Below, in pieces: positions 1 to 64,000 of a stretch of DNA of 64,000 nucleotides. Numbering within the stretch: position 1 is the stretch's first letter; each line of letters begins with the position of its first letter. The translations under genes were made by a program, and so were the position numbers. Where the stretch lies: positions 68,463 through 132,462 of the forward strand of contig DAOUEL010000011.1 of the NCBI GenBank assembly GCA_034430595.1, in the 5' to 3' direction. The notes beneath the pieces are model-generated. The model made no database searches and was not told where the DNA came from. It was given only the letters and a program-made list of their open reading frames with translations. Source of the stretch: Anaerolineales bacterium (GTDB taxonomy: Bacteria; Chloroflexota; Anaerolineae; Anaerolineales; E44-bin32).

Positions 1-876
1 GAAGCTGACCATCTTTTGGCGATTGCAGGGTTCACCATCGCACTGGACCTCGGAAGGATTTTGCATTTCAAAGGTAGCCTGTGCAGCCCGAAAGCTAACA
101 ACGCCGTCCGCGTCCACCAACCTGCCCGTGAATATCTGGGCAACACGCAGCAGGGCATCACTTAATGTATCACCGCCAATCAACCAGAAATCCAGCAGGC
201 CATCATCCACCTTGGCCTGCGGTGCCAGATCAACCAACCCACCGGCATAAGCCGGGATGTTGCTCGCAACCGCGATCAGGAAACGTCCCTCCCAACTGCG
301 GTCTCCCGATCTAGCGACAAGATCAATTCCTTTCCAGCCGGTAGCATTCCACAGTGCCAGGGTTGCGTAATGTATCGCGCCGAAGGCTTTTTCCCAGCGC
401 TCACGGGGTTCGATGCTGTTTACGATATGCGCATCCAGTCCAACTCCGGCCCAGAGCATGAAATGCTTGTCGTTGCACACCCCTAAATCTACGAGACGTT
501 CCTTGCCAGCGGCCAGCCGTTCTGCAGCTTGTTCGAGTGCGAACCAATGGATCCAATCCAGTCGAGGCAGGCCAAGTTCCTGAGCCCAGACGTTCGCCGT
601 CCCGGCCGGCAGCACGCCCAACGCCGTTTCAGTGCCGGCCAGTACGGAAGCGACCTGCCCGACCGATCCGTCGCCCCCTACGACAAAGACCGCGCCTGCT
701 TTCGCCTCCACTGCTGCGCGAGCTGCCTCCGCAACCGGCCAGGGTTCCTTGCTGATTTTGAGGTGGACATTCCAACCTGCACGCCGCAGCACATCGGCCG
801 CTCTTCCAAGCAGCGGTTCCGCCGGGAAGCGGCCGGCGGCGGGATTATAGATCATCCAGGCAGTTTTCTCATCCAT
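1..876 (-). CDS. Diacylglycerol-kinase-family lipid kinase (YegS/BmrU-like); 3' end cut by window edge
   Basis: Absent from the ORF track because it runs off the window. My own reverse-strand translation from ATG at 876 gives MDEKTAWMIYNPAAGRFP. From 690 downward it reads VFVVGGDGSVGQVASVLAGTETALGVLPAGTANVW, which matches the DAGK catalytic-domain signatures GGDG[ST] and LGxxPxGTxN. The frame stays open to position 1. Confidence 0.8.
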   Translation of the reverse strand, partial: MDEKTAWMIYNPAAGRFPAEPLLGRAADVLRRAGWNVHLKISKEPWPVAEAARAAVEAKAGAVFVVGGDGSVGQVASVLAGTETALGVLPAGTANVWAQELGLPRLDWIHWFALEQAAERLAAGKERLVDLGVCNDKHFMLWAGVGLDAHIVNSIEPRERWEKAFGAIHYATLALWNATGWKGIDLVARSGDRSWEGRFLIAVASNIPAYAGGLVDLAPQAKVDDGLLDFWLIGGDTLSDALLRVAQIFTGRLVDADGVVSFRAAQATFEMQNPSEVQCDGEPCNRQKMVSF

Positions 877-945
877 ATCGAGGGGCACATTATAGCCCAG
901 CTGGTTTGATTGCTACTCCAACCAGTTGAGATTAAAATCACGGGT

Positions 946-1992
946 ATGGAAAATCCACGAACGACCCTTCTTGGGGGCCGCTTTCAAATCATCGAACGTC
1001 TCGGCCAGGGGGGAATGGCCTCCGTGTACCGAGCACGCGATCTCAACCTTCAGCGCGATGTCGCTTTGAAAATCTTGCGTGATTCCTTTATCACGGAACC
1101 GGGCTTTCGAGAACGGTTCCTGCAGGAAGCTCGTGCAGCAGCAAATCTCTCTCACCCGAATATTGTCACGGTTTATGATTTTGGCCAGGATAGGGATCAG
1201 CTCTACCTTGTTATGGAGTATGTGCCAGGAACGGATTTAAAGACGCTTTTACGCCGGCAGGGCCGGCTGCCGATGCTCGAAGCCGTTGAATTGATGATCA
1301 AGATCTGCAGTGGGGTTGGCTATGCGCACAGAGCCGGGCTGGTTCACTGCGACCTGAAACCCCAAAACATCCTGGTCACAACCGACCACCAGGCAAAAAT
1401 CACGGATTTCGGCATTGCTCGCGCGCTGGCAGCGATCGACCCGGAAGAACACAGCACCGTCGTTTGGGGCAGCCCGCTGTACTTCGCCCCAGAACAGGCC
1501 AGCGGCGGTCCTCCATCAACGGCCAGCGACGTCTATTCTCTCGGAGTCATCTTGTTCGAGATGCTTACTGGCCAACCGCCGTTCCAGGCAGAGGATGCTC
1601 AAACTTTGGCTGAGCTGCACCTGACTCGCAACCCACCCTCACCGAGCACGATCAACCCGGAAATACCCCCAACGCTGGAGGAGATCCTGCTCAAGGTCCT
1701 CAGCAAAGAACCAGCAAACCGCTATCGCACAGCGGATCAATTTGGCCGCATTCTGCGGCGATTTGCTGCACCCGAAGTTGACCAGGCTGGAGCGGAACTC
1801 CCTCCGGCTGCTCCCCTCGAGGAGCACTCCCGGTCAAATGCTCATACCATGGCAATGGATACACCCACCAGCAGCGATGTTGATTGGACGGCCATCATGC
1901 TGGGACTGCTCGCGTTTCTCGCCCTCGGTGGTCTGATCCCGCTCTGGCTTTGGGTATGCCTGCTTTATCCATCCTGCCCTATCAACCCGTAG
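946..1992 (+). CDS. Hanks-type Ser/Thr protein kinase with C-terminal membrane anchor
   Basis: ORF 910..1992. Motifs: G-loop GQGGMASVY, VALK lysine, catalytic loop HRAGLVHCDLKPQNIL, ITDFG, SPLYFAPE. C-terminal hydrophobic helix IMLGLLAFLALGGLIPLWLWVCLL. ATG 946 (MENPR) preferred over TTG 910. Confidence 0.9.
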   Translation: MENPRTTLLGGRFQIIERLGQGGMASVYRARDLNLQRDVALKILRDSFITEPGFRERFLQEARAAANLSHPNIVTVYDFGQDRDQLYLVMEYVPGTDLKTLLRRQGRLPMLEAVELMIKICSGVGYAHRAGLVHCDLKPQNILVTTDHQAKITDFGIARALAAIDPEEHSTVVWGSPLYFAPEQASGGPPSTASDVYSLGVILFEMLTGQPPFQAEDAQTLAELHLTRNPPSPSTINPEIPPTLEEILLKVLSKEPANRYRTADQFGRILRRFAAPEVDQAGAELPPAAPLEEHSRSNAHTMAMDTPTSSDVDWTAIMLGLLAFLALGGLIPLWLWVCLLYPSCPINP

Positions 1993-2091
1993 ATTACCGA
2001 TTTACTGGTCGCCCCCCAACCAGCGCGGTATAATCCCGAAGTACGTCTTAACCAAACCGATTATTTGTAACTTGTGATGTAGGAGGTGTAG

Positions 2092-3957
2092 GTGAATTCA
2101 CCGCGAGGCAGAAACTCGCTGGTCTTGGTCATTCTGATCATGGTTGTCGCGGTGCTGATCTACCAATTCCGCAGCGGCTCAACCCAGCCTGAAAGGCTGC
2201 CGTTCAATGAAGCTGCAGCGAAAATCAGGTCCGGTGAAATCGTGCGTGTTGTCGTCGACGACAATGAACTTGAGCTCATCTTCGAAGATGGAACGAGCGC
2301 ATTCTCCCGCAAAGAACCGACCAAAACTACGGTAGAACAGCTGAAAGACCTGGGCGTCTCAGAACAAGACCTGGCCGCGTCGAACATCGCCCTTGAGATC
2401 AAGGAACCAAGCGACTTAGGCACCGTCATCAGCCTGGTCACGTACATCCTGCCGGCCTTGCTCGTCGTCGGCTTGATCTGGCTGATGCTGCGCCAGGCCC
2501 AGGGCAGTAACAACCAGGCGCTCTCTTTCGGGAAGAGCCGGGCGCGGTTGTTTGCCGGTGACCAACCAACTGTAACGTTCGACGATGTCGCTGGAGTAGA
2601 AGAAGCGAAGGAAGAGCTTCAAGAGGTCGTCGAGTTCCTTAAAGAACCTGATAAATTCATCACCCTCGGAGCTCGAATTCCGAAAGGTGTGCTGCTGATC
2701 GGCCAACCTGGCACGGGTAAGACACTCATGGCGAAGGCAGTATCCGGTGAGGCCGGGGTACCTTTCTTCTCGATCTCCGGTTCGGAGTTCGTAGAGATGT
2801 TCGTTGGCGTCGGTGCTAGCCGCGTGCGCGATCTGTTCGACCAGGCCAAGCGCCACTCGCCATGCATCGTTTTCGTCGATGAGATTGACGCTGTTGGACG
2901 CCAGCGAGGTGCAGGTCTTGGCGGTAGCCATGACGAACGCGAGCAAACTCTGAACCAGATGCTGGTCGAGATGGATGGCTTCGATACCGATACGAACGTG
3001 ATTATCATGGCCGCCACAAACCGGCCCGACATCCTCGACCCGGCCCTACTGCGGCCGGGCCGGTTCGACCGGCGGGTGGTACTCGATCGGCCCGATATGC
3101 GCGGCCGTGAGGCAATTTTACAGGTGCATGTTAAAGGCAAGCCGCTCGAGGATACGGTCGACCTATCCGTGATCGCGAAATCGACCCCTGGCTTTGTTGG
3201 AGCTGATCTCGAGAACCTGGTCAATGAAGCGGCAATCCTCGCCGCCCGGCGTAATAAGCGCACCATCGGTCAGGATGAATTCGAGGAATCAGTCGAGCGC
3301 GTCATCGCTGGCCCTGAACGCAAGAGCCGCCTGATCAGTGAGGAAGAGAAGAAGATCGTAGCCTACCATGAGGCTGGACATGCCGTTGTGGGTCATGTAA
3401 TACCCGAGGCAGATCCGGTTCACAAAGTAAGCATCATCGCCCGGGGCATGATGGGTGGTTATACGCTGGCACTGCCGGAAGAAGACCGCACGCTTGTTGC
3501 CCGCAACAAGCTGCGTGGAGATCTGGCTTTCATGCTCGGCGGTCGGGCTTCCGAAGAGCTGGTGTTCAACGACATCACCTCCGGCGCCTCGAACGATCTC
3601 GAACGCGTCACGAAAATCGCACGCTCCATGGTCACCCGTTTGGGCATGAGCGACGAGCTTGGTCCCATGGTCTACGGCCAGAAGGAAGAATTGATCTTCC
3701 TTGGGCGTGAGATCTCTGAGCAGCGCGATTACTCCGAGAGTATTGCCGAGAAGATTGATGATGAGGTTCGCAACCTGGTGCAGGAAGCCTACGCGCGGGC
3801 GAAGGAAATCCTCAAGAAGTACCGTCCGCAGCTCGATGCGATCGCCAATCGCCTGATCGAGATCGAAACGATCGACAAGGACGAGTTCATACGACTCTTC
3901 GACCAGCCGGTGCCGGATAAGAACGGCGGCACGCCTGTGCTGGCGGGATCGTCCTGA
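2092..3957 (+). CDS. ftsH: ATP-dependent zinc metalloprotease FtsH
   Basis: N-terminal TM helices, Walker A GQPGTGKT, Walker B IVFVDEID, zinc site [13 protein letters not shown] start preceded by GGAGG. Confidence 0.97.
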
Positions 3958-3971
3958 AGTACCCGAGAAAC

Positions 3972-4005
3972 AAAAAGGCCGTCCGGTTGACCGGACGGCC
4001 TTTTT
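3972..4005. terminator. Bidirectional rho-independent terminator between convergent ftsH and the acyl-CoA ligase gene
   Basis: AAAAA-GGCCGTCCGG-TTGA-CCGGACGGCC-TTTTT: perfect 10-bp GC stem flanked by an A-tract and a T-tract. Confidence 0.85.
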
Positions 4006-4017
4006 CCTTTCGGAGTG

Positions 4018-5709
4018 CTACGAGCCGGGGGTCTCCTGCTCGCGGTCCTGCCGTACCAGCTCCCGCCGCAGCACCTTGCCGACGGTCGTCTTCGGAAGTT
4101 CCGACCGGAATTCGATCTGGGTCGGGACCTTGAAGGGTGCCATTCTTTCCTTGCACCATGCCTTGATCTCATCCTCCGAGACCGTTTCGCCCGGTTTAAG
4201 GACGACCCAAGCCTTAACCGTCTCACCACGATAGGCATCCGGCACACCCGCGACACCAACCTCGAGAACCTTCGGATTCTCGGCAATGACCTCCTCGACT
4301 TCGCGCGGCCATACCTGATAACCGCTGGGCTTAATCAGCTCCTTCTTCCGGTCAACGATGTAAAAGAAGCCATCCTCGTCCATTCGGGCAATATCGCCGG
4401 TATAGAGCCAGCCTTCGCGTAAGGTGTTTGCAGTCTCGGTCGGCATATTGTGGTAGCCGCGCATGACCTGTGGGCCTTTGACAACCAGCTCGCCGATCTC
4501 ACCCACCCCCAGCGGCGTCGTCTCGTCATCGAGCGAGATGATGCGCGCATCAACATCTGGAAGTGGCAGGCCGATCGAGCCCTCCTTGCTCATGCCGGAG
4601 AGTGGATTGCAGTGTGTTGCGGTTGGTGCTTCAGACAGGCCGTATCCCTCGACGAGTTTGCCCCCGGTGAGTTTCTCAAAAGTGACTTTAGTCTCACGCA
4701 TCAAGGGCGCCGAGCCCGATATGCATCCACGAATTGAACTGACATCAACTTTGCCGGCCTTGACATCCGGGTGGTTGTTGATGGCGTTGTACATAGTAGG
4801 TACACCGGGATAAATCGTAGGGCGATACTTGGCGATAGATTGGAGTACATCATCCATATCGCGCGGGTTAGGAACCATGACCAGCGCGGCGGCCGCACCA
4901 ATCCCGAAGCTCATCCCCGCCACCAATCCATACACGTGGAACATCGGGATGGCCATCAAGACAATCTCTTTGCCGCGCACGAGGTCCGGCATGAACGATT
5001 GGATCTGAAATGTATTTGCGACAAGATTGCGGTGCAGAGCGATCGCTGCCTTTGAAATGCCAGTCGTTCCGCCGCTATATTGGTAGAGAGCGTCGTCATC
5101 TGGCCCTATGTCGACTTTCGGCCTCTGCTCCCGGGTGTATTTCTTGAGCACATCCTGCAGCCACAGGTCGCCCGGCTTCAGCTCCGCATAATGTCCCTCT
5201 TTTTTCTCCTTCAACAGCGTAAAAAGGATCCGCAGCATCGGTGGCAGGTATTCCTTGATATTCGTAACGATGAGGGTCTTCAGCGGAGTTTTCGGCTGAA
5301 CCTCCTTGACCAGGTTGTAGAAATTGCTCATCACGAGCATGATCTCGGCGCCTGAATCGTTCATTTGATGTTCGATTTCACGGCCGGTGTAAAGCGGATT
5401 GGTCGCGACGACAATTCCACCCGCCTTGAGAATGGCGTAGAAGGCCATCACAAATTGGGGCGAGTTTGGCATGAAAATCGCGACTGGCGTTCCCTTCCGA
5501 ACGCCTAGATCGGCCAGGGCGGCTGCCAGACGGTCCGTGAGCTCATCCATCTGGGCATAGGTTAATTTGGCGCCTTTAAAAATGGTGCAGGGGTTATTCG
5601 GGAATTCTTGGGCTGAGTCTTCGAGCAACCGATACAGTGGTACCTCAGGATAATCAATCGTTGTTGGAACCCCTTCATCGTAGTGCTTGAGCCACGGTCG
5701 GTCACTCAT
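4018..5709 (-). CDS. Long-chain fatty acid--CoA ligase (AMP-binding/ANL superfamily, FadD-like)
   Basis: AMP-binding signature YSGGTTGISKAA, GYGLSE, TGDIARMDEDGFFYIVDRKKELIK. AAAGGAG RBS upstream of ATG 5709. Confidence 0.9.
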   Translation of the reverse strand: MSDRPWLKHYDEGVPTTIDYPEVPLYRLLEDSAQEFPNNPCTIFKGAKLTYAQMDELTDRLAAALADLGVRKGTPVAIFMPNSPQFVMAFYAILKAGGIVVATNPLYTGREIEHQMNDSGAEIMLVMSNFYNLVKEVQPKTPLKTLIVTNIKEYLPPMLRILFTLLKEKKEGHYAELKPGDLWLQDVLKKYTREQRPKVDIGPDDDALYQYSGGTTGISKAAIALHRNLVANTFQIQSFMPDLVRGKEIVLMAIPMFHVYGLVAGMSFGIGAAAALVMVPNPRDMDDVLQSIAKYRPTIYPGVPTMYNAINNHPDVKAGKVDVSSIRGCISGSAPLMRETKVTFEKLTGGKLVEGYGLSEAPTATHCNPLSGMSKEGSIGLPLPDVDARIISLDDETTPLGVGEIGELVVKGPQVMRGYHNMPTETANTLREGWLYTGDIARMDEDGFFYIVDRKKELIKPSGYQVWPREVEEVIAENPKVLEVGVAGVPDAYRGETVKAWVVLKPGETVSEDEIKAWCKERMAPFKVPTQIEFRSELPKTTVGKVLRRELVRQDREQETPGS

Positions 5710-5795
5710 AGCAGCAGTTCTCCTTTGTGCTCACTGGACGGAAAGGAATCTCAACCTCTTTATACAACGGAATATAGGCTTGAGCAAAGCGCGAA

Positions 5796-5804
5796 TGATA
5801 TAAT
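5796..5804 (+). promoter_or_regulatory. Candidate extended -10 promoter element (TGaTATAAT) for the aminotransferase gene
   Basis: The sequence tgatataat lies in the 248-bp divergent intergenic region, about 150 nt upstream of ATG 5958. No convincing -35 element. Confidence 0.35.
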
Positions 5805-5957
5805 TGGAGCCTGGATGCGGTCCGGTGCAAGTGCCTTGAGGAGCGTAATAAAACCCTTTCGGGATGGCTACGCGCAAACCGCATTTGCTGATGTTTTCAA
5901 ACCGCTCCTCAGGCCAGGAAATCGAGAACAGCTCGCATTGCAGGAGGCTCATTCCCT

Positions 5958-7283
5958 ATGGAACCGCGCAACGTGCCGGGTGAGAAAGCCCGTGCGTTCC
6001 TCGCTCGAGACCGCGCTGTGGTCTCACCGTCGTACCCGCGCGCTTATCCCTTCATGATGGATCACGGCCTTGGCTCGGAGGTGTGGGACGTCGATGGCAA
6101 TCGCTACGTCGACTTTGCCGCCGGGATTGCCGTGAATTCGACCGGTCATTCCCATCCGAAGGTGGTCGAAGCGATCAAGGAGCAGGCCGAACGGTTCATC
6201 CACATCTCCTCCGATTTCTATCATCCGGTTTGGATCGAGTTCTCAGAAAAGCTGGCAAAGACTGCCCCGTTCAGCGAGCCAGCACGAATTTTCCTGGGTA
6301 ATTCCGGCACAGAAGCCGTGGAAGCGGCCATCAAGCTTGCTCGCTACCACACCGGCCGGCAGCAGTTCATCGGCTTCTACGGTGGATTCCATGGCCGTAC
6401 CATGGGCTCGCTCTCCTTCACCGCGAGCAAGAATCTGTACCGTCACCGCTTCCTGCCGCTGATGGCCGGCGTCACCCATGTGCCCTATCCAGACGAATAT
6501 CGGCCGGTGCTGATTCAGCGCGGCAAAGACTATGGTGAAACCATCGTCCGTTACATTGAGGACGTGGTCCTGACTAGGGCCGTCCCACCTGAAGATACCG
6601 CGGGGATTTTGATCGAACCGATCCTCGGTGAAGGCGGGTACGTCGTCCCTCCGAAGAGCTTCTTCCCGGCGCTGCGTGCACTTTGCGACAAGTACGGCAT
6701 CATGCTCATCGTTGATGAAGTCCAATCCGGCGTGGGCAGGACCGGTAAATGGTGGGCGATCGAGCACTGGGGTGTTGAACCGGATATCGTAACCTTCGCG
6801 AAGGGCATCGCTTCCGGCATCCCCTTGGGCGGCATCCTGGCCCGCCAGAGCGTGATGGACTGGCCCGCTGGCGCACACGGGAATACCTTTGGAGGCAACC
6901 CGATTGCCTGCCGGGCTGGCATCGCAACGCTCGATTTGATCGGGAACGGCATGATGCAGAATGCAGCGGAAATGGGCGAATACATGCTCGACGCGCTGCA
7001 GGAAATCCAGGTCCGACACCCAACCATCGGGCAAGTACGCGGGAAGGGCTTGATGATCGGCCTCGAGCTGGTCAAGGATCGGGACACGAAAGAGCCAGCA
7101 AAGCAGCTGCGAGAACGAGTGATTCAGTCTTCCTTCGAACATGGCTTGATCACGCTCGGCAGCGGCCAGAGCGCGATTCGATTCGCGCCACCCTTGAATA
7201 TCACCCGCAACCTAGTCGACGAAGGGCTGGGTATTTTCGAGACTGCCCTGACCGAAGCAGAGAGCAAACGTCAGACCGATTGA
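5958..7283 (+). CDS. Class-III PLP-dependent aminotransferase (acetylornithine/4-aminobutyrate aminotransferase family)
   Basis: GNSGTEAVEAAIKLAR, DEVQSGVGRTGKWW, and TFAKGIASG (Schiff-base lysine region). GGAGG lies 10 nt upstream of the start. Confidence 0.9.
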   Translation: MEPRNVPGEKARAFLARDRAVVSPSYPRAYPFMMDHGLGSEVWDVDGNRYVDFAAGIAVNSTGHSHPKVVEAIKEQAERFIHISSDFYHPVWIEFSEKLAKTAPFSEPARIFLGNSGTEAVEAAIKLARYHTGRQQFIGFYGGFHGRTMGSLSFTASKNLYRHRFLPLMAGVTHVPYPDEYRPVLIQRGKDYGETIVRYIEDVVLTRAVPPEDTAGILIEPILGEGGYVVPPKSFFPALRALCDKYGIMLIVDEVQSGVGRTGKWWAIEHWGVEPDIVTFAKGIASGIPLGGILARQSVMDWPAGAHGNTFGGNPIACRAGIATLDLIGNGMMQNAAEMGEYMLDALQEIQVRHPTIGQVRGKGLMIGLELVKDRDTKEPAKQLRERVIQSSFEHGLITLGSGQSAIRFAPPLNITRNLVDEGLGIFETALTEAESKRQTD

Positions 7284-8854
7284 TGCTGCCTGATTTTAGA
7301 GTTCGCCAGCGAGACTACCTGCTCGAAATCAATCGAGCAATCACCGAGGAACTCGATCTTCAGCGTGTACTTGATCGGGTCGTTCGCATCTCCTGCGAAC
7401 TGCTGGGGGCGAATGCGAGCCTGATTGCACTGCGAGGCGAACCAGGGGGCTGGCGCATCGCCGCGACGTATGGCATCCACCACGAATTCCTGCAAAATCT
7501 CGAGCCGCTGCTTGGAGATATCCCCGATCACAACGACCCGGCCCGGTTCGAAATTCCCGAAGTGAGCCGCCGCCTGCGGCGCATTACGCAGTCGACGACG
7601 ATGGGCTTGCTTACCGGTGTTGGCCTGCCGATGATCGCCCAGCGCGAAGTCGTCGGCGTGATTTTCGTCTTCCGCGCATATCGCGGCAGATTCTCGACTG
7701 AGGATCGCAACCTGCTTCAATCGTTTGCCTCTCAAGCAGCGATCGCTGCGCACAATGCAAAACTCTTCACTGCGATTAATCAGCAGCGCCAGAATCTCGA
7801 CGCAGTACTTGAGTCGGCGGCTGACGGCATCTTGATCCTGGACCCAGCCTATACGATCCAGCGGTTCAACCGGGCTTGCGCTCGAATTACAGGTTACAGC
7901 TTGCAGGAAGTGATCGGACAGCCTCACAGCTCAGTTATTCGCTGGCTGCGGCGCGAACCCGGGATGTCACTGGAGGAGGCCGAATCAGGCGGTTGGCCTC
8001 TCACACCCCAGGCGACGCTTTATGTTGAAGGCGATTTGATCACGAAGTCCGGAGGCGCGGTAAGCGTGGGGATTACGTACGCCCCAGCGCTATCCGATGA
8101 GGGTAAACTTCTAAGTATCGTGGCCACGCTGCGCGACATCACGAAGTTTCGCGAAGCAGAAGAACTAAAAAGCACCTTTATCTCGATCATCAGCCATGAA
8201 TTACGCACTCCGGTCGCGTTGATTAAGGGCTATGTTGGCACACTGCGGCGCGAGGACGCCGACTGGGATCGCGATGTGGTCGATGATAGCCTGGAGGTCA
8301 TCGAAGAAGAAACCGATCGTCTAGCTACTCTGATCGATGACCTGCTCGATGCCTCCCGCCTGCAGGCTGGGGCCTTATCGCTGACCCTCTCCGATGTTGC
8401 GCTCGATAAACTGGCCCAAAGGATGGCGGACCGCTTTTCCACGCAGACCGATATTCACCAGTTCGAGCTCGATTTCCCTCAGGATTTCCCGTGTGTCAAA
8501 GCGGATGAAAGCCGATTGATGCAGGTTCTTGGCAATCTGCTTTCGAATGCCGTTAAGTATTCCCCGGAGGGTGGTCCAATCACCATCAGCGGCCAAGCGT
8601 CAAAGGATGAGGTTACAATTTGTATCAAGGACGAAGGCCCGGGCATCGCCCTCGAAGACATGCCGCGTATTTTTAAACTCTTCTACCGATCGAATGATGC
8701 CGCCCGGCGAACGAAGGGTGCCGGACTAGGCTTGTTCCTGGCAAAAGCCGTAGTCGAAGCACACGGCGGACGGATCTGGGTCGATGACCGGGTCAAGGAT
8801 GGCGCCAGGATCTGCTTCTCACTACCCCGTATAGATTCCAAGGAAGGAAAATAA
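7283..8854 (+). CDS. Cytoplasmic GAF-PAS sensor histidine kinase (no adjacent response regulator)
   Basis: GAF-like N-terminus and a PAS region (ILILDPAYTIQRFNRACARITGY). H-box ISHELRTPV, N-box LLSNAVKYSPEGG, DEGPGI, GAGLGLFLAK. The start ATG overlaps the upstream stop (TGATG). Confidence 0.9.
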   Translation: MLPDFRVRQRDYLLEINRAITEELDLQRVLDRVVRISCELLGANASLIALRGEPGGWRIAATYGIHHEFLQNLEPLLGDIPDHNDPARFEIPEVSRRLRRITQSTTMGLLTGVGLPMIAQREVVGVIFVFRAYRGRFSTEDRNLLQSFASQAAIAAHNAKLFTAINQQRQNLDAVLESAADGILILDPAYTIQRFNRACARITGYSLQEVIGQPHSSVIRWLRREPGMSLEEAESGGWPLTPQATLYVEGDLITKSGGAVSVGITYAPALSDEGKLLSIVATLRDITKFREAEELKSTFISIISHELRTPVALIKGYVGTLRREDADWDRDVVDDSLEVIEEETDRLATLIDDLLDASRLQAGALSLTLSDVALDKLAQRMADRFSTQTDIHQFELDFPQDFPCVKADESRLMQVLGNLLSNAVKYSPEGGPITISGQASKDEVTICIKDEGPGIALEDMPRIFKLFYRSNDAARRTKGAGLGLFLAKAVVEAHGGRIWVDDRVKDGARICFSLPRIDSKEGK

Positions 8855-8860
8855 CACCAC

Positions 8861-10213
8861 ATGGTTTCAAATGCAGCTCAAATAGCCTGCCCGAACTGCG
8901 GAGCGCCGATACAGGCTAACATCCGCCAATTGGTGGATGTGGGACAAGATCCTTCATTAAAGGGACGCCTGCTATCTGGCTCTCTCAATCGTGCCCGTTG
9001 CAGTGTTTGCGGTTTCGATGGAGCAATCGCCACACCGCTTGTTTACCACGATCCTGAGCACGAATTACTGCTTACTTACGTGCCGGTCGAGATCAATCTG
9101 AAGAAAGATGAGCAGGAACGTTTGATTGGCCAGCTTATCAATCGCGTCATGGACCAGCTGCCGCCAGAGCAACGAAAAGCCTACCTGCTGCAGCCGCAAG
9201 CCGTCCTTACGATGCAGGGACTGGTTGATCGAGTCCTGAAGGAAGAAGGAATCTCCAAGGAGGAGATTGAAGCACAGCAGGCGAAGATGCGCCTGTTCGA
9301 AGAACTTCTTCGGGTTCCAGAGGATAGCGTAGCTCAATTCGTTAAAGAACACGACGAAGACCTCGATGCAGCGTTCTTCCAATTGATCAGTTTGACGCTT
9401 CAGGCGACGCGTGATCCACGAGCACAGGAAGCGATGGGCGGGCGGCTGCAGACGCTGCTTGAGGAAAGCAGCTTCGGGAAGCGCCTCCAGCAACAGGAGA
9501 ATGAACTCCAGGCTGCAACGGAAAGCCTGCGTGCGCTTTCGGAGGAAAAACTAACACGTGAATCGCTGCTGGATCTGTTCATCCATGCTCCAAGCGAGGA
9601 TCGCATCACTGCACTGACAAACCTGACCCGACCTGCGTTGGATTACGAATTCTTCGAAATGCTCACGAAACGGATTGAACAAGCCGAAGGAGATGAAAAA
9701 TCGCGCCTCGAGAAATTGCGCACACACGTTCTTGAGGTCACTGAGGAGATTGATAACATTCAAAAAGCACGGGCAGCACAATCGGCGTCACTTCTGAAGA
9801 CGATGCTCGAGGCTGAAAATACGGAAGAAGCAGTCCAGCAGGCGTTACCTCTGATCGATGAGCTTTTCCTTGGAACGCTTGAAGCAAATCTGCGAGTAGC
9901 CCGTGAGCGAAATGATCAGGAAATGTTGAGCCGTCTGGAGGCAATCAACCAGGTCATTCAAGATCAAATCAAGGCTTCGATGCCAGCCGGCCTGCAGTTT
10001 GCCCAGGAGCTCCTGGCGCTTTCATCTGAGGAAGAACGGACTGCTCTGCTTGAACAGCACCAGGACCGGGTCGACGATGACCTGCTCAACACGCTGATGA
10101 GCAGCGTGCAGCAGCTGGAGCAATCCGGGCAGCAGGCAGGTGCCGATGAACTCCGCAGGCTATACAAACAAGCCTTACGATTCAAGATGAAGACATCGAT
10201 GGGCGCGGCTTAG
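8861..10213 (+). CDS. CpXC-type zinc-ribbon domain protein with long helical C-terminal region
   Basis: N-terminus CPNCGAPI...(about 40 aa)...CSVCGF resembles a CpXC domain. The remaining ~370 aa is rich in E/L/Q and looks helical. It starts 6 nt after the kinase gene. Confidence 0.75.
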   Translation: MVSNAAQIACPNCGAPIQANIRQLVDVGQDPSLKGRLLSGSLNRARCSVCGFDGAIATPLVYHDPEHELLLTYVPVEINLKKDEQERLIGQLINRVMDQLPPEQRKAYLLQPQAVLTMQGLVDRVLKEEGISKEEIEAQQAKMRLFEELLRVPEDSVAQFVKEHDEDLDAAFFQLISLTLQATRDPRAQEAMGGRLQTLLEESSFGKRLQQQENELQAATESLRALSEEKLTRESLLDLFIHAPSEDRITALTNLTRPALDYEFFEMLTKRIEQAEGDEKSRLEKLRTHVLEVTEEIDNIQKARAAQSASLLKTMLEAENTEEAVQQALPLIDELFLGTLEANLRVARERNDQEMLSRLEAINQVIQDQIKASMPAGLQFAQELLALSSEEERTALLEQHQDRVDDDLLNTLMSSVQQLEQSGQQAGADELRRLYKQALRFKMKTSMGAA

Positions 10214-10227
10214 TTTGAATCGGGGTC

Positions 10228-10256
10228 AAAAAAGGAGCTCCCAGCTCCTTTTTTCT
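10228..10256. terminator. Bidirectional terminator between the CpXC gene and the rlmI-like gene
   Basis: AAAAAAGGAGCT-CCC-AGCTCCTTTTTT: 12-bp stem including the A/T tracts, placed between convergent stop codons. Confidence 0.8.
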
Positions 10257-11444
10257 TTAATCCGCCTGTACCAGGAAGCCCTTTAGATATTGGCTCTCTG
10301 GAAACGCAAGCTGCACCGGATGATCGCAAGCCTGATGGAAATGATGCCGGATTGCTGCCTGCACACCTGCATCCAGCGCCGAATCGGCGACGATTTTCTG
10401 GAACAATTCGCCGCTAACCCCACCCGAACAGGAAAACGTCGCCAGGGTGCCGCCTGGCTTCAGCAACTTCATGGCGAGCAGGTTGATGTCTTTGTAGGCG
10501 CGTGAGGCGCGGCCAACCTGAGCAGCTGTCGCCGCGAATTTCGGTGGATCCAGGATGATCAGATCGAAGGACGCACCACGGTCCCGAAAACCACGCAGCG
10601 CAGTGAAGACGTCCTCTTCAAGCACATCAAACCGATCCGGTTCAAGACGATTGAGATCCAGGTTTTTCTGCGCCATCTCAAGCGCAGAACGCGAGCTATC
10701 GATGGCTGTCACGTGCTCCGCCCCGGCCTTCAGACAAACCAGGCTGAAGGAACCGGTATACGCAAACGCATCGAGCACGCTGCCAGCGGAGACCATCCTT
10801 CGCAGCCAAGCGCGGTTTTCTTTTTGATCCAGGTAGAAGCCTGTTTTATGGCCGGATTGGATGTCAACCAGATACCGCAAATCACCCTCGAAAATCTCTA
10901 TCGGATTTGATTCGTACTCACCCCACAGCACCCCGCTGCGGGATTCCAACCCCTCAAGCTGACGGACCTCGGCCTCAGACCGCTCGTAGATCAAACGGCA
11001 ATCCCCACGTTCGGAGAGAGCTTGAACAATCGTATCCCGTTCAGAATCTGCCCACGCGGTGTGAAACTGGACCACGCGCACATCGTCATAACGATCAACG
11101 ATCAGGCCCGGCATTCCATCAGATTCAGAAAAGACCTCCCGCCAGGCATTTGACTCCCCCGACTTTTGCCACGGCACTCTGTTTCTTAAAGCTTGATCGA
11201 TCCGTGCGCGAATAAATTCCGGGCCGATTTCCTGGTCACGATCCCAACTTAATACTCGGCCGCGAATTTGTGAGTGCGGCGAATAGGCTGCAGTGGCAAA
11301 CCATTCACCTTGCGAGGAAAAGACATCCACACTCTCGGCAGCAGCCGGGTCACCGTGGACAGATTCAATCGCCCCCGAAAATATCCAGGGGTGCCTCCTC
11401 TTAAGGGGGCGCTCACGGCCGGTCTTTAATCGAATGCTAGCCAT
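10257..11444 (-). CDS. rlmI: Class I SAM-dependent rRNA methyltransferase, RlmI-like (PUA + methyltransferase)
   Basis: N-terminal RRHPWIFSGAI (PUA-like), SAM fold VLDAFAYTGSFSL, and FDLIILDPPKFA. Confidence 0.8.
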   Translation of the reverse strand: MASIRLKTGRERPLKRRHPWIFSGAIESVHGDPAAAESVDVFSSQGEWFATAAYSPHSQIRGRVLSWDRDQEIGPEFIRARIDQALRNRVPWQKSGESNAWREVFSESDGMPGLIVDRYDDVRVVQFHTAWADSERDTIVQALSERGDCRLIYERSEAEVRQLEGLESRSGVLWGEYESNPIEIFEGDLRYLVDIQSGHKTGFYLDQKENRAWLRRMVSAGSVLDAFAYTGSFSLVCLKAGAEHVTAIDSSRSALEMAQKNLDLNRLEPDRFDVLEEDVFTALRGFRDRGASFDLIILDPPKFAATAAQVGRASRAYKDINLLAMKLLKPGGTLATFSCSGGVSGELFQKIVADSALDAGVQAAIRHHFHQACDHPVQLAFPESQYLKGFLVQAD

Positions 11445-11462
11445 TTCAAATGAATACTGGAA

Positions 11463-13532
<2,070 letters not shown>

Positions 13533-14459
13533 TTACGTTCGATTGGAGGATTGCTGCTTCGTACGCACGGGAATCGTCTCCGGCCAGAGTGGAATAAACA
13601 TCATCCATTCCGCAGGACGTTCTCGGATATAACCCCCGAGGACAGCAAGGATTCGTTCGGCCAACCTGACCGAGTCGGCCCTGTCGTCACCAGTTCGCTC
13701 CGGCACCAGGATCCGTGGCCCGGTCACGTGATATCTCCCATCGCCGGACTTCTGCACGACTCCGGCAACCACATGTGAATCGGTCCTTATCGCCAATCGG
13801 GCGTGTCCAATCGGAAGCACAACACTTCGCCCAAAGAACGTTAACGGTACACCCCCGACATCAGGACGATCCACGCCCGTGAGCACGAACCCTCCACTTT
13901 GAAGGTTTTCGATCGCCGTACGCAATGCTTTCGATGAAATCGGTGTGAAGTCAACTCCAAGTCGCTCGCGTAGCAAGTTATCAGTTTTATAACTGCCTTT
14001 GACGGTATGATAGGACAAGGCTTGAATTGGAAGTTGGCGCTTGGCCATCATCATAATGAACATATTAAAACTACTCATATGGGCTCCAACGAAAACGACC
14101 CCATGGCCTTCTGCACTGGACTGGAGCGCATCGGCAATCATGTGCGGCTCCACTGTGCAGTACTTTTCCTCGAAATTCGCCGGGTTCGAAAACGCACCGT
14201 ACCAATCAACATACCCATGCGCTGCGTTCTGAAGTACCTCGTAAACAACGCCATCCAATTCCGGTGCACCGTATTCCAGGCCACGGACCACAGCCTGGTT
14301 GGATCTGATGGACTGGTACAGGTTGCTGTTCCTCCTGGAAGCCAGGGCTGAAGCGATCCGATCACCCAGCCAATACCCCCACTTCCTGGGCAGGACTTTG
14401 CCAAGGAACAACCCGGTCCACGGCCCGAGCTGGCTATTGATGAAATCGTTCAAGAGCAT
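13533..14459 (-). CDS. Lysophospholipid/lipid A-type acyltransferase family protein (LpxL/HtrB-like)
   Basis: 308 aa. Overall pattern resembles the lauroyl/myristoyl acyltransferase family (VFVGAHMSSFN region). Sits in an operon with ligA and the GT2. Confidence 0.7.
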   Translation of the reverse strand: MLLNDFINSQLGPWTGLFLGKVLPRKWGYWLGDRIASALASRRNSNLYQSIRSNQAVVRGLEYGAPELDGVVYEVLQNAAHGYVDWYGAFSNPANFEEKYCTVEPHMIADALQSSAEGHGVVFVGAHMSSFNMFIMMMAKRQLPIQALSYHTVKGSYKTDNLLRERLGVDFTPISSKALRTAIENLQSGGFVLTGVDRPDVGGVPLTFFGRSVVLPIGHARLAIRTDSHVVAGVVQKSGDGRYHVTGPRILVPERTGDDRADSVRLAERILAVLGGYIRERPAEWMMFIPLWPETIPVRTKQQSSNRT

Positions 14460-14533
14460 TGTCGTCAGTCCGTTCGAGTCTAGGGCGGATTTACAGTGAT
14501 CTGAAATTGCAAGATAAAATGGCTATGCGCAAG

Positions 14534-15220
14534 CTAGATTTTATGCTTTCTCCGCTCCCGTGCAACAGCCCAGAGCAATCCCAGAAATTTCAGTGTATCG
14601 CGAATCGGGTGGAAGTAGCTCTCCTTGCCAACATTATAGATGGTATCGATATCTACCCACCCAATCTTGAAACCATGATCGACCGCCTGGACCACAGCCT
14701 CGACCTCGAGCTCAAAACCATGGCGAGTAAGATTCAAGGCTTGTAGCAGTTCCCGGCTGTAGAGACGGTATCCACTCTGATTGTCATAGACCGGAGTTCC
14801 AAGCACGCGAGTCAGCATCCAGGAACCGATCGCATTTGCCATCGAGCGGGGAAAAGGCATGCGCTTGAAGTCCCGCCGTCCAATGATCAGTTCTCCCTGT
14901 CCCGAGCGAAAGGCACGGACAAGTTTCACCGCCTCACCCGGATCATGCTGACCATCCGCATCGAGCGTTAGAACTGCCTCGAAGTTGCGTTCGAGGGCCC
15001 ACGAAAATCCGGACATCAACGCAACACCCTTCCCCAGGTTACGCTCGTGCTGGAGAACCTGCGCACCCTGCGAGGCGGCAACCCGTGGAGTCTCATCCCA
15101 TGAACCATCGTCGACGACAAGCAACGGGAATAAATCCCGCAGGGGCTCCAGCACCGCACCAATCCGTTCAGCTTCGTTCCAGGCCGGGATCAGCGCCAGA
15201 ATTCCCGAATCTATGCTCAT
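14534..15220 (-). CDS. Family 2 glycosyltransferase (polyprenol-phosphate sugar synthase-like)
   Basis: LIPAWNEAERI, VVDDGSWDET, LDADGQHDP: GT-A/GT2 DxD-type motifs. Confidence 0.85.
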   Translation of the reverse strand: MSIDSGILALIPAWNEAERIGAVLEPLRDLFPLLVVDDGSWDETPRVAASQGAQVLQHERNLGKGVALMSGFSWALERNFEAVLTLDADGQHDPGEAVKLVRAFRSGQGELIIGRRDFKRMPFPRSMANAIGSWMLTRVLGTPVYDNQSGYRLYSRELLQALNLTRHGFELEVEAVVQAVDHGFKIGWVDIDTIYNVGKESYFHPIRDTLKFLGLLWAVARERRKHKI

Positions 15221-15401
15221 CTGCTCCCTCGTACAAGCTGGAAATTCCTTCCAGCCAGCCAGCCATCACCCCAATGTCAGGTGTGGTCTGCCCACTCATT
15301 CTAATCTAGCGATTACCGGGGTCAAGCACAGGGCGCCATCCGGGCTGCTAATCGTCCTGTGCAGCGCCGTAAATCAGACTGATATTGGTGAATTTCGTCC
15401 A

Positions 15402-15430
15402 TTGGCTTGCACTGCTGGATTTGCTACACT
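15402..15430 (+). promoter_or_regulatory. Candidate sigma70-type promoter for the five-gene operon
   Basis: TTGGCT - 17 nt - TACACT, about 25 nt upstream of ATG 15454, in the 233-bp gap after the divergent GT2 gene. Confidence 0.35.
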
Positions 15431-15453
15431 GACTCAGATCTTTGAACGCCTGA

Positions 15454-15825
15454 ATGGGAGGCATGATGAAAGCAGGACGTCTGATAGCGTATATCGCCGC
15501 CGCAATTCTGATCTTTTTTGGAGTACTTGCTATCTGGGGAAGTCCATCAACCAACAAACCCGGTCTTAATCTCATAATTGGTGTAATAAGCATCGGTGCG
15601 GGGTTTGTCTTGATCTGGTTCGCCGGCCGCATGGGGCGCAATGACCGCGTGGAGATTATCCAGAAGATCGACCTCTCCGGCGACATGAATCTCGAATCGC
15701 TTCGCTGCCGCAACTGCGGGGGAGCGCTGAGTTCGAAAGACATCTCGATGGTCGAGGGCGCCCCATTTGTCAAATGCCCATACTGCGGGACGACATATCA
15801 ATTAACCGAAGAGCCAAAATGGTAG
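15454..15825 (+). CDS. Small two-TM membrane protein with C-terminal zinc ribbon
   Basis: Two hydrophobic helices (LIAYIAAAILIFFGVLAIW and LIIGVISIGAGFVLIWFAG), then CRNCGG...17 aa...CPYCG. Start uncertain: ATG at 15454, 15463 or 15466, with GGGAGG at 15456-15461. Confidence 0.7.
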   Translation: MGGMMKAGRLIAYIAAAILIFFGVLAIWGSPSTNKPGLNLIIGVISIGAGFVLIWFAGRMGRNDRVEIIQKIDLSGDMNLESLRCRNCGGALSSKDISMVEGAPFVKCPYCGTTYQLTEEPKW

Positions 15826-15859
15826 ATTGGCCGCGTCTTCAGCTGCCGAGGAGGAGACG

Positions 15860-17599
15860 ATGAATTCGCCCCTTCGCCGCGTTTCCATCTTCAACCAGAA
15901 TGGACACAGATCGCTCGCTCGCCGCTCTCGGGCGAGTCGTTGGCCGATTCTGGTTTCGCTTTCTCTCTCGATCCTGCTCCTCGTGCTCGCCGTGGTTTCT
16001 GCTTCGGGGCAGAGCTATTCCTTCAGCCTCGACCAGGAGACCGTCGATGTTTACCTTCAATCCGATGGCACGATGTCGCTGCTTTATCGGATGGTGTTCA
16101 CCAATGATCCCTCCGCACCTGCGATTGAATTCGTCGACCTCGGCATGCCCAGCCCGGCTTACGATCTATCAAGCATTGCGGCCTCGATCGATAACATCGG
16201 CATCAGTCATATCGCTAATTCCGAATACATCGACCAGGGCATCGAGCTTGGTTTGGGCTCAAACTCGATTCAACCCGGCCGGAGTGGGACGGTCGTCGTC
16301 CAGATCGCCAATGTTCGTGACATCCTCTATGAAGACACTCAGGGAGATAATTACGCCAGCGTTGAATTCTATCCGAACTACTTCGATTCGAATCTCGTCC
16401 ATGGCCGGACCGATCTCACGCTTCGCTTCCATCTGCCGCCAGGCGTCCAACCGGATGAGCCACGCTGGCACGACGCACCTGGCGGATGGCCAGACTCCTC
16501 CCCGGCGACCTACCTCGATAATGACCAGCGTGTCGTCTATGAATGGCACAATCCCTCTGCGAGTGCATCCACCGAGTACAAATTCGGTGCTTCCTTCCCG
16601 CAGAGCTATGTTCCGCCAGAGGCCATCGTCACGCCAGGCCGAATTTCATTCAACAACGATGCGCTCTTCAGTCTGTGCTGCTTCGGCGGCGTCTTCGGTG
16701 CAATCGCACTTTTTGTCGGCATCGGCATCTACTCCAGCCGGCGCCGCAAGCTGGACTACCTCCCGCCCAAGATCTCGATCGAGGGACACGGAATCAAACG
16801 CGGCCTGACGGCGATCGAAGCTGCGGTACTGCTCGAAACTCCGCTCGATCGGGTCCTCACAATGGTCCTGTTCTCGACGATCAAGAAGGGTGCAGCCAAG
16901 GTCGTAACCGAGGATCCACTTAAGGTCGAACGCCTCGAAAGCACGGCTGAACTGCGCGATTACGAGAAAGAATTTCTCGAAGCGATGATCGACAAGCCCG
17001 AGAACAAGCGCCGCAGCGCGCTGCAGGATGTCATGATCAACATCGTCAAATCGGTTCAGAAAAAGATGAAGGGCTTCAGCCTGCGCGAGACGCGTGATTA
17101 CTACAAGGCGATCATGAAGAAGGCTTGGGAGCAAATCGAGCAGGCCGAGACGCCCGAGGTGAAATCCGAGCGCTACGCGGAAGGGCTGGAGTGGACGATG
17201 CTCGACCGTGACTTCGACGACCGGACGAAGCGTGTCTTCCGTAGCGGTCCGGTATACCTGCCGCCGTGGTGGTGGTATTACCGGCCTTCAACCACGGTCG
17301 CCCGGCCAGCGACGATATCCTCCGGCCCATCCGGAGGCGGCCGGACGACGATTCAGATGCCCACCCTGCCGGGCTCGGAGTTTGCCGCCTCACTCGTTAC
17401 CGGCGTCCAGAACACCGCCTCAAAATTAGTATCGAACGTCGTCGGGTTCACCAACGGCGTAACAAAAACCACCAACCCGCCGCCACCACCGTCCAAATCG
17501 AGTGGTTGGTCGGGAGGTGGAAAGAGCGGCGGCTGCGCTTGTGCCTGCGCCTGCGCGTGCGCCGGATGCGCCTGTGCTTGTGCTGGAGGCGGACGGTGA
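15860..17599 (+). CDS. DUF2207-like bitopic membrane protein with C-terminal (Cys-Ala)n tail
   Basis: ATG 15860 preceded by GAGGAGGAG. It has a signal/anchor helix and an N-terminal domain starting YSFSLDQETVDVYLQSDGTMSLLYRMVF (DUF2207-like pattern). A second TM helix (FGGVFGAIALFVGIGIY) is followed by SRRRK, so positive-inside predicts a cytoplasmic C-terminus. The C-terminal domain is about 260 aa and ends GGCACACACACAGCACACAGGGR. Confidence 0.8.
   Translation: MNSPLRRVSIFNQNGHRSLARRSRASRWPILVSLSLSILLLVLAVVSASGQSYSFSLDQETVDVYLQSDGTMSLLYRMVFTNDPSAPAIEFVDLGMPSPAYDLSSIAASIDNIGISHIANSEYIDQGIELGLGSNSIQPGRSGTVVVQIANVRDILYEDTQGDNYASVEFYPNYFDSNLVHGRTDLTLRFHLPPGVQPDEPRWHDAPGGWPDSSPATYLDNDQRVVYEWHNPSASASTEYKFGASFPQSYVPPEAIVTPGRISFNNDALFSLCCFGGVFGAIALFVGIGIYSSRRRKLDYLPPKISIEGHGIKRGLTAIEAAVLLETPLDRVLTMVLFSTIKKGAAKVVTEDPLKVERLESTAELRDYEKEFLEAMIDKPENKRRSALQDVMINIVKSVQKKMKGFSLRETRDYYKAIMKKAWEQIEQAETPEVKSERYAEGLEWTMLDRDFDDRTKRVFRSGPVYLPPWWWYYRPSTTVARPATISSGPSGGGRTTIQMPTLPGSEFAASLVTGVQNTASKLVSNVVGFTNGVTKTTNPPPPPSKSSGWSGGGKSGGCACACACACAGCACACAGGGR
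17534..17584 (+). repeat. Coding (Cys-Ala) dipeptide repeat: 5 units, Gly, 3 units (8 Cys)
   Basis: Codons TGC GCT TGT GCC TGC GCC TGC GCG TGC GCC GGA TGC GCC TGT GCT TGT GCT. Synonymous codons are mixed. Confidence 0.95.
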
Positions 17600-18978
17600 G
17601 AAATCCCTTTCAACGTAGTTACACCTCCAGGAGCCCTTCGCCCGGGCTGCACGCATATACCCTCTCGCAGCATGGAGGGAGCGTACGGATCCATTTGAGA
17701 ATAGAGCCAGGTGGATCTGGACTTTTACTCATCAACGCCAACCGCTCGGTCCACCTTAACCCGACAGCGGGGCTGCTCGCCTGGCTCTATCTTGAAGGCT
17801 GCGAACGGGACGAGGCCACCATCCAGCTGCAGCAGCGGTATCGCATAACCAGGTCCGAAGCCCGGCGTGACGTGGAACAGGTATGGGACCAGCTGGAAGG
17901 CTTGCTGTCGCCGGAAGGCGCCTGCCCGGTCCACGACCTGGCGTTTAATATTGTCCCCCCATTTTCACAGGCGCCGAGCGCACCCTACCGGATGGACCTG
18001 GCGCTCACCTATCGCTGCAATGACAACTGCTCCCACTGCTACAATGCCCGCCCGCGAGATTTCCGGGAACTAAGCACGGAAGAGTGGTTCGCCATCCTGG
18101 ATCAGCTGTGGGAGATCGGCGTCCCTCACATCTGCTTTACGGGGGGCGAAGCTACTTTGCGTCAGGATCTGCCGGAACTCATCCGGCATGCAGAGCAAGC
18201 AGGCCAGATCACGGGTTTGCTCAGCAACGGTCGCCGCCTGCACGATGCCGGCTATGTTGCAAGTTTGGTCGAGGCTGGTCTCGACCATGTCCAGATTACC
18301 CTTGAATCGCTGAACGAAGCGACGCATGACCAAATGGTCGCGGCACCCGGTGCATGGCGCCAGACGGTGAAGGGAATTCGAAACGCACTCGAGGCAGGGC
18401 TGTTCGTCATGACCAATACAACCCTGCTGAATGCCAACGCAGGTGAGATCGGAGAAACCATCGATTACCTGGCTGAAATGGGTGTGCCCACGATCGGTAT
18501 CAATGCCCTGATTTACGCCGGTAAAGGTGCTACCGTGGGAACGGGGATTCCAGAATCGGCGCTTGAGCCGCTATTAAAGGAGGTCCGCGCTCGAACGGAG
18601 CGCAATGGACAGCGCTTGATCTGGTATACGCCCACTCAATACTGTCATTTCGATCCCGTCCAGCTCGAGCTGGGTGTAAAAGGCTGCACAGCGGCTGCAT
18701 ACAACATGTGCGTGGAACCTGACGGCGGCGTAATACCCTGCCAATCATTCTATGAGCAGCTCGGCAATATGCTCAGCGATTCATGGGATTCAATCTGGAA
18801 TCACGACCGTGCGCTCTGGCTCAGGGAGAAACGCTATGCCCCGCAGGCCTGCCAGGGTTGTAGTGTGCTTGCAGAGTGCGGTGGAGGCTGTCCGCTGACA
18901 CTTATAAACCAAACGGATGAAAGCATCCCCCAACCGCTGCATGTCCTGCCTTTAGCCGAGGCAAGTCCGGGAGGCTAG
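17596..18978 (+). CDS. Radical SAM/SPASM-domain maturase with N-terminal PqqD-like (RRE) domain
   Basis: GTG 17596 overlaps the upstream stop (GTGA) and has GGAGG 6 nt upstream. The N-terminus SGLLLINANRSVHLNPTAGLLAWLYLEG...RYRITRSEARRDVEQVWDQLEGLL follows the PqqD pattern. CX3CX2C = CNDNCSHC (18016..18039). SAM motif FTGGEATL. SPASM cysteines: CVEPDGGVIPC and CQGCSVLAECGGGC. Confidence 0.9.
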   Translation: MRNPFQRSYTSRSPSPGLHAYTLSQHGGSVRIHLRIEPGGSGLLLINANRSVHLNPTAGLLAWLYLEGCERDEATIQLQQRYRITRSEARRDVEQVWDQLEGLLSPEGACPVHDLAFNIVPPFSQAPSAPYRMDLALTYRCNDNCSHCYNARPRDFRELSTEEWFAILDQLWEIGVPHICFTGGEATLRQDLPELIRHAEQAGQITGLLSNGRRLHDAGYVASLVEAGLDHVQITLESLNEATHDQMVAAPGAWRQTVKGIRNALEAGLFVMTNTTLLNANAGEIGETIDYLAEMGVPTIGINALIYAGKGATVGTGIPESALEPLLKEVRARTERNGQRLIWYTPTQYCHFDPVQLELGVKGCTAAAYNMCVEPDGGVIPCQSFYEQLGNMLSDSWDSIWNHDRALWLREKRYAPQACQGCSVLAECGGGCPLTLINQTDESIPQPLHVLPLAEASPGG

Positions 18979-18982
18979 CACT

Positions 18983-20140
18983 ATGGAAGCGATACTCGAT
19001 CGAATCTTTGGAAAACAGGATATTCCGAGCGCCCCCGCGCCCGGAATATATCATCGCATGCTCACTGAAGGCGTGGAAAGCCCGCACCGCTTCCACCTGC
19101 GGATTGAAGCCGATGGGTCAGGCGTGCTTATCGTGGATGCCGCGATCATACTCCATCTGAACCCGACAGCTGCTGAGCACGCCTATTACATGGTTCAGGG
19201 CCAGGATGAGCGCAAGGCGGCTGAACAGCTCGCTGCTCGCTACCGTGTCAGTCCATCCAGGGCTCGCCAGGATCAGCACGAACTGCGTGAGCAGATTCTG
19301 GCCCTCGCCTCAACCCCCGATCTCGACCCTGTCGTCTTCCTTGGAATGGAGCGGATGGAGCCCGCCAGCATTCGCCCGCAAGCACCTTACCGCCTGGACT
19401 GCGCCTTGACCTATAGGCTAGATGAGAGCGGGACCCCTGACCCACTGGCTCGAGCCAGGGTTGATGCTGAATTGACGATGACTGAGTGGGAGGGCATCCT
19501 GCAGAAAGCATGGGAGGCTGGCATTCCTCATATAACCTTTACCGGAGGCGAACCGACACTTCGCGATGATCTGGGAGATCTGATCAGTTTTTCCGAGGAG
19601 CTCGGACAAGTCACCGGGCTATTGACGGATGGTAAAAGGCTGGCAGATGAGAAATATCTTGATCAACTCGATCAAGCCGGGCTGGATCATATCTTGATCG
19701 TTTACGATCCTGATGACCCGCGCTGCGAAGCGGGACTCATGAACGCGCTCGGTACGGAGATTTTCACGGCTGTTCATCTGCTGATCGAAGATGAAGCTGG
19801 TGTGAGTGAGCAGCAGTGGCTTCACCTCAAAGAGCTCGGTGTGGGCTCGGTATCACTGTCATCCACGAGTGGAAGCAGTGCCCTGGCTGAGGCGCTGCGC
19901 CAGGCTCGCGACCGAGCTGCAGCGCACGGTCTCGACCTGATCTGGGATCTGGCCGCACCCTACTCAGCCCATAACCCAATTCAAGGTGAACTCGAAACCC
20001 CGCCCGCGGGCGCCGGAACGGCCTGGCTCTACGTGGAACCCGATGGGGATGTTCTCCCGAGCCAGGGAGTGAACAAAATCCTCGGCAATCTACTGCGCGA
20101 TCCATGGGACCATATCTGGGCACGTACAATGGGAGAATGA
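18983..20140 (+). CDS. Degenerate radical-SAM paralog (PqqD-like domain retained, all Fe-S cysteines lost)
   Basis: Aligns with the preceding protein: RFHLRIEADGSGVLIVDAAIILHLNPTAAEHAYYMV vs IHLRIEPGGSGLLLINANRSVHLNPTAGLLAWLYL, and YRLDCALTYRLDESGTPDP vs YRMDLALTYRCNDNCSHCY. FTGGEPTL is retained. YVEPDGDVLPSQG replaces CVEPDGGVIPCQS. The protein ends before the CX2CX5CX3C block. GGGAGG RBS. Confidence 0.85.
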   Translation: MEAILDRIFGKQDIPSAPAPGIYHRMLTEGVESPHRFHLRIEADGSGVLIVDAAIILHLNPTAAEHAYYMVQGQDERKAAEQLAARYRVSPSRARQDQHELREQILALASTPDLDPVVFLGMERMEPASIRPQAPYRLDCALTYRLDESGTPDPLARARVDAELTMTEWEGILQKAWEAGIPHITFTGGEPTLRDDLGDLISFSEELGQVTGLLTDGKRLADEKYLDQLDQAGLDHILIVYDPDDPRCEAGLMNALGTEIFTAVHLLIEDEAGVSEQQWLHLKELGVGSVSLSSTSGSSALAEALRQARDRAAAHGLDLIWDLAAPYSAHNPIQGELETPPAGAGTAWLYVEPDGDVLPSQGVNKILGNLLRDPWDHIWARTMGE

Positions 20141-20174
20141 GGTTCGGTCGGCATTCGCTTTCACAATCGGCGAG

Positions 20175-20951
20175 ATGGAAATGCGGGATACCATGCTAGA
20201 GCAGCTCCATCGTCGATACCTCGAGCAGGCGGTTTGGACTGCGGCTTCCAGGAGTCGCCTGCTTGATCTCGCGAATCTGGAACCCGGCTCCAGCATATTG
20301 GAAGTTGGCTCAGGTACAGGAGTCATCTGCGCCGACACCGCACGCGAGCACGATTATCAGCTCTTTGGGCTCGACATTAATCAAAAAGCCGTTTCATTTG
20401 CCACCCGATTCGATCCCCACTCAAATTATCTGGTCGGGGACGGATTCGATCTTCCATTTCCATCCTCCTCGTTCGATGCCGTCTTCTGCCACTTTCTGCT
20501 TTTATGGGTCGAAGTACCATCCAGGATCCTGCACGAAATGCTTCGCATTCTCCATCCTGGGGGCCGCCTTATAACTTTTGCGGAACCCGATTACGGCGGC
20601 CGGGTTGATCACCCGCCAGAGTTGGTCGAACTCGGCCTGCTCCAAATCGAGGCACTCCAACGAGCCGGAGCTCACCCGTTCATTGGGCGGCGTTTGCGCG
20701 GGCTGCTGCATGATGCCGGTGCACGGCATATCTTCAGCGGCGTTATAGGGGCGGAGTGGCACCCATCCGACGTGGAGCATGCTTCAAGCTCAGAACGAGA
20801 GATCCTGCTGCAGGACCTGGGCGGAGACCTGCCGGATGAGCAGCTTCGTGGACTGTTCGCGGCAGGTCAAAACGCCGCTCTTGCCGGGGATTGGACGCTC
20901 TTCGTTCCGACCTTCTTTGCACTCGGCTACGCTCCCGAAAAAATCACGTGA
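20175..20951 (+). CDS. Class I SAM-dependent methyltransferase (Methyltransf_11/UbiE-like)
   Basis: SAM motif I ILEVGSGTGV, post-I LFGLDIN, and FDAVFCHFLLLWV...LHPGGRL. Confidence 0.85.
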   Translation: MEMRDTMLEQLHRRYLEQAVWTAASRSRLLDLANLEPGSSILEVGSGTGVICADTAREHDYQLFGLDINQKAVSFATRFDPHSNYLVGDGFDLPFPSSSFDAVFCHFLLLWVEVPSRILHEMLRILHPGGRLITFAEPDYGGRVDHPPELVELGLLQIEALQRAGAHPFIGRRLRGLLHDAGARHIFSGVIGAEWHPSDVEHASSSEREILLQDLGGDLPDEQLRGLFAAGQNAALAGDWTLFVPTFFALGYAPEKIT

Positions 20952-21055
20952 GGACTTTCGATCTGGCGAATGGGGATCCCACCTCAGCCAGCGAGGCACC
21001 CTGACAGATTTTCGGCCACAGCCATTATCAGCATCATGCCACCAAGTATGGATAC

Positions 21056-21090
21056 AAAAACAAGGCCTGCTTTGCAGGCCTTGTTTCCTC
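21056..21090. terminator. Bidirectional terminator between the methyltransferase gene and fhs
   Basis: AAACAAGGCCTGC-TTT-GCAGGCCTTGTTT: 13-bp stem with an A-tract upstream and a T-rich run downstream. Confidence 0.85.
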
Positions 21091-21110
21091 GTTCTGTTTA
21101 CTAGTATTCG

Positions 21111-22895
21111 CTAGAACAACCCGACGATCTTTCCGTCTTCGAGATCGATGTCGATATCCATGTAGGCAGGGCGCGTCGCCAGGCCGGGCATCGTGCTCAT
21201 CGCACCCACCAGCGGATAGATGAAGCCGGCGCCAACGCTGGCCCGCACCTCGCGGATGGGAACGGTAAAGCCCTTCGGCACACCCTTCAGCGCCGGGTCG
21301 TGGCTCAGGCTGAGGTGAGTCTTGGCCATGCAGATCGGTAGACCACCGAAACCGGCCTCTTCATACTTGGCAATTTGCTCTTCTGCCGGCGGCTCGAACT
21401 TCACTCCATCGGCGCCGTAGAACTCGGTCGCGATGTATTCGATCTTCTTCTTGATCGACCAATCCAATGGATAGAGGAATTTGAAGTCGCTCGGCTGCTC
21501 ACAGGCTTCGACGACGGCTTCAGCTAATTTAGCTGCGCCGGCTCCGCCGTCGGCCCAATGGGTGCTCTTTACCGCGGCAAAGGCGCCTTCGCCTTCGGCA
21601 TACTCCCGCACCATCTCCATCTCGGCGTCGGTGTCATCCGTGAAGCCATTGACGCATACGACGACCGGGATGCCGTACCGGCGGGCGTTCTTGATGTGTA
21701 CACCCAGATTCCCCAGGCCTGCTTTCAGCAAGTCGAGGTTTTCCTCCGTGTACGCCTTGTCGAGCGGGGCGCCAGGAGAAACCTTCGGGCCACCACCATG
21801 CATTTTCAACGCCCGGACGGTGGCGACGAGCACAACCGCGTTCGGGATCAAGCCTGAGTAGCGGCACTTGATATCGAAGAACTTTTCCATCCCGATATCC
21901 GCGCCGAATCCGCTTTCGGTGACAACGTAATCACCAAGCTTGAGCGCGATCTGGTCGGCGATGATCGAAGAGTTGCCGTGGGCGATGTTGGCGAACGGTC
22001 CGCAGTGCACGAAGGCAGGCTGGCCTTCCAGCGTCTGCATCAGGTTCGGCATCAGCGCGTCCTTGAGCAGGACGGTGGCCGCACCGGCGACGCCGAGCTG
22101 CTCGAGTGAGACCGGGTTGCCCTTCTTATCGAGGCCGACCACTGCCCGCCCAACGCGCTCACGCAGGTCCTTCAGACTTGTTGCCAGCGCCAGGATCGCC
22201 ATGAACTCGGAGGCGACCGTAATATCGAAGCCGGTGCCTCGCGGGAAGACCGGGCTGGGCGAACCATCCGCCAGTTTGTCATCATTGAAGCCGATTTTAA
22301 TCTTACGCAGGCTGCGGTCACATAAGTCAACGACCCGGTTCCAGGTGATGGTGTCGGGGTCCACGTCGATGCGTGTAACGCCGCGTCGTTCAAGGGCCTC
22401 ATCGCTCTGGCGGCTCTCATGATACATGCGTGTATCGAGCGCAGCCGCGACAAGGTTGTGGGCAATACTGATGGCATGAATATCCCCGGTCAGATGCAGG
22501 TTGAAATCTTCCATTGGGATGATCTGGCTGTAGCCGCCGCCTGCCGCCCCTCCCTTGATGTTGAAGGTCGGACCCATGCTCGGCTGGCGAATGCAGGCAA
22601 TTACGTTCTTGCCCAGCACCGTTCCCATCGCCTGCGTCAAGCCGAGGGTTGAAGTGGTTTTCCCCTCCCCAAGCGGTGTAGGCGTGATCGCCGTCACGTC
22701 AATATATTTCCCCTGCGGACGATCGCTGACTTTCTTGAGCACATCCAGATGGACCTTGGCCTTGAACTTGCCGTACAAATCCAGGTCGTCCATTCCCAAG
22801 CCTAACTTCTCGGCGATCTCGAGAATCGGCCTTAAGTCTGCCTCCTGCGCGATCTCGATGTCTGAGGGCACAGGTCGCTTCGGTTTCAGTACCAT
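21111..22895 (-). CDS. fhs: Formate--tetrahydrofolate ligase
   Basis: 594 aa. N-terminus [10 protein letters not shown]..., nucleotide loop [16 protein letters not shown]. Typical FTHFS length and pattern. Confidence 0.97.
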
Positions 22896-23158
22896 GATGC
22901 AGTTCCTCCTGTAGGGAAATGAAGAAGCTCTGGCTTATGTGAGTGCACAAACCTCATCCAGTTTGCACCAACAACGATGGTTTGGGCAAGCGACATCCTT
23001 CACTATCTCATACGCAATCCATTACTTTGAAGGTGGAATTAGGCTCCTTGATTCAGGAAAGATGTGACTTCCCAACTATTTGTGAAATAATGTACTCATA
23101 GTATAGATGACAGGCAAGTAACCAACACGATATCAAGCATAAGTTCGGTCGAGGCCTT

Positions 23159-25270
23159 GTGGACAAGACCAAGTGGCGCCTGAGCTTCACTGCTCGAGTG
23201 ACCATAGCCTACCTTGTTGCGATACTGGCAACGACACTGGCTGCTGGGGTACCGGCCTACAGTATTGTAAGCATCCGGCTCAATCAGCAAGCTTCCGAAC
23301 AGCTGGCATCCGGGGAACGCGTCGCCAACGCTCTCCTCCAATCGGCAGCAGAAAGTCAGTCTTTCCTGGCACGACTTATCAGCCAACGCCCCACGCTTCT
23401 GCGAATGCTGAGCGAGGGCGATCAACCAGGGCTGGACGCCTACCTGCGCATTCTGCTTGATAATTCGGAACTGGACCAGCTGGCCGTGCTGTATCCAACG
23501 GGCGATTTTTTCGCAGGTAGTCCCCGGCCCGGCAAACCTCTGACTGAACCTTCATCGAATGAGCCGCGCGTTCTTGCACCGACCGACGACGGTGAATTGC
23601 CACTACTGGTGGTTTTTCAACCAGTCGACGACGCTGAGAGTGGGGAAACGTTGGGTTTTGTATACACTGGGCGTGCGCTCGACTCGGAATTCTGCCACGA
23701 ACTTACCGAAATTAGTGGGTTTGAGGGCAGCATCCTATGGCAAAGTAGACGTATCGCATCCAGCCTCAGTGCCTCTACTTTCGTAATTTCAGAAATTGCA
23801 TCTGAAGATCCTGCTTCAAGAAATACAAACTACTCAACCCCGATCCAAATCGGCGACCAGAGATATCTTGCGGGCTACATCAGCATTCCCTTTGCCGCAG
23901 ATCAAGATCTGAAGCTGGAGATCGCACTTCCTGTAGACGATCTGCTGCGAACCCAGAAGCAAGCGTTGTTAATGCTGATTTTCAGCACTGCCATCGTAGC
24001 GCTCATCACCAGCATATTCGCGATCCGTTATGCCCGGCAGATCACTTCCCCGCTTAAAGCCTTGACACTGGCAGCAGAGAAAATTGGACATGGTGATTTG
24101 TCCACGCCAGTCCCAGTGCCTGCAGCAGATGATGAGATTTCAACCCTCGCCCTGGCACTTGAAGAAAGCCGCTTGAAAACGCATAACGTGATGGAAGAAC
24201 TCTCTCAGGCAATCGCCTGGTCCCAGACGCTGATCCAATCGATCAGCGAAGGGATCGTTACGGTCAACCTGGAAGGCGTGATTACATCATTTAACCAGGG
24301 AGCAGAGAGGATTCTCGGATATGGGCAAGAGCAGGTCGTGAATCGACCGCTGACTGAGATTCTCAAGATTCAGGGTGATGGAGAAGTAGATGAATTGCTT
24401 TCAATCACTGCGGGGGTTCAACAGTTTACGGTAACTACAGGAAGCGGTAATTCGACAACGCTTAGCGTAAACAGTACCCGTTTCGCTACTCCTGACCATC
24501 AGTCAGATGAGATCGCACTTGTGCTGCGTGATGTGACAGAACAAGAAGCTCTGCAAAATTTACGCAGCTACTTCCTGGCTAACATCTCGCACGAGTTTCG
24601 CACCCCTCTATCCGCTCTGAATGCTTCCGTTGAACTGATGCTTTCGGAATCGGATGATCTCGGTACTGATGAAATCCGCAGATTGTTGAGCTCGGTTCAT
24701 ATGAGCGTCACTGGACTGCAAACACTAATTGATAATCTTCTCGAGAGTGCGAGCATAGAAGCCGGAAAATTCGCAATTCACCGGCAGGTAACGGATCTTG
24801 AGCAGGTTCTGCAAGATGCTGGTGGTATGCTGCAACCGCTTCTCGATCGCAGGGGTCAGCGAATTGAGATCCTGATGCAAAAAGATTCCGGCTGGATCTT
24901 CGCTGACCCGACGCGCATCACGCAGGTTCTGGTGAACTTGATCTCAAATGCTAGCAAGTATGGGCCTATCGATGAACCAATCGAGGTGCGAATCGAAGCG
25001 ATTGGCGAGGAGCAAATTAGGATCAGCGTGGCCGATCATGGCCCGGGACTTACCTATTCGGAGCGGTCGACAATCTTCAGGCGGTTTGTTCGCCTGCGAT
25101 CCGATCAAAGCGCTCAATACGGAATGGGACTGGGTCTATATGTAGTGAAAGCAATCGTGGAGGAACACGGTGGCGAGGTCGGCGTGGAAGACCGACCCGG
25201 CGGCGGCTCGGTCTTCTGGTTTACACTACCAGGCACAGCAGGAAATGAGTATGAAAGCCCTCGTCGTTGA
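23159..25270 (+). CDS. Membrane sensor histidine kinase (periplasmic domain-HAMP-PAS-HisKA-HATPase)
   Basis: Two TM helices flank a ~250-aa extracytoplasmic region. HAMP (PLKALTLAAEKIGHGDLSTPV), PAS, H-box NISHEFRTPL, ISNASKYGP, DHGPGL, GMGLGLYVVK. Confidence 0.9.
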   Translation: MDKTKWRLSFTARVTIAYLVAILATTLAAGVPAYSIVSIRLNQQASEQLASGERVANALLQSAAESQSFLARLISQRPTLLRMLSEGDQPGLDAYLRILLDNSELDQLAVLYPTGDFFAGSPRPGKPLTEPSSNEPRVLAPTDDGELPLLVVFQPVDDAESGETLGFVYTGRALDSEFCHELTEISGFEGSILWQSRRIASSLSASTFVISEIASEDPASRNTNYSTPIQIGDQRYLAGYISIPFAADQDLKLEIALPVDDLLRTQKQALLMLIFSTAIVALITSIFAIRYARQITSPLKALTLAAEKIGHGDLSTPVPVPAADDEISTLALALEESRLKTHNVMEELSQAIAWSQTLIQSISEGIVTVNLEGVITSFNQGAERILGYGQEQVVNRPLTEILKIQGDGEVDELLSITAGVQQFTVTTGSGNSTTLSVNSTRFATPDHQSDEIALVLRDVTEQEALQNLRSYFLANISHEFRTPLSALNASVELMLSESDDLGTDEIRRLLSSVHMSVTGLQTLIDNLLESASIEAGKFAIHRQVTDLEQVLQDAGGMLQPLLDRRGQRIEILMQKDSGWIFADPTRITQVLVNLISNASKYGPIDEPIEVRIEAIGEEQIRISVADHGPGLTYSERSTIFRRFVRLRSDQSAQYGMGLGLYVVKAIVEEHGGEVGVEDRPGGGSVFWFTLPGTAGNEYESPRR

Positions 25271-25925
25271 TGATGATCTTGCGTTAGCAGACGTACTCGC
25301 CTTCACCCTTCGTAGGGCTGGCTATGAGGTATTGCTTGCCCACGACGGGGTGGCAGCTCTAGATATTTTTAAGTCCGAAGAGCCAGAAATTTTAATTCTG
25401 GACATCAACCTGCCAAAACTCACCGGGCTGCAGGTATGCCAGAGAATTCGTGCTCAGAGCGACACTCCCATTATCTTCCTCTCGGTCCTTGGCAGCGAGG
25501 ACGATGTAGTGCAGGGTTTGAAACTGGGTGGGGATGATTACATCGTAAAACCATTCAGCCCTCGCCAACTAGTCGCCCGAATCGAGGCTGTCTTGCGCCG
25601 TGCGGTAAATCATGTGCCACTTCCCGGTCTGTTAAGATCCGGCGATATCGAACTTGATCCGGCCCGTAATCTTCTGACCCTTTCAGACTCGGATCCTATT
25701 CGATTAACCCGTTTGGAATGCAAATTGATGGAAGTACTGTTGATCAATCGCGGCCAGGTCCTACCATTCGATACACTGATCGATACGGTCTGGGGCCGAT
25801 CGGCCGGTGACCGGACGGCACTTAAGCAGTTGGTGTACCGTCTGCGGCAAAAAATCGAGCTGGATCCCTCAAACCCCACGCTCCTTCAAAGTATCACCTC
25901 CATCGGCTACACGTTGACCCTCTAA
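25251..25925 (+). CDS. OmpR/PhoB-family DNA-binding response regulator
   Basis: MKALVVDDD..ILILDINLP (REC domain), then winged helix LTRLECKLMEVLL...GYTLTL. ATG 25251 is preferred (AGGA 8 nt upstream). It overlaps the kinase 3' end, and ATG 25245 is also possible. Confidence 0.9.
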   Translation: MKALVVDDDLALADVLAFTLRRAGYEVLLAHDGVAALDIFKSEEPEILILDINLPKLTGLQVCQRIRAQSDTPIIFLSVLGSEDDVVQGLKLGGDDYIVKPFSPRQLVARIEAVLRRAVNHVPLPGLLRSGDIELDPARNLLTLSDSDPIRLTRLECKLMEVLLINRGQVLPFDTLIDTVWGRSAGDRTALKQLVYRLRQKIELDPSNPTLLQSITSIGYTLTL

Positions 25926-26110
25926 CGTTTGCTCACCACGTAAAAGTCACTCCCTCCACGATCTCATCCCTGAGATTGTTACTGGTTTGTGACCTGCCTA
26001 TTACCCACGCTGTTACCTCGCCTGATTACATTTCAATTGACCGATAAAGCTGGTTTACCCCTCTACCACAGGACCGGCTGAGATATCAGGCTTGAGGAAA
26101 GGAGAACCCG

Positions 26111-26674
26111 ATGGCAACACTGATGGATTACGTTAGAAAGCTGCGCAGCCCGGATAACAAGGTCGTCTTGCAGGCAATCGAGGAATTGCGCGCTCGAGGC
26201 TGGCTGGAGGATGGTTCTCTGATAGGTTTGCCCTTCTGCCATGCCCAACTCCAGGGTGCGGATCTTTTTAAAGCTGATTTGTCCAACGTGGATCTGCACC
26301 AGGCGCATATGGAGCACGTGGATTTGAGCATGGCTGTTCTGCGAGGGACTCGACTAACGAGAACCGATTTGCAGTATGCAAATTTCAATCGTGCCATCAT
26401 GGATGGTACGGATCTTTTCAAAGCGAATTTAAGCGGGGCAACTAACCTGATTCCAGCTCAGCTCGCGACGGCAAAAAGGCTCTGGGGTGCGATCTTGCCC
26501 GGGGGTGAGACCTATGATGGCAGGTACAACCTCGCTGGTGATCTAGAATTCGCTCGCTGGGGATGTATCGATACTAACGATATGGCAGCGATGGCAGAAT
26601 TTTTCGGGGTTGGATTGGAAGATTATCTCTTCGGCCAGAAAGAAGCCGGCGCCCTGATGATGGATGAGGTTTAG
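26111..26674 (+). CDS. Pentapeptide-repeat protein
   Basis: Tandem A(D/N)LXX repeats: GADLFKADLSNVDLHQAHMEHVDLSMAVLRGTRLTRTDLQYANFNRAIMDGTDLFKANLSGA. Confidence 0.85.
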   Translation: MATLMDYVRKLRSPDNKVVLQAIEELRARGWLEDGSLIGLPFCHAQLQGADLFKADLSNVDLHQAHMEHVDLSMAVLRGTRLTRTDLQYANFNRAIMDGTDLFKANLSGATNLIPAQLATAKRLWGAILPGGETYDGRYNLAGDLEFARWGCIDTNDMAAMAEFFGVGLEDYLFGQKEAGALMMDEV

Positions 26675-26747
26675 CCGAAGCCTCTTAGCTCGCGAACTTC
26701 AAAATTCGTCGGCCGAGAGAAATAAAATCGAGAAATGGAGTTGTGAC

Positions 26748-27152
26748 ATGGCGACTATATTGATTATTGATGACGATCTCGACATCCTGACCGTACTTCG
26801 AATGACCCTCGAACATGCAGGTTATGCGGTGATGGAAGCCCGGAATGGAACTGAAGGAATTGCGGCCCTTCGGCAGCATCAGCCTGATCTCATCATTCTA
26901 GATGTGATGATGGACACACCGACGGAAGGATTTGAACTGGCGAAGTCACTTCATAGCCAGGATCCAAGCTCGGAATTCGCGGCTTATCGCGATACGCCGA
27001 TCCTGATGTTGACCGCTGTACAGAGCAAGACTCCACTCCTCGGAGAGCCTTCGATTGACTTTCTGCCAGTCGAGCTTTTTGTCGACAAACCGATCGATCC
27101 GATCGATCTGGTGAGCAAAATTCAATGGATGCTTGCTCGGGAGAAGGCATAG
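26748..27152 (+). CDS. Stand-alone receiver (REC) response regulator, no output domain
   Basis: MATILIIDDD...LIILDVMMD...LFVDKPIDP. ATG 26748 has GGAG 7 nt upstream. The ORF-track start 26664 overlaps the upstream gene. Confidence 0.85.
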   Translation: MATILIIDDDLDILTVLRMTLEHAGYAVMEARNGTEGIAALRQHQPDLIILDVMMDTPTEGFELAKSLHSQDPSSEFAAYRDTPILMLTAVQSKTPLLGEPSIDFLPVELFVDKPIDPIDLVSKIQWMLAREKA

Positions 27153-27266
27153 GTCGGCTCAGCCGGAAGTCATGACTACGCAGGGAAGGTCCGCGATCCA
27201 ACCAGTTAGGAGGCGGACCTTTACCGGCATATCCGGCGATCAACAGAGATCCCAAGCGGGGCAAAT

Positions 27267-29240
27267 ATGCGAAAAGTGATCGGATGGCTCGGTGGGCACT
27301 TGCAGCGCTTGCAGATCGTGTCATTCTCGCTGATTGCCGCCCTGACCTTGACCCTAAACACAATCGTCGTTGCACGCATCCTGCGGGATTATTTGGCTCA
27401 GGCGGAGGACGAACGTGTCTCGCGTGATATGGATCTTGCCCGTGAGTTCTACCGGCTTAAACAGGAAGAGATTGCTGGCATCAGCCACCGGTTAAGCCTC
27501 GACTCATCGATCCTTCAATCCCTGCTGCCGGGTGCATCCGGTGATCTCACTGCAAAACGGCACATCGATGAGCAAATTACCAACAAGATTACCGTGCTCG
27601 CCCTCGGAGGCACCCATCTAATCGCCGTACTTGATAAAGACTCGGAAATCATCATAGGGCGAGTGCTCGAACCGGACGGGACTCTTTCTGAGCTCATCAC
27701 GAGTGGTAGCCTGGAGCCTCTGCCAATCCTCAGGTACTCAGAACAACAAGACCTTGAAGTTGCCGCGACTGAAGTCTTTCCGGTCGCGTTGTTAGATCTG
27801 GTCGGGCTGGCAGGACAGGCAAAAATAACCTTGATCGACACGCCTCAAGCAAATCCAAACCCGTTCGACATTCGTGAGGGAAGCGCAGGACTTGCCCTGG
27901 TCGGTATTTCCCCAATTCATGATCCCGCAGGCCAGAGGATTGGCAGTGTACTCTCAGCATATCTTTTCAATAATGACTTCACCCTAGTGGACCGTATTCG
28001 AACAATCGCGGGTATCGATACTGTAACCATCTTCTTTGGTGACCTGCGAGTCTCGACGAATGTGCCGAACGAGCAAGGCGAGCGTGCAGTTGGAACGCGG
28101 GTTTCACAGGCAGTACGCGAACGGGTGCTCGAGCTGGGGGAAGATTACGTTGGCCGGGCATTCGTGGTCAATGAGTGGTACATCACTCGCTACGTACCTC
28201 TTACAGATCATCTGGATCAAGTTGTTGGCAGCTTATATGTTGGAGCCCGCGTTTCAGTATTTGAAAACCTGGTGCGCACCTTTAACAGCCGCGTTACACT
28301 GACCGCTACGATCTGCATTATCCTCGCCGGATTGGTCGCAATCCCCACTGCGCGCTTCATCACCCGCCCCATCACAGAGCTGGTCCAAGCTAACCAACGG
28401 CTTGCACAGGGTGAGATGTCAGTACGCGTTGCACCCAAAGGATCTGGTGAACTCGCATTACTGGGGCGTTCATTCAACCGGATGGCAAGCAATCTCCAGG
28501 AAACCCAGGATCAGCTGCTGCACAAGGAACGATTGGCGTCAATGGGTCAACTTGCAGCCGGTGTCGCCCACGAGATTAATAATCCGCTCGGTACTATCCT
28601 GCTCTTCTCGACGGCCCTCAAAAGGGAGCTAAGCAGCGAATCCCAACTTCAGGATCTGAAGACGATCATACAGGAGGCGACCCGATGCAAGAACATCGTC
28701 TCCGATTTGCTCAACTTTGCACGCCAACAGGAGATACTGGCACAGCCAACGGATGTGCATGCCCTACTGGATGAGGTGCTTTCGAACGTCGAGGCCCAGC
28801 CCGCTTTCGAGCACATTGAAATCCAGCGCAGATACGATTCCGACCTGCCTGTGATCGAGGCCGATCCGAATCAACTTCAGCAAGTCTTTGCGAACTTGTT
28901 GAATAACGCTGCGGAGGCGATTGAAGCTCCCGGAACAATCACACTGCAAACGGCGCGGGTAGTTGCCGGAGGAATTGAAATCCAGATTCAAGATACAGGC
29001 TGCGGAATCAGCGAAGAACACTTGAAGCATATTTTCACGCCATTTTTCACAACGAAACCATTCGGGAAGGGCACCGGACTCGGGCTGTCGATCGTATATG
29101 GCATCATCAAGATGCATCGCGGGCAGATCTGGGTAAAGAGCGAGGCTGGGAAGGGCACGACTTTCTTCATCACCCTGCCGATCCGGCGTGAAATGCACCC
29201 GATTCAACCAGCTAGCCAACCCGCAGAAAGCGATTCGTAA
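27267..29240 (+). CDS. Sensor histidine kinase with Cache-type extracytoplasmic domain, HAMP, HisKA, HATPase
   Basis: N-terminal TM helix. The sensor region contains DLRVSTNVPNEQGERAVGTRVS...GRAFVVNEWYITRYVPL (Cache_3/Cache_2-like pattern). Second TM helix and HAMP, then H-box GVAHEINNPLG, LLNNAAEAI, DTGCGI, GTGLGLSIVYG. Confidence 0.9.
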   Translation: MRKVIGWLGGHLQRLQIVSFSLIAALTLTLNTIVVARILRDYLAQAEDERVSRDMDLAREFYRLKQEEIAGISHRLSLDSSILQSLLPGASGDLTAKRHIDEQITNKITVLALGGTHLIAVLDKDSEIIIGRVLEPDGTLSELITSGSLEPLPILRYSEQQDLEVAATEVFPVALLDLVGLAGQAKITLIDTPQANPNPFDIREGSAGLALVGISPIHDPAGQRIGSVLSAYLFNNDFTLVDRIRTIAGIDTVTIFFGDLRVSTNVPNEQGERAVGTRVSQAVRERVLELGEDYVGRAFVVNEWYITRYVPLTDHLDQVVGSLYVGARVSVFENLVRTFNSRVTLTATICIILAGLVAIPTARFITRPITELVQANQRLAQGEMSVRVAPKGSGELALLGRSFNRMASNLQETQDQLLHKERLASMGQLAAGVAHEINNPLGTILLFSTALKRELSSESQLQDLKTIIQEATRCKNIVSDLLNFARQQEILAQPTDVHALLDEVLSNVEAQPAFEHIEIQRRYDSDLPVIEADPNQLQQVFANLLNNAAEAIEAPGTITLQTARVVAGGIEIQIQDTGCGISEEHLKHIFTPFFTTKPFGKGTGLGLSIVYGIIKMHRGQIWVKSEAGKGTTFFITLPIRREMHPIQPASQPAESDS

Positions 29241-29243
29241 TCC

Positions 29244-30410
29244 ATGGAGTCTATTACCCACTTGCTGGTTATTGATGACGAACCGGGCATCCGTGAAGGG
29301 TGCCGCAGGGTTCTTGAACCGCTTGGCTTTGAGGTAGCGCAGGCTGAATCACTGGCGGAAGGCCTTGGTCTGATCGAGCAATCGAGTTTTGACCTGGTTC
29401 TGATCGATGTCATGCTGCCAGATGGCCGGGGCATTGACCTGCTTGAACCGATTCTTCGCAACGACAGCAATACGATCTGCATCATCATCACAGGGTACGC
29501 CACGGTAGAGCTGGCCGTGCAAGCCATCAAACAAGGCGCTTACGATTTCCTCGCAAAGCCTTTCGATGCTGATGTGCTCGAGCTCACTGTGCGCCAAGGG
29601 CTTGAAAAACGGCGCCTGGCCTTCGAAGCAAAACGGGCACAAGCACTGGACAGCAGGCTGAAGGAAGTTGAACATGAAAAAGAAGAATTGGCACGGCTTG
29701 AACAATTTAAGACCCACTTCATGTGGATGATGGCGCATGAGCTGCGCTCTCCACTAAGCGCTGTTCAGAGCCTGCTACGCACCCTTCTGCAAGGAATTGG
29801 AGATCCCATAACTAAGAATCAACGCAATTTGATCAACCGAGTTGAAAACCGTCTCGCAAGCCTGCAGAACCTGGTGAATGATTTGCTTGCACTTGCCGCC
29901 AGTAAGAACCCTGAGCTCGAACTGCAAATTGAAACCCTGGACATTAAAGCGCTGTTGGAAAGTGTTCGAAACGACCTGGCTCCCAGAGCAGCGGAGAGAG
30001 ATATTTCGCTGCGGTTCAAGCTGCCAGCTTCCCTGCCACGGGTTGAATCAAGCCTGGACGGCCTGAAGTCCGCGCTCTCCAACCTGTTCGATAACGCCAT
30101 AAAATACTCGCCATCCGGTGGAATCGTTGTGGTTGATGCCTATGCGCAGCGTGATGGTGTTGAAATTAGTATCACAGACACCGGAATCGGAATTCCCGTT
30201 GAGCTCATCTCCCGACTCGGTGAAGAATTCTTCCGGGCGCCAAACGCCCGCCACTCTGGGCAGCCTGGAACCGGTCTTGGCCTGAGTCTGGTAAAAGAGA
30301 TCCTTAACCGGCTTGGTGGGCACATAAGCATAGAAAGTGAAGTCAATCAAGGCACGACCGTGAGAATATGGATCCCCACCGAACCAAAGGAGGCCAAGTC
30401 TACCGAGTAA
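29244..30410 (+). CDS. Hybrid REC-HisKA-HATPase protein (N-terminal receiver fused to a histidine kinase core)
   Basis: LLVIDDEPG...LVLIDVMLPDG...AYDFLAKPF (REC domain). Then MAHELRSPLSAV (H-box), FDNAIKYSPSGG, DTGIGIP, GTGLGLSLVK. Starts 3 nt after the upstream kinase. Confidence 0.9.
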   Translation: MESITHLLVIDDEPGIREGCRRVLEPLGFEVAQAESLAEGLGLIEQSSFDLVLIDVMLPDGRGIDLLEPILRNDSNTICIIITGYATVELAVQAIKQGAYDFLAKPFDADVLELTVRQGLEKRRLAFEAKRAQALDSRLKEVEHEKEELARLEQFKTHFMWMMAHELRSPLSAVQSLLRTLLQGIGDPITKNQRNLINRVENRLASLQNLVNDLLALAASKNPELELQIETLDIKALLESVRNDLAPRAAERDISLRFKLPASLPRVESSLDGLKSALSNLFDNAIKYSPSGGIVVVDAYAQRDGVEISITDTGIGIPVELISRLGEEFFRAPNARHSGQPGTGLGLSLVKEILNRLGGHISIESEVNQGTTVRIWIPTEPKEAKSTE

Positions 30411-30580
30411 TTTCCAGATCGCACTACTGCCCGTGTATCTTCTAAAGCACCTTGCGGATCATGCGCGCCCTCAGGGCTCGCTTGCAGCGTAATTCTCCTA
30501 TTACCCTCCAGATTGGACGCATCTTTCCTTTTCTGTTGACTTTCATCTTTAACAGAGGGGCAGACTGTCACTACGGTAAT

Positions 30581-30596
30581 TGTGATACATTTCACA
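30581..30596. promoter_or_regulatory. Perfect CRP-type palindrome TGTGA-N6-TCACA (candidate Crp/Fnr-family operator)
   Basis: tgtgatacatttcaca lies in the AT-rich part of the 540-bp intergenic region, about 355 bp upstream of the Etf/Fe-S operon. It is followed directly by CATAAT/TAATAT -10-like hexamers. Confidence 0.4.
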
Positions 30597-30950
30597 TAAT
30601 ATAGCTACCAATTTATGGATTGGGGAGCCTGCTCGACCGCGACACACTGGCCCTTCCATATAAACCACTGGGCTGTTAGCAGAATGCACGCGGTCGAGCT
30701 GAGAATATTCGAGCTGCTGCATGGCCGTAGTACATTCGAACGGTCTACGGATGGAGAATGTCATCGGCTGCAAGCATGCACCTGAACCCTCAAGGACATG
30801 CCCGCAGGTGGCGGCTATCCCCTCTCCGCTCCCCACTCCTGCCCAACTGCAGCCGGCTGAAGAAATCACAGGGTTCCCGGCTGAAATATGCCACGAGCAC
30901 CATGCTCGCACGAAACCGACCAGGTCCCCTCTATAGACTGCGAGGCGTAG

Positions 30951-32198
30951 ATGATGGAAGTTCGAACGCTCGACCCCTCAACCGAATTCATGAACCAGAT
31001 TATGGAAACGATCCCCGACGGCGAACGCATCAAGATGTGCCTGCAGTGCGGGGCTTGCAGCGGCGCATGCCCCTTCGGTTTCATAATGAAATACCCACCG
31101 CACGGCATGATCGCCGCCATGCGGGCAGGATTGATCGAGGATGTGCTCGCCGCTGACACGGCCTGGATGTGCGTCTCGTGCTACGCCTGCACCCAGGCTT
31201 GCCCGGCCAAGATCCCGGTGACTGCCGGGCTGACGACTCATGTGAAAGAGGAAATGCTCCTGGCCGGAAATGTTCCAACCGAGCTCCAGGATGCACTCGA
31301 GAAGGCTCAGCGCTACTTCAACCCGCTCGGTGAATCCCCTCGCAAACGAGCCGAATGGGCGGAGGGGATGGATCCGGAAGTGACGATCATGGCGAAAGCT
31401 AAGCGCCCGGTGGATTTCCTATGGTTCGTTGGCGATTATGCCTCCTACCATCCCAGCGTTCGAAAAGCTACTCGAAATTTCGCCCGCATCTTGCAAGCGC
31501 TCGGCGTGGACTTCGGTATTCTCGGTCCAGAAGAGCTCAGCGATGGCGATTCGGTCCGTCTGGCAGGGGAGATTGGCCTGTTCGAAATGCTGGCCGAGAA
31601 GAACGGGGCTGCATTTGCCAAGTACGAATTCAACGAAATCATCACCACCGATCCGCACGCCTACAATGCTCTGAAGAATGAGTACCCCCGCCTCGGCTTC
31701 TCCTATCCAGTCCGGCACTACACCGAGTTCCTGCTCGACTATAAGGACCAACTGCAAACCTTATTCAAGAATGAAGTCCAATCCAGCGTCACGTTTCATG
31801 ACCCCTGCTATCTCGGGCGTGCAAACGGGATCTATGAGGCACCGCGCGAGTTACTGGGGTTGATCCCCGGCATTGAATTGACCGAAATGTCCCACACCCA
31901 CGAGAACAGCCTCTGCTGTGGCGGCGGCGGAGGCGGGATGTGGCTGGATGGATTCCGCTGGGAAAAGGCCAAGTCCCACATCTCGGAATGGCGCATGCGC
32001 GAAGCCGTACACGCGCTGGGTAAGCCCTCCAGCGAAGAGCTCGACACAACCGCCCAACCCACCCGAATTCTGGCCGTCGCCTGTCCCTACGAGCCATCGA
32101 GGTTTATCGATGCGGCGAAGACAGTGCCCGGAGCGGAGGGGCTGCAGGTGAAGGAAATCGCCGAGCTCCTGGCCGAAGCTATTGGAATTGAGGAGTGA
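30951..32198 (+). CDS. Soluble HdrD/GlcF-like Fe-S oxidoreductase (2x[4Fe-4S] + two CCG domains)
   Basis: CLQCGACSGACP and CVSCYACTQACP. CCG-type motifs HDPCYLGR and LCCGGGGG. No TM segments. Confidence 0.9.
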   Translation: MMEVRTLDPSTEFMNQIMETIPDGERIKMCLQCGACSGACPFGFIMKYPPHGMIAAMRAGLIEDVLAADTAWMCVSCYACTQACPAKIPVTAGLTTHVKEEMLLAGNVPTELQDALEKAQRYFNPLGESPRKRAEWAEGMDPEVTIMAKAKRPVDFLWFVGDYASYHPSVRKATRNFARILQALGVDFGILGPEELSDGDSVRLAGEIGLFEMLAEKNGAAFAKYEFNEIITTDPHAYNALKNEYPRLGFSYPVRHYTEFLLDYKDQLQTLFKNEVQSSVTFHDPCYLGRANGIYEAPRELLGLIPGIELTEMSHTHENSLCCGGGGGGMWLDGFRWEKAKSHISEWRMREAVHALGKPSSEELDTTAQPTRILAVACPYEPSRFIDAAKTVPGAEGLQVKEIAELLAEAIGIEE

Positions 32199-32202
32199 GA
32201 AG

Positions 32203-32967
32203 ATGAACATCGTAGTCCTTGTCAAACTCGTTCCCGACCTCGTTGAGGAGCTGGAGATCGACTCGAGCGGAACCTCGCTCGACACGACCTTTCTACGCCA
32301 GATTATCAACGAACCCGATGAGCACGCCCTGGAGCAAGCCCTCTTGTTGAAGGAGGCGTCAGGGGCAACCGTCACGGTGATCGGAGCTGGCGTTGACGGA
32401 ATGGATGATGTGCTCTTCACGGCTGCTGCAAAAGGCGCTGACCGCGAAATCAAGCTCACCGGGAGCTTCGAGGCTGGCATCAACAACCACGCGATGGCAC
32501 GTGCTTTTGCCGCTATGATGGGCGAACTGGCGCCCGATATGATCCTGACCGGAGTCCAGGCGCATAACGACATCGATGGGGCATTGGGACCACTGGTAGC
32601 CCAATTCCTTGATCTTCCCTATATCGGTTATGTCTCCGGCGTATCAATCGCCGCCGGCGAATGCACAGTGCGCAAAGAATACGCCGGTGGATTGATCGGC
32701 GAGATGCAGGCACCACTCCCGATCGTGCTGGGAATTCAAGCGGCGGAAAAACCGCCGCGCTACGTTGCGGTGAGCAAAGTCCGCCAGGCGATGAAAACGG
32801 TCTCGCTCGAAGAGCAATCCACCCCCGAACTTGACCCGTCCGGGGCAGCCGTCATCGAGCGGATGTTCCAACCCGAGGGCGGCGAGCACGCCGAAATGAT
32901 CGAGGGCGATGTCGATCAGATTGCCGATCGCTTCGTCGAGCTGCTCCGAGACGCGGGCGTGCTGTAG
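32203..32967 (+). CDS. etfB: Electron transfer flavoprotein beta subunit
   Basis: MNIVVLVKLVPD N-terminus typical of EtfB. GAGGAG RBS 7 nt upstream. Adjacent to etfA. Confidence 0.9.
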   Translation: MNIVVLVKLVPDLVEELEIDSSGTSLDTTFLRQIINEPDEHALEQALLLKEASGATVTVIGAGVDGMDDVLFTAAAKGADREIKLTGSFEAGINNHAMARAFAAMMGELAPDMILTGVQAHNDIDGALGPLVAQFLDLPYIGYVSGVSIAAGECTVRKEYAGGLIGEMQAPLPIVLGIQAAEKPPRYVAVSKVRQAMKTVSLEEQSTPELDPSGAAVIERMFQPEGGEHAEMIEGDVDQIADRFVELLRDAGVL

Positions 32968-32998
32968 CCGGCGCCGATATTGAATAAGGGAGGTCAAG

Positions 32999-33973
32999 AT
33001 GTCTGCTGACATCTACGTACTTATCGAGCACATGCAGGGAAAAGTAAACGACATCTCCTACATCATGCTCGCAGCCGGGCGCGTCCTGGCCGGTGGATCA
33101 GGTGGGCAGGTTGTCGGCATGCTGCTCGGGCATGATGTCGAAGGACTCACCGCAAACCTGGCCGCCGACAAGGTGCTGCTTGTTGATCACCCGGCCCTGG
33201 CCGAGTTCACACCTGAAGCGTACCAGAAGGCTATGGCCGCACTCATCGAGCAAAGCGCACCACGCGCGGTACTGATGGGCGAGACCTCGATCGGCGCGGA
33301 TATCGCCGGAGGTCTCTCAGCCCTTCTTGGATTGCCGCTTGTCAGCCTGTGCCGGCATGTCGGAGCGGAGGGCGGACGACTCACCTTCACCAGCCAGATA
33401 TGCGGCGGCAAAATCCTCGCCGAAGGTGAGCTCCCGGGACCGACCTGCCTGCTTACGATCATGCCCGGCGATTACAAGGTCGAGCAGGGCCAATCGAGCA
33501 TCCAACCCGCGATCGAAAAAGTCCCGGCACTGGATCTAGAAGATTTGCATGTCTCACTGAAAGAATACATCGAGCCCACAGCTGGTGACGTAGACATTGC
33601 ACGTGAATCGGTCCTTGTTGCCGTCGGACGGGGCATTCAGCAGGAGATGAACATCGAGATTCCGCAGGAGTTGGCCGACGCGCTGGGTGCGGTTGTTTGT
33701 GCCTCACGTCCGGTCGTTGACCAGGGCTGGATGGATACCAGCCGGTTGGTTGGGAAATCCGGCAAGCATGTCAGCCCCAAGGTCTACCTGGCGATAGGGA
33801 TCAGTGGTGCTCCCGAACACGTAGAGGGGATCGGTGGCTCCGATCTCATTCTCGCTATTAATACCGATCCAAAAGCGCCGATCTTCGACATCGCAAAGTA
33901 CGGCACGTCGACCGATTTGTTTGACATCGTGCCGGTTCTCACGGAGAAGATTAAAGCCGCAAAAGGCGGGTGA
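32999..33973 (+). CDS. etfA: Electron transfer flavoprotein alpha subunit
   Basis: C-terminal FAD signature VSPKVYLAIGISGAPEHVEGI (PxxYxAxGISGAxQHxxG pattern). AAGGGAGG RBS. Confidence 0.92.
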   Translation: MSADIYVLIEHMQGKVNDISYIMLAAGRVLAGGSGGQVVGMLLGHDVEGLTANLAADKVLLVDHPALAEFTPEAYQKAMAALIEQSAPRAVLMGETSIGADIAGGLSALLGLPLVSLCRHVGAEGGRLTFTSQICGGKILAEGELPGPTCLLTIMPGDYKVEQGQSSIQPAIEKVPALDLEDLHVSLKEYIEPTAGDVDIARESVLVAVGRGIQQEMNIEIPQELADALGAVVCASRPVVDQGWMDTSRLVGKSGKHVSPKVYLAIGISGAPEHVEGIGGSDLILAINTDPKAPIFDIAKYGTSTDLFDIVPVLTEKIKAAKGG

Positions 33974-33977
33974 TCTC

Positions 33978-35975
33978 ATGGACTACGGAGTCATCAAATC
34001 CATCGTTGCCTCGACAGCAATTCTTTTTGCTGGCGGATTCTTCCTGCTGCGCGTATACCAGATGCTTTGGGATAACATGCGTCGCGGCCGACCGAGTCCG
34101 ATGGAGGCCCGCGTCCCCGAGCGGCTTAAATCATTGCTGGTGTACGTTGGAGGCCAGCTGAAGCTCTTCCGGGTGTTGGTGCCTGGAACGGCTCATTTCT
34201 TCATCTTCTGGGGATTTATCCTGCTTTCGTTAACAATCCTTCAGGCAATGCTCGAAGGGATGCTTGCTTTTAGGGGCTCAACATTCGTTCTGCCATTCAT
34301 AGGCACCTTCGGGCCACTGGCGCTGCTCCAGGACCTATTCGCTGTTTTCGTTTCGGTTGCAGTCCTGGTCGGGCTTTATACACGTATTATCGTCAACCCG
34401 GAGCGTTACCGCGGCAGCCATAAAAGCCAGGGCGTTATCGTGCTTCTTTTCATCATGACGATCATGCTCAGCCTGCTAGTCATGAACAGCATTCGGCTCA
34501 ATCTAGGCGAAGATGCACTCAGTTCCTGGCGTCCGGTCTCACGACTCGTAGGAAGACTTTTCGCAGGGTTTTCCACGACAAATCAGTTCATCATCGGTGA
34601 AACTGCTTACTGGATCCACCTCGGTGTTGTGCTGATTTTTCTTACAGAACTCCCGGGCGGGAAGCACTTCCACGTGGTCACAGCTTTACCGGCAGTCTAC
34701 CTGCGCGACCTTGGACCCATGGGGAAACTGCAGGATGCACCGGAGTTTGGCGGCGATGTCGGGGTGAGCACGATCGAGCAGTTCAGCTGGCGCCAGATGC
34801 TTGATTTCTATACATGCACGGAATGCGGCCGCTGCCAGGATGCTTGCCCTGCATATGCCAGCGGCCTCGAGCTGAGCCCTAAATTGCTCATCATGCGGCT
34901 GCGTGATGAGTTGATCAGGGATGGGTCCGCTCGCCGGGCAAACGGAGACAACGGTAACGGCTACAAAGCCCGAGAGCTGAGCGACGGGATCCTAAGTGAT
35001 GAATTCCTCTGGTCTTGCACAACCTGCATGGCGTGCGATCAAGAGTGTCCGCTGTTTATCGAACACGTCTCCCCCCTCGTCGATATGCGCCGCCACCTGG
35101 TGATCGAGGGCCGGGTAGATAGGATGTTGCAGGATGCGCTAGCGAATTTGGGGCGCTATGGCAACTCATTTGGCCAGGCCGAACGCGCCCGGGCGAAGTG
35201 GACCCAGGGGATCGAACCAAAGATAACCGATGCCCGTCGAGAACCGGTCGATTATTTGTGGTTCCTGGGCGATTTTGCCTCCTACCACGCCAGTGTCAGC
35301 GAGGCTACTAAGAAAACAGCCGAAGTTTTCCGTGCTGCCGGGTTGAACTTTGGGATCCTTTACGAAGGGGAGCGTAATGCCGGAAATGACGTTCGCCGGA
35401 TAGGTGAAGAGGGATTGTTCGAGATGCTGGTGGAGGAAAACATGGCCGCACTCGAGAAAAGCCAATACGGCGCCATCGTCACCACCGACCCTCACACGTA
35501 CAACACGCTGAAACATGAGTACCCGCCCGAGATCAACGGTTCACGGCCGATCCTGCATTACAGCGAGCTGCTCGATGAACTGCTCAGCAGCGGGAAACTC
35601 AAGCTGAGTAAGAAGCTCAACTATACAGTCACCTACCATGATCCATGTTATCTCGGACGTTACAACGGGATCTACGACGCGCCCCGCCGCGTGATAGAAG
35701 CCACCGGCTGCAAAATGGTCGAGATGCCACGTAATCGCGATCGGGGGTTCTGCTGCGGCGCTGGTGGTGGACGCATTTGGATGGATGAGACCGAAGTCAA
35801 AGAGCGCCCCAGCGAGTCACGCATCTATGAAGCCGTTGGACTTGATGGAGTTGAAGTTCTAACCGTGGCTTGTCCGAAGGACATCACGATGTTCAAAGAT
35901 TCGGTTAAGACGACCGGGCACGAGGACTCGCTGCAGATCAAAGACCTGATCGAATTGGTCCATGAAGCGCTGTGA
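33978..35975 (+). CDS. Membrane-bound Fe-S oxidoreductase: N-terminal multi-helix (NarI/DsrM-like) module fused to an HdrD-like domain (Etf:quinone-type partner)
   Basis: ATG 33978 (MDYGVIK) lies 4 nt after the etfA stop. About 300 aa carry 5-6 hydrophobic helices. Then CTECGRCQDACP, CTTCMACDQECP, HDPCYLGR and FCCGAGGG. The C-terminal half is clearly paralogous to 30951..32198. Confidence 0.9.
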   Translation: MDYGVIKSIVASTAILFAGGFFLLRVYQMLWDNMRRGRPSPMEARVPERLKSLLVYVGGQLKLFRVLVPGTAHFFIFWGFILLSLTILQAMLEGMLAFRGSTFVLPFIGTFGPLALLQDLFAVFVSVAVLVGLYTRIIVNPERYRGSHKSQGVIVLLFIMTIMLSLLVMNSIRLNLGEDALSSWRPVSRLVGRLFAGFSTTNQFIIGETAYWIHLGVVLIFLTELPGGKHFHVVTALPAVYLRDLGPMGKLQDAPEFGGDVGVSTIEQFSWRQMLDFYTCTECGRCQDACPAYASGLELSPKLLIMRLRDELIRDGSARRANGDNGNGYKARELSDGILSDEFLWSCTTCMACDQECPLFIEHVSPLVDMRRHLVIEGRVDRMLQDALANLGRYGNSFGQAERARAKWTQGIEPKITDARREPVDYLWFLGDFASYHASVSEATKKTAEVFRAAGLNFGILYEGERNAGNDVRRIGEEGLFEMLVEENMAALEKSQYGAIVTTDPHTYNTLKHEYPPEINGSRPILHYSELLDELLSSGKLKLSKKLNYTVTYHDPCYLGRYNGIYDAPRRVIEATGCKMVEMPRNRDRGFCCGAGGGRIWMDETEVKERPSESRIYEAVGLDGVEVLTVACPKDITMFKDSVKTTGHEDSLQIKDLIELVHEAL

Positions 35976-35993
35976 AGGCAGAGGTTGCTTGAG

Positions 35994-36464
35994 ATGTCCG
36001 CTCAAATCGTAACGCAGGCGTTGCAATCGCTCGAGTTTACTCGGGATTTCGAGCCAAAAAAGTTGGAGAAGCTGGCGGCGATTTCTACCTATGTGACTTT
36101 CTCGGAAGGTGCCATGATCTTTCGCGAAGGTGACTCGAGCGAACTGGTCTATCTGATCATCGAAGGCGAGGTTTCACTTCTAACCCAGGTCCCTGGCCAT
36201 GGCCAGGTCACAATTCTTGTGCTTGAACCCGGTCATCTGCTGGGCTGGTCATCGCTCTTCCCTCCCCAGCGGAAGACCGCCAGCGCGCGTACGAACGTTC
36301 CCACCCGGGCCATTGCGATCAACGCTCTCAAGCTGCTCGATCTGTGCCAGGGTGATACAGATTTCGGCTACAGCATCATGTGGAAGGTGGCCGACATCAT
36401 ATCCGGCCGCCTGCGGGCCGCGCGCGAGCAATTGCTCGATATGTTCGAGCCGGCGAAGAAGTAG
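35994..36464 (+). CDS. Stand-alone cyclic-nucleotide-binding (CAP effector-like) domain protein, no HTH
   Basis: About 156 aa. FSEGAMIFREGDSSELVYLIIEGEVSL...GHLLGWSSLFPPQRKTASARTN (beta-roll/PBC-like). ATG 35994 has GAGG 9 nt upstream; TTG 35985 is an alternative start. Confidence 0.8.
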   Translation: MSAQIVTQALQSLEFTRDFEPKKLEKLAAISTYVTFSEGAMIFREGDSSELVYLIIEGEVSLLTQVPGHGQVTILVLEPGHLLGWSSLFPPQRKTASARTNVPTRAIAINALKLLDLCQGDTDFGYSIMWKVADIISGRLRAAREQLLDMFEPAKK

Positions 36465-36509
36465 TGTGTATGGTTCTGGATGGAGATCGAAGAAGGGAAA
36501 CCGTGAAGC

Positions 36510-38510
36510 GTGAGCGGTATGAGTTCGAATCGGTCGAAGGTGGAACGCATCCCGGAACCGGAGAAATCCATTCCAGGCGGCTTCCGTATCCCGATATCGA
36601 CCAACTTGATCCTCAGCGACCTGCTGATTATCACCATCATCAGCGTGATCTTCTTCATCGTTGGCATCCGCCTGATCGGCGACCGGGTTGTGGCCGAGGC
36701 ACAGGGAAAGGTCAGACAGGACTTGAACTCGGCCCGGGAGATCTACCGGGGCGAATTGCGGCATATCAACGACGTGGTCCATCTCACGGCCGATCGATTC
36801 TTCCTCAAGGATGCCATGATGTCGGATAACCTTGAGCTCATCGCGGATGAGTTAGCCCAAGTCAGAGAGATTGAAAGTCTGGATATCCTGAGCATCACCG
36901 ATCCATATGGCGTCGTGGCTTTGCGCAGCAACAACCCTGCGGCAATTGGGGATGACATGAGTGACGACAATATCATCGAGGTCGTGCTCATCCGCGAAGT
37001 CCCCGCAGCCGCCCCGCAAATCACGCCGGCACGGGAACTGATGCTCGAATCGCCTGCCCTGGCTGAGCAAGCCAAATTGTCATTTGTGGAGACACCGCTG
37101 GCCCGGCCGCGCGATGAGACTGCCTTGACGGACGGAATGATGCTGCGGGCGGCAGCCCCCATTTTTGATTACGACGGAAAACTGATTGGGGTGCTCTACG
37201 GCGGCGTGCTCCTATCGAGGAACTACGAGATCGTCGATACCATCAAACAGACGGTGTACCAGGACCTGACCTACAACGGAAAAGATGTCGGAACCGCAAC
37301 GATCTTCCAGGATGATGTCCGCATCTCCACCAACGTCCGCAATGAAGACGGGACACGGGCGCTCGGTACCCGTGTATCGGAGTATGTATACAACCAGGTT
37401 GTGCGTGAAGGAGAACCCTGGATCGGCCGTGCGTATGTCGTAAACGATTGGTATATCACCGCGTACGAGCCGATTCGCAACATCTACAACCGCATCATCG
37501 GCATTCTCTATGTCGGCGTTCTCGAGCAGAAATACCTCGATGCCAAGCAGCAGACTGTGCTTGCGTTCCTGGCAATCACCTTCCTGGGGACGCTTGCCGC
37601 CATGACCCTCTCCTACCTGCTTGCAAAGCGTATTTCGGTCCCGATCGAAAAACTCGCACAGGCAGCACAGGACATTGCCCACGGAAAACTGAACACTCGC
37701 GTTGCGAGCACATCGAATGATGAGCTTGGAGACCTGGCAGAATCCTTCAACAGCATGGCTTCATCCCTCCAGCAACGGGACCAGCAGCTGAAGGAATACA
37801 CCAAGAACAAGATCATGGAGTCGGAGCGATTGGCGTTGGTTGGCCAGCTCTCGGCCAACATCGCCCATGAACTGAATAACCCTCTTCAGGGCATTGTCAC
37901 GTACTCACACCTGCTGCTCGAGAAACTGCCCTGCGAAGATACTTCATCCGTCTCCTCGCTGAACCGCATCGTGACCCAGGCCAACCGCTGCCGGGATATC
38001 ATTCGCGGCCTGCTTGATTTCTCGCGCCAGCGCAAGCCGGATAAGACCATCTGCAACCTGAACTCCGTCCTGCAGGAATGCCTGACGCTGGTTGAAAACC
38101 AGGCTTTATTCCACAACATCGAAATCGAATGCGAATTCGATACAAGCTCGCCGATGATCGTCATCGACCCAGCGCAGTTCCAGCAAGTCGCGTTAAACCT
38201 GATCATCAACGCCGCCGAGGCAATGGAAGACGGGGGGACCCTCTCGGTTTCAACCCGCTTCGAGCCTGAGAACGATTCGCTCGCAGTCATGATCTCCGAC
38301 ACAGGATATGGAATCCCAGAGGAGAACTTCGAGAAATTATTCGATCCCTTCTTTACGACGAAGGAAGTCGGGCATGGAACCGGTTTAGGGCTGGCGATCA
38401 GCTACGGGATCATCAAGGAACACGGTGGACGGATCGACGTAGAAAGCGAAGTGGGCCAGGGAACCACCTTCACCGTTCACCTTCCGCTGGACGGCGAAGA
38501 AAAGGCATAA
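36510..38510 (+). CDS. Sensor histidine kinase, Cache-HAMP-HisKA-HATPase (paralog of 27267..29240)
   Basis: DDVRISTNVRNEDGTRALGTRVS...GRAYVVNDWYITAYEPI matches the same block in the other kinase. H-box NIAHELNNPLQG, LIINAAEAMEDGG, DTGYGIP, GTGLGLAISYG. Confidence 0.9.
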   Translation: MSGMSSNRSKVERIPEPEKSIPGGFRIPISTNLILSDLLIITIISVIFFIVGIRLIGDRVVAEAQGKVRQDLNSAREIYRGELRHINDVVHLTADRFFLKDAMMSDNLELIADELAQVREIESLDILSITDPYGVVALRSNNPAAIGDDMSDDNIIEVVLIREVPAAAPQITPARELMLESPALAEQAKLSFVETPLARPRDETALTDGMMLRAAAPIFDYDGKLIGVLYGGVLLSRNYEIVDTIKQTVYQDLTYNGKDVGTATIFQDDVRISTNVRNEDGTRALGTRVSEYVYNQVVREGEPWIGRAYVVNDWYITAYEPIRNIYNRIIGILYVGVLEQKYLDAKQQTVLAFLAITFLGTLAAMTLSYLLAKRISVPIEKLAQAAQDIAHGKLNTRVASTSNDELGDLAESFNSMASSLQQRDQQLKEYTKNKIMESERLALVGQLSANIAHELNNPLQGIVTYSHLLLEKLPCEDTSSVSSLNRIVTQANRCRDIIRGLLDFSRQRKPDKTICNLNSVLQECLTLVENQALFHNIEIECEFDTSSPMIVIDPAQFQQVALNLIINAAEAMEDGGTLSVSTRFEPENDSLAVMISDTGYGIPEENFEKLFDPFFTTKEVGHGTGLGLAISYGIIKEHGGRIDVESEVGQGTTFTVHLPLDGEEKA

Positions 38511-39662
38511 ATGGATCAAGATCGATCGAAGGTCCTCATCATTGACGACGAAGAAGTTGTCCTGGATTCATGCAACCAGATCCTCGAGGGTGGCCCGTAT
38601 GATGTCGCCACGGCCATGGATGGCACGTTTGGCCTCGAAATGGTGAGCGAATTCCAGCCCGACATCGTCTTTGTTGATTTGAAGATGCCCGGCATCTCCG
38701 GTTTTGACGTGCTGGAACGCGTCCATGAGTTCGACCCAACCATTGTCACAATCGTCATCACCGGGTATGCGACGGTAGACTCGGCGGTGGAGGCGATCAA
38801 GAAAGGTGCCTACGACTTTCTCCCCAAGCCATTCACGCCGGATGAGTTCCGGGTCATTACAGGACGCGGCTTGGAGCGGCGCCGACTGGTGCTGGAAACT
38901 TCCGCCCTGCGCAGGGAACGCGAAATGCTGCGCGAGCATTTCGCCGCCATCGTCTCGCACGAATTGAAATCCCCCCTCGGGGCTGTTCAGCAAAACTTGT
39001 TCGCGCTTGAAGCAGAACTTGCCGGGAAGCTATCAGAAGCCCAGGCGAAAAAGCTCGAGCGGATGAAGTCGTCGATCGACAACCTGCTGAAGCTCATCCA
39101 CACCTGGCTGCGGGTTATCTCACAAGATATCGGCCAGATCCAGGAGAGCTTCAAGCCCACCTCGATCGAACATGTGATTATCGAATCCATCGAAAGCGTC
39201 GAGCCCCATGCGACTCGCAAGGACATCGAGCTTGTACCCATTATCGCCAGGGGCCTGCCAGAGGTGAATGGAGACGAGACTACGCTGCGTGAGTCGATTG
39301 TCAACCTGCTCAGCAATTCCGTGAAATACTCACGCATCAGTACCCAGGTGCGCATCAAAGCTGAACGCGAGGATCAACAAATCCTTATTTCTGTCACCGA
39401 CCGGGGTGTGGGTATTGCCGAGGAGGATCTTCCGTTCATCTTCGGTGACTTCTATGTCGGCAAGTCTGCCCCACCCTCGGAGCGCGGCAGCGGCCTCGGA
39501 TTAGCGATTACCCGCCGGATCATCGAAGCCCATGGAGGGTCAATCTCAGTTGAAAGTGCTTTGGATAAAGGCAGCACTTTCGTGATCCGCCTACCGATTG
39601 CGGAATCCAAAACGAAAGGCGATTCCATGATCGAGACCAGTGTTGTGGCCAACTCGAATTAA
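38511..39662 (+). CDS. Hybrid REC-HisKA-HATPase protein (paralog of 29244..30410)
   Basis: VLIIDDEE...IVFVDLKMPG...AYDFLPKPF. Then VSHELKSPLGAV, LLSNSVKYSR, DRGVGIA, GSGLGLAITRR. The start abuts the upstream stop. Confidence 0.9.
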   Translation: MDQDRSKVLIIDDEEVVLDSCNQILEGGPYDVATAMDGTFGLEMVSEFQPDIVFVDLKMPGISGFDVLERVHEFDPTIVTIVITGYATVDSAVEAIKKGAYDFLPKPFTPDEFRVITGRGLERRRLVLETSALRREREMLREHFAAIVSHELKSPLGAVQQNLFALEAELAGKLSEAQAKKLERMKSSIDNLLKLIHTWLRVISQDIGQIQESFKPTSIEHVIIESIESVEPHATRKDIELVPIIARGLPEVNGDETTLRESIVNLLSNSVKYSRISTQVRIKAEREDQQILISVTDRGVGIAEEDLPFIFGDFYVGKSAPPSERGSGLGLAITRRIIEAHGGSISVESALDKGSTFVIRLPIAESKTKGDSMIETSVVANSN

Positions 39663-39683
39663 GGGCAAAAAGGAGAAAAACTC

Positions 39684-40106
39684 GTGAGTGAAACCAAGAA
39701 GCTGCTCATTATCGACGACGACCCCGACTTCGTGGACGGCATTTTGTCGATCCTGAAGGGAGCCGGCTATGAAATCGAGGCCAGGTACAACCCGAAGGAA
39801 GGTTATAAGGAGTTGGAAACGGGAAAGTACGACCTGCTGCTTCTGGACATCATGATGGGACGGGGAGCAGAAGGCGTCATGCTCGCTCGCAAGATGCGCA
39901 AGGACCCCAAGCTGCGAGAGATCCCGGTCCTGATCATCACGGGCATTCGCGAGCAGATAGCCTACCTGTTTCCCGGATCTTCAGTTTCGCCCCATTTCGT
40001 CGAAGTCGATGAATTGGTCGAGAAACCCATCGAACCTGGTTTGCTGCTCGAACGGGTCAGCTATCTGTTGAAAACCGCAGAGGCCCGAAAAGCAGAGAAG
40101 GCATAG
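39684..40106 (+). CDS. Stand-alone receiver (REC) response regulator (paralog of 26748..27152)
   Basis: LLIIDDDPD...LLLLDIMMG...LVEKPIEP. GTG start with AAAGGAG 8 nt upstream. Confidence 0.85.
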   Translation: MSETKKLLIIDDDPDFVDGILSILKGAGYEIEARYNPKEGYKELETGKYDLLLLDIMMGRGAEGVMLARKMRKDPKLREIPVLIITGIREQIAYLFPGSSVSPHFVEVDELVEKPIEPGLLLERVSYLLKTAEARKAEKA

Positions 40107-40236
40107 TGCAGAGTCTCCTGCCTGGGGACCTGGCGTGGCTTGACCGCTCCACGGCAAGGTTCTGGCAGAGAACTACATGTCATGGCGATCATGAATACAT
40201 CGAGAATTCAACCAGTATCGCCGGGAGGTAATACGT

Positions 40237-40797
40237 ATGGCTAGACCTTCTTTCAGTCAAGAAGTCGGAAATCTGCTATATGCAGCGAAAGGGAGTCCGC
40301 TCAGCGCGTGTATCCAATGCGGGACATGCTCGGGTACTTGTCCTGTGACCGACTTCATGGACTACACGCCGCGCAGGTTGATCGGCCTGATCCTGGCCGA
40401 CATGAAAGAGGAGGTGTTGGCGAGCAATACCTTCTGGTATTGCGCTTCCTGTTTCTACTGCACGGTACGCTGCCCGAGCGATATCGACATTGCCGAGACG
40501 ATGTACGCGCTCAAGCGCTACTCGATCTGGAAGCATATCCATCAGGAGGGTTTGGTCGGCCCAACCTTTTCTGAGACGTTTGTAAAGACAATCTTGCGAA
40601 GCGGTCGATCGTATGAGCCGATCATGGCAACATCCTACCTGTTCAGCTCCGGTGTCAAGGAGTGGATCCAGGAAGCTGCCATGGCGACCGGGCTGATGCT
40701 CAAAGGTAGGATGCCTGTCCTTCCCCCGCGCATCAAGCGCCTGGACAATTTCAAACGCATGATCGAAAAGGTGATCCCGTTGGGAGGTCAATCATGA
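40237..40797 (+). CDS. hdrC: Heterodisulfide reductase subunit C-like ferredoxin
   Basis: CIQCGTCSGTCP and CASCFYCTVRCP. GGGAGG RBS. 4-nt ATGA overlap with the next gene. Confidence 0.85.
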   Translation: MARPSFSQEVGNLLYAAKGSPLSACIQCGTCSGTCPVTDFMDYTPRRLIGLILADMKEEVLASNTFWYCASCFYCTVRCPSDIDIAETMYALKRYSIWKHIHQEGLVGPTFSETFVKTILRSGRSYEPIMATSYLFSSGVKEWIQEAAMATGLMLKGRMPVLPPRIKRLDNFKRMIEKVIPLGGQS

Positions 40798-41663
40798 AGC
40801 AGTTCGCATACTTCCCCGGGTGCTCGCTCGAGAAAATCGCGTTGAGCTACAACCAGTCCACCATCGAAACTACCCGCAAGATGGGGGTCGAGCTGAAGGA
40901 GCTGGAGGACTGGAACTGCTGCGGTGCGACAGCCTATTTCCACGTCGACGAACTGCTCGCCTACACGCTCTGCGCCCGCAACATCGCCATGGCGGAGAAG
41001 GAGCATCTCGACCTGGTCGCACCCTGCAGTGCCTGTTTCAAGAATACTTACTTCACGAACCGCGCCTTGAAGGAAGATCCTGACCTGGCCGATCATATCA
41101 ATGTAGCTCTGGCTGAAGACGATCTGCATTTTTCAGGAGATATCGAGGTCCGGCACCTGCTGGAGATGATCGTCGAGGATATCGGCTGCGAGCAGGTCAA
41201 GGAGCAGGTCAGCAACCCGCTCGAAGGTCTGCGAGTCGCTACCTATTACGGCTGCCAGATCGTTCGACCTCAGAAGGACCATGAGAATGTCGAAGACCCG
41301 GAGTTCTTCGAGAATCTGATGACTGCAATCGGGGCTGATCCGATCCCCTTTGCTCTCAAGATGAGGTGCTGCGGTGGATCGCTGCTGATCTCCAGCCGGG
41401 AAGCGGCGCTTGACATGATCTTCAACCTTCTGAAATGCGCAGAAGACAGCGGGGCTGACGTCATCGTGACCGCCTGCCCGCTGTGCCAGATCAACCTCGA
41501 GTGCTACCAACCACAAGTAAACCAGGAGTATGGGACCAGCTTCCACATCCCGGTCGTGTACTTCACCCAACTTTTAGGCCTGGCCCTTGGGCTTTCGAAC
41601 AAATCACTGGGCTTGGGAACCGAATTAATCGCCGCCACACCGTTAGCTCAGTACGCGACCTGA
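40794..41663 (+). CDS. hdrB: Heterodisulfide reductase subunit B-like (two CCG domains)
   Basis: YFPGCSL...NCCGA and YYGCQIVRP...RCCGGSLL: duplicated CCG cysteine-rich motif. Confidence 0.85.
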   Translation: MKQFAYFPGCSLEKIALSYNQSTIETTRKMGVELKELEDWNCCGATAYFHVDELLAYTLCARNIAMAEKEHLDLVAPCSACFKNTYFTNRALKEDPDLADHINVALAEDDLHFSGDIEVRHLLEMIVEDIGCEQVKEQVSNPLEGLRVATYYGCQIVRPQKDHENVEDPEFFENLMTAIGADPIPFALKMRCCGGSLLISSREAALDMIFNLLKCAEDSGADVIVTACPLCQINLECYQPQVNQEYGTSFHIPVVYFTQLLGLALGLSNKSLGLGTELIAATPLAQYAT

Positions 41664-41734
41664 GGAGGGAGCGATTTGATGAAGAGACATGCAACGATCG
41701 CACCTTCAACGCCATCACGAAAGGACGGTCATCT

Positions 41735-43762
41735 ATGAGTGAAAAAGTAGGAGTGTATATCTGCCACTGTGGCTCAAACATCGCCGGAGTGGTCGACGTC
41801 GAGGGAGTCGCCGAATGGGCGGGCGAGAACCTCGAAAATGTCACCGTCGCTCGGGATTACCAGTTCATGTGCTCCTCACTGGGGCAGGAACTGATCGAGG
41901 ACGATATCAAAAACGAAGGCCTGACACGCGTCGTCGTCGCAGCCTGCTCACCGCACCTGCATGAGAAGACGTTCCGGCGGGCTTGCTCCAACGCAGGACT
42001 GAACCCGTACCTGTGCCAGATGACGAGCATTCGCGAGCAGGTCTCGTGGGTCGTGGAAGATAAGGCGGCCGCCACCGAGAAGGCCAAGGCCATGATTTCC
42101 GGGGCCGTGCGCCGGGTGCAGCTGCAAGAAGAACTTCAGCCGACCGAAGTTCCAGTCAACCAGCACACGCTCGTCGTGGGCGGAGGGATTGCTGGCATCC
42201 AAGCCGCACTAGAGCTGGCCGATGCCGGCTACCCTGTGTATCTGGTCGAGCGGGAACCGTCGATCGGCGGCCATATGGCGCAGTTCGATAAGACCTTCCC
42301 CACTCTCGACTGTGCCGCCTGTATCTTGACCCCGAAAATGTCAGACGTTGGAGCCCATTCCAACATCACCCTGCTGACCTACAGCGAGGTGGAAGAGATG
42401 AGCGGCTATGTGGGCAATTTTGACGTCCGCATCAAGAAGAAGGCTCGTTATGTAGATGAGGAAGCCTGCACCGGCTGCGGCATCTGCATCGAGAAATGCC
42501 CCAAGAAAGTCGTCGACGATGTCTTCGAAGTGGGCATGGGCCTTCGGAAGTCAATCTACCGGCCCTTCCCGCAAGCCGTTCCTAACTTCCCTGTGATCGA
42601 TACTGAATCCTGCACTTACTTCGAACGCGGCAAGTGCAAGGCCTGCGAGATCTTCTGCCCGACGAAGGCCATCGACTTCGAGCAGCAGGATACTTACCTA
42701 GACGTCACGGTCGGGAATGTGATCCTGGCCACCGGCTACGACCTGTTCGATGTCAAGCGCATGCCGCAGTACGGGCACGGCCGCCTGGCCAATGTGTTTA
42801 CCAGCCTCGAGTTCGAGCGCATGTGCAACGCCTCCGGGCCGACCGACGGGAAGGTCGTGCTGCGTGACGGCGTGACCGAGCCCAAATCGGTGGCGATCGT
42901 GCACTGCGTGGGCAGTCGTGACGAGAACTACAACACCTACTGCTCAAGCATCTGCTGCATGAGCGCGCTTAAATTCGGCCATCTGGTCATGGAAAAGACC
43001 GGCGCCGAAGTCCACTCGTGCTATATCGACATACGAACGACACAGAAAGGTTATGAGGAGTTCTACAACCGGCTGCTCGCAGAAGGGATGCATTTCATCC
43101 GCGGTAAGGTCGCAGAAGTAACCGATGCAGCGCGTACCGAGGAAGAAGAAGGCAAACTGATCGTGCAGGTCGAGGACACCCTGCTCGGCATCCAGCGTCG
43201 AATACCCGTCGACATGGTGATCCTGATGGCCGCCCTCGAACCCAGGGCCGATGCCCGGGAAGTTGGATTGAAGTTTGGCATCTCCTGCAGCATGGAAGGC
43301 TGGTTCACCGAGCGACACCCAAAGCTCGACCCGGTTGCAACCATGACCGACGGCGTCTTCATCGCCGGCGTATCGCAAGGACCAAAGGATATCCCTGCAA
43401 CCGTCGCCCAAGGCGCCGCAGCTGCTGCCCGAGTCGGGGGCATGGTTTCCATCGGGATGGTAGAAATCGAGCCCGTCGTAGCCACCATTCACGAAGAGCA
43501 CTGCTCGGGCTGCCGCATCTGCAACACGCTCTGCCCGTTCAATGCCATCGAATTCCTGCCGGACAAGGGAGTCAGCTTCATCAATTCCGTCCTCTGCAAA
43601 GGCTGCGGAACATGCGTCGCAGCCTGCCCGGCCCAGGCGATCTCCGGCGCGCACTTCAGCAACGGTCAGATCCTGGCCGAACTCGAAGGCTTGCTCTACG
43701 ATGTATATTCCGGTAACGGTACGCAAACTGCGCAGGTCGAATCAGAAGCGATCCCTGCCTGA
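41735..43762 (+). CDS. hdrA: Heterodisulfide reductase subunit A-like FAD/Fe-S protein
   Basis: ATG 41735 (MSEKVGVYICHCGSNIAG). FAD fold VVGGGIAGIQAALELADAG. Ferredoxin motifs CTGCGICIEKCP, CSGCRICNTLCP and CKGCGTCVAACP. The ORF-track start 41483 overlaps hdrB. Confidence 0.9.
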   Translation: MSEKVGVYICHCGSNIAGVVDVEGVAEWAGENLENVTVARDYQFMCSSLGQELIEDDIKNEGLTRVVVAACSPHLHEKTFRRACSNAGLNPYLCQMTSIREQVSWVVEDKAAATEKAKAMISGAVRRVQLQEELQPTEVPVNQHTLVVGGGIAGIQAALELADAGYPVYLVEREPSIGGHMAQFDKTFPTLDCAACILTPKMSDVGAHSNITLLTYSEVEEMSGYVGNFDVRIKKKARYVDEEACTGCGICIEKCPKKVVDDVFEVGMGLRKSIYRPFPQAVPNFPVIDTESCTYFERGKCKACEIFCPTKAIDFEQQDTYLDVTVGNVILATGYDLFDVKRMPQYGHGRLANVFTSLEFERMCNASGPTDGKVVLRDGVTEPKSVAIVHCVGSRDENYNTYCSSICCMSALKFGHLVMEKTGAEVHSCYIDIRTTQKGYEEFYNRLLAEGMHFIRGKVAEVTDAARTEEEEGKLIVQVEDTLLGIQRRIPVDMVILMAALEPRADAREVGLKFGISCSMEGWFTERHPKLDPVATMTDGVFIAGVSQGPKDIPATVAQGAAAAARVGGMVSIGMVEIEPVVATIHEEHCSGCRICNTLCPFNAIEFLPDKGVSFINSVLCKGCGTCVAACPAQAISGAHFSNGQILAELEGLLYDVYSGNGTQTAQVESEAIPA

Positions 43763-43777
43763 TGGAGGAAGCAACCT

Positions 43778-44275
43778 ATGACTGAAGAAACGTTTGAACC
43801 CAAGATCGTGGCCTTCCTGTGCAACTGGTGCTCCTACCGCGCCGCGGATCTGGCAGGGACGGCCCGCATCAAATACCAACCCAACATACGCATGATTCGC
43901 GTGATGTGCAGCGGACGCGTCGACCCCGACTTCGTGCTCAAGGCGCTTGCGCTGGGTGCTGATGGGGTCATGATCGCCGGCTGCCATCCCGGAGAATGCC
44001 ACTACCTGGAACAGAATTACAAGGCTATGCGGCGCTTTTCGATGCTGAAACACGCCCTGCGCCAGTTTGGGGTGGAAGACGAGCGTGTCCGCCTGCAATG
44101 GGCATCGGCCGCCGAAGGCGTTCAGCTGGCTGCGGCGATCAACGACATGATTGACAAAGTGCGCGCGCTGGGGCCGCTGAACTGGCCCGCGAAGTGGTCA
44201 GAGAACGGAAGGGTCGAAGCTGCGATCGAACGGATCCCAGAAGAGCACGCCGAAGCGATGGAGGTGCCAGCATGA
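43778..44275 (+). CDS. mvhD: MvhD/FlpD-like hydrogenase delta subunit
   Basis: IVAFLCNWCSYRAADLAG...MCSGRVDP...AGCHPGECHY. GGAGGA RBS. Confidence 0.9.
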   Translation: MTEETFEPKIVAFLCNWCSYRAADLAGTARIKYQPNIRMIRVMCSGRVDPDFVLKALALGADGVMIAGCHPGECHYLEQNYKAMRRFSMLKHALRQFGVEDERVRLQWASAAEGVQLAAAINDMIDKVRALGPLNWPAKWSENGRVEAAIERIPEEHAEAMEVPA

Positions 44276-45297
44276 GCGCTAAGAAAGAGACCAAACCGGC
44301 TGAAAAAGCCAAGCTTGCCCTCTACTGGGCTGCCTCCTGTGGTGGCTGCGAGATAGCCGTGCTGGGGATCGATGACAAGATTCTCCAGGTTGCTGATGCC
44401 TTCGATATCGTACTCTGGCCAGTTGCCATTGACGCCAAGGTCCGCAGCATTGAGAAGATGGACGACCAGAGCATCGATCTCTGCCTCTTCAACGGTGCCA
44501 TTCGAACCAGCGAACAGGAATACATGGCCCGCTTGCTGCGGCAGAAATCCAAGGTGCTGGTCGCCTTCGGATCGTGTGCGCATGAAGGTTGCATCCCCGG
44601 CCTTGGAAATGTAGCCAACCGGGAGCAGATTTTCCAGGTCGCCTACCACGACACGCCCAGCACGGTGAATCCGGATGGGATCATCCCGCAAGAAGAGACG
44701 GAAATGCCGGAAGGCTCGCTCTACCTGCCGCTTTTCTACGACACGGTGAAGACGCTCGACCAGACGGTGCCGGTGGATTACTACCTGCCCGGCTGCCCGC
44801 CTGAACCCGAGCGGATCTGGGATGCACTGGTCGCGATCCTAGAAAACAAGCTTCCGGCTCCCGGATCGGTCATCGGGGCCGAGACCACGGTCTGCGATAC
44901 CTGCCCGCGCACCCGCAACGAGAAGAAGATCACGGAGTTCAAGCGCACCTGGGAGATTATCCCAGATCCAGATGTGTGCCTGCTTGAACAGGGCCTGGTG
45001 TGCTGTGGCATCGCCACACGCGCCGGCTGCGGTGCACTCTGCCCAACGGTCGGCTCGCCCTGCATCGGGTGTTATGGTCCGAATGCCGGCGTGACCGATT
45101 TCGGCGCCCGCATGATGAGTGCACTGGCCTCCGTGATCGACTCCCAGGATCCGGCGGAAATCGATCGCATCATAAGCGAGGGAATCCCCGATCCGATTGG
45201 GAGCTTCTACCGCTTCAGCCTGGCCCACGGCGAACTGCGCAGGCTGGTGGCCAACGGCAACGGCAAGGTACAAGACCCTGCCCTTGAGACTGCCTGA
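44272..45297 (+). CDS. mvhG: [NiFe]-hydrogenase small subunit, cytoplasmic MvhG-like (group 3c-type context)
   Basis: ATG 44272 overlaps the mvhD stop (ATGA). LALYWAASCGGCEIAVLG proximal-cluster motif. No twin-arginine signal peptide. Confidence 0.88.
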   Translation: MSAKKETKPAEKAKLALYWAASCGGCEIAVLGIDDKILQVADAFDIVLWPVAIDAKVRSIEKMDDQSIDLCLFNGAIRTSEQEYMARLLRQKSKVLVAFGSCAHEGCIPGLGNVANREQIFQVAYHDTPSTVNPDGIIPQEETEMPEGSLYLPLFYDTVKTLDQTVPVDYYLPGCPPEPERIWDALVAILENKLPAPGSVIGAETTVCDTCPRTRNEKKITEFKRTWEIIPDPDVCLLEQGLVCCGIATRAGCGALCPTVGSPCIGCYGPNAGVTDFGARMMSALASVIDSQDPAEIDRIISEGIPDPIGSFYRFSLAHGELRRLVANGNGKVQDPALETA

Positions 45298-45310
45298 GAG
45301 AGGTGAACCC

Positions 45311-46777
45311 ATGAATCGAATTTCTATCGACCCCATCACCCGCCTCGAAGGCCACGGCAAGATTGACATCTTCCTGGATGGCAAGGGTGAGGTTGCCAAT
45401 GCGTACCTGCAGGTCCCGGAGCTGCGTGGCTTCGAGCGTTTCTGTGTTGGGCGACCGGCGGAATACATGCCCAACATCACCAACCGCATCTGCGGCGTCT
45501 GCCCCGAGGCCCACCACATGGCTTCGACCAAGGCGCTCGATGCACTTTTCCATGTCGACCCTCCGCCGACGGCCAAGAAGCTGCGCGAACTGTTCTACAG
45601 CATCTTCTTCGCCACCGATCACACCACCCACTTCTACGCACTCGGCGGCCCGGACTTCGTGATGGGCCCCGATGCCCCAGTGGCTGAACGCAATATCCTG
45701 GGTGTGATTGCAAAGGTAGGCATGGATATCGCTGGCAAGGTGCTCAAGATGCGCCATGACGGGCACCACTTAATCAAGATGATCGGCGGCCGCCCGGTGC
45801 ACCCGAACTGGGGACTGCCGGGTGGTGTGAGCCGCGGCATCACCGAAGAGCAGCGGGCGGAGATCGAAGCCCTCGGTCGCGATGCGATCGAGTTCGCCAA
45901 GTTCTCGCTCCAGCTTTTCAACGACATCGTCCTTGGCAACCCGGCCTATGTCGACCTGATCAAGAACGATGCCTTCGTCAGCCATACCTACAACATGGGA
46001 ACGGTGGACGAGAACAACCATGTCAATTTCTATGACGGCATGATCCGCATCGTCGGGCCGGATGGCAAGGAACAGGCTAAGTACCATGCGAAGGACTACC
46101 TCGATCACATCGAGGAACGGGTCGAGCCATGGTCGTACCTGAAGTTCCCGTACCTGAAGGAGGTTGGCTGGAACGGCTTCGTCGACGGCATCGACTCCGG
46201 TGTGTATAAAGCCACGCCGCTCTCACGCCTGAACGCGGCCGATGGCATGGCAACCCCGCTGGCCCAGGCGGAATACGAACGCATGTATGAAACCCTGGGC
46301 GGCAAGCCGGTTGATCACACGCTTGCCACGCACTGGGCGCGCCTGATCGAGCTGCTCTATGCAACCGAGCACTGGGTTGAACTGGCCACTGACCCGGAGA
46401 TCACCGGGACAGATTACCGTACACTGCCTACCGAGACACCTGATGAAGGCGTCGGCTGCGTCGAAGCTCCGCGCGGCACGCTCACCCATCACTACTGGAC
46501 CGATGAGCGCGGCATCCTGACCAAGGTGAACTTGATCGTCGGAACCACCAATAACAACGCCGCGATCAACATGTCGGTCAAGAAGGCCGCGCAAGGTTTG
46601 ATCAAGCCCGGCGTCGAGATCAAGGAAGGCCTGCTCAATACGATCGAGATGGCCTACCGCGCCTACGATCCCTGCATGGCCTGCGCAACGCACACTCTGC
46701 CGGGCCAGATGCCGTTGGAGGTCACCATCCGGGATGAAGATGGAGAGGTAATCGAAACACTGAGTAAGAATATCTAA
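45311..46777 (+). CDS. mvhA: [NiFe]-hydrogenase large subunit, MvhA-like
   Basis: ITRLEGHGKI, RICGVCPEAHH (N-terminal Ni-Fe ligands) and DPCMACATH (C-terminal ligands). A 27-aa tail follows, as expected for endopeptidase processing. Confidence 0.92.
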   Translation: MNRISIDPITRLEGHGKIDIFLDGKGEVANAYLQVPELRGFERFCVGRPAEYMPNITNRICGVCPEAHHMASTKALDALFHVDPPPTAKKLRELFYSIFFATDHTTHFYALGGPDFVMGPDAPVAERNILGVIAKVGMDIAGKVLKMRHDGHHLIKMIGGRPVHPNWGLPGGVSRGITEEQRAEIEALGRDAIEFAKFSLQLFNDIVLGNPAYVDLIKNDAFVSHTYNMGTVDENNHVNFYDGMIRIVGPDGKEQAKYHAKDYLDHIEERVEPWSYLKFPYLKEVGWNGFVDGIDSGVYKATPLSRLNAADGMATPLAQAEYERMYETLGGKPVDHTLATHWARLIELLYATEHWVELATDPEITGTDYRTLPTETPDEGVGCVEAPRGTLTHHYWTDERGILTKVNLIVGTTNNNAAINMSVKKAAQGLIKPGVEIKEGLLNTIEMAYRAYDPCMACATHTLPGQMPLEVTIRDEDGEVIETLSKNI

Positions 46778-46786
46778 ACTCAAACT

Positions 46787-46848
46787 GCAGGCGGCTGGTC
46801 AGGGGCATTTCGTCGTGAAAGCCGGACAGCCCGGCCAGCCGCCCGCAC
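46787..46848 (+). other. Intercistronic GC-rich stem-loop between mvhA and the maturation protease gene
   Basis: tgcaGGCGGCTGG ... CCAGCCGCCcgca: 9 perfect bp (13 with one mismatch), with an inner ccgg-acagc-ccgg hairpin. No T-tract. Confidence 0.4.
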
Positions 46849-46866
46849 GAAGACGTCAAAGTGACA

Positions 46867-47340
46867 ATGAAAACACTTATTCTTGGGCTGGGAAATCCAC
46901 TGCTTCGGGATGACAGCATCGGACTGCAAGTGGTCCAAGAGCTGCGCCCTATGCTTGAGATGGATCCTGATATCGAACTCGATCAGGATTACTGGGGGGG
47001 ATTGCGTCTGATGGAGCGGATGATCGGTTTTGAGCGCGCCATCATCATCGATGCGATTCAAACCGGCGCCGAGCCTGGAACAATCCACCTGCTCTCGCCT
47101 GGCGATATCCCAACCCAGCGCAGTGCCTCTGCCCATGATGTCAATCTGCCGACCGCGCTCGAATTCGGCCGTCAGGCTGGAGCCCAGCTTCCGTCCGAAG
47201 GGCAGATTCTGCTGATCGGGATCGAGGCAGAGGATGTGCTCACTTTTGACGAAAACCTCAGTCCCAACGTCCAACAGGCGCTCCCGCGAGCGGTAGAGAC
47301 TGTCTTCGCCGCTCTGGAGCGAGAGAGAGAACCCATATGA
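46867..47340 (+). CDS. Hydrogenase maturation endopeptidase (HycI/HyaD/FrhD family)
   Basis: MKTLILGLGNPLLRDDSIGLQV (GxGNxxxxDDxxG) and a later SAHD. GTG 46861 is an alternative start. Confidence 0.88.
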   Translation: MKTLILGLGNPLLRDDSIGLQVVQELRPMLEMDPDIELDQDYWGGLRLMERMIGFERAIIIDAIQTGAEPGTIHLLSPGDIPTQRSASAHDVNLPTALEFGRQAGAQLPSEGQILLIGIEAEDVLTFDENLSPNVQQALPRAVETVFAALEREREPI

Positions 47341-47831
47341 TTTCACCGGAAGAGCTACGTCGATATCCATACTTCACCAGTTCATGTGATGAGTGCCTGG
47401 CGGATGTGGCAAAAATCTGCGAAGTGAAGACTTTTAAAGGTGGCGAAACCCTTTTTGAAGAAAGCGCCGGGCTAATTGCTACATCAAAGATCTACGAGAA
47501 AGGCAACGAAGCTACGCATCTCTTCCTGCTGACAAAAGGCAGCGTTGATATCGCCCTGACGCTCGGCAGCGGGGAGAAGGTGATCGTCGGAGCACTCGTT
47601 GCAGGCGACCTGATGGCCATCTCGGCGTTAATCCCGCCCTACCAACTCACGGCTGCCGGAATTGCCAAATCTGATGGAGAATATATCCAAATTGAAGCCG
47701 CTCCACTCCGCAGGATCTGCGAAGATAACCCTGATCTTGGCTATCGTCTCATGCAGAGCGTTGCCAAGGGATTGATGGGCAGGCTGCAGTCCACGCGCGT
47801 CGAGCTTGCAGGCGAAAGCTACACTTCCTGA
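47337..47831 (+). CDS. Stand-alone cNMP-binding-like domain protein, no HTH (paralog of 35994..36464)
   Basis: 164 aa. FKGGETLFEE...THLFLLTKGSVDI...GDLMAISALIPPYQLTAAGIAK...LGYRLMQSVAKGLMGRLQSTRVEL aligns block by block with the protein at 35994. 4-nt overlap with the protease gene. Confidence 0.75.
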   Translation: MISPEELRRYPYFTSSCDECLADVAKICEVKTFKGGETLFEESAGLIATSKIYEKGNEATHLFLLTKGSVDIALTLGSGEKVIVGALVAGDLMAISALIPPYQLTAAGIAKSDGEYIQIEAAPLRRICEDNPDLGYRLMQSVAKGLMGRLQSTRVELAGESYTS

Positions 47832-47860
47832 GGGCCACTTCTATCCTGCAAGCTGACCGG

Positions 47861-47900
47861 GAAGGTGGATCGTCACATGACGGTCCACCTTCTTCTTTGT
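47861..47900 (+). terminator. Rho-independent terminator ending the hdr-mvh transcription unit
   Basis: GAAGGTGGA-(tcgtcacatgacgg)-TCCACCTTC followed by TTCTTTGT. Confidence 0.7.
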
Positions 47901-48019
47901 CGTGGCAAGTGTCTGCTGGAATTCCACCGACTGAATCGATTTGCCGTTCCCCTCCTGGCCGGCGTACACTGTTCCCCGGCAAGATACCGTTCCGCACAAT
48001 CCAAGGCCAGGATCGACCA

Positions 48020-48727
48020 ATGTTCAAAGTGATAGGGCTCGACGCAGACGATACCCTCTGGGAAAATGAAATTTTCTACCGGCGTGGCCGTAAGCTTTTC
48101 AACCACCTGCTTTCCAGTTACCCGGTTGACGTCGATGTTGAGACATTTGTCCATAATCTCGAAATTCAGAACCTGGATACCTACGGATACGGTGCAGCTG
48201 GCTTTGTCCTTTCATTGATTGAGGCTGCAGATGCTCTCACAAAGAGCCGCTTCTCGAGCAAGGATACCGTTCGGCTGATTGACCATTTGAAGGTAATGCT
48301 TTCGACTAAAGTGCAGCTGCTCGAGGGCGCCTCTGGGCTCGTCGCCACACTCGCTGAGATGCACCGCTTGGTCCTGATCACGAAAGGCGATCTAAGGCAC
48401 CAGCGCTTAAAGGTGGACGATTCCGGGCTGGCTGGATATTTCGAGCGGGTCGAGATCGTGAGCGAGAAGAGCCCGGATGTGTACAGTCGGATCATCGCCG
48501 ACTGCGGGATCGATCCAGGGGATTTCCTGATGGTCGGGAATTCGCTCCGCTCCGATATCCTGCCCGTACTCGAGATCGACGCCTGGGCGATATATGTGCC
48601 GAACGAGCTGACCTGGAGCCACGAGACTCTCGAAGATTTGCCGCTGCATGAACCGCGTTTCGCAGAGGCAGCAACTTTGAACGATGTTCCGGGGCTGGTG
48701 GAAGCGCTCGAAGCTCAGGATGAATGA
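48020..48727 (+). CDS. HAD-superfamily hydrolase
   Basis: MFKVIGLDADDTLW (motif I DxDxT), LITKGD, and MVGNSLRSDI (motif IV). The ORF-track start 47897 lacks support. Confidence 0.8.
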   Translation: MFKVIGLDADDTLWENEIFYRRGRKLFNHLLSSYPVDVDVETFVHNLEIQNLDTYGYGAAGFVLSLIEAADALTKSRFSSKDTVRLIDHLKVMLSTKVQLLEGASGLVATLAEMHRLVLITKGDLRHQRLKVDDSGLAGYFERVEIVSEKSPDVYSRIIADCGIDPGDFLMVGNSLRSDILPVLEIDAWAIYVPNELTWSHETLEDLPLHEPRFAEAATLNDVPGLVEALEAQDE

Positions 48728-48781
48728 GGTTGCGGCGAACAGGGTTGGAAACCGAGCAAATACGCTATAATTCCCCCGCAA

Positions 48782-48854
48782 GCCCCCGTAGCTCAATGGA
48801 TAGAGCGCCTGACTTCGAATCAGTAGGTTGCGCGTTCGAGTCGCGCCGGGGGCG
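48782..48854 (+). tRNA. tRNA-Arg (anticodon TCG)
   Basis: Manual cloverleaf: acceptor GCCCCCG/CGGGGGC, D arm GCTC-AATGGATA-GAGC, anticodon arm CCTGA-CTTCGAA-TCAGT (one C.T mismatch at 27:43), T arm GCGCG-TTCGAGT-CGCGC. No encoded CCA. Confidence 0.85.
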
Positions 48855-48900
48855 CCTGAGATACGGCGCACTCAATGGTGCGATCTCCCATATCAAAGGG

Positions 48901-48929
48901 CAAAGCCTCTCCATCAATCGGAGAGGCTT
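48901..48929. other. 11-bp hairpin downstream of tRNA-Arg (possible terminator for the minus-strand small ORF)
   Basis: AAAGCCTCTCC-atcaatc-GGAGAGGCTTT. No strong T-tract on either side. Confidence 0.35.
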
Positions 48930-49009
48930 TCAGGTCTGCTGGGGTCTCCCTCAACTTCTTCGCAGCTGCAAGGATCTCAACTCTTATCAACGCCCCCTTT
49001 GTCAGGCTC

Positions 49010-49252
49010 TCACCTGCTACAGCTGATCGGAGGGATACTTCTAAGCATAGCGAAGAGAATCCCTAAAGTAGCCCCACCGGCGATCCCGCCAAGGAGATTC
49101 CCTGCGGCGAATCCGGCCGCTGCAGCCAGATCCAAGCCCAAAAGGGTCCAAACCCTTGCTTTAATTTCTCGCACGCCAAACCACAAGAGCGTGACTCGGA
49201 CAATTCCCCCGGAAGGCTGGATATGCAATCGGGAGTGTCTAGGAGGCAACAC
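49010..49252 (-). CDS. Possible small glycine-zipper membrane protein (hypothetical)
   Basis: 80-aa ORF with a GTG start. The C-terminal half LGLDLAAAAGFAAGNLLGGIAGGATLGILFAML has a GxxxG-rich hydrophobic pattern. No RBS or homology evidence. Confidence 0.3.
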   Translation of the reverse strand: MLPPRHSRLHIQPSGGIVRVTLLWFGVREIKARVWTLLGLDLAAAAGFAAGNLLGGIAGGATLGILFAMLRSIPPISCSR

Positions 49253-49291
49253 GATCCATGATTTCCCTATTGCTGGTTCAGGTTAAGAGGA

Positions 49292-50500
49292 TCATGTCGG
49301 GTTTGGCGTTGATGTTGGTGTCGCGGTCGGCGCCGGTGTTTGAGTCGGAGTAGCAGTCGGCGTCGGCGGGGGCGGCGTGCTCCCCGAGCCGGTGCTGGTC
49401 GCAGTCGGCGTCGACGTGAAGGTCGCCGATGCACCAGTGTTCGTCGGAGTGGGCGTGTCGACGATGACGAACGTCCCCGTCTCCGTGGGCGTTGCTGTAA
49501 CCGTACTGGTTGGTGTCGGTGCTGTTGCTGTTGCACAAAGATTTGCAACATGGGTTGCGGTCGGTTCGGAGGTATCCGGACCAACATACGAATATCCAAT
49601 TTCATAGTACGTTTGAGCCGCACACGGGTCACCGTCTGCTGCGAGCAAGCCCGCATATTCACGTGCCGCTTGACCATACTTGATGCAGGATCCCCAGATA
49701 TTTGCCTGACACATCTGGGCGAAATTCTCGGTTGCCAGCGCCCAATCCAGCCCAAAATAGCTGTTGGCAAAAATATAGAATTCCGCCGATCGCATCCAGC
49801 TTACTGCCTGAGAATCAAGCGGTCCAAAACGCTGTGCGAGAGTCAGATCGTAAATGCCCTGCTCCAGGTCGCCCGCAAAAAGTTTGTCCATGCCTCGATT
49901 TCGAAGCGCACCAGCCATGAGTTGATTCACTTCCGCCAACCGGAATTCAGGATCGCCACCTCGCAGCCGTATCAAGATGTCGAGCGTGCTGCTCCAATCG
50001 CCACGCGCAAACGCGCTCTGCGCGCTGGCGAACGTGCTGTCGTACGAGGTGAAATCCGGCGTCTCGGTTGGAGTTGGCGAGGCAGCCGGACTCGCAGTTG
50101 GCGTAGGTTGATTTAGAGATGTGAGCACATCACCCAGGAACTCAGCTGCTCCTGGATAGTTAGGATCAAGACTGAGCACATACTCGAAGCGCTGGCGGGC
50201 CACTTCCAGATTTCCGGCCAGCAGTTCTTCGATCGCCCGATCAAACTGCTGCTTGGCAACCTGGGCGACTTCTTCCGTATTGAGGGATTCGCGCCGTTTA
50301 AGGCCACTTGCATAGCCGGTCAGAACAGCCGTGGTCATGACGGCGACCACCAGCAGAATTAGAATCACCCACCACCGTCGACCGGTCCAGCCTCGCCCCG
50401 GCGCTTTTCTGGCAGTGTGGACGGGCTGCGTCTCCTCCTGCGATACCAGCGGGTGGACAGCGTTGTTCTTGCGAGTCGGATCGGAATTAATCGGGTTCAT
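49292..50500 (-). CDS. Membrane-anchored TPR-like protein with C-terminal Thr/Pro-rich low-complexity tail
   Basis: N-terminal anchor WWVILILLVVAVMTTAVLTGY. Helical repeat region (ARQRFEYVLSLDPNYPGAAEFLGDV). Tail: TPTPTSTVTATPTETG...TPPPPTPTATPTQTPAPTATPTSTPNPT. Confidence 0.7.
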   Translation of the reverse strand: MNPINSDPTRKNNAVHPLVSQEETQPVHTARKAPGRGWTGRRWWVILILLVVAVMTTAVLTGYASGLKRRESLNTEEVAQVAKQQFDRAIEELLAGNLEVARQRFEYVLSLDPNYPGAAEFLGDVLTSLNQPTPTASPAASPTPTETPDFTSYDSTFASAQSAFARGDWSSTLDILIRLRGGDPEFRLAEVNQLMAGALRNRGMDKLFAGDLEQGIYDLTLAQRFGPLDSQAVSWMRSAEFYIFANSYFGLDWALATENFAQMCQANIWGSCIKYGQAAREYAGLLAADGDPCAAQTYYEIGYSYVGPDTSEPTATHVANLCATATAPTPTSTVTATPTETGTFVIVDTPTPTNTGASATFTSTPTATSTGSGSTPPPPTPTATPTQTPAPTATPTSTPNPT

Positions 50501-50506
50501 GAATCG

Positions 50507-51655
50507 CTAAGGCTCGTAGCCACCCCCAGATGGCGTGGCAATCGTTGGCCCGAAAGCACTCGAATCGACAAAGATCTGATCCCGCAAAATCCGGATTTGA
50601 TCCGGGACAAAACGCAGCACCTGGGCACCATCCGGACGGGTGTAGAAGCCAACCATATTTGGAGGTTCGATGACTCCACTGAGAATGTCTGATTTTTGAA
50701 CTTTGGTTGCCGTCCAGGCAAGAGAAATCATCTGTTCCAGGCTGAGGTTGGTACGAACACCGGATGCAATTTCCTGGTAGAGCGCCGGGGCACGCGATAC
50801 GAGCGTTGGGAGCATGTCAAATCCCACCACCCTGTCGAGCACGGCCAAGACCACCTGCTGCTGGCGCTCCGCCCGGCCGAAATCTCCCCCGCCGTATTTA
50901 CGCACACGCGCATAGGCCAGGGCATCCGGTCCGTTCAGGTGATAGGGTTTGGCATCCAACCAGCGCGAGATACCACCGATGGGCGCGATTTTTATTCGTT
51001 CAGGCACCAGGACGTCTATGCCGCCAATTTCATCGATTACGCGCTCAAATGCTTGAAAATCGATCACAGCATAGTACTGGATCGGGACTCCAATCAGGTC
51101 TTCCACAGTCTGCATTGCTAGCGCTGGGCCGCCGCCAGGCATATCGTAAGCCTCGCCAAACATATACGCGGTATTGATACGGTTATAACCAAAGCCTGGA
51201 ATTTCTACCCACAGATCACGCGGGATGGAAAGCATCCCGGCTTTCATCGTGATCGGATCCAACGTGACCAGCATCATACTGTCGCTTCTCGGCGCGCTTT
51301 TATCAGCAATCCAATCACGATAATCGAGCCCCATAATTAAAATCGTCACCCGGGCTTTGCCATCCCAGGGCTGGGGGGTATTCTCAAGCTTAATTAAAGT
51401 CGGGGTGACCTCGGGGTCGGTGGGTTGACCGGATCCCCCATCCGACTGCGGCCTGAAGGGGTTCAAACCAACGCCCGTATAGGATGCGGTTAGATCACGG
51501 ACAACCAGGTGTGTGATGACAGCGGCCAGGATCAAACTGATGGCAAAGGCAATGCCAACCAACCATACAACACCGTTGGCGATCTTTGCTCTTCGCTGTG
51601 ATTCGCCGTTCTGAGCCATTTTTCTTCCCGCATCCACCTTCATTACACACACCAT
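50507..51655 (-). CDS. LytR-CpsA-Psr (LCP) family cell-envelope phosphotransferase
   Basis: N-terminal TM helix. ILIMGLDYRD, RSDSMMLVTLDP, LSIPRDLWVEIPGFGYNRINTAY. Confidence 0.85.
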   Translation of the reverse strand: MVCVMKVDAGRKMAQNGESQRRAKIANGVVWLVGIAFAISLILAAVITHLVVRDLTASYTGVGLNPFRPQSDGGSGQPTDPEVTPTLIKLENTPQPWDGKARVTILIMGLDYRDWIADKSAPRSDSMMLVTLDPITMKAGMLSIPRDLWVEIPGFGYNRINTAYMFGEAYDMPGGGPALAMQTVEDLIGVPIQYYAVIDFQAFERVIDEIGGIDVLVPERIKIAPIGGISRWLDAKPYHLNGPDALAYARVRKYGGGDFGRAERQQQVVLAVLDRVVGFDMLPTLVSRAPALYQEIASGVRTNLSLEQMISLAWTATKVQKSDILSGVIEPPNMVGFYTRPDGAQVLRFVPDQIRILRDQIFVDSSAFGPTIATPSGGGYEP

Positions 51656-51717
51656 ACGCCTGGCCGCTACGCCAGGCGCATAGAACGCAGCTAGAACCGT
51701 TCAAAGCAAAGATTATA

Positions 51718-53361
51718 TCAAATCACAGGGCCTGCATCGACGACGTCTTGTGGGCAGTCGGGAGCGAACTTCTTGAAATTATCGATGAAGCGAGCTGCGA
51801 GCTGGCGGTATTTCTGCTTATATTCCACCCTGCTCGGCCAGGATGAGCCCGGATTCAGGACCTCAGCCGGAACATCCTCGCAGGACGTTGGCACCTCAAA
51901 CCCAAAGATCGGATCCCGAGCAAATTGAACGTTGTTCAAGCTGCCGGAAAGTGCGGCGTTCAGCATGGCACGGGTGTATTTAATGCTGATGCGCTTCCCG
52001 ACCCCGTACGGACCACCTACCCAGCCGGTGTTCAGCAGCCAGGTCTGCACGTTGTGCCGCTCGATCTTCCGCCGCAGCAGGTCGGCATAGAAAGAAGGAT
52101 TGTGAACCATGAACGGTGCACCGAAACAGGTACTGAATGTAATCTCTGGCTCCTCTCCCAGACCGATCTCGGTTCCTCCCACCTTGGCGGTGTAGCCCGA
52201 GATGAACTGGTAGAGCGCTTGCGATACTGAAAGCCTAGCGATCGGGGGCAGAACACCCGAGGCATCACAGGTAAGAAGGATGATGTTTGCAGGATGCCCC
52301 CCCATCTTCTCAGGGAGTGCATTCTCGATGTACTCCAGCGGGTAGGAGGCGCGTGTGTTTTCGGTTCGCTCGTCATCATCCAGGTCAATCCTGCGGGTGA
52401 CGGGATCGAAGATCACATTTTCTAAAACCGTACCGAAGCGATGAGTCGTAGCGTAAATTTCAGGCTCAGCCGTTGGTGAAAGTTGAATAACTTTTGCATA
52501 TGAACCGGCTTCAAAGTTGAAGATACCCCTATCGCTCCAACCATGTTCGTCGTCTCCGATCAGGCGGCGCTCGGGATCGGCGGAAAGGGTCGTTTTGCCC
52601 GTACCAGATAGCCCGAAGAAAAGCGCGGCATCCCCATCCGGTCCGATATTGGCTGAACAGTGCATTGGCATCACGCCTTGAAGCGGTAGCAGGTAGTTTA
52701 GAACCGTAAAGATTGATTTTTTAATCTCGCCCGCATAGGCCGAATTTCCAATCAGGCAGATACGCTCTTCGAAATTCAGCACGATAAAGGTCTTCGAACG
52801 GGTTGTATCGATCGGCTCGTAACCTTTAAAGGACGGCAGGCACAGCACAGTAAATTCGGGGATGTGCTGGCGGTATTCTTCGTACGTTCCTGGGCGGATA
52901 AACATGTTGCTTGCGAACAGACTGTGCCATGCGTATTCGCTGATGATACGCACCGGCAGGCGGTATTCAGGGTCGGCCCCCGCGTAGCAGTCCTGTACGA
53001 ATAAATCGCGCCCCTGGACAAATCCCTGTAGGCGGCTGAGCAATTCATTGAATTTTTCAGGATTGAAAGGGCGATTGTATTCTCCCCACCAGACGTGCTC
53101 CTCGGATCCGGGTTCCCGCACGACGTACTTATCATTCGCGGCTCGTGCAGTGTGGAAGCCGGTAGAGACAACAAACGGGCCTCCGCGGGTAATGCGCCCC
53201 TCATTTCGGAACACAGCCTCTTCGTACAACGATTCAACCGGCAAGTTCCAGTAGATCTGGTTCAAATTGGTCAGGCCATGATTCTCCAAACCATAATCGC
53301 TTTTCAACGCCTCGGCTTCTTTTTGTGCCGGGGTGCGGATATTTAGCAAATTAGTCGTCAT
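51718..53361 (-). CDS. pckA: Phosphoenolpyruvate carboxykinase (ATP)
   Basis: 547 aa. Kinase-1a loop FFGLSGTGKTTLSADP. N-terminal GRITRGGPFVVSTGFHTARAANDKYVV pattern. Confidence 0.95.
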   Translation of the reverse strand: MTTNLLNIRTPAQKEAEALKSDYGLENHGLTNLNQIYWNLPVESLYEEAVFRNEGRITRGGPFVVSTGFHTARAANDKYVVREPGSEEHVWWGEYNRPFNPEKFNELLSRLQGFVQGRDLFVQDCYAGADPEYRLPVRIISEYAWHSLFASNMFIRPGTYEEYRQHIPEFTVLCLPSFKGYEPIDTTRSKTFIVLNFEERICLIGNSAYAGEIKKSIFTVLNYLLPLQGVMPMHCSANIGPDGDAALFFGLSGTGKTTLSADPERRLIGDDEHGWSDRGIFNFEAGSYAKVIQLSPTAEPEIYATTHRFGTVLENVIFDPVTRRIDLDDDERTENTRASYPLEYIENALPEKMGGHPANIILLTCDASGVLPPIARLSVSQALYQFISGYTAKVGGTEIGLGEEPEITFSTCFGAPFMVHNPSFYADLLRRKIERHNVQTWLLNTGWVGGPYGVGKRISIKYTRAMLNAALSGSLNNVQFARDPIFGFEVPTSCEDVPAEVLNPGSSWPSRVEYKQKYRQLAARFIDNFKKFAPDCPQDVVDAGPVI

Positions 53362-54575
53362 AGCCAGTCCCTAATCAACTTTCGATCACCAATGTAAATT
53401 TCATTTGGAGCCTCTGGGTCTAAAGCCCATTTCATTCGTTCAACGCCTTCCGTCAGGTCTTTGACTGAGCCGGCGAAGCTGAGACGCAAATGCCCTTCCA
53501 TTCCAAATTCAATCCCCGGAACAGTAACGACCAGCGCCTTCTCCAACAGGAAGTCCGATAACTTTTCCGAATCTGCTCCGTAGGCCCGAAAATCTGGCAG
53601 CACATAGAACGTTGCTTGTGGCTTGACGATGTGTAAACCATTAAACGAGCGCAGCTCCTGCATGATAACATCCCGGTTGTTCTGGATCGTCAAACGCAGG
53701 CTCTCAACCACACTCTGCACCCCGTTAAGCGCCCCTTCAGCCGCTGCTTGCGATATGACCGAAGGATTGGATGTGGTTTGTGCCTGAACATTTATCATAA
53801 CCTCGACCAGCTTACGCGGGGCAATCACCCAGCCGATGCGAAAACCGGTCATGCCATACAGTTTCGAGACCCCGTTTACAACGATCAGATGGGAGGATTC
53901 GATGTCCTTTTTTGTGTATGCATAGGCGGGAACAGCATGCAGGCCATCAAAAACCAGCTTATGATAAATGTCATCGAGAATTAGATAGATACCCTTCGCC
54001 TCGCAAAACTCCACAATCTGGGCGATAAATGCTTCATTGAAGATAATCCCCGACGGGTTGTTTGGGCTGTTGAGAATTATCGCTTTGGTGTATGAGCTTA
54101 CCGCTTGCTCAATATCCTCCATGCGCGGATGGAAGGTGCCGTCTTCCGGCGTCACGATGATCGGAATGGCGTGGACCATCTTGACCATCTCAGGATAGCT
54201 CACCCAGTATGGTGCAAGGATAATAACTTCATCCTGCGGGTCCAGGATCGTGAAGAGGATGTTAAAGAGCGACTGCTTCGCGCCGGTTGAAACGATGACG
54301 TTTTCGGGGGCGACCAATCGATTGTAGTTCTCCTCCGTGTAGCGGATGATAGCCTTCTTCAGTGAGGGCGTCCCGTCCGTGGGAGTATATTTAATATCAC
54401 CCGTGTTCAGGCGTGCGGCGGAGGCCAGGAGTGCATTAATCGGTGCCTTATTCTTGGGCTCGCCTATCCCGAGGTGAATTACCGGCTCACCTCGCTCCCG
54501 CAAAATGCGGGCCCGTTCGTTCAAGCGCAGTGTAGGTGATTCGCGAATCGTTCGTGCCAGGCGGCTTACAGCCAT
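53358..54575 (-). CDS. Class I/II PLP-dependent aminotransferase (aspartate aminotransferase-like)
   Basis: LNSPNNPSGIIF, and SKLYGMTGFRIGW (PLP lysine). ATG 54575 with GGAGGA upstream is preferred over GTG 54593. ATGA overlap with pckA. Confidence 0.9.
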   Translation of the reverse strand: MAVSRLARTIRESPTLRLNERARILRERGEPVIHLGIGEPKNKAPINALLASAARLNTGDIKYTPTDGTPSLKKAIIRYTEENYNRLVAPENVIVSTGAKQSLFNILFTILDPQDEVIILAPYWVSYPEMVKMVHAIPIIVTPEDGTFHPRMEDIEQAVSSYTKAIILNSPNNPSGIIFNEAFIAQIVEFCEAKGIYLILDDIYHKLVFDGLHAVPAYAYTKKDIESSHLIVVNGVSKLYGMTGFRIGWVIAPRKLVEVMINVQAQTTSNPSVISQAAAEGALNGVQSVVESLRLTIQNNRDVIMQELRSFNGLHIVKPQATFYVLPDFRAYGADSEKLSDFLLEKALVVTVPGIEFGMEGHLRLSFAGSVKDLTEGVERMKWALDPEAPNEIYIGDRKLIRDWL

Positions 54576-54650
54576 GTTGGCGTCCTCCAACACTATCTCA
54601 CCTTCAGGGGTAGATTGATTCTCATTTGGAGACTATCATGCGAGTGGTAA

Positions 54651-55649
54651 TTATAGTACGGGTTTAGATTGTGGACTTGCCATTTGCGTACTTTCAGCAG
54701 CCATCTGCATCAACGTGCCAATCTCAAACGGGATGCCGCGATCCGGCGCAAGTTCGAGGCTTAATGCAGCCTGGGAGCATTCGTCAATACAAATTCCACA
54801 GCCCATACACTGCTCGCGGTCGATCCTAACGGCTTCATCCATCAGCTCGATCACCGCGAATGGACAAATTTCCACACAATCCCCGCAACCAATGCAGTCA
54901 TCCGGGTTCACAACCGAGACGAATCCAGAGGATGCCAGCATGGGAGAACCATTGCGCATCGCTTGCATCGCACCACAACAGCAGCTGCAGCAGTTACAGA
55001 TCGCATAGAAACGATTCAGCATGGCGTCCTTGAAGAATGCGTGATGCGCATGGCCTCGCTTATGTTCTTCCAGCAGGATCGTCTCCGCCTCTGAAGCGCT
55101 AATCCAGCGCGATTTCTCCGGTTGGTGTTCGTGGACGAATCCAGCGAACGGTTCCCCAATGATCAGGCATACATCGAGCGGCAGGCATGGATCGCTTCGC
55201 GATGAGCGGCAGGGACAATCAAGGGCGATGATGTGTTCGGGATTGTTCAGAATCAACGCCCTTGCTTTCGAATAGGGAATGACCTGTTCAAGATCCGGAA
55301 CTCGAAGATCCTGGTTTACAGCAACAAGCTGGCGGGCGACATCGATCGGGATTACTTTACCGTGATAGCTTTCTGCAACACTACCGGGCTTTCGATCAGG
55401 TTTATTCCTCCAGGGAAGCAATCGTTGAACGAAATCTGCCACGCGTTGGGCGGTTGAGGCGAGGGGGTGTTCACCGATTCCAATGCCAATGTACAGATAC
55501 GGCCAGCGGCCATAAATATATCCGTGGATAAGGTCCAGCAGATTGTAGTTCTCGGTTCTTTGCGCTTCCTGGATAAATTTGCGCGTTCCATCACCGATCA
55601 GCTTTTTCCTCAGCACATTGGTTATATGCTCAGAACCGTCCCTGTTCAT
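54651..55649 (-). CDS. Cys-rich Fe-S protein with C-terminal 2x[4Fe-4S] ferredoxin domain (function unknown)
   Basis: CIGCGDCVEICP and CMGCGICIDEC. Upstream cysteine clusters DCPCRSSRSDPCLPLDVC and ICNCCSCCCG (54975..54998). Confidence 0.8.
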   Translation of the reverse strand: MNRDGSEHITNVLRKKLIGDGTRKFIQEAQRTENYNLLDLIHGYIYGRWPYLYIGIGIGEHPLASTAQRVADFVQRLLPWRNKPDRKPGSVAESYHGKVIPIDVARQLVAVNQDLRVPDLEQVIPYSKARALILNNPEHIIALDCPCRSSRSDPCLPLDVCLIIGEPFAGFVHEHQPEKSRWISASEAETILLEEHKRGHAHHAFFKDAMLNRFYAICNCCSCCCGAMQAMRNGSPMLASSGFVSVVNPDDCIGCGDCVEICPFAVIELMDEAVRIDREQCMGCGICIDECSQAALSLELAPDRGIPFEIGTLMQMAAESTQMASPQSKPVL

Positions 55650-55947
55650 AAGCTCCCGCCCTTCCCTAGGACTTTAGCATAAGCTTATCCATGAGCCAAA
55701 ATGCAGTGTGCAGTGACATGACCCGGAACGGCAGGAGGTCATGATCCCATGACCCAGATTGTGCTCCCAGCGGTGAATGCCCCTTCCAACCTCTGTGGCT
55801 ATGCGAAAACTACTGGTGTTCTCTCTTCGATCCGGTTTGATCCTTCCCGCCTCTACCCGCTTCATCGAATAGCACTCGTGATGCATTGCGAAAATCGCAT
55901 GCAGCGTTACAATTGCAGGACGGAATGGGAACGGAAGGCTCGATAGA

Positions 55948-57042
55948 ATGCGAAGCTGCCCCAATTGTCATAAGGAGATCCAGGACGAAGCTGTCTTCTG
56001 CCGTTTCTGCCGGCGGGAGGTCGACCCGCCGCTCTGGCTGACGAGCCTGCAGAAATGTCCATTCTGCGCCGAATGGGTCGAGCGGGGGATCGAACGCTGC
56101 CCGTTATGCGGCAAGGATTTAAGCCAGGCGACTCCATTCAGCATTCCAGTTGAGAAGGTTGAACAGGCTACGGATTTGTTCGCGCGTTTGCGCCAATCCA
56201 CTCAGGCAGCGGATTCCTTCGATGACGAGGAAGACGAAGAAACACAGACCGAGGAGGCCGACTACGACGAACCTGAAGCCGAAATGGGAATCGAGGAAAT
56301 GCAGGTCGGCCGCAGCGGCTCCTGGTTTGACCGCCTTCGAAAGACACCCGAGGCCCGGCCCGCCGAAACGGAAGAAGGGTTGGCCGTCCTCCACAACCGC
56401 CGGATTGATCTGAGCGAGGACTTCGCACCCGATACTGATCGTGAGTCCACACCTGAGGACAACAATGAACCACCCAACCGGCACTTCTTGGATACGGCGG
56501 GCATCATCTTCCGTTGGCTACTGATAGCTGTAACTGCGAGCGTAATCATGATCGTGGGCGTATTGGGTTATCAGCGCATGATGTCAGCAAGGCTCGTACT
56601 TCCAGGTGCATCCGAAACTCCACAGGATACCCCTCAAGTGCAGCCGAGCGAAGCGTCACCAACACTGCAGGCCACCCTCCCTCCCGGCACTCCTGGCGTG
56701 CTGCTTCCGACGCTTCCAGGCACAACTCTTGAATGCATCACATGGGATCAGATCACGCTTCAGATGGCTGGCGAAACCGTGTGCGCGTATGGAGCGATTA
56801 AACGCTGGTTTGAGGTATCGGATATACCTTATGTCGCAATTTTCAGCGAGCAGCCAGGCACTTTTGCCTTTATCGATCGTGAGCGAACGTATCCCGAATA
56901 CCGGCCTGGCACCTGCATCACCGCAACCGGTCTGATTGAAATTATGCGGGCAACACGACCGTTCATTGACGTTGTTGGAAATCTACAAGAATGCGCGGCT
57001 GATCTCCAGTCCAAGCTATCGACTGCCACTCCAAATCCCTAG
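55948..57042 (+). CDS. Double zinc-ribbon membrane protein (hypothetical)
   Basis: CPNCHKEI...CRFC and CPFCAEWV...CPLCG. Acidic linker (DDEEDEETQTEEADYDEPEAE). One TM helix (IIFRWLLIAVTASVIMIVGVLGY). About 150-aa C-terminal extracytoplasmic domain. Confidence 0.7.
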   Translation: MRSCPNCHKEIQDEAVFCRFCRREVDPPLWLTSLQKCPFCAEWVERGIERCPLCGKDLSQATPFSIPVEKVEQATDLFARLRQSTQAADSFDDEEDEETQTEEADYDEPEAEMGIEEMQVGRSGSWFDRLRKTPEARPAETEEGLAVLHNRRIDLSEDFAPDTDRESTPEDNNEPPNRHFLDTAGIIFRWLLIAVTASVIMIVGVLGYQRMMSARLVLPGASETPQDTPQVQPSEASPTLQATLPPGTPGVLLPTLPGTTLECITWDQITLQMAGETVCAYGAIKRWFEVSDIPYVAIFSEQPGTFAFIDRERTYPEYRPGTCITATGLIEIMRATRPFIDVVGNLQECAADLQSKLSTATPNP

Positions 57043-57091
57043 GATGAACTCCTGCCAGCCAGCGGTGGAATCTCCGGGTACACCTTCTTAA

Positions 57092-57322
57092 TCAGGTTTT
57101 ACCTTGAGATGGGTCCTCATGATCACGATCAGGATCAAGGAATTCACGGAAGACTTCCAGCCGCCGGTCATCGCTGGTCGCTGAGGGCTCGACCTCCTGC
57201 CAGGGGCTTGAGCTTTTTTGAGCGGCACCCCGCCGGTCAGCAAGGTCATCTAACCATCCAATGCCCCGAATGATGAAGAAAACTGCAGCAGCTACGAGCA
57301 CGATATAGGGCAGCATTCTCAC
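57092..57322 (-). CDS. Small single-TM protein (hypothetical)
   Basis: 76 aa. N-terminal helix MLPYIVLVAAAVFFIIRGIGWL followed by a charged tail. No other support. Confidence 0.4.
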   Translation of the reverse strand: MRMLPYIVLVAAAVFFIIRGIGWLDDLADRRGAAQKSSSPWQEVEPSATSDDRRLEVFREFLDPDRDHEDPSQGKT

Positions 57323-57354
57323 TCTCCTGTACCCACTCGAAGATATCTAACCAT

Positions 57355-58125
57355 CTAAACTACAATCTCGGTCAGGCTTTCGACAACTTGCCCCGGGCAA
57401 TAGGGAAAACGCTCAATTTCATCCCGCTTCGTAACACCGGTCAGCACAAGAATTGTCTCCAGACCGCTCTCAACCCCGGCCACGATGTCCGTATCCATCC
57501 GATCACCGATCATGATGGTCTCTTCAGAGTGCCCACCCAAGTAATTCAGCGCAGCCCGCATCATGAATGGATTGGGCTTTCCCACGAACAGTGGGGCGGC
57601 ACCGGTCGCTCGCTCAATCAAGGCAGCCAGTGCTCCAGTCGCTGGGACAAGCCCGCGGTCTGAAGGCCCAGATGGATCTGGATTTGTGGCGATAAAGCGT
57701 GCACCATCTGCCACCAACTGCACCGCTTTCGTAATCGTGACCATATCGTAGCTGAGCGTTTCACCCAAAACGACATAGTCTGGTGAAAGGTCGGAAATGA
57801 CATAACCGACCGCATAGATGGCGTCCGTCAATCCACTTTCGCCAATGACAAATGCCTTCCCATTGGGACGCTGCGACTCAAGGAAGCTGGCCGTGGCCAT
57901 GGCAGAGGTGAAAATGCGTTCCTGTTCGACCTGCAACCCGATGGTCTTCAACCGGTGTGTAAGGTCGCGTGGGGTATAGATCGAATTGTTTGTCAGGACG
58001 AGATACTCGCTGCCCTTTTCGTGCAGTCGTTCCAGGAAATCGACCGCGCCCGGAATCAGGGTCTTACCACTGATCAGGACTCCATCCATATCGATCAAGT
58101 AGTTGCGAATCAATCTTTCGGTCAT
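57355..58125 (-). CDS. HAD-IIA family sugar-phosphate phosphatase (NagD-like)
   Basis: [12 protein letters not shown] (motif I), LTNNS (motif II), [14 protein letters not shown] (motif IV). Confidence 0.85.
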
Positions 58126-58185
58126 GCTCGCCTTTCAGGTCCAGATCCTCAGGTTTAAATGTACGCATTCCAGTCCCCGTGCATC

Positions 58186-59472
58186 TTATGCCGAACGAGG
58201 GACAAGACCTGCGTAGAGTTCCAGGATTTGATCCGTAATTACTTTCCAATCAAAGCTTCCAGCATAATCGGCAGCATTCTTCCCAATCCGAATCCGGAGC
58301 TCTTCATCACCCAGAAGCAAAGCAAGTTTTTCAGCCAGAACTGCAGAATTACCAGCTGGAACATGGAAGCCAGTCTCACCATCTTTGATCAGGAACGCCA
58401 GGCCGCCGGTCTCGGACGCAACAACGGGCGTGCCACACGCCATCGCCTCCAGCGCAACCAACCCAAATGATTCGTACTCTGATGGAACAACGACAACGTC
58501 AGAGGCTGAGTAGTAATAAGGCAGACTGTCCTGGTCCTGTTTGCCAAGGAAACGAACGACATCGCCGAGCTGATAGTTTTGTGCCAAGGATCGTAAGCGC
58601 GCCATTTCCGCATCCATTGTTTCAGGACTGGTTTCGGCATCGCCGCCGATGATCGCCAGGCAAACACCATCCTTTCGGATCAAACCTTCAGCCAATAGCT
58701 GGCGGAACGCATCCAGGAGTACGTCGATTCCCTTCAAGGGTTCAATACGACCGACGAATAACACCATCTGGCGTTCGTCCGGTATGCCTACGAATTCCTT
58801 CGCTTCATCCTTTGCGATCGGATAAAAACGGGATGTGTCGACTCCGGGCGGAATAACCACTACCCGTTCGGTGCCGGTTTGATACAGCCACTGGAATTGA
58901 GCAACTTCGGCTTGAGTCGAGGCCACGATGCGGTCGGCATCATGTAGTAAGCGGATTTCAGCCTGCATACGTTCATCCGGCTCCGTTTGTTCCCCTTCCC
59001 GAGCGACACGGTTTTTCATGGCAGCCAGCGTGTGGAACATCTGAATCATGGGAATCTGCCAGTCCTCCCGCAGCTGCAGGGCAGCCAATCCAGAGAGCCA
59101 ATAATGGGCATGAAGAATATCGTAATGTTCCCCCTTCGCTTCAGCAAATTCGCGGACATTGGAGACAAATTCAGGCAACATACGTACCAGATCCTGCTTC
59201 GCCAAAGGTATTTCCGGCCCAGCCGGAATATGCACAATCCGATTGCCGTACCCGAGGTCATGAAGGACATGGGGCACATGCTCATCTTGAGACCGGGTGA
59301 AGACATCTACCCCGACGCCACGCCGGCCCAGCTCGCGGGTCAGGTCGCGCACATACACATTCATTCCACCGGTGTCCTTACCACCCAGTGTTGCCAGGGG
59401 ACAGGTATGGAAGGAGATCATCGCGATGCGCATGCTTTGATTATCGTTCACCGCCATCGTATTGCCAAGCAT
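58186..59472 (-). CDS. GT4 (GT-B) glycosyltransferase, MshA-like
   Basis: MRIAMISFHTCPLATLGGKDTGGMNVYVRDLTRELGRRG closely follows the MshA-type N-terminus. C-terminal PSEYESFGLVALEAMACGTPVV (EX7E). Start ambiguous: 59472 or internal ATG 59433. Confidence 0.88.
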   Translation of the reverse strand: MLGNTMAVNDNQSMRIAMISFHTCPLATLGGKDTGGMNVYVRDLTRELGRRGVGVDVFTRSQDEHVPHVLHDLGYGNRIVHIPAGPEIPLAKQDLVRMLPEFVSNVREFAEAKGEHYDILHAHYWLSGLAALQLREDWQIPMIQMFHTLAAMKNRVAREGEQTEPDERMQAEIRLLHDADRIVASTQAEVAQFQWLYQTGTERVVVIPPGVDTSRFYPIAKDEAKEFVGIPDERQMVLFVGRIEPLKGIDVLLDAFRQLLAEGLIRKDGVCLAIIGGDAETSPETMDAEMARLRSLAQNYQLGDVVRFLGKQDQDSLPYYYSASDVVVVPSEYESFGLVALEAMACGTPVVASETGGLAFLIKDGETGFHVPAGNSAVLAEKLALLLGDEELRIRIGKNAADYAGSFDWKVITDQILELYAGLVPRSA

Positions 59473-59503
59473 AACCGACGGCTGGTATAATCCCAGCCCT
59501 CAG

Positions 59504-59576
59504 GCCAGCGTAGCTCAGCCGGCAGAGCAATCGCTTCGTAAGCGATGGGTCAGGGGTTCGATTCCCCTCGCTGGCT
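59504..59576 (+). tRNA. tRNA-Thr (anticodon CGT)
   Basis: Manual cloverleaf: acceptor GCCAGCG/CGCTGGC, D arm GCTC-AGCCGGCA-GAGC, anticodon arm ATCGC-TTCGTAA-GCGAT, variable loop GGGTC, T arm AGGGG-TTCGATT-CCCCT, discriminator T. 73 nt. Confidence 0.9.
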
Positions 59577-59703
59577 CTGGAAAAGTTTATGGCTGCACAT
59601 GCTATAATTTAATTAATGAGCTTGTGATCGGCCGTAACAAAGCATTTCCAGAACCTCTTCGGTGGGTTGAAATCCGAAGACGCCTATGGACTAGAAAGAA
59701 GGA

Positions 59704-60599
59704 ATGTCCATGTCGTCGGAGCTGAAGTTTCAACCCGCCGTTTCATTTAAGGATCTCTTCTCAGACTTTATTGAGTCTCGATTATCGAAGGGCGTTTCCC
59801 CGCATACGATCAATTACCACAGATATTCGAGCAAGCGGTTTTCAGAATGGTGCGATACTAGAGGGGTTTCTCCAGCGACTCTCCAAAGGCACAATGTACG
59901 TGCCTACTTGAGTGAATTGAAGCTTAGAAATCTCTCCCCACACACAATCCACGGGCATTTCAGAGCGATAAGGACCATGATGCGGTTTGCCCAAAAGGAG
60001 TACAGAATTCCCCTGATAGATTTCGATGGGCTTGCGCCTGTCCTGACCAAGCCTCGGGTAGGCGCCGTACGACCCGAAGCCTTCAAGACGGCCTTGGAAG
60101 CCACGGAGACACTTAGAGACCAGGTGTTATTGACTGTGTGTTGTATGAAAGCGGAATTCGACGCGCAGAAGCAGTTTCCTTGAATTGGGGAGATCTAGAT
60201 CTTAGTGATACTGTAGTGGAAGTGACTATAAGGAAAGGAAAAGGGGGGAAGGATCGCACGACTTTCATTCGATCGAAGGACTTGATTCTTGATTACCGAA
60301 AGACCGTGGCGCACGATGCGTACTCGCCGTTATTTGTCTCTCAAACTAGCGGGAGGCGATTGACAACATGGGGGATTGGACAAGCATTGGAGCGCATTTC
60401 GAAGGCTGCAGGAGTTAAAATACGAGCTCATGACCTTCGTCGGGGATTTGCTGGCCTACATCGGAAAATGGGGATGTTCGACTTGAAAGAACTTCTCGGT
60501 CATGAGGACATCACAACCACCCAGATTTACGTTCAATCTTGCAAAGAAGATCTGAAGCAAAGTTATAAAGATAGCTTCACGAGACCGTCAAACTCCTAG
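59704..60599 (+). pseudogene. Tyrosine recombinase/phage integrase, split by a frameshift near 60135-60142
   Basis: ORF 59704..60183 carries the N-terminal SAM-like domain and ends RDQVLLTVCCMK.... ORF 60138..60599 continues in another frame with LYESGIRRAEAVSLNWGDLD, AHDLRRGFA and LLGHEDITTTQIYVQ (catalytic Tyr box). The junction falls in a gtgtgt run. Confidence 0.8.
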
Positions 60600-60627
60600 T
60601 TGTAAGTATCTGCAATCAACCAAGAAA

Positions 60628-60681
60628 GAACAGTTGTTCACTCATGACCGAACTCCTTCAAGCCGGAGTGAACAACGGTTC
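60628..60681. repeat. 16-bp imperfect inverted repeat (1 mismatch) with a 22-nt spacer, between the integrase and res genes
   Basis: GAACAGTTGTTCACTC ...22 nt... GAGTGAACAACGGTTC. Confidence 0.7.
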
Positions 60682-60926
60682 TCAATCCAGCATAATAATT
60701 GCTAATTAAGTATGTAAGCGTCTGGTTCAGAGAAGGCGGAAAAAGGATAATTCTTGAATTGGGGAGTGGGAGCGTACCCAAGAACGATCGACCTCAATCT
60801 CATACCATAGGCCTTTTGGTGCGTACGATCGTTCCGAATTAAGAGATATATATTATTAGCATACAAAGTTATCTCGATCTGAGAATGAGTATGAAAATAG
60901 CTTAGTAAACACCTACCTGTAACAAG

Positions 60927-63617
60927 TTAGATTTCCTCTTTGTATTCCATAAACCCCTCCATTAATTGCCGGAAGGAAGCAGGTTTGAATTTCTCAAAGC
61001 CTTCTTCGTCAACATAGACAAAGTCAAACTCGACAGCTCTTTGAACCTGGTTGATGTCTTCGCACCATTGGCGTAGCCGCCCCATCTTTAGTGGTACATC
61101 CAAATCCTCAATACCTTTGGTTTCGACAATAACGATCTGCTTTTCGGACAGTTTGACAAAGAAGTCAGGGTAATAGTTAGATATGTCGCCATCGGCATTA
61201 ATGTAATCAAGTTTGAAATGGACTGCAAAGTAGTTCTTAGCAAACGAGACTACATCGTCGCATCCTTCCAGAAAGTTGGCAAACTGCAGTTCAAGGTGGC
61301 TGTCTCCAATGATGCGATTAAAGACACTTTTCTTGGGAACAATATATCCTTGATCCTTGGCGACAAAAGGCCGAGTCTGGCGCAGCTTGATCGTATCCCG
61401 GATTTCAGCATCGCCCTTATCGCGAATGGTTAGCTCGTTGATTGCTTTCTTGAATGTCTCAATTAAGGTTTTCGTAGCGGGCAGTTCTGAGAGGTTTCGT
61501 AATGTGTTTGGGTCTTCCAGCTCGACCGAGCGGTCAAATAACTCCTCCTGCACAAATTTCTTTACTTTGCCGTAAAGAATGTCATAACCGCTCACCAGGC
61601 GAAGATCCCTCATGATGCTCTGCGTGAAGTAGCCGATCACGCTGCGGTAATCTGCAACACCTGCCGTATCTAGAATCGTAGTGTGCGTAATCTCACCTGA
61701 AGCGATGTCTTTGAAAACGATCTCCCGCTGCTCCTCCTCAGTAAACTGGAGGAATATCAATCGCTGATGATCCATCGCTCCAATGTCTAGATCGCTCAGG
61801 CTTTTATATTCACGATAAACACGTGGTGTTAGAACCGGGATCTCAATGTCCAGTGCGTCGATGTCCTTCTTAACGTTTTCCGTGTCGACTTCCACAACCA
61901 GCGGCGTCTTAGGCTCCGTTCCTTCACCCATTGCCTTGCGCTCAAGTATCACGCCCTCCGCCTGGATCGATTCGACAAAGTCCATAAAGGCGTCTGTTCC
62001 AACAACACTGACAAACTCTGGTACATCTTGGTCGGGGTACATCCGGCGTAAACCCCTTCCTAAAGTCTGTTCGGGAAGGATGTTGCTCTTGGACGAGTAG
62101 GCGCGCAACCCGACAATCGTGGTGACGTTCCGTACATCCCACCCCTCTTTCAACATCATCACAGAAACGATCGCCTTGAATGGACTCTCCATACTGTCAA
62201 TTTCATTCGCCTGCTTACGCAGATTGTCTAACACGTCTTTGGCTTTTCCGGACTGCGCTTCGGAAATTTCGCCGTTGTTCTTGGTGTGAATGACCAATAC
62301 TGCGTCCTTCAGCTCTGGGTAGTACCCCTCAAGATACTCAGCCACATCATCGCAGTTACGCGTGTCGTCGGTCATTACGAATAGGATTGCCTTCTTTCCC
62401 ATCTTCTCATGCTCAGAATAGGCCTTGCGCCACTCGATCACTCCCAGATGAATATAATCGGCGTACTTCTCAGTGAATTTAGCGCTCTGCCCTTCATTCA
62501 ATTTTGCACGGCTGGCAGGATCGGGTAAAACGGGATGCTTCACAACGTTTTGAGAAATGGCTTCCACGAGTGGGTAATCGGTCACGGTCTGCACGAATAT
62601 GGCCCCATTGTCGTGCTTGGGTGTGGCCGTCGTGTCCACCTGCATAGAAAGGGCAGCTCCCTTCTGTTTCAGCCGGTTGTGGATGTCTTCGATAGATTTA
62701 AACCAGGCCATGCGTGGATCGTGAATATGGTGCGCCTCGTCATTCAACACCATCAGTTCGTCAATATCCCGGACGATCATCCCTAGATCCACCTTGGGAT
62801 CAGTAGTCGCACCTGTGGGTCGTTTGCCAAGGAAATAATCCATGGTGTTTGTGTCTTCCGGCGAAGCCGGAATATCGTCACTCGAATATACCCGGTGTAT
62901 ATTGGTGAGAAAGATATTTCCGGTTGTGCGTGTCACACGCACTACATCTTGAACATGCAGCGTCAATTGAAAATCATCGCGCCAGTTTCGTCCGTCCACT
63001 CCATTGTCCGGGATTACCGGGTCATCAAAGAAAATCCGCAGTCCTTGGAAGTCTTTATAGATGCGGTCGAGTACGATGATGTTGGGCGTAATGACCAGAA
63101 AATTGCGCGCCAGATCCGAATCCGACTCGTAGAGCTTGTGGTAGAAACTCCAGGCCAGCGCCAGGCTAATGATTTTTGTCTTGCCGCTCCCCGTGGCCAT
63201 CTTCACCACAAACCGTCGCCAGGTCTCGTTGAACATGCCTCCTGAGACAAGGCCGCTTGAATCAAAACGCATCAGATCGTGTTTATCCTGAACACCCACC
63301 ACATCATAGAGATAGATAATGGTTTCCAGTGCCTCTCGCTGGGCGAAGTAGTATTGGAATTCTGACTGATTACCATCTGCTTGCTCCCGAAAGTGTCGCG
63401 TGTTGAACCACCAGTTGAGCAGACTTTTACTGGTATCCGCTGCTCCTACATATCCGCTACCTCGGAATTCCTTTACCTTCTTCCTTAGCTCTGCTACAAG
63501 GGGCGGCATGAGTTTTTCCATGCTGCTTTCTCGCAAAGCTTCATCAGCAGGGAACCAGCGAATCCCCGGATCGAGAATCGCGTACGGTGATTGGGGAAAA
63601 TCTTTATGCAGCGCCAT
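60927..63617 (-). CDS. Type III-like restriction enzyme Res subunit (SF2 helicase + C-terminal PD-(D/E)xK-like nuclease)
   Basis: Walker A KMATGSGKTKI, DEAH box LNDEAHHI, helicase C-terminal motifs, and a C-terminal YYPDFFVKLSEKQIVIVETKG. The start overlaps the upstream stop (TAATG). Confidence 0.85.
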   Translation of the reverse strand: MALHKDFPQSPYAILDPGIRWFPADEALRESSMEKLMPPLVAELRKKVKEFRGSGYVGAADTSKSLLNWWFNTRHFREQADGNQSEFQYYFAQREALETIIYLYDVVGVQDKHDLMRFDSSGLVSGGMFNETWRRFVVKMATGSGKTKIISLALAWSFYHKLYESDSDLARNFLVITPNIIVLDRIYKDFQGLRIFFDDPVIPDNGVDGRNWRDDFQLTLHVQDVVRVTRTTGNIFLTNIHRVYSSDDIPASPEDTNTMDYFLGKRPTGATTDPKVDLGMIVRDIDELMVLNDEAHHIHDPRMAWFKSIEDIHNRLKQKGAALSMQVDTTATPKHDNGAIFVQTVTDYPLVEAISQNVVKHPVLPDPASRAKLNEGQSAKFTEKYADYIHLGVIEWRKAYSEHEKMGKKAILFVMTDDTRNCDDVAEYLEGYYPELKDAVLVIHTKNNGEISEAQSGKAKDVLDNLRKQANEIDSMESPFKAIVSVMMLKEGWDVRNVTTIVGLRAYSSKSNILPEQTLGRGLRRMYPDQDVPEFVSVVGTDAFMDFVESIQAEGVILERKAMGEGTEPKTPLVVEVDTENVKKDIDALDIEIPVLTPRVYREYKSLSDLDIGAMDHQRLIFLQFTEEEQREIVFKDIASGEITHTTILDTAGVADYRSVIGYFTQSIMRDLRLVSGYDILYGKVKKFVQEELFDRSVELEDPNTLRNLSELPATKTLIETFKKAINELTIRDKGDAEIRDTIKLRQTRPFVAKDQGYIVPKKSVFNRIIGDSHLELQFANFLEGCDDVVSFAKNYFAVHFKLDYINADGDISNYYPDFFVKLSEKQIVIVETKGIEDLDVPLKMGRLRQWCEDINQVQRAVEFDFVYVDEEGFEKFKPASFRQLMEGFMEYKEEI

Positions 63618-64000
63618 TATTTCTTCCCCCCATTCTTCCCTACGTTCACTTCTACGATTGTCATAGTGTCATTTCCAAATATGTCCACCACCTTCACCGC
63701 GAGTTTGCGTCGGCCAGGCGTACATTCATGGAAGACACTTTTGAGTTCGAGTGAGCGATCCTGCTTTGTACGGAAGCTCTGCCACTCATTCTCGAAGATG
63801 TAATCCCCGGTCCAGTGTTCTTCCCATTCTCCAATTTCATCATTTTTCACCCGGATGATCTCACGCTTGCTCTCGAAGTTGAAATCCACCGCCCAGTAAT
63901 CAATCCAATCCGTCCAAGTCTTTGTCAGCACTTCACGTGTGACAATCCCGTCCTTGTCCTTACTCACCTTAACGATCTGCCCTTTCTCGGCCACCATCCG
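63617..64000 (-). CDS. C-terminal part of a site-specific DNA methyltransferase (Mod-like); 5' end beyond the window
   Basis: The frame stays open through 64000. The tail ...RRKLAVKVVDIFGNDTMTIVEVNV resembles the conserved C-terminus of N6/N4 DNA methylases that pair with Res-type helicases. Translationally coupled to res. Confidence 0.6.
   Translation of the reverse strand, partial: RMVAEKGQIVKVSKDKDGIVTREVLTKTWTDWIDYWAVDFNFESKREIIRVKNDEIGEWEEHWTGDYIFENEWQSFRTKQDRSLELKSVFHECTPGRRKLAVKVVDIFGNDTMTIVEVNVGKNGGKK

What the first reader, a model, noticed from the sequence alone, without database searches (positions are those of the whole stretch)
15402..21090. Self-contained five-gene operon linking a membrane protein with a cytoplasmic (Cys-Ala)n tail to an RRE-fused radical SAM/SPASM enzyme, a Cys-less paralog and a methyltransferase
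Seen in sequence:
- Five plus-strand genes (15454, 15860, 17596, 18983, 20175) are packed with gaps of 34, -4, 4 and 34 nt.
- Minus-strand genes bracket the cluster on both sides, and a strong hairpin terminator (21056..21090) closes it.
- Gene 2 is a DUF2207-like bitopic membrane protein. Its predicted cytoplasmic C-terminus ends in GGCACACACACAGCACACAGGGR.
- Gene 3 has a canonical CX3CX2C, a GGE motif and the full SPASM cysteine set. It also has an N-terminal domain that follows the PqqD/RRE pattern.
- Gene 4 is a paralog of gene 3 without Fe-S ligands.
- Gene 5 is a class I methyltransferase.

Established knowledge: RRE-fused radical SAM/SPASM enzymes (PqqE with PqqD, AlbA, CteB and similar) modify ribosomal peptides. 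SPASM enzymes such as anSME and QhpD act on full-length protein substrates, usually at Cys or Ser.

Inference: the Cys-Ala tail of the membrane protein is the in-cis encoded substrate. Possible chemistry includes thioether or other Cys chemistry, perhaps followed by methylation. That would make this a protein-tethered RiPP-like maturation system.

Caveat: Gly/Cys-rich C-terminal tails also occur on DUF2207/TPM-type membrane proteins that have no rSAM neighbours. The substrate assignment is therefore unproven.
Basis: partly seen in the sequence, partly recalled or inferred. Interest (0 to 1): 0.85.

Follow-up and report, generated by a model that had tools for sequence, protein, structure and literature searches.

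The report
Radical-SAM enzyme paired with Cys-Ala-tailed membrane protein
A membrane protein ending in a strictly conserved cysteine-alanine repeat sits next to a radical-SAM peptide-modifying enzyme here and in very distant bacteria and archaea, which points to an undescribed, widespread modification made directly on the protein's own tail.

Summary
Five tightly packed plus-strand genes (15454-20951) encode, in order:
- a 2-TM zinc-ribbon protein;
- a 579-aa bitopic membrane protein ending CACACACACAGCACACAGGGR;
- an RRE + radical SAM + SPASM enzyme;
- a paralog lacking every Fe-S ligand;
- a class I methyltransferase.

- The tail is the most conserved part of the protein family. Every representative that reaches the C-terminus has it (122 of 150).
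- A family-agnostic DNA search for CACACAGGG in 185,579 species genomes returned 120 loci. They come from Chloroflexota, Bacillota, Planctomycetota, Myxococcota, Bathyarchaeia, Methanomassiliicoccales, Heimdallarchaeota and others.
- About 91 of about 95 evaluable real tails have a gene-3-like rSAM/SPASM enzyme beside them, despite different gene orders and different host-protein architectures.
- None of 7 chance matches has one.
- No conserved small precursor gene exists.

The conserved core is rSAM plus tail protein, usually with the zinc-ribbon protein. The dead paralog and the methyltransferase are lineage-specific accessories.

The best mechanism is RRE-guided radical modification of the in-cis tail, most likely thioether cross-links. 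The nearest precedent is StsA/StsB (CxCxC...GxGxG sactionines). The chemistry is unproven. No curated family or searchable paper describes the system. It is a new variant of a known kind, of high interest.

The parts
15454..15825 (+). Gene 1: small inner-membrane protein with two TM helices (aa 10-28, 40-58) and a cytoplasmic C-terminal zinc ribbon (CRNCGG...CPYCG, ending YQLTEEPKW). The true start is probably ATG 15463/15466.
   Evidence: ORF. TM segments and flanking charges. Weak zinc-ribbon Pfam/NCBIfam hits. Homologs lie upstream of the tail protein in Chloroflexota and archaea. All 48 g1-like ORFs keep the CxxC...CxxC motif, and 11 of 30 Lachnospiraceae-type tail proteins carry the ribbon fused in cis.
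15860..17599 (+). Gene 2: 579-aa bitopic membrane protein, the proposed substrate. It has an N-terminal anchor or signal (aa 30-48), an extracytoplasmic beta-sandwich (aa 55-250), a TM helix (aa ~266-300), a cytoplasmic winged-helix plus helical domain (aa 318-460) and a disordered C-terminal region (aa 478-579).
   Evidence: ORF, with GGAGG 8 nt upstream of ATG 15860. AF2 model, pLDDT 75, with ectodomain blocks mostly above 90. Topology. Nearest PDB folds are ribophorin I/Ost1 and the M1 aminopeptidase N-domain. Only sub-threshold DUF2207 hits. There are 876 family representatives at E<1e-3.
17447..17491 (+). Leader-like conserved motif F530-TNGVTKTTNPPPPP-544, about 15-30 residues upstream of the Cys core. 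It is the candidate RRE docking site.
   Evidence: F530, T538, N539, P540 and P542 are invariant in 53 homologs. Across <50%-identity representatives the motif is moderately conserved, while the following G/S linker is not. The motif differs between tail classes. Its role is inferred.
17534..17596 (+). Core tail C559-ACACACACAGCACACAGGG-R579: seven-plus Cys alternating with Ala, one Gly inserted between two (CA)n blocks, then GGGR and the stop codon.
   Evidence: Sequence. It is the most conserved segment of the family. In 122 representatives the last block is C-A-C-A-C-A-[G/S]-G-G; Cys is 122/122 at all three positions and Ala is 121-122/122. The same motif occurs across bacteria and archaea.
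17596..18978 (+). Gene 3: RRE (aa ~17-104) + radical SAM core (CX3CX2C at aa 141-148, GGE at 183-185) + SPASM domain (aa ~350-434). It is the proposed catalyst. Its GTG start overlaps the gene 2 stop (GTGA).
   Evidence: Pfam hits above cut-offs. No NCBIfam equivalog reaches its cut-off. AF2 shows four short beta-strands followed by three helices, consistent with an RRE, then a partial TIM barrel and a SPASM region. The best full-length PDB fold matches are the RRE-bearing RiPP maturases SkfB and SuiB, followed by PqqE. Sequence search gives SkfB 2.5e-23 and PqqE 8.6e-21.
18983..20140 (+). Gene 4: catalytically dead paralog of gene 3. It keeps the N-terminal RRE-like region and FTGGEPTLR. It has lost CX3CX2C and all SPASM Cys, and ends early.
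   Evidence: Alignment A1. Radical_SAM partial hit 3e-8, PqqD 17.2 bits, below cut-off. It follows gene 3 in most Chloroflexota-type loci. Cys-less g3-like paralogs also occur in L121 and L054.
20175..20951 (+). Gene 5: class I SAM-dependent methyltransferase, an accessory component.
   Evidence: Methyltransf_11 8.5e-22. The best NCBIfam hit is the DVU_1556-family MTase at 68 bits, against a cut-off of 155. g5-like genes accompany the system in 15 of 42 Chloroflexota-type, 6 of 9 Methanomassiliicoccales/Heimdall-type and 3 of 5 Planctomycetota-type blocks, and in none of the Bacillota- or Bathyarchaeia-type blocks.
21058..21086 (.). 13-bp GC-rich hairpin between the convergent gene 5 and the formate-THF ligase gene. 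It is probably a shared terminator.
   Evidence: -23 kcal/mol, z = -4.66. Sequence. It lacks a clean U-tract and was not called by the consensus scan.

Best explanation
This is a protein-tethered, RiPP-like maturation system.

Proposed mechanism.
- The DUF2207-like membrane protein (gene 2) presents a flexible cytoplasmic C-terminus with three parts: a leader-like motif (F..VT..TNPPP), a variable Gly/Ser linker, and an invariant core (CA)4-G-(CA)3-GGGR.
- The N-terminal RRE of the radical SAM/SPASM enzyme (gene 3) docks on the leader-like region.
- The rSAM core then abstracts hydrogen atoms within the core, with the SPASM auxiliary clusters handling the Cys thiolates.
- The most likely product is a set of intramolecular thioether cross-links: Cys-S to C-alpha (sactionine) or C-beta of the strictly conserved Ala/Gly residues.
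- These are probably arranged in a hairpin register centred on the single inserted Gly, giving a rigid polycyclic cap on the protein's cytoplasmic end.

Accessory parts.
- Gene 4 is a non-catalytic paralog that probably acts as a second RRE or scaffold subunit.
- Gene 5 methylates the product or a remaining thiol in some lineages.
- Gene 1 is a membrane zinc-ribbon partner.

Status of each step.
- Shown: domain content, cytoplasmic topology, extreme conservation of the tail, and cross-domain genomic coupling of the tail with the rSAM.
- Inferred: that the tail is the substrate, RRE docking, the thioether chemistry, and the roles of genes 1, 4 and 5.
For: Conservation of the tail.
- It is the most conserved segment of an otherwise divergent family, with both Cys and Ala invariant in the last block across 122 representatives at <50% identity.
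- Every representative whose alignment reaches the C-terminus has it. The tail-less ones are fragments.

Genomic coupling.
- A tail-only DNA pattern search returned 120 loci. Of 109 with a tail of 5 or more Cys, 87 have a strong g3-like rSAM in the same 8-kb block. Four more have a partial one at the block edge.
- About 12 are cut on the relevant side, only 4 lack it in-block, and 2 (L026, L092) proved to be chance matches. None of 7 chance matches has one.
- The coupling survives gene-order inversion and a change of host-protein architecture in Bacillota, where rSAM + tail protein are the only conserved genes.
- 65 of 67 evaluable gene 3 orthologs have the tail upstream.

Other support.
- There is no conserved small precursor ORF.
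- Some loci have two tail proteins per enzyme, like multi-precursor RiPP clusters.
- Gene 3 has an RRE, and its best full-length fold matches are the RiPP maturases SkfB (a sactisynthase) and SuiB.
- The tail is predicted to be disordered and cytoplasmic, so it is accessible to a soluble enzyme.
- Chemical precedent: the StsA core CxCxCx4GxGxG receives three hairpin-register Cys-to-Gly sactionines from StsB plus an RRE protein (PMC10288494).
Against: - No mass-spectrometric or biochemical evidence exists, so substrate assignment rests on comparative genomics.
- Four tail proteins (L011, L072, L065, L093) have no rSAM within the 8-kb block held.
- The Bacillota-type rSAMs gave no PqqD hit, so RRE dependence may not be universal.
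- CxC repeats are also classic metal-thiolate ligands, as in metallothionein or CopY.
- Gene 3 scores far below the cut-off of every curated maturase family (StsB 72.6 against 625, PqqE 127 against 381), so its chemistry cannot be transferred by homology.
- The metagenome converse test sampled only close orthologs (55-66% identity).
Confidence: 0.6

Rival explanations
1. The tail is the rSAM substrate, but the chemistry is not thioether formation. One option is epimerisation of alternate residues (as YydG/EpeE or PoyD do), giving a D/L-alternating, gramicidin-like beta-helix that inserts into the membrane. Another is anSME-like oxidation of Cys to formylglycine or another Cys-derived group, possibly followed by methylation.
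For: All the coupling evidence applies equally. The strict Ala invariance would also fit Ala as an epimerisation site. The tail is hydrophobic on the Kyte-Doolittle scale. anSME and the epimerase EpeE are among the fold neighbours of gene 3 (ranks 10 and 36).
Against: The sulfatase motif C/S-x-P/A-x-R is absent. Cys-rich cores handled by RRE-SPASM enzymes have so far mostly given thioethers (established knowledge; StsA). SkfB, SuiB and PqqE are closer than anSME or EpeE.
Confidence: 0.2
2. The tail is not a substrate. It is a metal- or Fe-S-binding (metallothionein-like) or docking element that works with the rSAM at the membrane. The enzyme would then act on something else, such as a lipid, a small molecule or gene 1, and gene 2 would serve as a membrane anchor or redox partner.
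For: CxC repeats bind Cu(I), Zn or Fe-S (established knowledge; the CopY motif paper is listed). A lipid-modifying rSAM, GDGT-MAS, is among the fold and sequence neighbours. Genes 1 and 2 are membrane proteins.
Against: An RRE domain argues for a peptide substrate. Ala invariance, a leader-like motif and a disordered linker fit the leader-core logic. No other conserved candidate substrate is encoded. GDGT-MAS matches only the rSAM core and has a low TM-score.
Confidence: 0.13
3. The tail is a RiPP precursor that is cleaved off after modification and released as a small product. The membrane protein would act as a giant leader.
For: Leader-core-like organisation. In Bacillota the core is followed by a further 15-40 residues, so it is not strictly C-terminal.
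Against: No protease or exporter is conserved in any lineage. A 550-aa conserved two-domain membrane protein is an implausible disposable leader.
Confidence: 0.05
4. The association is inherited synteny without a functional link. The Cys-Ala tail would be just another Gly/Cys-rich DUF2207/TPM-type tail.
For: Within Anaerolineae, synteny alone could reflect common descent.
Against: The coupling persists across bacterial and archaeal phyla with shuffled gene order and a different host-protein architecture. It is absent from chance matches.
Confidence: 0.02

Closest known systems
StsA/StsB/StsC sactipeptide system of Streptomyces sparsogenes, and the related BlaA/BlaB (PMC10288494)
   Same: An rSAM/SPASM enzyme working with an RRE. 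The core has alternating Cys (CxCxC) followed by small acceptor residues. Three Cys-to-Gly S-C-alpha thioethers form in a hairpin register.
   Different: StsA is a short free precursor peptide and its RRE is a separate protein. Here the core is the C-terminus of a 579-aa membrane protein, the x positions are invariant Ala, the RRE is fused, and a dead paralog is present. Gene 3 scores 72.6 bits against the StsB-family cut-off of 625, so it is not a member.
SkfB (sporulation killing factor sactisynthase) and SuiB (streptide Lys-Trp cross-linker)
   Same: They are the best sequence and fold matches, and the match spans the whole length including the N-terminal RRE.
   Different: Identity is only 17-21%. 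SkfB has a twitch-type auxiliary cluster. Both act on short exported peptides encoded beside proteases or transporters.
PqqE/PqqD (PQQ biosynthesis)
   Same: An rSAM/SPASM enzyme that needs a PqqD-type RRE. It is one of the top HMM and PDB hits.
   Different: PqqE makes a Glu-Tyr C-C bond in PqqA. Gene 3 reaches 127 bits against the cut-off of 381. There is no PqqA-like peptide and there are no other pqq genes.
QhpD (thioethers in the QhpC subunit) and anSME (formylglycine in sulfatases): SPASM enzymes acting on proteins
   Same: They are precedents for SPASM rSAM enzymes modifying Cys in a full-length protein rather than a free peptide (established knowledge). anSME is a fold neighbour.
   Different: The substrate motifs differ (no C/S-x-P/A-x-R). 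Their substrates are soluble or periplasmic enzymes, not a repeat tail on a membrane protein. No homology-level membership was found.
DUF2207 family membrane proteins (PF09972/PF20990; for example S. mutans SMU.243, PMC10457818)
   Same: The overall layout is the same: an extracytoplasmic N-terminal beta-sandwich, TM segment(s), a cytoplasmic helical region and a Gly-rich C-terminal end. There are weak Pfam hits.
   Different: The hits are below gathering thresholds. DUF2207 proteins are of unknown function, and no link to rSAM enzymes or to a (Cys-Ala)n tail was found in the library.

Membership tests
Radical SAM superfamily (PF04055) | CX3CX2C cluster motif, GGE SAM-binding motif, and a Pfam hit above the gathering score | tested here: met
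   Gene 3: 97.7 bits against a cut-off of 29.5, with C141/C145/C148 and FTGGEAT. Gene 4: partial hit of 34.4 bits, but the CX3CX2C motif is absent, so it is a pseudo-enzyme.
SPASM domain (PF13186 / TIGR04085) | A C-terminal Cys-rich domain with CX9-15GX4C ... CX2CX5CX3C ... C, binding two auxiliary 4Fe-4S clusters | tested here: met
   Gene 3: 37.2 bits against a cut-off of 21.5. It has C364...G377x4C382 and C419x2C422x5C428x3C432, plus C350 and C372. The final downstream Cys is absent here but present in archaeal homologs. Cluster content was not testable.
RRE / PqqD-like domain (PF05402) | An N-terminal winged-helix domain (three-stranded sheet plus three helices) that binds a leader peptide | tested here: met
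   Gene 3: 26.1 bits against a cut-off of 23.4. AF2 gives strands 17-54 and helices 56-104. There are full-length fold matches to the RRE-bearing SkfB and SuiB. Gene 4 reaches only 17.2 bits, below cut-off. Peptide binding was not testable.
Sactipeptide/ranthipeptide RiPP pathway | A short ribosomal precursor with leader and core, encoded next to the rSAM | tested here: not met
   The only conserved Cys-rich candidate is the tail of a 579-aa membrane protein. No conserved small ORF exists.
Sactipeptide/ranthipeptide RiPP pathway | Cys-derived thioether cross-links in the product | not testable with these tools
   This needs MS/MS, iodoacetamide labelling and reductive desulfurisation.
Sactipeptide/ranthipeptide RiPP pathway | Leader protease and/or exporter in the cluster | tested here: not met
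   None is conserved in any lineage.
StsB family sactisynthase (NF045574), PqqE (TIGR02109), SkfB (TIGR04403), and other NCBIfam rSAM equivalogs | A score above the curated family cut-off | tested here: not met
   StsB 72.6 against 625. PqqE 127.4 against 381. SkfB 90.3 against 300. NirJ2 133.4 against 500.
DUF2207 (PF09972 N-terminal domain, PF20990 C-terminal domain) | Pfam hits above the gathering score | tested here: not met
   Gene 2: DUF2207_C 14.3 bits against 33. Among 53 family members, 7 give weak DUF2207_C hits and 1 a weak DUF2207 N-terminal hit. Bacillota-type tail proteins give the DUF2207 N-terminal domain at E ~0.004.
anSME-type Cys/Ser-to-formylglycine maturation | Substrate motif C/S-x-P/A-x-R in a sulfatase | tested here: not met
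   The tail has no such motif and no sulfatase is encoded nearby.
Class I SAM-dependent methyltransferase | A Rossmann-fold MTase domain hit | tested here: met
   Gene 5: Methyltransf_11 78.1 bits against 21.2. It is not a member of the DVU_1556 family (68.3 against 155).

The most novel reading that the evidence does not exclude
A previously unrecognised post-translational modification system, shared by bacteria and archaea including Asgard archaea and human-gut and rumen Clostridia. In it, a radical SAM/SPASM enzyme converts the invariant (Cys-Ala)n-GGG cytoplasmic tail of a DUF2207-like membrane protein into a new covalent structure that remains attached to the protein. That structure could be a polycyclic thioether ladder or a D/L-alternating membrane-active helix. 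It would function as a protein-derived cofactor, metal site or membrane-interaction module. This would be a RiPP-type pathway whose 'precursor' is a full-length membrane protein, and it would have been missed because mining pipelines discard precursors longer than 600 bp.
Probability: 0.55. Interest if true: 0.9.

Novelty: new variant of a known kind. Interest (0 to 1): 0.85.

Why it matters
RRE-dependent radical SAM enzymes are usually sought next to short precursor peptides. Here the evidence points to an in-cis tail on a large membrane protein as the substrate. Standard RiPP pipelines remove such candidates by design: precursors longer than 600 bp are discarded as false positives (PMC10288494).

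The system is abundant, with 876 clusters of the tail protein at 50% identity. It is phylogenetically very broad, covering Chloroflexota, Bacillota, Planctomycetota, Myxococcota, Bathyarchaeia, Methanomassiliicoccales and Heimdallarchaeota. It also occurs in culturable organisms (Ornatilinea apprima, Gemmiger formicilis).

If confirmed, it would:
- add a new substrate class, and probably new cross-link chemistry on an Ala/Cys repeat, to rSAM enzymology;
- give the first functional handle on DUF2207-like membrane proteins;
- provide a natural example of an active/dead rSAM paralog pair.

The hypothesis is directly testable with a small co-expression experiment.

Tried and rejected
- Curated families. 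Pfam and NCBIfam gave no family for gene 2 and no above-cut-off equivalog for gene 3, for gene 4, or for the Bacillota and archaeal versions.
- Literature. Searches for the tail strings, DUF2207 + radical SAM, Cys-Ala repeats, and RRE + membrane protein + cysteine-rich tail found nothing relevant. 'ACACAGGGR' and 'CACACACACAGGGR' never occur in the library.
- Metagenome converse scan. It returned only close orthologs (55-66% identity), so it does not test distant rSAM relatives.
- Microsatellite origin of the tail. Rejected, because the codons are mixed and conservation is at the protein level.
- A hidden small precursor. Rejected. In the Bacillota loci, ORFs shorter than 50 aa were not screened.
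- L043 as a true exception. Rejected, because its rSAM starts at the block edge.
- RRE-tail complex modelling.

Full report
**1. What is in the window**

Five plus-strand ORFs lie at 15454-15825, 15860-17599, 17596-18978, 18983-20140 and 20175-20951. The gaps are 34, -4, 4 and 34 nt.

The flanks are unrelated minus-strand genes:
- LigA;
- a lipid-A-type acyltransferase;
- a GT2 glycosyltransferase, ending at 15220;
- formate-THF ligase, starting at 21111.

A 13-bp hairpin at 21058-21086 sits between the convergent gene 5 and the ligase gene. It folds at -23 kcal/mol with z = -4.7. It has no clean U-tract and was not picked up by the consensus scan.

Shine-Dalgarno sequences precede ATG 15860 and GTG 17596. 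The gene 1 Shine-Dalgarno sequence lies inside its annotated codons 2-3, so its real start is probably 15463/15466.

**2. The proteins**

*Gene 1.* It has two TM helices and a cytoplasmic zinc ribbon.

*Gene 2.* It has no Pfam, NCBIfam or PDB sequence match at normal thresholds. There are only sub-threshold DUF2207 hits. The AF2 model (pLDDT 75) shows:
- an extracytoplasmic beta-sandwich at residues 55-250, with pLDDT mostly above 90;
- a TM helix;
- a cytoplasmic winged-helix and helical domain at residues 318-460;
- a disordered region at residues 478-579.

Its closest solved folds are ribophorin I/Ost1 and the N-domain of M1 aminopeptidases. The positive-inside rule places the C-terminus in the cytoplasm. 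The protein ends ...GGCACACACACAGCACACAGGGR. The codons are mixed, so this is not a DNA repeat artefact.

*Gene 3.* It carries PqqD/RRE, Radical_SAM and SPASM domains, all above Pfam cut-offs. It has CX3CX2C, GGE and CX2CX5CX3C motifs. AF2 shows an RRE-type strand-plus-helix N-domain. The best full-length structural matches are the RRE-bearing RiPP maturases SkfB and SuiB, followed by PqqE. No curated NCBIfam family is reached.

*Gene 4.* It is a 38%-identical paralog. It has lost all three cluster-I cysteines and the whole SPASM Cys set, but keeps FTGGEPTLR and the N-terminal domain.

*Gene 5.* It is a class I methyltransferase.

**3. The tail defines the family**

In the 120 closest homologs (55-100% identity) the tail is essentially invariant, while the linker before it varies.

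Among 150 cluster representatives at 50% identity, 876 of which have E<1e-3, I found:
- All 122 whose alignment reaches the C-terminus carry a tail.
- The 28 without a tail align only to N-terminal or central parts, so they are fragments.
- Anchored at the end, the last block reads C-A-C-A-C-A-[G/S]-G-G. Cys is 122/122 and Ala is 121-122/122 at each position.
- The block is usually followed by a single Arg.

Column conservation along gene 2 peaks in the tail, above 0.9. It drops to near zero in the preceding G/S linker. It rises again in an F..VT..TNPP motif about 15-30 residues upstream. That pattern is a leader, linker and core layout.

**4. Coupling to the rSAM enzyme: the decisive test**

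I searched the 185,579-species genome collection with a degenerate DNA pattern encoding only CACACAGGG. No part of the host protein was in the query. The scan stopped at its 120-locus limit.

The hits come from a wide range of taxa:
- Bacteria: Anaerolineae and Dehalococcoidia, Lachnospiraceae, Oscillospiraceae and other Clostridia, Planctomycetota, Polyangiaceae, Acidobacteriota/Aminicenantes, Hydrogenedentales, Zixibacteria and Chitinivibrionia.
- Archaea: Bathyarchaeia/Thermoproteota, Methanomassiliicoccales/Thermoplasmatota, Heimdallarchaeota and Nanoarchaeia.

I then ran phmmer with genes 1-5 against six-frame ORFs of these 8-kb blocks. Of the 109 loci with a tail of 5 or more Cys:

| Outcome | Loci |
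|---|---|
| Strong gene-3-like rSAM/SPASM (E<1e-20) in the block | 87 |
| Partial rSAM at the block edge (L014, L043, L082, L087) | 4 |
| Block cut on the side where the enzyme is expected | about 12 |
| No rSAM despite adequate flanks (L011, L072, L065, L093) | 4 |
| Chance matches despite the Cys count (L026, L092) | 2 |

The 7 loci judged to be chance matches (these two plus five with fewer than 5 Cys) have no rSAM.

Gene order differs between lineages:

| Lineage | Gene order |
|---|---|
| Chloroflexota | g1-g2-g3-g4(-g5) |
| Archaea | g1-g2-g3(±g5) |
| Planctomycetota / Myxococcota | g1-g3(-dead paralog)-g2(-g5) |
| Bacillota | rSAM directly upstream of a shorter tail protein |

In Bacillota the tail protein is 330-580 aa. 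Its tail...CACACACACAGGGRAGCSxKDFY, is followed by 15-40 more residues.

In 37 Bacillota-type loci the only conserved genes are the rSAM and the tail protein.

The converse test used 80 metagenomic orthologs of gene 3. A tail-bearing gene 2 lies upstream in 65 of 67 evaluable loci. One further locus has the variant ...CACACAGGSR. These orthologs are close relatives, so this test is weaker than the cross-phylum one.

No conserved small ORF flanks 44 orthologous operons.

Several loci encode two tail proteins per enzyme: L035, L150, L199 and L200.

The zinc ribbon on separate gene 1 is present in 48 of 48 gene-1-like ORFs. It is fused inside 11 of 30 Lachnospiraceae-type tail proteins. This is a Rosetta-stone link between gene 1 and gene 2.

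**5. Mechanism**

*Shown:*
- an RRE-bearing rSAM/SPASM enzyme;
- a disordered, cytoplasmic, invariant Cys/Ala core preceded by a leader-like motif;
- genomic coupling that is independent of lineage, gene order and host-protein architecture.

*Inferred:* the tail is the in-cis substrate.

For the chemistry I commit to thioether cross-linking as the most likely outcome, for three reasons:
1. Cys-rich cores processed by RRE-SPASM enzymes give sactionine or ranthionine bonds.
2. The closest relative by sequence and fold is the sactisynthase SkfB.
3. The StsA core CxCxCx4GxGxG is converted by StsB plus an RRE into three hairpin-register Cys-to-Gly sactionines (PMC10288494).

One observation from the sequence is relevant. 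All tail classes interrupt the perfect C-x alternation by a single extra residue (G, S or A) between blocks. A hairpin with that residue at its apex would place every Cys opposite an Ala or Gly. In this protein the pairs would be A568:C570, C567:A571 ... C563:A575, C561:G577. This fits donor/acceptor pairing and the strict Ala conservation. It is speculation.

The alternatives remain open. They are epimerisation to a D/L-alternating helix, Cys oxidation, and a metal-binding tail with another substrate.

For the accessory genes:
- Gene 4 is probably a non-catalytic RRE or scaffold partner. Similar Cys-less paralogs occur in L121 and L054.
- Gene 5 is an accessory, present in only some lineages.

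**6. Comparison with what is known**

The system works like sactipeptide or ranthipeptide maturation, and like protein-directed SPASM enzymes such as QhpD and anSME.

It fails the membership criteria of each:
- there is no short precursor;
- there is no protease or exporter;
- every curated family cut-off is missed by a wide margin.

Gene 2 is not a Pfam-level DUF2207 member.

Public annotations are generic: 'hypothetical protein', 'radical SAM protein', and once 'PqqD family peptide modification chaperone'.

Eight full-text searches found no description of the tail or the system.

A plausible reason it was missed is that RiPP mining removes candidate precursors longer than 600 bp.

**7. Verdict**

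- The chemistry is unproven.
- Novelty: a new variant of a known kind. It is RRE-guided rSAM maturation, applied to the tail of a full-length membrane protein.
- The system is widespread in anaerobic bacteria and archaea.
- Interest: 0.85.

Noticed in passing
window 15454-15470: The annotated ATG of gene 1 is followed by GGGAGG and then ATGATG. Homologs begin MKxGRL..., so the true start is probably ATG 15463 or 15466 rather than 15454.
   Followed up: partly
window 17266-17595: the ORF listing reports a 570-aa ORF, 17266-18978. This is gene 3 extended upstream through the alternative reading frame of the tail-coding region (..RLRLCLRLRVRRMRLCLCWRR..). It is an artefact of the Cys/Ala codon run, not a longer gene.
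   Followed up: yes
L035:2004-6117; L150:688-4099; L199, L200: Some loci encode two tail-bearing membrane proteins per rSAM enzyme, either in tandem or flanking it. This resembles RiPP clusters with several precursors.
   Followed up: partly
L006:1973-3448, L013:1800-3113 and 9 other Lachnospiraceae-type loci: The cytoplasmic zinc ribbon that sits on separate gene 1 in Chloroflexota and archaea is fused inside the tail protein here (CPxCGAxRxEGKxxCxYC).
   Followed up: partly
L121:3680-5047; L054:2198-4282: Loci annotated Pirellulales (L121) and 'uncultured delta proteobacterium' (L054) also carry a second g3-like paralog without CX3CX2C. A dead rSAM partner therefore recurs outside Chloroflexota, possibly independently.
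   Followed up: no
L011, L072, L065, L093: Four genuine tail proteins have no rSAM within the 8-kb block held. L011 and L072 still have gene 1. Whether the enzyme is encoded elsewhere in those genomes is unknown.
   Followed up: partly
L001:8001-10316 (P0066, also P0069 and P0076): A subfamily of the tail protein is about 770 aa long, with an extra ~200-residue N-terminal region. That locus has g1-g2-g3-g4 but no methyltransferase.
   Followed up: no
L115 (Ornatilinea apprima P3M-1), L116 (Gemmiger formicilis ATCC 27749), L078 (Ca. Heimdallarchaeum aukensis complete genome): The system occurs in cultured isolates and in a closed Asgard genome. These are useful for experiments and for whole-genome phyletic checks.
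   Followed up: no
window 23159-25270: A dCache-HAMP-PAS histidine kinase lies about 2 kb downstream on the plus strand, beyond the formate-THF ligase gene. There is no evidence that it belongs to the cluster.
   Followed up: no

Follow-up and report, generated by a model that had tools for sequence, protein, structure and literature searches.

A cluster-less radical-SAM paralog beside an active SPASM maturase is most likely a non-catalytic helper in a system that modifies a Cys-Ala tail

We analyzed a 64,000-nucleotide stretch of an Anaerolineales contig (the window), which contains an operon on the forward strand (Table 1). This conserved operon encodes, in order, a zinc-ribbon membrane protein, a membrane protein with a (CA)n tail, an active radical-SAM (rSAM) maturase, a paralog of this maturase that we call pseudo-rSAM, and a methyltransferase. 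No pqq genes were found in the operon. The active rSAM most likely starts at the GTG at 17596, which overlaps the stop codon of the preceding gene (GTGA) and gives a protein of 460 amino acids; we preferred this start to 17266, which is a mechanical open-reading-frame start only. Pseudo-rSAM begins 4 nt past the stop codon of the active rSAM, and a GGAGG Shine-Dalgarno sequence lies 8 nt 5' of its ATG. The methyltransferase matches Pfam Methyltransf_11 (E 8.5e-22). The small zinc-ribbon protein matches TIGR04104 weakly only, and its gene is kept 5' of the tail-protein gene in Chloroflexota and Planctomycetota loci. For the 590-amino-acid tail protein, we found no Pfam or NCBIfam match at E ≤ 0.01, but a weak resemblance to DUF2207_C (E 0.035).

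Table 1. Features of the operon and of pseudo-rSAM, in window coordinates.
Feature	Position	Strand	Remarks
Small membrane protein, C-terminal CxxC...CxxC zinc ribbon	15454..15825	+	First operon gene
Presumed substrate, 590-aa two-TM membrane protein	15827..17599	+	Weak DUF2207_C resemblance
C-terminal tail (CA)5-G-(CA)3-GGGR of the 590-aa membrane protein	17534..17596	+	
Active RRE-radical SAM-SPASM maturase	17596..18978	+	460 aa; GTG start overlaps upstream stop
Pseudo-rSAM	18983..20140	+	385 aa; paralog of the neighboring maturase, without cluster motifs
Putative PqqD-like RRE domain at the N-terminus of pseudo-rSAM	19040..19312	+	About residues 20-110
Former cluster loop of pseudo-rSAM	19418..19441	+	LDESGTPD replacing CNDNCSHC
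Retained FTGGEPTLR of pseudo-rSAM	19538..19564	+	GGE motif, end of strand β2
SPASM β-hairpin remnant YVEPDGDVLPS of pseudo-rSAM	20030..20062	+	Both Cys replaced
Class I SAM-dependent methyltransferase	20175..20951	+	Last operon gene

Pseudo-rSAM and the active rSAM upstream of it can be aligned along their whole length, as an earlier note on this DNA had claimed. BLASTP finds 37% identity over 398 columns (E 5e-76), and a profile-profile comparison (hhalign) aligns 379 columns with a probability of 100 and E 2e-107. The changes that the note had read from the letters are borne out by the alignment: LDESGTPD (residues 146–153) lies opposite CNDNCSHC of the active rSAM, YVEPDGDVLPS (residues 350–360) lies opposite CVEPDGGVIPC, and both the HLRIE..GSG.L......HLNPTA block and FTGGEPTL are present. 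Pseudo-rSAM also ends before the CX2CX5CX3C block (CQGCSVLAECGGGC), with residue 385 aligning about 55 residues short of the active C-terminus. Because only 34 nt separate its stop codon from the next gene, a frameshifted remnant of the CQGCSVLAECGGGC block is absent.

The active rSAM has twelve conserved cysteines, including the CX3CX2C and CX2CX5CX3C motifs. CX3CX2C supplies three ligands to the radical-SAM [4Fe-4S] cluster, and the seven or eight cysteines of a SPASM domain, CX2CX5CX3C among them, hold two auxiliary [4Fe-4S] clusters. All eight cysteines of the SPASM region, at least 98% conserved in active enzymes, are replaced or cut off in pseudo-rSAM, and the CX3CX2C motif occurs in none of the 80 pseudo-rSAM orthologs examined; the radical-SAM cluster site and the sites of both auxiliary clusters are gone. 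The window protein contains two cysteines (C140 and C248), and each ortholog contains zero to three, with C140 as the sole commonly conserved one (87% of orthologs). These counts, with their single semi-conserved position, rule out alternative cluster ligands, which the earlier note had named as the finding that would speak against a dead enzyme. By alignment, GGE alone is kept among the SAM-contacting motifs. The β4, β5 and β6 motifs are lost, and the QiT.ES..HD..GAW, VMTNTT and GlNALIYsG blocks, which are conserved in active enzymes, are lost or deleted; the putative RRE, β1 to β3 and the hairpin are kept. Relative to the active rSAM, pseudo-rSAM has two internal deletions and a C-terminal truncation. 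Without cluster ligands, and with its SAM motifs lost bar GGE, pseudo-rSAM is, judged by its sequence, unable to carry out canonical radical-SAM chemistry.

What remains of the protein is conserved in distinct patches. F186-P191 are invariant in our pseudo-rSAM alignment (A2), FTGGEPTLR is conserved in both paralogs, and E352, P353, D354, D356, V357 and L358 of the hairpin are invariant. Within the former cluster loop, close orthologs share an invariant G150 and D153; despite this conservation, we rejected the loop as a new conserved motif because it is variable across the whole pseudo-rSAM clade. At 26 columns, the clade is at least 90% conserved for a residue other than that of the active consensus; examples are His265 (replacing the β5 Asn), Asp322, a PDxDP linker and WLY before the hairpin.

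PF04055 scores 34.4 bits on pseudo-rSAM (cut-off 29.5) at residues 162–239 only, and PF13186 (SPASM) does not match it. Pfam PqqD (PF05402) reaches 17.2 bits against a gathering cut-off of 23.4, and the NCBIfam lasso PqqD chaperone model gives E 4.6e-6, likewise short of the model cut-off; the N-terminus of the active rSAM, aligned with the pseudo-rSAM RRE region, passes PF05402 with 25.5 bits. In the active rSAM, Pfam PqqD, Radical_SAM and SPASM all score over their cut-offs. The AF2 model of pseudo-rSAM (pLDDT 82.8, pTM 0.83) shows an N-terminal domain of four strands followed by three helices, and the top folds retrieved with Foldseek are PqqE, SkfB, SuiB and CteB (probability 1.00). An RRE is winged-helix-like, with three strands and three helices. 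The order of secondary-structure elements is the same in this model and in that of the active rSAM (pLDDT 81.4), save for one helix and the C-terminal cluster helices.

For both proteins, PqqE is the closest match in sequence and in fold. We nevertheless rejected membership of either paralog in PqqE, NirJ, MftC, TIGR04347 or other NCBIfam families, as the scores fall far under the cut-offs. For TIGR02109 (PqqE; cut-off 381 bits), pseudo-rSAM scores 74.8 and the active rSAM 126.6 bits; TIGR04347 scores 42.9 bits on pseudo-rSAM (cut-off 525), at residues 159–242 only; and no NCBIfam model reaches its cut-off for the active rSAM. Other cluster-less relatives from the representative search (P0187, P0242, P0256 and others) also lie outside the curated families. 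We dropped a further cluster-less outlier, P0169, as a lead, as it reached only ordinary active archaeal homologs.

Pseudo-rSAM is encoded in at least 595 species genomes, and all the named ones are Anaerolineae or other Chloroflexota. All 80 genomes examined have an uninterrupted reading frame, whose length is constant at about 385 amino acids. Across 24 genome pairs, dN/dS is 0.03–0.16 for pseudo-rSAM and 0.05–0.18 for the active rSAM (a near-identical JGI copy, L166, with 6 nucleotide differences, is uninformative here), and pseudo-rSAM has diverged 1.18 times as much as the active enzyme. Purifying selection on pseudo-rSAM is as strong as on its active partner. The pseudo-rSAM clade is monophyletic and its topology mirrors the tree of the partner enzymes: pseudo-rSAM originated once, by duplication of the adjacent maturase in the ancestor of one Anaerolineae clade, and the two have co-diverged since.

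In 63 of 98 loci, an active gene precedes pseudo-rSAM on the same strand by no more than 250 nt; a further 22 loci have one upstream within 3 kb, which makes 85 of 98. The idea that the two paralogs always travel together holds for these loci and agrees with the mirrored trees, but L022, L038, L043, L066 and L075 depart from it. In L022, L038 and L168, pseudo-rSAM sits beside the tail protein or the methyltransferase with no active gene within 5–8 kb, and in L043, L066 and L075 only the pseudo-rSAM gene and the methyltransferase are present. The methyltransferase adjoins pseudo-rSAM downstream in 63 of 98 loci. The permuted operons (L110, L123, L131 and L136) run in the order pseudo-rSAM, methyltransferase, zinc-ribbon protein, tail protein, active rSAM.

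The tail is invariant at the protein level. It reads exactly CACACAGCACACAGGGR in 124 loci, encoded by 122 different DNA versions, and as (CA)n-G-(CA)n-GGGR it is conserved across Chloroflexota, Planctomycetota and Bathyarchaeia; the tail-protein gene is syntenic in nearly all loci. Lineages without pseudo-rSAM carry the identical tail. In 40 of 58 informative loci, one of them archaeal, no dead paralog accompanies the tail protein, active rSAM and methyltransferase, and in 22 pseudo-less loci the methyltransferase directly follows the active rSAM. Because the tail system is present without it in so many loci, pseudo-rSAM is a lineage-specific accessory: the tail pathway does not require it at its core, and what it adds to the core system is non-essential. 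The earlier note had stated that its proposal would fall if the gene were both dispensable and not conserved next to the active enzyme in other genomes; against such a lack of linkage, 85 of 98 loci have the active gene no more than 3 kb upstream.

A second dead paralog occurs in the same tail system in Pirellulales (Planctomycetes). It has kept the last SPASM motif and is apparently of independent origin from the Anaerolineae pseudo-rSAM. In these loci, the tail-protein gene sits between the pseudo-rSAM gene and the methyltransferase gene.

The RRE is the only domain in which pseudo-rSAM is more conserved than the active rSAM. In 71 of 74 genomes, its RRE lies nearer to the RREs of solo (pseudo-less) active enzymes than the co-resident active RRE does, a modest gap (0.414 versus 0.368 mean identity) among genomes that are phylogenetically non-independent. 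This pattern, in which pseudo-rSAM is the copy that preferentially preserves the ancestral RRE, points to a substrate-presenting or activating subunit. The Anaerolineae pattern is unrepeated in the Planctomycete pair, where the active enzyme, not the dead paralog, has kept the HLNPTA motif.

Most likely, pseudo-rSAM assists, without catalysis of its own, a widespread and so far undescribed system for modifying the invariant Cys-Ala tail of a membrane protein. To the more specific reading, that it is a folded, maintained, non-catalytic paralog acting as an accessory recognition subunit beside the catalytic active copy, we give an even chance. The core system would consist of four genes (zinc-ribbon protein, (CA)n-tailed protein, active rSAM and methyltransferase), with pseudo-rSAM as an accessory subunit. 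Duplication would have split the two jobs of the ancestral enzyme: the dead copy would handle recognition and the live one catalysis, with the RRE of the live copy diverging after the split. The ancestral-type RRE of pseudo-rSAM may bind the tail protein in its cytoplasmic C-terminal region, its retained half-barrel and hairpin surfaces may dock on, position or activate the active paralog, and the active paralog would carry out radical chemistry on the multi-cysteine tail.

Several observations support the accessory-subunit reading: the homology combined with the loss of cluster ligands, the confident maturase-like fold, the 4-nt gap with its strong Shine-Dalgarno sequence, the synteny, the mirrored trees, the equal selection, the RRE pattern and the invariant tail, as well as the precedent of non-catalytic activators (PlpY-PlpX and PqqD-PqqE) and the recurrence in Pirellulales. 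Others argue against it. The core system runs without pseudo-rSAM in most other lineages, the RRE pattern is absent from the Planctomycete pair, and L022, L038 and L168 are at least as compatible with a function linked to the substrate or the methyltransferase as with one linked to the active enzyme. The earlier proposal of a non-catalytic partner of the active enzyme keeps its ground where lost cluster ligands, selection, co-inheritance and the kept RRE are concerned, but the active enzyme can evidently do without such a partner in 40 of 58 loci. To our knowledge, the SPASM RiPP maturases with solved structures are monomeric, which speaks against a heteromer. We consider rather doubtful the fullest version of the idea, in which pseudo-rSAM would be the obligate recognition and activation subunit of a true active/inactive heteromer (an architecture for which we know of no description among SPASM maturases), such a subunit would have evolved at least twice (in Anaerolineae with all clusters lost, in Pirellulales with the last SPASM motif kept), and the protein-tethered tail would be matured into a new cross-linked or metal- or cofactor-bearing membrane-anchored motif.

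Alternatively, pseudo-rSAM could be a 'reader', a substrate trap or a regulator that binds the unmodified or modified tail via its RRE and degenerate active-site cavity. It might then compete with the active rSAM, time the modification, or protect or hand over the modified tail, and a stable heteromer would be unneeded. Such a role would account for the retention of substrate-binding parts and loss of catalytic ones, for the persistence of pseudo-rSAM by the tail protein or methyltransferase without a nearby active gene (L022, L038 and L168), and for the core pathway running without it in other clades. However, a stoichiometric partner better explains the tight adjacency to the active gene, with its possible translational coupling, and the mirrored phylogenies, and it would be wasteful to make a pure inhibitor from the same operon in a likely 1:1 ratio. 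We judge a regulatory role unlikely.

Somewhat less probable still is that pseudo-rSAM is an adaptor, lending its RRE and a docking platform to the class I methyltransferase, which itself lacks a recognition domain. Pseudo-rSAM adjoins the methyltransferase as often (63 of 98) as the active gene, moves with it in the permuted operons L110, L123, L131 and L136, and is alone with it in L043, L066 and L075. Yet the methyltransferase that directly follows the active rSAM in 22 pseudo-less loci evidently works without an adaptor, the order rSAM, pseudo-rSAM, methyltransferase is the default outcome of a tandem rSAM duplication, and in Pirellulales the tail-protein gene separates pseudo-rSAM from the methyltransferase.

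The 26 pseudo-specific conserved columns, together with selection as strong as on a real enzyme, might instead reflect neofunctionalization, in which a remodeled barrel has gained new cluster-independent catalysis or ligand binding through residues conserved in pseudo-rSAM only. Our searches turned up neither a recognizable catalytic constellation nor a family match, the former cluster loop varies across the clade, and a protein-protein interface would equally be expected to conserve such residues, leaving a new enzymatic function with a slim chance. Finally, the loss of all catalytic cysteines, the two internal deletions and the C-terminal truncation might suggest a functionless, decaying pseudogene or an annotation artefact, a reading that the intact frame in 80 of 80 genomes, the dN/dS of 0.03–0.16, the occurrence in at least 595 species, the confident fold and the strong Shine-Dalgarno sequence refute almost beyond doubt.

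The accessory-subunit reading has parallels elsewhere. In Dph1-Dph2, METTL3-METTL14 and the trypanosome AdoMetDC-prozyme pair, a dead duplicate is retained as a substrate-binding or activating subunit in a demonstrated complex; these are not SPASM peptide maturases, however, and the complex in the window is one that we infer. In the RiPP pathway of TOMMs, the peptide is presented to the YcaO D-protein by the C-protein, which is E1-like, inactive and equipped with an RRE. The C-protein resembles pseudo-rSAM as a dead superfamily member with an RRE, but the C- and D-proteins are not paralogs of each other.

Curated families of cluster-less rSAM homologs already exist: NCBIfam calls TIGR04347 'pseudo-SAM/SPASM protein', and TIGR04150, the 'pseudo-rSAM protein, GG-Bacteroidales system', is encoded beside an active rSAM/SPASM maturase and its peptide precursors. 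Both resemble pseudo-rSAM as rSAM homologs without CX3CX2C ligands that are maintained as families. Judged by their names, they keep SPASM, whereas pseudo-rSAM has lost the SPASM cysteines and the C-terminal block and keeps the RRE. We know of no biochemically characterized member of either family.

Closer in function are two non-catalytic partners of rSAM/SPASM maturases. PqqD works with PqqE in a multicomponent arrangement (PMC10906245), and PlpY, a small protein predicted to form an α-helical structure at the enzyme's binding site, is required to activate the splicease PlpX and contacts the substrate leader as well as the enzyme (PMC11414181). Like the window pair, PqqD/PqqE and MftB/MftC combine a non-catalytic PqqD-type RRE protein with an rSAM-SPASM enzyme that acts on a short invariant C-terminal motif. 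PqqD and MftB are 90-amino-acid RRE proteins, whereas the window helper is a full-length paralog (RRE, half barrel and SPASM remnant); unlike PqqE and MftC, the active rSAM has its own fused RRE, and neither window protein reaches the PqqE or MftC cut-off. PlpY/PcpY and pseudo-rSAM would share the role of a separately encoded, non-catalytic protein that activates an rSAM-SPASM maturase, but PlpY is, as far as PMC11414181 describes, unrelated in sequence to its rSAM, whereas pseudo-rSAM is a degenerate copy of the enzyme.

A full-text literature search returned no paper on an active/dead SPASM-maturase pair, and nothing relevant on the tail sequence or on DUF2207 with radical SAM. We thus found no characterized active/dead SPASM pair, though pseudo-rSAM families are curated. 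Radical-SAM/SPASM maturases are usually treated as self-contained enzymes, at times helped by a small RRE protein. A full-length dead copy that is present in hundreds of species, under enzyme-grade selection, and that recurs in another phylum challenges this view. If our interpretation is correct, duplication followed by a split of recognition from catalysis would be a recurring answer to a difficult, repetitive multi-cysteine substrate.

The finding also matters in practice. Genome-mining pipelines label the pseudo-rSAM family 'radical SAM protein' and would tally a second enzyme, and reconstitutions could fail if they leave out pseudo-rSAM or count on it to be active. The family flags a large uncharacterized system across bacteria and archaea, with a substrate tail that is among the most strictly conserved short motifs and a chemistry that is directly testable with four or five genes.

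The five open reading frames all lie on the + strand and form a compact operon: zinc-ribbon protein, tail protein (the presumed substrate), active radical-SAM (rSAM) enzyme, pseudo-rSAM and methyltransferase (see table). The active enzyme most likely starts at GTG 17596, because this codon overlaps the TGA stop of the tail-protein gene (GTGA, 17596-17599) and alignments of its orthologs begin there; the same start/stop overlap recurs in locus L001. Enzyme and substrate may thus be translationally coupled. The ATG of the pseudo-rSAM, preceded by GGAGG, follows 4 nt past the stop of the active gene. The zinc-ribbon gene comes first in the system and is conserved in both Chloroflexota and Planctomycetota.

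Coordinates of the operon genes in the window and of features in the numbered genome loci compared with it
Feature	Sequence	Position	Strand	Remarks
Zinc-ribbon protein, 123 aa	window	15454-15825	+	two TM helices; C-terminal CxxC...CxxC zinc ribbon
Tail protein, 590-aa membrane protein	window	15827-17599	+	
C-terminal tail, (CA)5-G-(CA)3-GGGR	window	17534-17596		
Active RRE-rSAM-SPASM enzyme	window	17596-18978	+	frame of ORF 17266-18978
Pseudo-rSAM, 385 aa	window	18983-20140	+	
Class I methyltransferase	window	20175-20951	+	
Zinc ribbon, tail protein, pseudo-rSAM, methyltransferase	L022	3740-7707		
Tail protein, pseudo-rSAM, rSAM and methyltransferase region	L076	5922-14224		
rSAM and methyltransferase (Hodarchaeota)	L081	6001-8091		
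In-frame TGA in tail-protein homolog (CP070659.1)	L083	6928-6930		
Zinc ribbon, active rSAM-SPASM, 434-aa homolog, tail protein, methyltransferase	L167	5067-11042		
Pirellulales tail system with the dead paralog	L168	7001-11396		

An earlier note had described the pseudo-rSAM as a full-length paralog of its upstream neighbor that has lost its clusters, and alignment confirmed this. The two proteins share 37% identity over 398 columns (BLASTP, E 5e-76), and profile-profile comparison of their ortholog alignments gave a probability of 100 (E 2e-107, 379 aligned columns). In the pseudo-rSAM, CNDNCSHC is replaced by LDESGTPD and CVEPDGGVIPC, with its SPASM cysteines, by YVEPDGDVLPS; the protein ends before the CX2CX5CX3C block of the active enzyme (CQGCSVLAECGGGC), and it keeps HLRIE..GSG.L......HLNPTA and FTGGEPTL. 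In Pfam, the active enzyme exceeds the cut-offs for PqqD, Radical_SAM and SPASM; the pseudo-rSAM retains a short Radical_SAM match (residues 162-239, 34.4 bits) and a sub-threshold PqqD match. Nor did we find alternative cluster-binding cysteines: among orthologs from the best 80 loci, none of the 80 carries CX3CX2C, each has only 0-3 cysteines, and the sole commonly conserved one (87%) is Cys140 in strand β1. The partner enzymes conserve 12 cysteines, namely one in the linker that follows the N-terminal PqqD-like recognition domain (RRE), the CX3CX2C triad and eight in the C-terminal SPASM region.

Aligning 62 pseudo/active pairs (the window pair and those of 61 loci) revealed which surfaces the paralogs share. 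Both keep the RRE block, APYRxDxALTY (β1), ELxxxW, GLDH, GIPHxxFTGGEPTLRxDL...GQVTG (β2 and β3) and the hairpin VEPDGxVxPxQ...LGNxLxDxWxxIW. By contrast, CX3CX2C, NGRRLxD, every SPASM cysteine, QITxES..HD..GAW (β4 region), VMTNTT (β5) and GLNALIYSG (β6) are kept by the active enzymes and missing from the pseudo clade. Because GGE is the only classical SAM-contacting motif left in that clade, canonical SAM binding and cleavage by the pseudo-rSAM are very unlikely. A further 26 columns, including His265 and Asp322, are conserved in the pseudo clade alone. Where the cluster loop used to be, the sequence seems conserved among close relatives and is variable across the clade, so we rejected it as a new functional motif.

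The pseudo-rSAM is widespread. Among 5.8 billion proteins, over 120 cluster representatives matched it, with 52-99% identity. Their length is 380-392 aa in almost every case and 360-366 aa in a few. Wherever the source is named it is an Anaerolineales or Anaerolineaceae MAG, and the annotation reads just 'radical SAM protein'. When one genome of each GTDB species was scanned, at least 595 encoded a relative, among them that of the cultured Pelolinea submarina MO-CFX1. For genome pairs with unsaturated dS, dN/dS was 0.03-0.16 for the pseudo gene versus 0.05-0.18 for the active gene of the same pairs, and the overall protein divergence of the pseudo-rSAM is only 1.18 times that of its partner. 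Its AF2 model is confident (pLDDT 82.8, pTM 0.83), with an N-terminal domain of four strands and three helices followed by a half-barrel of alternating strands and helices; the best PDB matches in Foldseek are PqqE, SkfB, SuiB and CteB. The AF2 model of the active enzyme has the same order of elements, plus C-terminal cluster-binding helices and one helix that falls in a 14-residue stretch deleted from the pseudo-rSAM. Conservation, low dN/dS and the confident fold together exclude a decaying pseudogene.

We then mapped the operon proteins by tblastn onto 80 genome loci and 85 further loci. In 63 of the 98 pseudo-bearing loci, the active paralog lies upstream on the same strand within 250 nt, and in 22 at 0.25-3 kb, often with an acyltransferase gene inserted. 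It lies elsewhere in the locus in five and is absent from three in which 3 kb or more of upstream sequence is available; five loci were uninformative. The two paralogs therefore travel together as a rule (upstream within 3 kb in 85 of 98) and not always. The methyltransferase is linked downstream to the same degree, adjacent in 63 loci and within 3 kb in 20 more. In L022, the active gene is cleanly absent, with none within 5.8 kb, and in L038 the pseudo gene stands alone within ±8 kb. In L076, the pseudo gene directly follows the tail protein, and a 562-aa rSAM, 40% identical to the window's active enzyme, adjoins the methyltransferase on the opposite strand.

In a neighbor-joining tree, all Anaerolineae pseudo proteins form one clade whose internal topology mirrors that of the partner enzymes. 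The gene was thus duplicated once, and the two copies have co-diverged since. An early-branching subclade (L110, L123, L131, L136 and L129) keeps the β4 block (QITLASH..HD..GAW) and the linker cysteine and already lacks CX3CX2C and the SPASM cysteines. This subclade is an evolutionary intermediate and indicates that cluster loss preceded erosion of the SAM motifs. Its gene order is permuted (pseudo-rSAM, methyltransferase, zinc ribbon, tail protein, active enzyme) in all but L129, which keeps the usual order.

The system also exists without a dead paralog. In a second locus search, centered on the active enzyme, 40 of 58 informative loci contain zinc-ribbon protein, tail protein, rSAM and methyltransferase and no pseudo gene; in 22 of the 40 the methyltransferase directly follows the active gene. 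Among these loci are L082, from other Chloroflexota, and L083, with a variant tail, from a complete Bathyarchaeota genome. Pseudo genes are confined to loci whose active enzyme reaches 475 bits or more against that of the window, a limit that defines one clade. The pathway thus existed before the dead paralog, which is an accessory of one lineage. The tail motif, (CA)n-G-(CA)3-GGGR, is essentially invariant: in L001-L165 and the window, 124 tails read exactly CACACAGCACACAGGGR, encoded by 122 different 54-nt DNA versions. Synonymous sites are saturated and all three stop codons are in roughly equal use; selection acts on the peptide rather than the DNA. Upstream of the tail lie a conserved FTxG(V/I)TxxTNPxP motif and a Gly/Ser-rich spacer. 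A literature search for the tail sequence returned no match.

The RRE stands out among the domains of the two paralogs. We compared identities domain by domain between 74 pseudo/active pairs and 25 solo actives, the enzymes of loci without a pseudo gene. Outside the RRE, mean identity to the solo enzymes is 0.25-0.49 for the pseudo-rSAM versus 0.40-0.66 for the co-resident active enzyme, which is much closer in the barrel and SPASM remnant; the short linker does not separate the two (0.396 versus 0.398). The RRE alone shows the opposite order (0.414 versus 0.368), which holds in 71 of 74 genomes, and within-group RRE conservation is likewise higher for the pseudo-rSAM (0.515 versus 0.452). The motifs LHLNqTAaE and RYrv are common to pseudo and solo RREs; in the co-resident active enzyme, HLNpTAa.MA.l.Le has become fixed instead. 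We read this pattern as subfunctionalization, in which the dead copy would have kept the ancestral substrate-recognition module and the RRE of the live copy would have become free to diverge, perhaps so as to bind its partner. This reading fits the operon coupling, the equal strength of selection and the retained β1 to β3 and hairpin surfaces, as well as published non-catalytic activators of rSAM-SPASM enzymes: PlpY, which acts on PlpX (PMC11414181), and PqqD, the partner of PqqE (PMC10906245).

In the best-supported model, therefore, the pseudo-rSAM is a subunit that presents the substrate or has an activating role and acts jointly with the active paralog on the (CA)n tail, which two hydrophobic segments and the positive-inside rule predict to be cytoplasmic. 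The two paralogs would form a complex, and the pseudo RRE would bind a candidate segment, the conserved motif before the tail. By analogy, thioether cross-links and methylation are plausible tail chemistry. The non-catalytic partnership proposed in the earlier note is partly supported, by the improbability of catalysis with GGE alone and by co-divergence and linkage. Two alternatives stay alive, a substrate trap or regulator and a methyltransferase adaptor; both draw on loci such as L022, L038 and L168, where the pseudo-rSAM stays with substrate and methyltransferase and the active gene is not nearby. A new, cluster-independent activity is also possible.

One family of distant cluster-less relatives led to a second dead paralog, which belongs to the same tail system in Pirellulales (Planctomycetota; 417-434 aa in L167 and L168). 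It lacks CX3CX2C and GGE and keeps the terminal CX2CX5CX3C. The genes run in the order zinc ribbon, active enzyme, dead paralog, tail protein, methyltransferase. The L167 tail protein ends GGGCACACAGCACACACAGGGR, and the Pirellulales tail is permuted to (CA)3-G-(CA)4-GGGR. The 434-aa L167 homolog keeps CDDCPGLAICAADC and scores 160 bits against its own partner, 142 against the window's active enzyme and 94 against the Anaerolineae pseudo-rSAM. These scores suggest an independent origin, which long branches make uncertain. The RRE pattern is not seen again in the planctomycete pair, and no active gene lies within 7 kb in L168. Further RRE-rSAM homologs without CX3CX2C (P0169, P0187, P0189, P0191, P0216, P0229 and P0159), some with and others without SPASM cysteines, resemble the active enzymes more than the Anaerolineae pseudo clade; each may be either another independent degeneration or an assembly error.

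Neither the pseudo-rSAM nor the active enzyme of the window reached the cut-off of any curated NCBIfam family, and none of these distant cluster-less relatives, the Pirellulales type included, is a member of one. A dead rSAM paralog is not a new idea, because cluster-less homologs are already an annotation category: TIGR04347, 'pseudo-SAM/SPASM protein', appeared among the weak matches, and TIGR04150 is a pseudo-rSAM beside an active rSAM/SPASM in a Bacteroidales peptide system. What is new is the architecture (RRE kept, all three clusters lost), the family's size and selective maintenance, the evidence for RRE subfunctionalization, the recurrence in a second phylum and the surrounding system; a full-text search, with most subscription journals outside its coverage, found no literature on any of these points.

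In the Bathyarchaeota locus, the tail-protein homolog carries an in-frame TGA where other archaeal-type tails have Cys (VCA[TGA]AS versus VCACAS...CACACACVSCACACAGGGAR), and the frame continues to a TAA just before the rSAM gene; the TGA may encode selenocysteine, mark a pseudogene or reflect a sequencing error. Related rSAM and methyltransferase pairs occur in Asgard archaea: in L081 the homologous methyltransferase directly follows the rSAM, and no tail protein or (CA)n ORF was found within 6 kb. Close homologs of the active enzyme are common in Asgard archaea, Bathyarchaeota and Korarchaeota (protein matches P0301-P0361).
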